Part shown: piece after piece, positions 1-64,000 of the stretch | How the letters are laid out: each line of letters begins with the position of its first letter | Numbering within the stretch: the first letter of the stretch is position 1 | Source: Eledone cirrhosa | Lineage: Eukaryota | Reading direction: 5' to 3' | Length of the DNA stretch: 64,000 nt | Assembly (NCBI GenBank): GCA_964016885.1 | Contig: OZ024742.1 | Span: forward strand, 340,876,001 to 340,940,000 | Notes under the pieces: model-generated | Databases searched by the model: none | Seen by the model: the letters and a program-made list of their open reading frames with translations, nothing else | Told to the model about the DNA's origin: nothing | Position numbers and translations under genes: made by a program

Positions 1-232
1 GGTATATATTGAGTTAGAAACTCAAAATGGTCTCTTACGATAAAATAGCTCTAGGAAAGAGATTTTTCCGAGCCGTATATTATAATTGAATATAAAAGAA
101 AATGGTAAGCGACCAGATTTGCTAGGGAATATACTAGAAAAGAATACTAACTATAGATAATCGGGTTTGCCAGACTCAATTTAAGAATAAATCAAGAAAA
201 TAAATACAAACCCGAATTGTAGTAACTACCAA

Positions 233-311
233 TCACCCAGACAGCTTTCGTCAGCTGTTTCGCAAAATTAATTGTGAAGAAGAATACCGATTCTTGCTCA
301 TCAGTGGGTGA
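233..311 (-). ncRNA. Type I hammerhead ribozyme motif
   Basis: TCACCCA CTGATGA GCAAGA..TTTTGC GAAA CAGCT gacgaa AGCTG TC TGGGTGA: 7-bp stem I, full stem III hairpin, GUC site. Confidence 0.85.
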
Positions 312-377
312 AGAATTAGTATCCTGAACACTTCTAAGTATATTAAAAAACGGGATAGTGTGCGTATATATAATAAC

Positions 378-445
<68 letters not shown>

Positions 446-511
446 GTGTGATTCTAATTTATTGTAAAATTGTATTCGTTGAATAATCAACGAACCATAT
501 ACACTTTTGGT

Positions 512-544
<33 letters not shown>

Positions 545-555
545 GTATATATATA

Positions 556-625
<70 letters not shown>

Positions 626-758
626 TATATAAATATGTATCGAGTACTATTCTGAGTTGTGATCTCGCTGTCCGTATCGCAAAGAATTTCTGTATATAAA
701 TATATATGAATAGAGATCGATATACAATATATAATGATCAAGTGGCTCTATGATACCT

Positions 759-834
<76 letters not shown>

Positions 835-1091
835 TTATATATATTGGATTGTAGAGTAGGTAATATGAAAAAAGTCAGGACCCCGACGGCTGAGCTCCGG
901 CCGTTTCGACAGCTATCGGATCTAACTGTCAAATCTAGCTGTAAGTATGCATGCGTACACACATACAAAACACCCACCCAAACACACACACACATATATA
1001 CACAAACACACACCAACCCACCCACCCACACACAAACACACACACACATATACACAAACACACACACACACAAAAGCATACGCAAACACTC

Positions 1092-1176
<85 letters not shown>

Positions 1177-1237
1177 TATACACAAACACACACATACGCA
1201 AATACACACCCACACAGACACAAACACACACACACAA

Positions 1238-1272
<35 letters not shown>

Positions 1273-2988
1273 CATACATATGTAGGTATGGGTACATTAA
1301 CAACATTTGATTCATGTGTAAACAAACGCCCCGATTAATGCTGTGCCATGGCCGATGACAAAATGTCATCTGTTTGTTCAACACTGGCATTGAGGAACAA
1401 TCAACATGTTTTTGGGTCATTATCCTTCATCAGGTCAGCATACATCTACAAATCTGTTGACCGGTTGAAAATATATAGTATTTTCTTAAGTACACATCGG
1501 CTGAGTAGCCTCATTTGCATGCTGAAAACTAAAAGTAAAATTAGAATTTTATTTATCGTATATATATATATATATATAAGCAAGATGTATGGTAGGTCGT
1601 ACGTGAATCGCGATGATCACGCCTGGCCTACCAAATATGTGACGGTAGCTAGTTAAGCTCTATGCGTATAAGCAGAGCAGAAATATTAATGAAAAAGAAC
1701 AAAGGAACTATTATGACATTATAACAAGTTTATTGCAGACAGCCGTTTCGTCCGACTATATGGTGGGTCTTATGAAGACATATAACAGGTGATTGTAAGT
1801 TCATTATTTACATCAACGTTTCACTCAAGATTAGCAGTTTGAAATCGTGGTATACATCAACAGCTCCGCTTGTATATTTGGGGTCTATATTCTAAGGGGG
1901 CTCTTTTATATTAGTTGTAGGAGTTGTAAAAGGGATGGGTTATAGGGAGTTAAGAGAATTTGAAAAGGGCCTAAGAGTTAGGGATTGAAGGTTAAAAATT
2001 ACAGAATTTATAAGTTACGCATTAAAAATAAAAGACTTGGGATCTCGTAAAAGCACCTTAAAAAATCCCTCAATAAGCGCATAAAGCTTATAAGCCTCAA
2101 TAAACCTAACAAACCAGAAGAGATTAAGAGAATAAAAGAATTTAAAAAAAAAAAAAAAAATATAAAGTTTCCTAAAAAATTCCTTCAAATGAAAAAAAAA
2201 AAAATTTTTTTCTAAGAGATCTCGTTAAAAAATTTCAGAAAATTTACGAAGATTTGATAATCCCTACTAAAGTTCTAAACTCAGAAATTAAAAATTAAAA
2301 ATTAAAAATTAGGAAAAAGAACTTTCAATAAGATTTAACAGGTTAATAAAGTTAATGATTTAGGGAGTCCATAATATAAAGATTAAGATTTAAGTTAGGA
2401 TTTGAATTTTAAGAGTTCCAAACCCAGAAATTAAAAAAAATTATGAATTTAAGATTAAGCAATCTTATATATCCAAGATTAAAAATTAACGATTAAGGGG
2501 TTGAACATTAAATTTAATTTTAAAAATTAAGAAATAAATAGTTGAAAGAAATTAATCAATTAAAGGTTAATTCAAAAAACCTTCAAAAAATCCCTCAGAA
2601 AAGGCCCCTTTAATATTTTTAATAAGAACCACTTCCGAAAGACCCTTCAAAGAATTAAAATTTTAGAGAGCCTTTAAAGATATACATAAATGAATTGAGG
2701 AAAATTATAAATTAAAAGTTAAAAATTACGGGATTTGGGAGAACCGAGGAATTTTCAAAGGGCTGCTTCAACAGATACAACTTAGGTATAATAGATAAAG
2801 TAATTTAAGTAATTTAAGTAATCTAATTAAGGAGCAATTCAAAGAGCTTATCAGGTTGGGCAAGATTAAAGAAAATGATAAGTAAGAAAATATATAAGCA
2901 AAAAGACAATAATTATAAAATGTATTTTTAAGAAGGTATAAAGTAGCTTCAGTAATCTAATAATGTATTATCAAAAAATTATTAATAT

Positions 2989-3240
2989 AGGATTAACAAA
3001 GACATAATAATATATTCCTGCCTAATTAACAAACAATCAATAAACAATTAACAGTCAAGCAAAATTTACTCAGGGATATCCCACGCTCGGATACTTTACA
3101 CACATACAGCAACACAAAGGATTAACAAAGACATAATAGTATATTCCTGCCTAATTAACAAACAATCAATAAACAATTAACAGTCAAGTAAATTTACTCA
3201 GGGATATCCCACGCACGGATACTTTACACACATACAGCAA
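2989..3240. repeat. Two-copy ~130-bp tandem duplication
   Basis: GGATTAACAAAGACATAATA...CACACATACAGCAA at 2989 and 3119. Confidence 0.9.
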
Positions 3241-4088
3241 GATGAACAATACAGGTGACCTTGTGGGTGTGATATCCATTGTTCGCATGCAGTCATCTGC
3301 ATAGCTCCAGGCACAGTTGGTCTTGTTTAAAAGTTCCGAGTTCACGAATCAACTGGGATTCACTATCAGCTGTGTGGACTCTGGGAAATGTACCTGTGGA
3401 TCAAATAGCTGGTGGTCGCAGGGTGTGGTCCGTTCGATCTTTTAGTTTCGGGGATTGCACGCGTTTGCGATAGATCAGCTTGCCGGTTCGAAATCCAAGG
3501 TCTTACTGTATAGGATGTATTGGTGTACATGATATATTGGTAAAAAAGTTCAGTATGGACTTGACTGGGGTGGTATATTGCGTCTCTCGCTATTATCCCC
3601 TATTCTCACCAATTCCAAGCTCACACGCGACTGGTCAAATGCTAAGGGCTGTCCCCTCTTTGTTTGTTGTAGGGGTCGGTTCTAGCTTAGATGGTGGTCG
3701 TGTTATCCATGTTGCTTCTATATCCCGTCAGTCATGCATATTCAAGACAGATCACGGTATAAATTTGCGGGTATGGTCTGGCGTCTACGCTATCCAAAGG
3801 GTCTCTCTTGTGGTATTTTCAAATTCGCATGTCATCTCCCGGTCAAGTCTGCGCATGCTTCGGTGAATCTCATGCATGGAATCTTGGGGTATCATATTAC
3901 ACGGGGTGACTAGCAGAAAATACATATTCCATGCTATCGCGCACGCGCTGGCCTGTGGCTACGACCATGTCCAGTCTCGGGTAGTAGCAGACAGCAGGTA
4001 TATATATATATATATATACATAATATAAGATCCCGTTAAGGGTGAAAGCAGCGATTCTTTGCTTAAACTTTAATCTGTTATTTTAATA

Positions 4089-4120
<32 letters not shown>

Positions 4121-4123
<3 letters not shown>

Positions 4124-4328
4124 AAAAAGTATGACCCCGACGGCAGAGCTTAAGCCGTTTCGACGGCTATTTCTGGACTAAATTCAGTCCAGAAATAGCC
4201 GTCGAAACGGCTTGAGCTCTGCCGTCGGGGTCATACTTTTACCTATTTCCCACTCTACTACCGTAAGTATTGAGTACTCTGGTGCGTTATGGTCCATCTG
4301 GTTCCATAGCACAATTCCTTTGTTTTAT
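4121..4328 (+). mobile_element. Short fold-back element, 'family A' (other copies ~846-935, 8080-8245, 8285-8462, 27740-27780, 43950-44103, 54036-54298, 55040-55170, 55690-55826, 59647-59718, 63575-63686)
   Basis: Shared GTCGAAACGGC..GCCGTCGGGGTC..CCACTCTACTACCCTAAGTATTGAGTACTCTGGTGCGTTATGGTCCATCTGGTTCC tail. A ~60-bp inverted arm is present in several copies, and copies sit in or next to (TA)n. Confidence 0.85.
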
Positions 4329-4685
4329 ATATATCGTTGGTAGTGGGGTCCTTTCTTGCTCACATCTCACTCACGACGGACGGTCTGTATTCTGATCGCT
4401 AATGAAATTCACGCAGCTTAAGCTGACCGGATAACCATGTTGCTTGTTTTTTTTCCTATCTTCGGTTTGCTTTTATCCTTCTATGTTGTTTACTTGTCTC
4501 ACTCGCTTTACGCGACTCACTTGTCCCAATAGCTTTTTTTAGTTATTGCTCGCACCAACCTGAGGTATATGATTTTTAATGCGATGAAATACCAATGATG
4601 GTTTGCAAATCACTGACGAAGGACTAATTTTATAATATGTAACCCATGTGCAACCACGCAGTATTCCTCTTTCTTCTCATGTTTT

Positions 4686-4744
<59 letters not shown>

Positions 4745-5116
4745 GTGTATGTGTGTGTATATATGTGTGTGGATTGTGAATGCTAAAATCATCAAAAGCT
4801 ACAAAAGCAATACTATCTAAAAAATATGCCTCAAATCTAAAAGTAAGGCCAAACACAGCGTCTCTTAATTAAACGTTTCACAAACAATGTCGACGTAGCT
4901 TTGAATGCCCAGTCGCTCTTTTTCGGACTTCTTCTTATCGTATCCACATTTATAACTGTGGCTTGTGGTGCTGATAGGATTAGCAGTATCGTATCAATAC
5001 CAGGGCCGCGGCGAGGACGCTCCTATCTTGGAATAATACATACTTAAAATCCCGACAGCGGCGCTAAGCGGGTTCAGACTACTATACACACACACATATA
5101 TATATATGCTTGTATG

Positions 5117-5203
<87 letters not shown>

Positions 5204-5242
5204 GATATTAACAAATGGAAACTATATTTATAAAACCATATT

Positions 5243-5307
5243 TATTTCATTATACATATTTCAAGGATACTAAGTTAAATTATGGTATGCCTTCATCAGA
5301 CAAAATA
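5243..5307 (-). ncRNA. Minimal type I hammerhead motif
   Basis: TATTTTGT CTGATGA AGGCATAC..GTATCCTT GAAA TATGTA TA ATGAAATA; same family as 27995-28061. Confidence 0.75.
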
Positions 5308-6142
5308 CAATATATATCAGTTTTACAAATAAGCATTGACGTACCCTTTCAAAATGCGACCATTACTTTTGGAGGACATCAGGATAGTGGTTTGTTTATA
5401 TTATTTTAGTAAGTCGTAGTGTTAAGGATAAGTACAAAAGACAGAGAGAGAGAGAGAAAAGCGTGGAGAAAAAGGGAGAGATAAATTTTAAAAAAAGAGG
5501 AAAGAAAAGAAGAAAAAAAGAAAAGAAAAAATAAGAAAACAGAGGAAAGCAACAGAGAGATATCAAACCATCAGACAGAGAGAAAAAACTCAAGAGAGAT
5601 AAATAAGAGATAGAGAGAGGGGGAGAGAACGAAAACCTTAAGTCATGTCATATTAAGTTGAGTTAACAATTGAGATGAAATGGATAAATAAAATTAGAAA
5701 TATTAATATTCATGAATGGAATATAAATATATAATATGAGAAATTAATCATTGTTTAATTATGATTAGATATTTAGTTTAAAAATTGAGATCAATATACT
5801 AAAAATTGGAATTTAAACATCACAAAATGTATATTACTAGAGAAATTACCTATCGTACAGCACGTATATATAGGCAAAGATACATAAATATATAAATACA
5901 CGTACATTCAGAGAATACACATTATATCTACTCCCGCATATAATATATATACATACAGAGCATAAGTGATTTTTTTAATTACTGCTATACATTCCCTGTG
6001 TTATTAAATAAAAATTCCCAGTATATACATATAAATATATATAAATATATAGGATCAACTTTCATGCATTTATGGCTGCTAAAATTATGCATATCTGCAA
6101 TCAAAACTGCATGGGTAAGCATGCACGCACATAACTCCTAGC

Positions 6143-6222
<80 letters not shown>

Positions 6223-7005
6223 TGTGCGTGCATCTTCACCCGATTGGTAGACACGCGTCACTCATGCATATATAGAGACAGATATATAATCACAAAAAAG
6301 CATATAACACATGTATATGTATGTTAATACACATATATAAATACATATTCGTATAGAGATAAGTATACATCAATATATTACATAGTACAGTTGAGTATAT
6401 AAAATACAAAGAATTATATTTTGGAAATATAATTATATCAATATAAATTTAAAATACAAAAGGATTATATTTTGGAAATATAATTATATCAATATAACTT
6501 AAAAGACAAACGAATTCTACAAATATCAAAATATTAAATATTTTAAAATATTATAGAATATCTTAAGTTAAAATAATATGTTTAATAGATTTAGTATAGA
6601 AATTTATCTTACGTATATTTTAATCAAGATATTGAAAGGATAAACTTTTTAGAGTAGTTTATTATATCTATATTTATATATTTAGGAAGAAAATTTATAC
6701 TTGAGTATTTAACCAAAGAAAATGAAAAAGGTGAAGGAATCTAATGATCTATCGACAGGTTTCATATATTAACCAAATTACTTAATTAATTATACTACAT
6801 TTTAAATTTATATTTATATTTAAACGTTGAGTTCAATCTATGTCTGCAGCAACTGAATAAATGATTCCTTAGATTAAGAGAATTTTTGGCCTTTAATATA
6901 GAGAATATTTCCTCTATACAAAGATCACAATTTTCTGTCGGGGCCTATGTTTCCGATTCCAACGGTGGTTTACACACACACATGCTCACGCACACACACG
7001 AACAG

Positions 7006-7119
<114 letters not shown>

Positions 7120-7120
7120 G

Positions 7121-7213
<93 letters not shown>

Positions 7214-7764
7214 GTGTGGTGTGTACTTCTTGTTTTAGTTGACTTACGTCTCCTATGTGCGTGGTTTTGTATACCTATGGTAAGGTTTTGCGAATGCTTG
7301 TGTATGTACGTATCTGTTTGCGTGTATGTATTTATTTGTTTCTATTACTTCTGTATTGTATTTATTTACTTTGTTCTTAACTCTGTAGCGGAGATTCATT
7401 TGGTCTCCTAGTTAGAATTTTAGTCTACAACTTCTGCTTTACCTTTTACGTGGTTTTGTCTTTGCGTGCTATTGTTCTCCACGCTCCACATATGACGTAT
7501 TATCTTCGTTTTTTTCGTTCATCGCCAGAGAACGTCTCTATGCACCACCTAAGAGAACATTAGTCTACGACCTCTATTATACCATAAACGTGGTTCTGTC
7601 TTTGCGCGTAATTGTTTTTCACCGCTCCTATTAATGACGTATTATTCGTTTTTTCCCGTTCTTTGCCAGCGAACGTCACCATGAACCAAAGTATCGTCTT
7701 CCTGTCTTCCTCCGGTTGCAACGATTTTTGAAATATCCAGTTCTGCGTTTACAGATTGACTTTG

Positions 7765-7942
<178 letters not shown>

Positions 7943-8240
7943 AACACACAATACACACACACTGTAAACAAGACAGTGCATGCAATACAGACATTTTCTC
8001 TTCTGCCAGTCTTCTCTTATCATTTGTTAACCTTGGCGAAGCTGGGTACCTCAGCTAGTATATATATATAAATTAAAATGGGTGCAGTAAAAACCAGTTA
8101 GACGAGAGTACTCGGTGCTTGATGTAGTAGAGTGGGTAATATGAGAGATTCGGGACCCCGATAGCTGAACTACTCCCGTTTCAACCGTTCGGATCTAGCT
8201 GTCGAAACGGCAAAAGCTCAGATCTCGAGGACCCGATTCC

Positions 8241-8286
<46 letters not shown>

Positions 8287-8462
8287 AGCAAGTATGACAC
8301 AGACGGCAGAGCTCAAGCCGTTTCGACGGCTAATTCTGGACCGTCGAAAGGGCTTCTGCCGTCGTGATCATACGTGTCCCTATTACCCTCTCTACTACCC
8401 TAAGTATTGAGTACTTTGGTGCGTTATGGTCCATCTGGTTCCTTACCACTTTTCCTTCGTTA

Positions 8463-8584
<122 letters not shown>

Positions 8585-8619
8585 TATATATATATATTTA
8601 TATATATATATTTATATAT

Positions 8620-9370
<751 letters not shown>

Positions 9371-10075
9371 GTGTATGTGTATATATAGTAGTTAATTTTT
9401 GTATATCCTAAATAATATATTTGTTATTAATGGAGACTGTTTACTTTGAAGTTTCATCGATTTTATTAGAATACGACAGATGTTTCGATCGATTCCCTGC
9501 AAGCGTGTCTGTCCACTTTATTCCATCTCTAATACTTTACCTTTATTTTATAAACCATTATTTATAGTGATCAGCTATTAGTATAGTTATCTGCGTTGGC
9601 ACGACTACATTTTCAAATCTCAAATCTTTGAACACATGGTAACCCTGACGAAAGTCTGTATTGAGAAGCGGGCTTATTGCATTTCAGATTTCGCCAATAA
9701 ATCTTAAGTCAACCGTTTTGTTTACACATCTAACTAAGGAATAACATCTTCAGACTTCATGACTATTGTGACGAGCTACCCCTTAGAATAGTGGGTAACA
9801 CACTCGTTTGAATCCGAAAGTTACAGTCCCCATTCTTCGCAGGTGCATTTGTCCCGTTCCAGGTGTACATTATACTATTTTCTCAACTATTATTTATAGT
9901 GATCGACAGTATCGGAGTGGTAGTATTGGTAGAGGGTCGGATACCATGCTTTGTAGCATGGAGTTACGGCCCTTTATAACCTGAGTTCAAATCCCGCCGA
10001 GGTTAACTTTGCCTTTCATCCTTACGGGGTCGATAAAATAAAGTACCAGCAATACACTGGGATAATTGCTGGCCT

Positions 10076-11370
10076 GCCGACTGGGCTTGATCGACAGCCA
10101 CCCAGCTTTCTTTCTGTTGAGGAACTGCTTCGCCATGCCGAAGTTCCTCTTTACTCTTCGCAGCACTCCGTGCTACACCCACGCATCTCTCCTCGCTGAC
10201 CTCGATACTTGTATCCGAGCAGCAGCCGAGGAGATATGCAACGTCAGGTTTGACGACATTGGATGGCAACAGGCCACTTTACCTGTCAGGTATGGCGGCC
10301 TTGGCCTCCGGTCCCCGATCTCACTGGCTTTGCCGGCGGTGTTCGTCGGTAACCACATGCCGCGTCCTTGTCAGCAGGGTTCTCCAAAACACAATAGAAC
10401 CCTCTGTATTCAGATAACGTGAGGCCGCCTGTTAGATGTGGGACCGGCTGGGACTTATCCCAGTAGACGTCCCTCCTCCTCTCCCCCCCGCTGGCGTCAA
10501 GTCCCCCCAAAGCACTTTGGATGCCATCCAGTGCAGCCTAGCTACAGACAGGTTCACACGCCAGCTCGACCAGCACCACCTTGCCTGTTTTCGTGCGGCC
10601 TCCAAACCCCACAGTGTTGTTTGGCGCCATGCCTGCCCTCCTTCTCCACTGACACGCAGCTAGACAATAATAGCCTGCGCATCGGCGTTTCCTTGAGGCT
10701 CGGCCTCCGGATCTGGGAGCCACACCAATGTCACTGTGGATCCACCGCGCACTCTTTCGGCCTCCACCCGCTTTCCTGTCTCCACAGTGCCGGTCGCCTT
10801 CCACGCCGTGCTGTCCTCAACGAGGTCATAAAGCATGGCTTGGATGCTCCAGGCTTCCCTTCCCAGCTCGAGCCGGTGGGGCTGCACCGAAGGGACGGCA
10901 AAAGGCCAGATGGCATAACCATCTTCCTGTTCCGCGGTGCCAAACACCTCGTCTGGGATGCCACTTGCACCGACACTTTCTGCAGCCGCAACCTGACGCA
11001 GTCTGCGACTAACCCAGGTTCTGCTGCACGTCAGGCTGAAGGGGCGAAACTCCTGAAGTACCGGTCGCTCTCCGACAGGTTTGCGGTTGTACCCTTGGCA
11101 GTGGATACTTCTGGTGTCCTCGGCCCTAAGGCTACCTCCCTACTCACCACCATAGGCGCTGAGCTGGCCAGCCGCAGGTGTGAGCCCCGCGAGTTGGAGT
11201 GGCTTTTCCAGCGAGTCTCCCTTGCTGTCCTCAGGGGAAACACCTTCTCTATTCTGTCCGCCGGGGCCGTGGGGAGACAAGCCGATTATATTACGAATTC
11301 TGTTGATTAGTCTTAAATACGTTTAGCAAACATTAACTATTCACTCTATACGTTCTCCATCTCATCATGA
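10076..11370 (+). mobile_element. 5'-truncated CRE-like non-LTR retrotransposon (RT C-terminus, CCHC zinc knuckle, restriction-like endonuclease); frameshifted
   Basis: WQQATLPVRYGGLGLR, LRIGVSLRLG, CHCGSTAHSFGLHPLSC, KRPDGIT..HLVWDATCTDT, AEGAKLLKY, WLFQRVSLAVLRGN across ORFs 10066-10422 and 10438-11310. GC-rich island ending near AATAAA at ~11370. Confidence 0.85.
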
Positions 11371-11660
11371 ATAAAATTTGGTGTTAGCCAAGACATATTT
11401 TCCTCATTTCTTGTAATAACTTTCAATCAAATAATGGAATTTGAAAGCCAGTTTATTTCGGGGATGATGGCGCATGCTATAAGGAAACGAGGCAGAGAGT
11501 ACATTATTTGGGTTGGGAAGCACACGTTTCAAATTCCGTATATATGTACATATATATTCTTGTCAAAATAAGTTGATTTATCATTCACATTTCATAAAAG
11601 AATGTAGATTTGTTGTTCCTCTTCCACGTGTCATATCCCCCCCCTCTCCATTTCTCTCTC

Positions 11661-11762
<102 letters not shown>

Positions 11763-11871
11763 GAAGAGATGGTCGTCTTCTGTAAAGAAATGGTAGTTAT
11801 CATATATTCATATATATATACATATACATATATTCATACATTTCTCTCTTTCTCTCCCTCTCTCTCTCTTT

Positions 11872-11959
<88 letters not shown>

Positions 11960-12409
11960 GCAACAACGTAGATGTATAAAGATAGAAAGTGATAGATACG
12001 TTGCTTTGTTCCGTATAGGAAGCTGTCAGTGTCAGTATAAAGGTCAATACAGATAGTGACTCAACTATGTTTCATGTTCTATGATCAGACATCCAACAAG
12101 CAATCCATAAACCATAGAACAGGAATTGCTGAAGCGAACATCTGTTTTACATACGAAATGAGCACATACACAGACATATATATTTACATACAAGCATATA
12201 TATAATTACAAATATCCATACATACACGCACACACACACACACATATATATATTTATTTATTTATATTACATACATATATGTATTCATCTATGTATATAT
12301 ATATATATATATGATACAGTAATATATATATATATATATTTTGCTATGTATTAAGTACTTTACTTACTGTGGTTACCCCTGATTGAACCTGGGATAAACT
12401 TATACACAT

Positions 12410-12442
<33 letters not shown>

Positions 12443-12599
12443 CATACATATGTATGTATGTTCTTCTGGTTTTATAATTTCACAAATATTTACCAATAGA
12501 GAGAGAGTCGGTTTCTCACATAGACACAAGACTCTCTCATTGGAATGTACACATCAACTAGGTAGATATGCATGTATGCATGCATGTGTAGATATGGAT

Positions 12600-15500
12600 G
12601 TTATTGTATGTGTGGATGTGTATGTTTTGAATTATATGTGTGCATGCGTATATGCTTAGTATCTGTACATGTGTATATGCAGTTATTAGATGCAAAATTT
12701 TTGGAATGTTTTACATATTTTTACTGTTCCATTAATGGATTGTACTTGTAATTTCCTAACTAGTTGTGTTCTTTCTGTTCCTGTGAAGCCCAGCTTCTCA
12801 AGATTTGTATTGAGGCAGTTACTAACATATCCCAGTACCCCAATAACCACAGGCATAAATCTGAATGCATAAATCAGGGTGGAGTATCTGCAGATTTCTC
12901 ATCAGTTCTGCATAACTATTCTCCTTTTCACTAATCTTTGATATTATATTGGCATCTGCTGGGCAGCTATCTTCCACTACTGTGCATGCCTTCGTTTCCC
13001 TGTCCCATATCATAATATCTGGTCTGTTATGCCTGCATTTTATTGGGGTTTTTACTGGAACATTCCACCAGTACTCTTTCATATTATGTATGTATATGTC
13101 TTCCACATACTGTAACTTTTAATGTCTTTATTATTGGGGCTATCTTGTCTACGCATTGCATCGTACAGTATTTTGGCCACTACATCATGCCTCATAGGTA
13201 GATAGTACCGCGATGACCTCTTTGGACAGCTGCTGATGACATGGGTGACATCTTCGATGTTAATTCTGCAGAGTCTGCACTTGTTATCACATCTAGGTGT
13301 TTTGCTGCATCACTATTTCTTTGTGAATCAGGTATTTCGTGTTGATTTCCTGTTCTTGGATTGCAAAAGCGTATCCTTCAAAGTGGGAGCCAATATAGCG
13401 GTTGTTGGTTCAAGATAGACTACTTTCCTTATCTATATTACTCTCACTCTGGAGCTTTCTGGTAACATATCCATGCATGATTTTTTGCTGATAAGCATGC
13501 AGTATTTCATGCATGGATTCACTGCGATACTGCTGAGCGACTTCCCTGGGTGTGAGTTTTTTTATTATCACAGAAGGAATACCCCCCGAGGAGTTCCTTC
13601 CCACTCTCATGATCTTATCTGTTTCTGCCTCCCTGCTTACGTTTCAAGTAAAGGCAGTCTATGTCACTGTTGATGTGGAAGTTTCCGGTGTTGTTTAGTA
13701 TTTTTCGAGTTCTAACATCAATCGCTCGGATTTCGTCTATCGTCCAATTGAGTATTCCAAACGTTGGTGTTAGGACAGGCACAGCAAACACATTGTGAGC
13801 CATTGTTTTGTTTTGCGCAGAGAGTTCCAATGACCATATCTTTCTTAATCGGGTGTAATATTCCCTGGTTACGCGTTCCTTATTACAGATACCATTATAG
13901 AATATGTTCTCATCTATCCCCAGGTATCTGTAGCAATCCTCGTCAGTTATCGGTGAAACAGTTAGGCCATTGATACAATGTTGCTAGATTGGGTTGTTGT
14001 TTTTCTCCGCTTTACAGTCATGTATGAGCATTTATCTTGGCCAAACTCCATTCCTATATCCTTTGAGAATGCTGTAACCAGGTCAAGATTTTTCTTCATC
14101 CCATCCATATTCTTGGCATAGAGTTTCAGATCATCCACAAAGAAATTATGGGTTAGGTTCGTATTTCCGTCCTCCTGTCAGCCAATGATGTATCCTTCAC
14201 ATTTCTTGAGCAGAAAGGACAAGGGGTTTAATGACAGGATGAATAATATCACAGGGAGACTGTCTCCCTGAAATATACCCCTGCGGTATTTTATTTATCA
14301 GTGAAAATAGAGTCCTCCTTCTCTGTCTTTAACTTTAGGATAGTAGCCCAAGAAGAAAACAGCTTCTCTATGGCTCTGATAATAATGTCTGGGACTTTAG
14401 CGAGTCGGAGGGCCTCTATCATCCAAGAGTGGGGAACAGAATCGAAAGCTTTCCTGTAGTCCAACCAGACTGTAGCCATATTCCTCCTAAGTTGTCGCAC
14501 CTCCGACATCGAAGTTTTGTTGATTAATAGTTGTTCAGCACATCCCCAACCCCTTTCTTTCCAGCTGCTTGTTCATCTGCGATGATGTTATTATTTTCTT
14601 GGAGGAATAGGTTCAGGCAGGCTGTATACATCTTATACATCAGGTTCTGGCATGCAATGGGTCAGTAGTTTTTTGCCAAGTGGGTGTCTTTGTTTTGGGG
14701 GACCAGTAATGTTTGTGCTACTGTCAGCCATTCTGGTATAAGTGTATCTCCCTTAAAAACTTGTTGGTAGAGGTCGGTAAGATACCTCCGATAGAATATC
14801 AGTTCTTTGTACCAGTAGCCGACAATCATGTCTCTTCCTGGTGTTTTCTTATCTTGGAGTTTTCCTATCACAGTCTCAAGGGTACCCTCATTTATTTCGT
14901 ATGTTTTTGTTGTAGTGTAGGAGCAATAGTTCTTTTGGATTTCTTTTAGCCACAGTGCATCTTGGTTGAAATTCTTCTTTTCACCCCATATTTTTCACCA
15001 AAAGGAATCTATGTATTTATGGGATGGGGCCTCAGTGACACTTATTATTTTGCCTCTCATATCTCTATAGACTGATGTTTGGTTTCGTCTGAATCTTTTA
15101 TTAAGCACTTTTCTTTCATCTACCTTCTGTAGGTATCTGCGTTTTTCGCTAACAGCTCTCAATTCTTGTTTGAGGGTGATCAGCTTATATTGAAGAGTTC
15201 TGGTTCTACTGTTACCAAACATCGTCTCTATTTTATTTTCACTCTTTGTTGGTGAGTTGGTGAGGAGTGAGGTATTTTTGTGTTTGTTTGCATGTAAGGA
15301 ACATTGTCACATATCCTATCGTTTTTCGTAGGTCAGCAATCTTTTTTTCTATTTTAGTTATATATGATGGTATTTTTGGTGGTGTTTTGTTCTTGTTAAT
15401 ATCTCTGCTATCACCAAGATAATGCTTCACTATCCTTGCTAAAGCATATAAACAGGCGTTCATTTGCCAAAATGTTAGGGTTTTTATCCGTCGTAAATAT

Positions 15501-16350
15501 TCATCCCCTATTTCGTCAATAACACATAATATTTCATTATTTGTTTTTTTATTAAATATTGTTGTTTTAAAACGTTCAGCAAGAGAAATGTTTATATATG
15601 AATTAATTTCTCTCTGGAAGATTTCGTTGAGGGAAATTTTCAATTGTTATACTTTTGATTATTATCATTATCGTGAGTATTTTCCACAATAGTCGAGGTA
15701 GATTCGGATGGTACACGTGGTGTCAAATTTCTTCGATTATTATTATTATCGATAGTGTTTTCCCCGGCATTCGAGGTAGACTTAGAAGGTACACGTGGTG
15801 TCAAATTTCTTACAGGCATAGTTGTTTCAAGGCACTGTTCGACCTGGGTGCTAGGAAGTCGCTTGTTGGCGTAATTGTTTCGCTGTGAAGTGATTTAGCT
15901 CTGGGTGCATTTCGTCCCAGTGTAGCTTCATTCTGTTCATATAGCCAACGGAGGGATTGTCTTTTGCCATTTTATAACAATTAAATAAATCATCATTAAG
16001 TTCGCAACTCCAAGAGAAATGCGATTTATAATTTCGGTTTCTTCTGTAGCTACAACTGAATAAATTTTGTTTACCTTTTTCGTTTTTCTTCGGTATTCCA
16101 CTGTTGTTGTTGTTGATGTTGTGTTCAGCCATGCTGTTTGTAGCAAATCCTTGTAAAATGGATTATGTATTTAGTCGGATATCTCTACGAATTCGAATAA
16201 AAGGTGTCTTCAGTGGATATAGTTAGAAGAATAACTAGTTATTCAACATGACTGGTAGTTGTGGCATTACTGTCGGAGATAGTATTCATCTGAAATTTAA
16301 TGAATAGTCTCCCACACCAAAATATGCGACTGATTGCGTTGCCTGACTAT
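12600..16350 (-). mobile_element. Near-full-length degraded R4/Dong-like non-LTR retrotransposon (single broken ORF ~16132-12686)
   Basis: N-terminal W..ELN..LF.CY...GYM.RM...W motif. RT motifs TPGRD, WLDYRKAFDSVPHSW, GIFQGDSLP and HNFFVDD (~14130), then LYLKRKQGGR, a CCHC region and RPDIMIWD..EK RLE motifs. Many frameshifts and stops. Confidence 0.88.
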
Positions 16351-16510
16351 ATGTATGTATGTATGTAGAAAGGTTTGAGTTACGAAACATTGAGAAATTC
16401 TGAAATTCGAAATGTGTGCCTCCCAACACAAATGAGAATGATAATAGAGTTATTACTTTGGGACACCTTTGCTCGATTTACTTTCAAACCATTTCTCATA
16501 TTTATATATA

Positions 16511-16741
16511 ATTGGTCGTTTTGGAAGCCTCAACAATGCAGATGGGTAAATCTCCGAGTAACAGATTCAGGTGATAATGAGAGAGATATAAGAGGAAATT
16601 ATTTTTACACTCTTTCCTACGTTCCTCTCCGTCCTATACGTCTCATTCTACATTTCCTCTTACATCTCTCTCATTAGCACCTGATTCTGTTACCCGGAGA
16701 TTTACCCATCTGCATTGTTGAGGTTTCCAAAACGATCAATT
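16511..16741. repeat. ~90-bp inverted repeat with ~50-bp spacer
   Basis: 16511-16599 vs 16652-16741 are reverse complements with several mismatches. Confidence 0.85.
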
Positions 16742-16782
16742 TTATTATTCCACAATGCTCCTAGCAAACTTCAACAATATCT

Positions 16783-18522
<1,740 letters not shown>

Positions 18523-18643
18523 AGGTGAGTTTTATTGTAGTACAATAAAGCAATGCAGATATCGGATAAGAAGCACTCTACAGTTTGTAGGACTGTAGTA
18601 TACATAATATATAAGATCAAAAGATGGTTAAAGGAGTTCCATG

Positions 18644-18714
18644 TATTTTATTATGCGCATTTCAAAAACAAACATCATCATGCAATAATATTTGTGTTTT
18701 CATCAGATAAAACA
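18644..18714 (-). ncRNA. Minimal type I hammerhead motif in a ~260-bp element (18520-18781)
   Basis: TGTTTTAT CTGATGA AAAC..(hairpin)..GTTTTT GAAA TGCGCA TA ATAAAATA; palindromic stem III ATGCGCAT. Confidence 0.8.
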
Positions 18715-18790
18715 GGAGGACATGATATGAAGGCTAAAAAACACTTGTGGATAGTGCAGTTTTAAATCAACATATGTTGATATTATATAT

Positions 18791-18859
<69 letters not shown>

Positions 18860-19041
18860 GGTAACCAGAAATAACAACACAATCGGTACAGTATATGGAA
18901 TGAATATAGGTTAACTCTTGAAATAGCTGGATTTTCAAATTGGATTTTCACCCTGAAACTGGATATATACCGAGAGTTTACCTGAACTTCCACCAGAAAA
19001 TCTTTTCGTATCACTGAAATGTTCTTTGCTTCTCTCACACA

Positions 19042-19108
<67 letters not shown>

Positions 19109-20401
19109 TCGCACGCACGCACGCATGCATGTACGCACATATATCTATATATCTGTGTGTGTGTTGAAAAATAAACCTCATCTGGTCATTCCATGAGAGT
19201 AAGTTGGTCATAGGCTGACTATGAAAGAGTGATGCTAGAGCTGTGAAATTGTGCATGAATTGATTTCAACGCTTCTTATTAATAATTGTATTTTTTCTTT
19301 CCATAATTGTAATTAATAACTGTGATTTTTTTTAACCATAAAAGCTGTTTTAATAAGTTTAGCTATGTTCTAAACACCAACTTAATTCAGTAAAAGTTAG
19401 TTATTTTACTAACTACTGTTAATTCTTCGAAAATTAATTAAAATATATTACCAATGTATTTACTTATAAATATGTTAAGTGAAAGATTAAAACGAATTTT
19501 TTAATTCCGTGCTCATCAATTCATGAAACATACTTTACAAAATATTGTCCATTAACTAATTGACTTTAGTATTGTCAATTAGAAGCTATTTATTTTAATG
19601 CAGTTAGTGTTACCGTATTTAATTAAAAGCACATCAAAAGGCTTAGCTTTCTCTCAGAAAGTTACTCGACTCTTTAACTATATAATACCATACTATCATT
19701 GTCTGCTTTTGATGCTACAGTATACTAAGACACAAACTTACAGATTTAAGTCGACACTGCATGCTTTAACTAATTAACACTGATTAGAAATATTGAATAT
19801 TGATATATTTAACCGTATTAACTGCCACGAAAGTGTTAAATATTCAAATGGATGAACGGGATTTAATAAGGTGCAGAATTGACAGAGTCCTTAGCATGTT
19901 CGATAGAATACTTTAGAGTGCTCGTTTCGGCTCTTAGTGTTCTGAATTCAAATACGACCGATGTTAACTTTGCTCTTCCTCCTTTAGACATCGATGGATG
20001 ACGAACTCACGGGTCCCAAATAATAGGGTGGTGGAGAATAAGCGAGGGGGTTGAGAAATTGGTAATTTTACTGTTGTCGTTGTTGATTTTAAAAAAAAAA
20101 CAGAATTAGTCGTTTAGTTTACATATTCAGACCCCCAACCCATCCTATTTATCTTATAACATATGGAATTTCTAGTAATGTACATTTTTTTGTCTTGTAT
20201 AAGGGTTTTTAATGTATAAAGAAAATTAATTGTCGCAGGAATGCTACCACTTAAAATAAAATTTAGCCGAGGATAGATTAACAAAATGTAATAAGCGGTG
20301 TGGGGTGGGGGTCATTATTAAAGCCCCGAGAGTTATTGGGGTCCATTCTACTCCTTTTCACTCTCTCTCTCCTCCTCTCAATTTCTTTCTCTCTCCCCCC
20401 C

Positions 20402-20433
<32 letters not shown>

Positions 20434-21479
20434 CCTAGAAGAAATTAATTGTGTTGAGAATTGCTCAAAACATGCCTCGTATCAGAACGCCGCCTCTACG
20501 ACCCCATCACGATTTGAGGGTTCAAACAAAAGGTGACGCGCTTTAAATAAACACTTAATAACAGTGATGTTAAATTAAGTTTCATAGTTGTCGGTTAAGA
20601 TTAGACTAAACAGTTGTTAGTGAAAATCTAATGTCCTTTGGATCCCTCTATTTTCTGTTCATGGTATGGGTAGTTAAACAAAGTATTCTGTCGTTTTGAC
20701 CGTACAATATACCTACATTGTCTGCCGCGGAAATACTTTTACCATTTTGTCCATGAGGTGCAGCCGAAACACCGCCTATGTGTAGAGTCTATCACCTCCT
20801 CCCTCCCCCTTTCTTTCTTTGCCTAGTAGCCCTTGCTTTTCCCCTTTTTTCTTTTCATTTATGGCATTTATACTCATTTCCAATACTGTTTTCTTTTTTT
20901 GTATATTTAATCAAATAAAAATTTCATTTTCTCATTAATCTACTTAATTTCAGTTCGTTTATGTTAAAATCAATGTTTGTCCTATGCTATTCTGTAGCAC
21001 CATTACTTGTTATTCCATAATTACTAGGATTTTTTCACTGATGCGTATGTGTATATGTATGTACGTGTGTGTATGTGTATATGTATGTCCGTGTGTGTAT
21101 GTGCATGTGCATATGTTTATATGTATGAGTATATAAATATAAACGCGCAAACACAGACATACTTACAAAAATACATTCACACAAACACACATACATTCAC
21201 ACAAATACACACATACACTCACATACAGCGTAACAAATAGAACGCCAGCCGCTGTTTGCTATAGTTTCTTACCATCTCCTTCCTTTTACACACACATACA
21301 TTCACACACACACATACATACACACACACACACACACACATTATGTGACGGACGGAGGGAAGTCGCTCAAATTTATATATAGATGAATACGGAGCTGTTG
21401 TTTAGACCCACTTCAGTCTTGATCAAGTAAATCTATGATCAAATACGTTCTAGCCATGACCATACCATATCACTATATT

Positions 21480-22440
21480 CATGCATTACTAGTGGTCTTT
21501 TTGGGAGAAAACAAAAGAACTGCTGGCTCATGTGATCCCCATTGTATACTATACAGCCAGCCACATCGTTGTGAATAAATGTCAGGCGATGGAGAGATGG
21601 TGCAAAGTAGGTTATAACGGATCTCCATTTGTTGATTCACGTCACCTGTTGGTGTTGAATGAGCTGTGGATGAGCCTGGTATGTAGATGCAATGGCTAAC
21701 TAGCGACATCAGACAGCATCGCTGTATCTGATGTCGCAAGGTGATTAATGTAAGCATTCTTTGCTATACGTGTAGAAGCTGGATCGAGAGTCCCACCTCT
21801 ACATAAACATGAATCAGTTGGAGTTAAAATATTCTCTGGGATATCACATGACTTGAAATTACTCAATGGCAAGACATGTTCTGTCAGTCTTCCTGTAAAT
21901 GGATACAGTGGGTTGCTGTAATATGTGCAGCTTCTCAGAGAGGCATGGTTGGCAGTTTTGAATTCTAGAAATGTCAGGAGAAACCCTTCAAAGAAGTTTC
22001 GTGTGATCGTAATGATATTGGTCCTTGGGTCCTGGAGTCTCCAGACTAAACAAAAGAGAGGGGATAATCCCTGCTCATGACCTGGGAGTTTATTTGCTGA
22101 GTGAATCTACCTACGAAATCTTTGGATGTTTGCCCATGTAGTTCTTAGGGACACCATCAATGTTATAGCTCCATATACTACAGCTTTTGGAGGTAGAATT
22201 CCTCCAGGGAACATTTGGCAGGGTTTCAACAATTGAAAGCTAGTGTGTGCTTTTTTCTTCTGTAGCATCCCGCAATCTTGGAAGCGATATTATCTAAGGA
22301 GGAGTAGCTAACTCCAACGTTATGAGATCTAAAGAGTTTAAAGTAATCGTGGTTGTTTGGAAAGTGCCATCAGCTTACGGACAAATGTTTCTAGTTATAT
22401 TTGTGGAGACGGCTGGTTTCCCACAGGGTCAGCAGTCTCA
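21480..22440 (-). mobile_element. Possible ancient LINE (RTE-like) remnant
   Basis: Higher-complexity stretch with faint VYGAITL and EHVL resemblances to RTE C-terminal motifs; no intact ORF. Confidence 0.25.
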
Positions 22441-22704
22441 ATGACCCGACGTCACCTGCAATAAACTTGAACCAATCAATATTAACAATTTGTAAACCTA
22501 GTTTACGATCACATCTACCATCACTCATTCACAACACATCAGAATCGTTACACGTAATCAGTTACGACAAACGAAACCACTGTTAAGACACAAATATGTC
22601 AAACATAATACAAACATTGAACTTCCACATTCTGCATTGATTACTATTTTCCTTCGTATGTAGTCAGACACACACATAAACACACAGGGAAACACACACA
22701 CACA

Positions 22705-22819
<115 letters not shown>

Positions 22820-22829
22820 AAAACACCTG

Positions 22830-24115
22830 TTACTTACGGTACAAGAACTAAAGGACACACTCATAGGCAGGGACTACCCTGCATCACTAATTGACAATGG
22901 AATCCAACGTGCCCTAAAACTCAGTACCCAGGACCTTAGACACCCTAAAGTAAATCAACCGAAACTAAAAGCTCTTCCATACATCTCCACACACAACCCC
23001 CTCAACAATGAGGCCTTTGACACCATCCTCCAGAACATCCCTGTGTTAAAAAAGGACCATCGAATGAACCAAATCCTACGAACACACGATATCATAAAGA
23101 GCAAAAGACAATCTCAGTCAATGAAAAACATCCTAACACATGCCAAATTACTGCCAACCACAACAACGAAACCCACAGTAAAAAAATGCGATAGACCCAA
23201 CTGTGGCATATGCATCAACCTAATAGAGGGTTCGGAATTCTATTTCAAAGAAGGACAACGTTTTATAGTAAAACACAATTTCACATGCGCATCAGAAAAT
23301 CTAATATATGTATTAACTTGCTCAGGTTGTCGAGAACAATACATAGGCCAGACCAAAAGCAGCCTCCGCCAACGCATGACTGTCCATAGATCCCAAATTA
23401 AAATACGGGAATAGAGGAAAATACCACTGAGTGAACACATTGATACCTGTGCCGCCCAAAATCATCCCAACTTCAGAATCTTTCCCCTCTACAAATTTAA
23501 AGATGATGCAACCCACATCCAGCGCATCAGCAAGGAATCTCACTTTATTAACAAATACGGACCCAGTCTAAACACTTCTCGCTAAGACGAACCCACAACA
23601 TACACACGTCAACATACATACCTACATCAGCATACATTCTACATACATCTCTATCCACATATAAACACAATGACATACGTAGACACACATGTTCTATGGT
23701 GCAACACAAAAATACACAAATTTGCATACCTTTTGATGTCTATAGATATAAACGTGCCGACACACACACATACATATACGCACACATGCATTGCACACTG
23801 ATGGGCACATACATATTTGTACACAAGTATTCCAATACGGCAAGGCAGTACGTACAATCTGGACACTCACACACACCTTGGTGTTATGCCAATACTATAT
23901 ATCACTTCACACCTTTTATTATTAAGGTTTTTGATGTTCTATTGAGAGAATCGTTTTTACTGAAAATATCGAACAATGTACACCATTTTTACCAGTATCA
24001 CAAACATACTGGTCCACCCACACACACACATACACACATACACACACATACACATACACACACATACACATATACACACACACACATACACACGCGTACA
24101 CTAACATACAAAGAG

Positions 24116-24193
<78 letters not shown>

Positions 24194-24305
24194 CTCCGTA
24201 TGAGATAAGAGCTGAAAAATATCTTTTAACATGTTAAAATATCCCCCACACACGTACAGACACATTCCTACTGACCGATCCCTCTACCACGAATTACTCT
24301 GCTAC

Positions 24306-24370
<65 letters not shown>

Positions 24371-24892
24371 TCTTAATAGGCATCTGAACTGTTGACCTGT
24401 CAACAAACTGCAATTCACACACACATCCCTACTGACCATTATCACAACAATCAACCTCTTTACTAGTACTACACACACACACATATTTGTCTTGAAAGAC
24501 TTATTTTTCAGTGACTTCTCAATCAGCCGAGACAAACCTACATTTGGCGCAAAATCAATTTTTAACATTCACATGACCACTACCGACCAATCAAAATTGT
24601 TTTGACCACAAGATTTTTGCAACACAAATTGGCGCGAAACTTATTTTAATACATCTGGAGCCACTTTTTTCACATAAAAAGGTAGAATTTCCCAAACTAA
24701 TCAGATTAGAGCAAACATCACGGGCGCTCTATCTCATATTTATTTTTGAAAAGCATTAGAAATGCGCAACCGGTAAAAACTTAAAACCAAAACTGAATAC
24801 TAACTAATACTATTACTAATTTTTACTTATTCCTAATTAAACTATTTTTCACTGGGAAGAATTTGTCAGCATTTTCTTTTCCTTTTACCAAT
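22830..24892 (+). mobile_element. 5'-truncated Penelope-like element (Neptune-like), coding remnant ~22842-23585 plus 3' region
   Basis: LIGRDYPASLI..LPYISTHNP..KCDRPNCGIC..FTCASENLIYVLTCSGCREQYIGQT..RMTVHR; one in-frame TAG at 23412; ends ...GPSLNTSR-TAA. The 3' tip (24840-24892) matches the reverse complement of 26595-26650 and abuts (TA)n. Confidence 0.85.
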
Positions 24893-25057
24893 ATATATAT
24901 ATATATATTTCGTTTCTGAATTTGTTTAGCAAGATTCTTTATCTGAAATCGTGTGTTGAAACCGATATTGTTATACTTTGGGAGGGTCATGTTGCCAATA
25001 AGAAAATGGCGTAGGATAGAAGAAAGGAAAGGCACAGAAACGAAGAAAGAAATCCCC

Positions 25058-25102
25058 AGTCACTGAAGAGGTCACAGAGTGTGTGACGAAAGAACTATGA
25101 CT
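25058..25102 (+). ncRNA. Minimal type I hammerhead motif in a short Naiad-tail element (~24905-25260)
   Basis: AGTCA CTGAAGA G GTCAC agagtgt GTGAC GAAA GAAC TA TGACT. The element carries an inverted tail (24964-25005 vs 25221-25260) related to the 16.8-kb element tail. Confidence 0.7.
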
Positions 25103-25263
25103 ATATATATATAAACAACTATCTGGTTGTGGAACCAACCAACCAACCAGAAATTTATAAACTTGTAAATTTATAAATATTTAATAAATTAAATTGAAGT
25201 GAAAGCAACTGGTGCGTGTGTTTCTTATTGGCAACATGACCCTCCCAAAGTATAACAATATAT

Positions 25264-25371
<108 letters not shown>

Positions 25372-25412
25372 TAAATAAAAATTCAAATGATTAAAATTTA
25401 GCTTCGTTTATT

Positions 25413-25467
25413 ACTGCTATATATATTTCAGTGACAGCCATCTTTGGCTGTGACCTCTTCAGGCAGT
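25413..25467 (-). ncRNA. Type I hammerhead motif, left inverted arm
   Basis: ACTGC CTGAAGA GGTCACAGCCA aaga TGGCTGTCACT GAAA TATATA TA GCAGT. Confidence 0.8.
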
Positions 25468-26297
25468 TTGAATTCGTATGGTATAGACAAGTTGATATTA
25501 TTATGACCTTGAGATTGGTTATAGCACACACACACTTTATCCTACATTATTTTTCACTTCTCCATATTCATTTTCATTACTTTTTCACCAATTTTTCATT
25601 TATTCTTTATTCTTTATTCTTTATTCTTTATTCTCTATTTATTTATTTATTTTCAAATTATACAAATTATATTAATTATTTTATTATATTATTTATTTAT
25701 TTTCTGTTTTCTTCATTTATTGCCTTATATTTCTCCATATACATGGAAGAACGCCCCCCCCACTACCACCACCACCACTATGAGAGATGGTGGCAGGAGG
25801 GATGAAGAAAAAACACACACTGGATACTTCTAAATTGTTAGCAGCAGCAAGATATAAGCTGACCACAACACCAACAACACTACCAAAATAATGGTAGAGG
25901 TCAAATGTACTTAACAATAGCAAACAAAAACACTACAGGGAGCCTCACCCCAGAAAGAATTCTATAGACTTCTGACTGAGGAATGCTCTCAGAACTGACC
26001 AATGGGAAGTTTGACACTTTTTTTGTTATTTTGTTCCTTTAACACCTTGTCCCTTCTACCATTTAATCAATTTTTTAAGCTGACTCCAACAATAACAACA
26101 CTTAGAATGAGGAATGTTCTAATAACTGACCAATGAGAGGAGAAGAGGACCTTTGACACTGAATTCGTTTGTTTGAATTCATATGATTCCAGTTCCTCAG
26201 TGAAATAACAACCCAACCAGGAACTGGGCATATCAGAGTATTGACAATATTATACACCTCAACAACATATGTACTTGTCTATACCATACTAATTCAA

Positions 26298-26352
26298 ACT
26301 GCCTGAGGAGGTCACAACCAAAGATGGCTGTCACTGAAATATATATAGCAGT
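26298..26352 (+). ncRNA. Type I hammerhead motif, right inverted arm
   Basis: ACTGC CTGAGGA GGTCACAACCA aaga TGGCTGTCACT GAAA TATATA TA GCAGT, followed directly by AATAAA. Confidence 0.8.
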
Positions 26353-26495
26353 AATAAACGAAGCTAAATTTTAATCATTTGACTTTTTATTTAACTTTAT
26401 TTTACACTACTCCGGAGTAACCAAACCAACCTGCGCACTTCGTCGAATGCTCCAGCCTGCATACTGAGGTGTTGGTATACAACCAACATAAACTG

Positions 26496-26562
<67 letters not shown>

Positions 26563-26732
26563 AAAGAATAGAGGTGTAACACACGAGTTATGATATATTG
26601 GTAAAAGGAAAAGAAAATGGTAACAAATTGTTCCCAGTGAAAAATAGTTGAGATAAGCGGAACAAGAAAAATTCAAACAATCTTTCAAAATAAATTCAAA
26701 AAATATAATTTAAATATTTACCTATCCATATC

Positions 26733-26811
26733 GCTTTTACCGACGGTTTCGCCTCACAAAAGATTGGAAATCCAAGGGACTTCCAATGGAAAGTTCGGCT
26801 CGTCAGAAAGC
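26733..26811 (-). ncRNA. Type I hammerhead motif with extended stem II
   Basis: GCTTT CTGACGA GCC..ATTGGAAGTCC ctt GGATTTCCAAT..GGC GAAA CCGTCGG TA AAAGC; upstream of a Neptune-like 3' tip (26595-26650). Confidence 0.8.
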
Positions 26812-27156
26812 ATTTTCCCTTACATAGGACATAAAGTCCCACAGCCGGCAAATATATTACTTTCAGCCAGCTAGTTCAGGATCGAATGGGGTCGTAAACG
26901 TGACCTACACATGAACTGGTCGTTAGTAGAAGCGGGAGTAGCATAGACATGTAGTCTGCCACACTAATAAAAATAGCAGCTAGGTATACAACGGATTTTT
27001 TCTCTACATATGGGAGGACATACATAAAATGAGATCAATATCCCCACAAGTGTTGTTGATCAATGGTATGTCGAATTAATACCATTGAACAACAACAGTA
27101 TCATAGACACCCTATATATTTCCGAGGGTACTTAATACTTGTGGGGATATTGATCT

Positions 27157-27220
<64 letters not shown>

Positions 27221-27300
27221 GTAGCAGGAGCAACGTGAAATAAAGTGTCTTGCTCAAAGACATAACGCATCGCCTGGTCCAGGAATCGAACTCACAATAT

Positions 27301-27344
<44 letters not shown>

Positions 27345-27664
27345 AAGGCGTGTGGCTGAGTGGTTAGAGAATTGGATTCGCAATCGTAAGGTTGTGAGTT
27401 CGATTCCTGGACCAGGCGATGCGTTATGTCCTTGAGCAAGACACTTTATTTCACGTTGCTCCTTCTACCTGGAGAGCGACCGATAGATAGTATTAGCAAT
27501 TGGAAAGACCAACGGAAACATTGTTCCCTCGGTCCGATTTGACGAAAGTCGATCGTTCCTATATATATGTATATATATAAAGAGAGAGAGAGAAAGAGAG
27601 AGAGAAAGAGAGCGAGGAAAAGAGATGTATGTATATACATTATACACACACACACACACACAGA

Positions 27665-27704
<40 letters not shown>

Positions 27705-27994
27705 TATGTGTGTGCGTGAATGTGTGTCTATATAGGTATAGCTGTCGAAACAGACGGATCTCAGCGGTCGGGGTCCTATATACTCATATGGTTCGTTGAT
27801 TATTCAACGAATACAATTTTACAATAGATTAGAAGCACTCGACAGTAGTTTTTCCTGGAGTATTTAATATTATTCAAAATATTAATAAATGATTTATTTC
27901 ACCAACTCTCAACGTTGAGAGTTGGTGAAATAAATCATTGCCACTATTGGAATTGAATAATCAAAACCGTAGCGGTATGACGCATATCAAATCT

Positions 27995-28061
27995 TATATT
28001 TTGTCTGATGAAAACGTACTTAAACACCATTGTACCTTTGAAATATGTATAATAAAATATA
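27995..28061 (+). ncRNA. Minimal type I hammerhead motif in a fold-back element (~27866-28110)
   Basis: TATATTTTGT CTGATGA AAACGTAC..GTACCTTT GAAA TATGTA TA ATAAAATATA; 10-bp stem I. Confidence 0.78.
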
Positions 28062-29698
28062 TATTTTGATTATGAGAATATTTTTCATTTATTAATATTT
28101 TGAATAATATATATATATATATTTCTTATTGGCAACATGACGCTCCCAAAGCATAAAAATATCGGTTTCAACACACGTTTTCAGATAACGAATCTTGCTA
28201 AACAAATTCAGAAACGATATATATATATATATATATATATATGCAGGCAGAACGTTCAGAGTGTATACAATAAGAACAAAGTGGAGATGTTACGTAGGAG
28301 ATTTATATTGCCAATCCTGATTACAAATGTTTTTCAAGCAGCTTGCTGGCTCGTGTTGCCGGTAGTAGTAGCAGCAGCAACAGCAGTAGTAGTAGCAGCA
28401 GAAGTAGTAGTAGTAGTTGTAGTAGTAGTAGTAGTAGATTATATTATTCTTTAGCCCTAGTGTTGGCCTTGTAGCAGTATCGGTAAAGGGTCGGACGCCA
28501 TGCTTTGACGTATAGAGTTACGGCCCTTGCCATTCTGAGTTCAAATCCCGCCGAGGTTAACTTTGCCTTTCATCCTTACGGGGTCGATAAAATAAAGTAC
28601 CAGTAATACACTGGGATAATTGCTGGCCTTGTGCCAAAAGTAGATTATATTATTATTTAGCCTTAAGTCAGCTATGGTGGAGCAAACTTATGATGAAAGG
28701 CATTCAAAACATGACTATCCTGACTTTTTCAAAGATATTGTACACCAGATCACATTCAAGATATTAGGGGAAGTTTAACTGCTATTTTTAGCAGGTTAAA
28801 CAACCATGTTATACTACATATGTTGTTGTTGTTGTTGATATTAAAGCTCACCCCTATGCAGGTTTAGCAGGCCTCCTCCAAGGTATATCTCTTTGGAGGT
28901 GTCTTGGGTAATTTAATGATAGGGACCCCAGTCCCTATCATCTCACTTTTACAGCTGAGTAAACTGGAGCAACGTGAAATAAAGTGTCTTGCTCAAGGAA
29001 ACAACACATCACCCTGTCCGAGAATTGAACTCACAACCTTTTGATTGCAAGCCCAATGCTCTAACCACTAAGCCATGCGCCTTATACTACATATAATCTG
29101 TACTAAATCCCCTAGAAAGGTATGAACATTCTAAAATCTCATATTCCTCTCATTCATTACAATATAATAATGATTTCTACTATAGGCACAAGGCCAGCAA
29201 TTTGGGGGCATTGGAAAGTCGATTAAATCAACCCCCAGTGCATTACTGGTACTTTATTTATCGACGACGTAAGGATGTAAGGCAAAGCTAACTTTGGCCG
29301 GATTTGAACTAAGAACATTAAGAGTCGTATCTATGCCACAAAGCAAGTTATCCGACGCTCTACCAGTTCTGCTAATCCACTGTCCTTTCATTACGAAATA
29401 ATAATGGTAATTATTACTTTATTTATCGACGACGTAAAGATAAAGGCAAAGCTAACCTCAGCAGGATTCGAACACAGATCGCAAAGGGGCGTAACTCTAT
29501 GCCATTAAGCATGTTGTCCGACGCGCTACCGGTTCTGCCAATCCACTGTCCTTTCATTACAAAATAATAATGGTAATTCTTACTAACATAAGTGCATGTT
29601 TGGTTCTTCGACTGTATACCTTGGTAAAATGTCTTATTGGGTTGACCTGTAGCTTGTGCATGAACTTTGATTGACGGAAACTGCTTGAAATTATGTGG

Positions 29699-29742
<44 letters not shown>

Positions 29743-29753
29743 CATATACATGA

Positions 29754-29786
<33 letters not shown>

Positions 29787-29942
29787 CATGAATATATATA
29801 TATATATATACATATACATGCATATATATATATATATACATATACATGCATATATATATATATATACATACATATATATATATATATACATATACTAGTA
29901 TATATATACAAGTATACACATATATATATATACACATATACA

Positions 29943-29989
<47 letters not shown>

Positions 29990-29992
29990 ACA

Positions 29993-30043
<51 letters not shown>

Positions 30044-30046
30044 ACA

Positions 30047-30109
<63 letters not shown>

Positions 30110-30135
30110 GCATATATATACATTCATATACATGC

Positions 30136-30170
<35 letters not shown>

Positions 30171-30184
30171 TGAATGTATATATT

Positions 30185-30216
<32 letters not shown>

Positions 30217-60171: not shown

Positions 60172-60385
60172 TCCTTTGTCAGTGTTAAACAAAAGGGCAA
60201 CGATGGTTGCTACACACTGTACGGCTTAATTCGGGATGTTTGTTTACAAACAAACCGAACATTGTAATAAATGTTCGGTAAACCCATACGTACATATATA
60301 TATGAGTGCATGTATGTATATATATACATACTACTGTACGTCTGTATACATATATGTATGTACGTATACATACTTATATATATAT

Positions 60386-61950
60386 AAAGAATGAATAATA
60401 ACAGGTAGACATCATAAAAAGGTAATTTATTCCGTGTGCTTACAAGTGTTTCCACGGTGGTACTGCAGCCTAGTTATGCTACGTGCAAATTCACAAGTAC
60501 TTGCAGAACTCAAATATCCAATGCTGTGACCACTGTTTCCTCAGAGCAGAATGGTAAAATGTACAATGTAAATACCCTTAAGTGGGTTGTTAGGGAAGAT
60601 AGAGTAGAAAAGGAAGAGAGAAAAGTAGGGAAGAGGGAGAGAGAAAGAAAGATATGCAGGGGTTGGAGAAGTAGGAGAGAGTGGCTTGTAGATATCTTAA
60701 TCAAAATGTTATGGTAAGGGTTTTATTATACTGGTTACTTTTGGAGAGATGCGTTGATAGTTAAGGTCGGAATTATTTATTGCCCCAGAGGGCAGGTTCA
60801 TAGATGTTGAGAGGGAGGTAGGCCAAAGGTGAGAGAGAGAGAGTGTAATGGATGTGGAGAGAGATAGGTAGAGAGGGGACAGACAAAGATTGTGTGGTGA
60901 GTGAACTTTGGGTTTGTAGTAGTAATCTAGGAATTGCACTGAGTTACCATGTATAGTGATAAGCAGCGTATTGTCTTGTAGTGTGGGGGGAAGAGAAGGT
61001 TGTTAGCTAGAAAGCGGTGTTATAGTTACGGGTTCGAATGTTAAGTTATTTTATAGTGAGAGAATTTAGCTTTTAGTTTGTGGCTGCAGTATAATGATCG
61101 TTCAATTCTATCGTTAAGTAGTTTGTTTTTGGATTTTAATATGTAAAAGAGCTCAAGGTTACATAACCTGCAGTACTTCAATCCACTCCGATATGCACTT
61201 GCGCTGGAAAGTATATCCCATTTTAAGGTGAACTGTTGGTTGTGTTCACGGAGTTGCCAGGTCTTGTTGGCGAGCGTGGTCACAAAACGGTGATTCGGAT
61301 GTTTGATTGAGAATCGATGACGGTACCAGCGAGATTTAAACGATGTGGTGGTAGATCCGATATAATACCATTTCTGGTCGTTCGATTCAACCGTGCATTG
61401 GTAAACAATGTTGGACTTTAGGCATTCATTCTTCAATGGACATCTTTCAGGTAGATGGCAGTTACATTCTTTGTTGTGGGTAGCGGGTATACCATGGATA
61501 GGTTGTGATAGCGGTACAGGTGGGCTGTGTAATACCCGTCTCCCATTTAGTGGTTGGGAGGCAGATATTGCGTTCTGCCCATCTGTTACTAAAATGTTTT
61601 GTTTTGTAGAGTTGTTTAATTGCCTTAAGTTAAGTTTTTTTATGTATGCTTCAAGGTTTGGTGCCGTGGAGTATGATAGTCTAATAGTTTTAGAGTTCAG
61701 AATTTTGCTGTATTTATGGGAACTAGGGAAGTGTTTGTTGATTAACTTAAAGAATGAAAGAGATAGTTTTGTACTAATCGAGGCATTAAAATAGGATTGT
61801 ACCAGATATACTTTCTACAACGTGATTTATTTGGTGGTGATCTTCTATTATTAGTATGTCTGGTAGTACTGTGTGTGTGTGCTTGTATTTTAGTCCCCCG
61901 GTTACGCATTCCTTGATTGTCTACCTGTTATTATTCATTCATTCTTTATA
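60386..61950 (-). mobile_element. 5'-truncated Penelope-like element (Nematis-like), GIY-YIG, with inverted 3'-tip at its 5' end
   Basis: YIWYNP../..LINKHFPSSH..SYS..CNCHLPERCPLKNECLKSNIVYQC..YYIGSTTTSFKSRWYRH..CRLCNLE..CSH (ORF 61041-61436 plus upstream frame). 61918-61950 is the reverse complement of 60384-60412. Hammerhead in the 3' region. Confidence 0.88.
60437..60548 (-). ncRNA. Hammerhead motif with long stem II in the Penelope 3' region
   Basis: TGCT CTGAGGA AACAGTGGT..(~70 nt imperfect hairpin)..ACCACCGTG GAAA CACTTG TA AGCA, then AATAAA. Confidence 0.6.
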
Positions 61951-62088
61951 TACACTCCGGAATACTGAAGGATCAGGAACTAAGTTTCTTCAACAATTCT
62001 TCCATAACTCGTAGAGTAACCTCTTACCGTACGTCAACCATATCCAGTGTAGTAATTAAGCATTACTACATCTTGGATAATCCTATAC

Positions 62089-62151
<63 letters not shown>

Positions 62152-62282
62152 GTTATTCCGGGTTGAATCGGAGGTAATAACAGTAAGAAAGGTACTCAAT
62201 ACATAGCAGAGTATAAAAGTTTTAATATAGACGAGATTCTACAGGACTAGAACTGTTTCATTCTTTAGAAATCATCATATGT

Positions 62283-62370
<88 letters not shown>

Positions 62371-62385
62371 TATATATGTGTATAT

Positions 62386-62885
<500 letters not shown>

Positions 62886-62933
62886 ATCTTCTATACACAA
62901 TCATACACACCCGTGTATATTTACCTATCTATA

Positions 62934-63020
<87 letters not shown>

Positions 63021-63035
63021 ATATACACATATATA

Positions 63036-63092
<57 letters not shown>

Positions 63093-63345
63093 TATGACAT
63101 ACAATTTTATGATACAAATATGCAGAACATACGCATACACGCATACATTTAAACACATGAACTCACGTATCTATAGAGACACGCACACACAGACACACAC
63201 ATGAACACATGTATGCATATATACACACAGACTAACAATCACTTGCACACACGCATACATGCGTGTGTAAAGTTTTAAATCAACATATGTTGATTTAAAA
63301 CTTCACTATTCACAAGTGTTGTTTAACCTTCATATCATGTATCCC

Positions 63346-63416
63346 TATTTTATCTGATGAAAACGCAGATATCATCTCATGATGATATTTGTTTTTGAAA
63401 TGCGCATAATAAAATA
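63346..63416 (+). ncRNA. Minimal type I hammerhead motif in a ~270-bp element (63271-63541)
   Basis: TATTTTAT CTGATGA AAAC GCAGATATCATC tcat GATGATATTTGT TTTT GAAA TGCGCA TA ATAAAATA; paralog of 18644-18714. Confidence 0.82.
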
Positions 63417-64000
63417 CTTGGAACTCTTTTAACCATCTTTTGATCTTATATATTATTTATACTCCAGTCCTACAAACTGTAGAGTGCTACTTATCCGATA
63501 TTTGCATTGCTTTATTGTGCTACAATAAAACTCACCTCCTACATATATATATATATATATATGTATGTATGTCGGAAAAGAGTCGGGATCCCGACGGCTG
63601 AGCTCCGGCCGTTTCGACAGCTAGATCGAGTTCGGATCTAGCTGTCGGAACGGCCGGAGCTCAGCGGTCGGGCCTTGACTCTTTTCGTATTTATATTTAT
63701 ATATGTGTGTGCGTGCGTGTGTGTCTGTGTGTATGTGTGTGTGTGCGTGTGTGTGTGTGGGGGGGGGGTATATATATATGTGTGTGTGTGTTAGTTAGGT
63801 ATATAGTAACAGTTATAGGCAACAGGCCGTCGAAGCATTCAACGCTGTTACGAGGTCTATTCTTTGGGCTGTATTCCACTGTTACAGCTTTAGGGTGTAG
63901 AGTGTAACTAGATTTAAAAGAATCGAAGTCAGTGTTACAGCATATGTACAAACTAATTTACGTATTATAATTGTTTCGATATCGATCAGCTCAGGCTACA

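Follow-up and report, generated by a model that had tools for sequence, protein, structure and literature searches.

Head-to-head half-hammerhead repeats of Eledone cirrhosa as 5'-truncated ends of a Penelope-like element, with a likely RNA start inside the ribozyme

Half-hammerhead arms in the 64-kb window

The window, that is, the whole 64-kb stretch of DNA analyzed here, contains 15 arms with the motif GTC-GAAAC-stem III-TC-GGGGTC, the 3' half of a hammerhead ribozyme, and none of the 15 extends up to the core strand. An earlier note on this DNA, made from its letters, had counted about 10 such copies in two sequence subtypes, both of which are recovered among the arms. The inverted pairs that it had claimed at five sites are present (4121-4325, 8071-8243, 8285-8465, 54036-54301, and 63575-63690), and the end of the short arm at the (TA)n flank is also seen as described, reading ..ttcc/(TA)n. 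One copy said to begin at 55043 has its true start at 55023, 20 nt further upstream, inside loop II. Positions are numbered from +1, the loop II A in TT/C-AGTCC (subtype 1) or TT-AGTTC (subtype 2). On this scale the GTC preceding GAAAC lies at +16 and the cleavage site of the ribozyme comes after +41; the inner 3' end is at ∼+60, the tail end at ∼+140, and the ATG at +232. The arms and fragments in the window are the following.

845..945, minus strand: subtype 2 arm whose tail is cut and whose 5' end bears a few bases in inverted orientation
4121..4184, minus strand: tail-less arm of subtype 1b, spanning the loop II start site through the inner priming site (..ttcc/TAT) and followed by (TA)n
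4181..4325, plus strand: tailed arm of subtype 1b; A+1 placed by inference at 4186, cleavage-site C at 4226
8071..8185, minus strand: decayed tailed arm, subtype 2-like, with its 5' end near +17 to +19
8187..8243, plus strand: tail-less partner of 8071..8185, 5' end at +2
8285..8341, minus strand: tail-less arm of subtype 1, 5' end at +2
8341..8465, plus strand: tailed partner of 8285..8341, with a small internal stem III deletion
27739..27777, plus strand: decayed subtype 2 arm
43954..44105, minus strand: subtype 2 arm with an interrupted tail, beginning at -1/+1 directly after (TA)n
54036..54301: subtype 2 head-to-head pair (54036-54089, minus strand; 54096 onward, plus strand) and a third arm
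55023..55170, plus strand: solo tailed arm that reaches -20 in loop II
55690..55824, plus strand: solo tailed arm that begins at -1/+1 after (TA)n
59640..59718, minus strand: tail-only fragment
63575..63690, both strands: subtype 2 head-to-head pair, the plus arm running from A+1 at 63629

The plus-strand arm at 4181..4325 consists, in order, of the stem II 3' strand, GAAA, stem III, the cleavage C, and the stem I 3' strand, followed by a tail of ∼75 nt and a short (TA)n. The third arm at 54142-54301 (minus strand) is joined tail-to-tail to the subtype 2 pair at 54036. In the plus arm of 63575..63690, A+1 is preceded by G, at a position occupied by T in long copies. Some 4-8 kb past the window end there is a long pair whose ribozymes are complete.

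Repeats other than this half-hammerhead family (family A) are also found in the window. At 240-304 (minus strand) an unrelated family contributes what looks like a canonical type I hammerhead (CTGATGA..GAAAC..GTC), and at least five further repeat families with CTGANGA cores stand beside (TA)n (25063, 25462, 26200, 26303, 26806, 55926, 59960, and 60135); several CTGANGA families are nested in one another or in family A. A second hammerhead family is represented at 62480-62900 by a head-to-head pair with a minimal CTGAAGA hammerhead. At 27246-27444 two tRNA-like heads, presumably SINE heads, stand in opposite orientation around a (TA)n tract. The best 150 of the 308 rows from an Rfam scan of the window include no hammerhead family. 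Genome-wide, an exact 23-base motif of the half-hammerhead has 40,448 matches in the 3.0-Gb assembly and its reversed control 0, an abundance far beyond chance, and short head-to-head pairs number 19,339 (pattern with gaps of at most 130 nt).

The complete ribozyme and the parent element

The strand missing from the window arms is found in longer copies as ACCCC-UUGANAA-G, a U3-A8 variant, with 5,231 genomic matches in subtype 1 and 109 in subtype 2; the replacement of the 5' strand by an inverted copy, as the earlier note had put it, is thus not family-wide. In 118 long copies, selected with a pattern that permitted these core variants, the core reads TTGANAA in 99, CTGANAA in 13, TTGANGA in 3, and otherwise in 3, and N7 takes all four bases. 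The canonical CUGANGA that is a trait of the Hydra clade is not what these 118 copies carry, UUGANAA being a variant of the core and not its loss. Because the core is UUGANAA, the refutation proposed in the earlier note, namely that no related sequence has a CUGANGA strand, would mislead. A canonical CTGANGA parent was sought and rejected: there are 67 genome matches, and among 30 inspected none is a parent.

In 23 copies, 92.1% of the cells in the three stems of a type I hammerhead pair, compared with 27-50% in slid controls, and G10.1-C11.1 is present in 23/23. Three pairs of stem II have two-sided changes; the covarying cells are above shuffles (0/500) and the covarying-pair count is not (325/500), both for 23 copies. 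Judged from their sequence, the long copies carry a complete type I hammerhead with a U3-A8 core, and the hammerhead identity proposed earlier for the half elements holds, since their longer relatives have the complete ribozyme. A subfamily with a C3.A8 core mismatch is amplified (13/118 long copies, among them L082, L083, L098, L099, and L117), which suggests that hammerhead cleavage is not needed for spread. Arm ends do not pile up at the predicted cleavage site beyond microhomology, tail-anchored ends at +41/+42 amounting to ∼5/175, and folding of the RNA from +1 to the tail end is no better than for shuffles (z 0.40). Cleavage-site ends were considered as a template class of the short copies and rejected; ∼7 of 100 listed junctions lie there, all on GG microhomology (by eye).

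Upstream of the hammerhead there is a 1.1-kb 3' UTR and then an ORF of ∼700 aa, the unit measuring ∼3.6 kb. Open parent frames are 695–710 aa long and contain YRDD. The ORF is modeled with a pLDDT of 92, the top folds are telomerase reverse transcriptases (RTs), and on this structure model its product is a telomerase-like RT. Pfam returns no meaningful family for two ORF copies and ten relatives, and a PDB sequence search with the parent ORF gives no match. The parent protein has 843 relatives, and its profile aligns over 554 columns with a neighboring Penelope-like element (PLE) that matches RVT_1. C-terminal GIY-YIG motifs are identified by sequence (VIY..YIG, R, H, E, N) and are colinear with the neighboring PLE in the profile alignment. 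An open 714-aa ORF of a different PLE family, with an RVT_1 match (L066:456-2597, minus strand), adjoins a family A insertion.

The parent has the motifs RWR, DKT, CNCPDRSIC, CNLC, and CKH and no cysteine pair between VIY and YIG; the diagnostics given for the Hydra clade are RWK, DKT, CxCX5C, no CCHH, and CxxC with CxH (PMC8557442, in part). Compared by eye, the parent protein tracks Hydra-1_Obim motif by motif, and it shares the (TA)n targets of the clade. In tandems the tail continues into a short 5' UTR, the ATG, and the RT-endonuclease ORF; 136 of 194 tails run directly into TATATATA and 22 into the 5' UTR. Inverted 5'-truncated copies and a one-sided tail are described as typical of PLEs in the available parts of PMC8557442, so this architecture was already known. 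On these motifs and this organization, the half-hammerheads are read as 5'-truncated 3' ends of a Hydra-clade PLE, and the earlier reading as Penelope-like pLTRs is borne out by a parent in which a complete ribozyme accompanies RT and GIY-YIG motifs. Both the clade and the core variant were known before; the family itself is a new addition to that clade.

Arm ends, junctions, and the limit in loop II

The earlier note had described an exact fold-back at stem II. Among 50 junctions listed, which are the first by position (contig C1) and not a random draw, the GTC-to-GTC spacers vary from 1 to 47 nt, and asymmetry is common among the pairs, so that exactness is lost; at 8150-8240, where a symmetric center had been claimed, one arm starts at ∼+17 to +19 and its partner at +2. 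Short internal slips, with a few bases recopied, occur at some junctions. Inverted duplications that repeat an identical junction with its flanks are seen at contig C1 5866291-5866676 and at loci L181-L185, block 23200-24550; such duplications of a kilobase or less with identical junctions are probably later rearrangements.

Among the head-to-head pairs, of which a few loci overlap so that some duplicates may remain, 97 of 109 consist of one tailed and one tail-less arm. The arms end 3' at two fixed sites, the stem I base (∼+60) or the tail end (∼+140), both at a TAT overlapping the (TA)n flank. Of 23 long pairs examined, 19 were resolved (3 were unresolved and 1 has two tails), and in 11 of these 19 the tail-less arm is the longer. 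In 69 short pairs, where small offsets are blurred by microhomology, the tail-less arm reaches further 5' in 22, the tailed arm in 31, and the two are equal in 16; 1,198 genomic junctions match a pattern with the start of the tailed arm far downstream and a partner that reaches +13 or further. Folding back of one cDNA is ruled out by the prevalence of tailed and tail-less combinations together with the longer tail-less arms. Over 38 positions, arms of the same pair differ at 2.9 and arms of different pairs at 6.7. The one clear exception among the 69 short pairs is L080, whose arms have two common haplotypes, three bases apart, indicating that two templates are sometimes used. From these lengths and haplotypes we infer that the two arms result from two separate primings, usually on one RNA.

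In another PLE, that of Anolis, both target strands are cut and extended by the protein, whose two start sites on the RNA flank the tail (PMC11167929, in part). By analogy, the two fixed 3' ends seen here fit those start sites and the two-strand extension. Palindromes at PLE junctions have been read as self-priming (PMC3846280, in part), and two separate primings would go against that reading, at least for this PLE family.

At their 5' ends, 82 of 99 motif-selected arms end between -6 and +19, 4 at -9 to -60, and 13 beyond -150. Of 45 unselected arms, drawn regardless of motif from 864 kb (164 kb of it the window and its flanks), the corresponding numbers are 37, 1, and 7. The ends peak at +1/+2, with about five in six arms within -6..+19. 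Pairs divide into 78 short-short, 23 long-long, and 4 mixed, so that passing the loop II limit is a property of the insertion. In a DNA read set that may be the source sample, a depth step is observed at +1, with opposite-strand joints.

In subtype 1b the arms are joined by a single G/C in 32 of 50 junctions listed, by a single A/T in 3, and by longer sequence in 15; single G/C junctions number 182 genome-wide. One base inward, as a control, G/C occurs in 4 versus a templated A/T in 46 of 50 listed (Fisher p 1e-15). In the older subtype 2 the 50 junctions listed comprise 44 G/C, 5 A/T, and 1 longer. The -1 base of long copies is T in 14/14 (subtype 1b) and 16/17 (subtype 2), indicating that templating ends at +1 and that G is added. 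Among 20 subtype 1b loci the G belongs to the tailed arm in 9, to the tail-less arm in 9, and is unclassified in 2; of 20 subtype 2 loci scored in the same way, 14 were unclassifiable. In L1 and SVA, an untemplated G is accepted as the sign that a cap has been copied (PMC4859970, in part). A two-base CG junction, with G on both arms, does not occur among the 50 listed in either subtype, which we conjecture is explained by a one-base C.C overlap. Slips that recopy internal bases could supply some of the G/C joining bases. Long untemplated T runs stand just upstream of +1 at L001, L047, L051, and L126, as from A-tailing or RT stutter at an RNA end.

The consensus of the Pol II initiator is YYANWYY, and the loop II site TT/CA(+1)GT, shared by both subtypes, is one that we take to fit it. 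At -29 to -31 a TATTTAAA-like box is present in subtype 1; no TATA-like box was found upstream of the loop II site in subtype 2. PLE transcription starts are placed in the pLTR by PMC2377424 and PMC8557442, as far as the available parts of both go. On sequence grounds, the loop II A is likely the Pol II start of a capped RNA. Since templating ends at +1 with a cap-like G at an initiator-like site, the half hammerhead is likely how an RNA naturally begins at its 5' end. A smaller share of the arms extends to -4 to -6, and some of these are clearly templated, so that either the start is not a single base or such arms derive from long RNAs. In the second hammerhead family a single CAGTT site, ∼45 nt before the ribozyme, is where 9/9 arms seen stop, and short copies of that family keep the ribozyme whole because the stop is upstream of it.

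Long copies behave differently from a unit-length capped mRNA, which predicts stops at +1. Of 30 ORF-start loci, 17 include the upstream motif, 11 end before it, and 2 are without an anchor; 17/17 with the motif run past +1 to the core strand and 0/17 stop at +1 of the upstream pLTR, so that long copies would have to arise from read-through RNA, from a circle, or by a strand jump. At 2 of the 30 (L251 and L263) long arms cross the ORF and end at the cleavage site of the upstream pLTR. Each of the five commonest haplotypes occurs in short as well as long arms, and one haplotype is represented by 7 short and 0 long arms in the sample.

Candidate mechanism, alternatives, and known systems

From the junctions and arm ends, the hairpins probably arise when the two nicked strands of a (TA)n target both prime reverse transcription on a short, likely capped RNA starting in loop II. 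The element protein would nick both target strands, and each arm would be a cDNA primed on its own from an RNA of the same kind, which is the principle of twin priming. With the loop II A as Pol II start, this RNA would be without the 5' half of the ribozyme; both cDNAs would run off the cap, and their ends would be trimmed and joined. The weakest step is the origin of long copies, which would come from templates without the +1 end (read-through or circular RNA) or, alternatively, from a cDNA jump to the downstream pLTR through the repeated +1..tail region. It is conceivable, but doubtful, that the ribozyme works as a split one, its +1 half completed by the 5' half in the downstream pLTR; only unit-length RNA would then be cut and circularized, the circle would be read round to give long copies and rebuild the pLTR, and ORF-less half-ribozyme RNAs would be the run-off class behind the hairpins.

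The limit at +1 might instead be a roadblock on a long RNA copied by twin priming (the loop II hairpin, a bound protein, or a lariat branch at A -4), with the stalled RT adding C. Loop II can form a small hairpin whose 3' strand covers the site, subtype 1 has a branch-site-like TTCAT/CTAAT ending at -3, and some arms reach -4. A roadblock should nevertheless act on each arm, whereas only 4/105 pairs are mixed and the partner of a long arm is long in 23/27, compared with ∼15% of arms overall; it should also act at each pass, whereas 17/17 second passes read through. Between subtypes the loop has changed in sequence but the site and the G have not, and subtype 2 is without the A at -4, all of which makes this reading improbable. 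The RNA 5' end at +1 could alternatively be made by a nuclease cut, the extra C reflecting terminal-transferase activity. The hard limit, the coupling of the arms, and the untemplated base would be explained equally well, and the T-run additions at the same site show untemplated tailing. However, the site matches the initiator consensus as we take it to be, subtype 1 has its TATA-like box at the usual distance, and the second hammerhead family stops at a similar CAGTT in 9/9 arms seen; tailing elsewhere is A-rich, whereas the single added base is G/C, and a cut is in our judgment unlikely too.

Both mechanisms offered in the earlier note fare worse. Snap-back, in which a tail-primed cDNA folds on stem II and copies itself, accords with the usual identity of haplotype between the arms of one insertion and with the self-priming reading of PLE junction palindromes (PMC3846280, in part). 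A stem II hairpin is, however, impossible in the cDNA of short arms, which stop well before the stem II 5' strand; a self-copied arm cannot exceed its template, whereas the tail-less arm is the longer or further 5' one in many long and short pairs (11/19 and 22/69), and the cap-like G occurs on either arm. Snap-back is accordingly given a very low probability. A non-autonomous hairpin element spreading as a unit, its half ribozyme completed in trans, would suit the very high copy number and the haplotype seen in 7 short and 0 long arms, but it is hardly more than a slight chance: junctions are made anew, with many different sequences among the 50 listed, the recurrent one-base junction occurs in both orientations and on several haplotypes, and the five commonest haplotypes are found in both short and long arms. 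A weaker form, in which short copies are re-transcribed from +1 by an internal promoter in the manner of SINEs, fits the preferred reading of two primings on a short RNA. Rotifer PLEs have been proposed to self-prime on an antisense template. Such a mechanism does yield the head-to-head geometry (PMC3846280, in part), but it gives no account of two fixed sense-strand 3' ends that match in vitro starts in another PLE, nor of an untemplated G at the sense 5' end on either arm, and is extremely improbable here.

The formation of inverted PLE ends, the rebuilding of the pLTR, and the role of the hammerhead are named as open questions in the available parts of PMC8557442 and PMC2377424. A start inside the ribozyme, a cap-like G, and twin priming for PLE inversions were not found in a literature search whose reach did not extend to most subscription papers and Repbase. 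This one PLE family has left ∼19,000 products of its natural reaction, for which a fixed point of reference exists. Its hairpin junctions favor two primings on sense RNA over self-priming, thereby linking two in vitro start sites to genomic inversions, and they point to a testable RNA start site inside a ribozyme. A CUGANGA search misses more than 5,000 hammerheads in this genome.

In L1 twin priming the two cDNAs cover non-overlapping parts of the RNA, whereas here one and the same stretch is represented in both arms, and each start site is fixed. Shared with L1 are two primings on one RNA that give a 5' inversion and an untemplated G that marks the copied cap (PMC4859970, in part). Like the non-LTR retrozymes, the short copies are ORF-less, hammerhead-related derivatives of PLE pLTRs; retrozymes, as portrayed in the portion consulted of bioRxiv 10.64898/2026.07.22.740005, are tandem repeats with a complete ribozyme per unit, whereas the short copies here are dispersed inverted pairs without one. 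The short copies are not retrozymes by this measure, as they have no core strand, which is also absent from L061, the only short tandem encountered.

Hammerheads of Schistosoma mansoni PLEs have the same U3-A8 core covariation, and hammerhead motif pairs on opposite strands, 100–700 bp apart, are reported for that species (PMC4209133, in part). Those ribozymes are minimal and of dimer type, whereas a full stem III is present here and short copies are without the 5' half (same article). The Poseidon element of Anolis, PAc, shares two RT starts bounding the tail, the cutting and extension of both target strands, and an AT-rich target (PMC11167929, in part). Its ribozyme activity is dispensable in vitro, and here the C3.A8 subfamily is amplified; PAc is reported to prime without target homology, whereas here each of the two ends coincides with a TAT that also belongs to (TA)n. 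The parts of PMC11167929 covered give no account of inverted junctions or of run-off at an RNA start.

The closest relatives are the Hydra clade of C-terminal EN+ PLEs (Hydra-1_Obim, Penelope-13_HM; PMC8557442, in part), which likewise have (TA)n targets, a hammerhead near the 3' end, and a 5'-truncated inverted copy at the 5' end, with RWR here in place of RWK. The unit of ∼3.6 kb with its 1.1-kb 3' UTR compares with Hydra families listed there as mostly <3 kb, and the tail of ∼75 nt with 30–40. All Hydra hammerheads in File S2 of PMC8557442 have CTGANGA and a minimal stem III, in contrast to the U3-A8 core, stable stem III, and 33-nt loop II found here. Unlike the Hydra clade as described in the available parts of that article, this PLE family has at least 19,339 short hairpin insertions.
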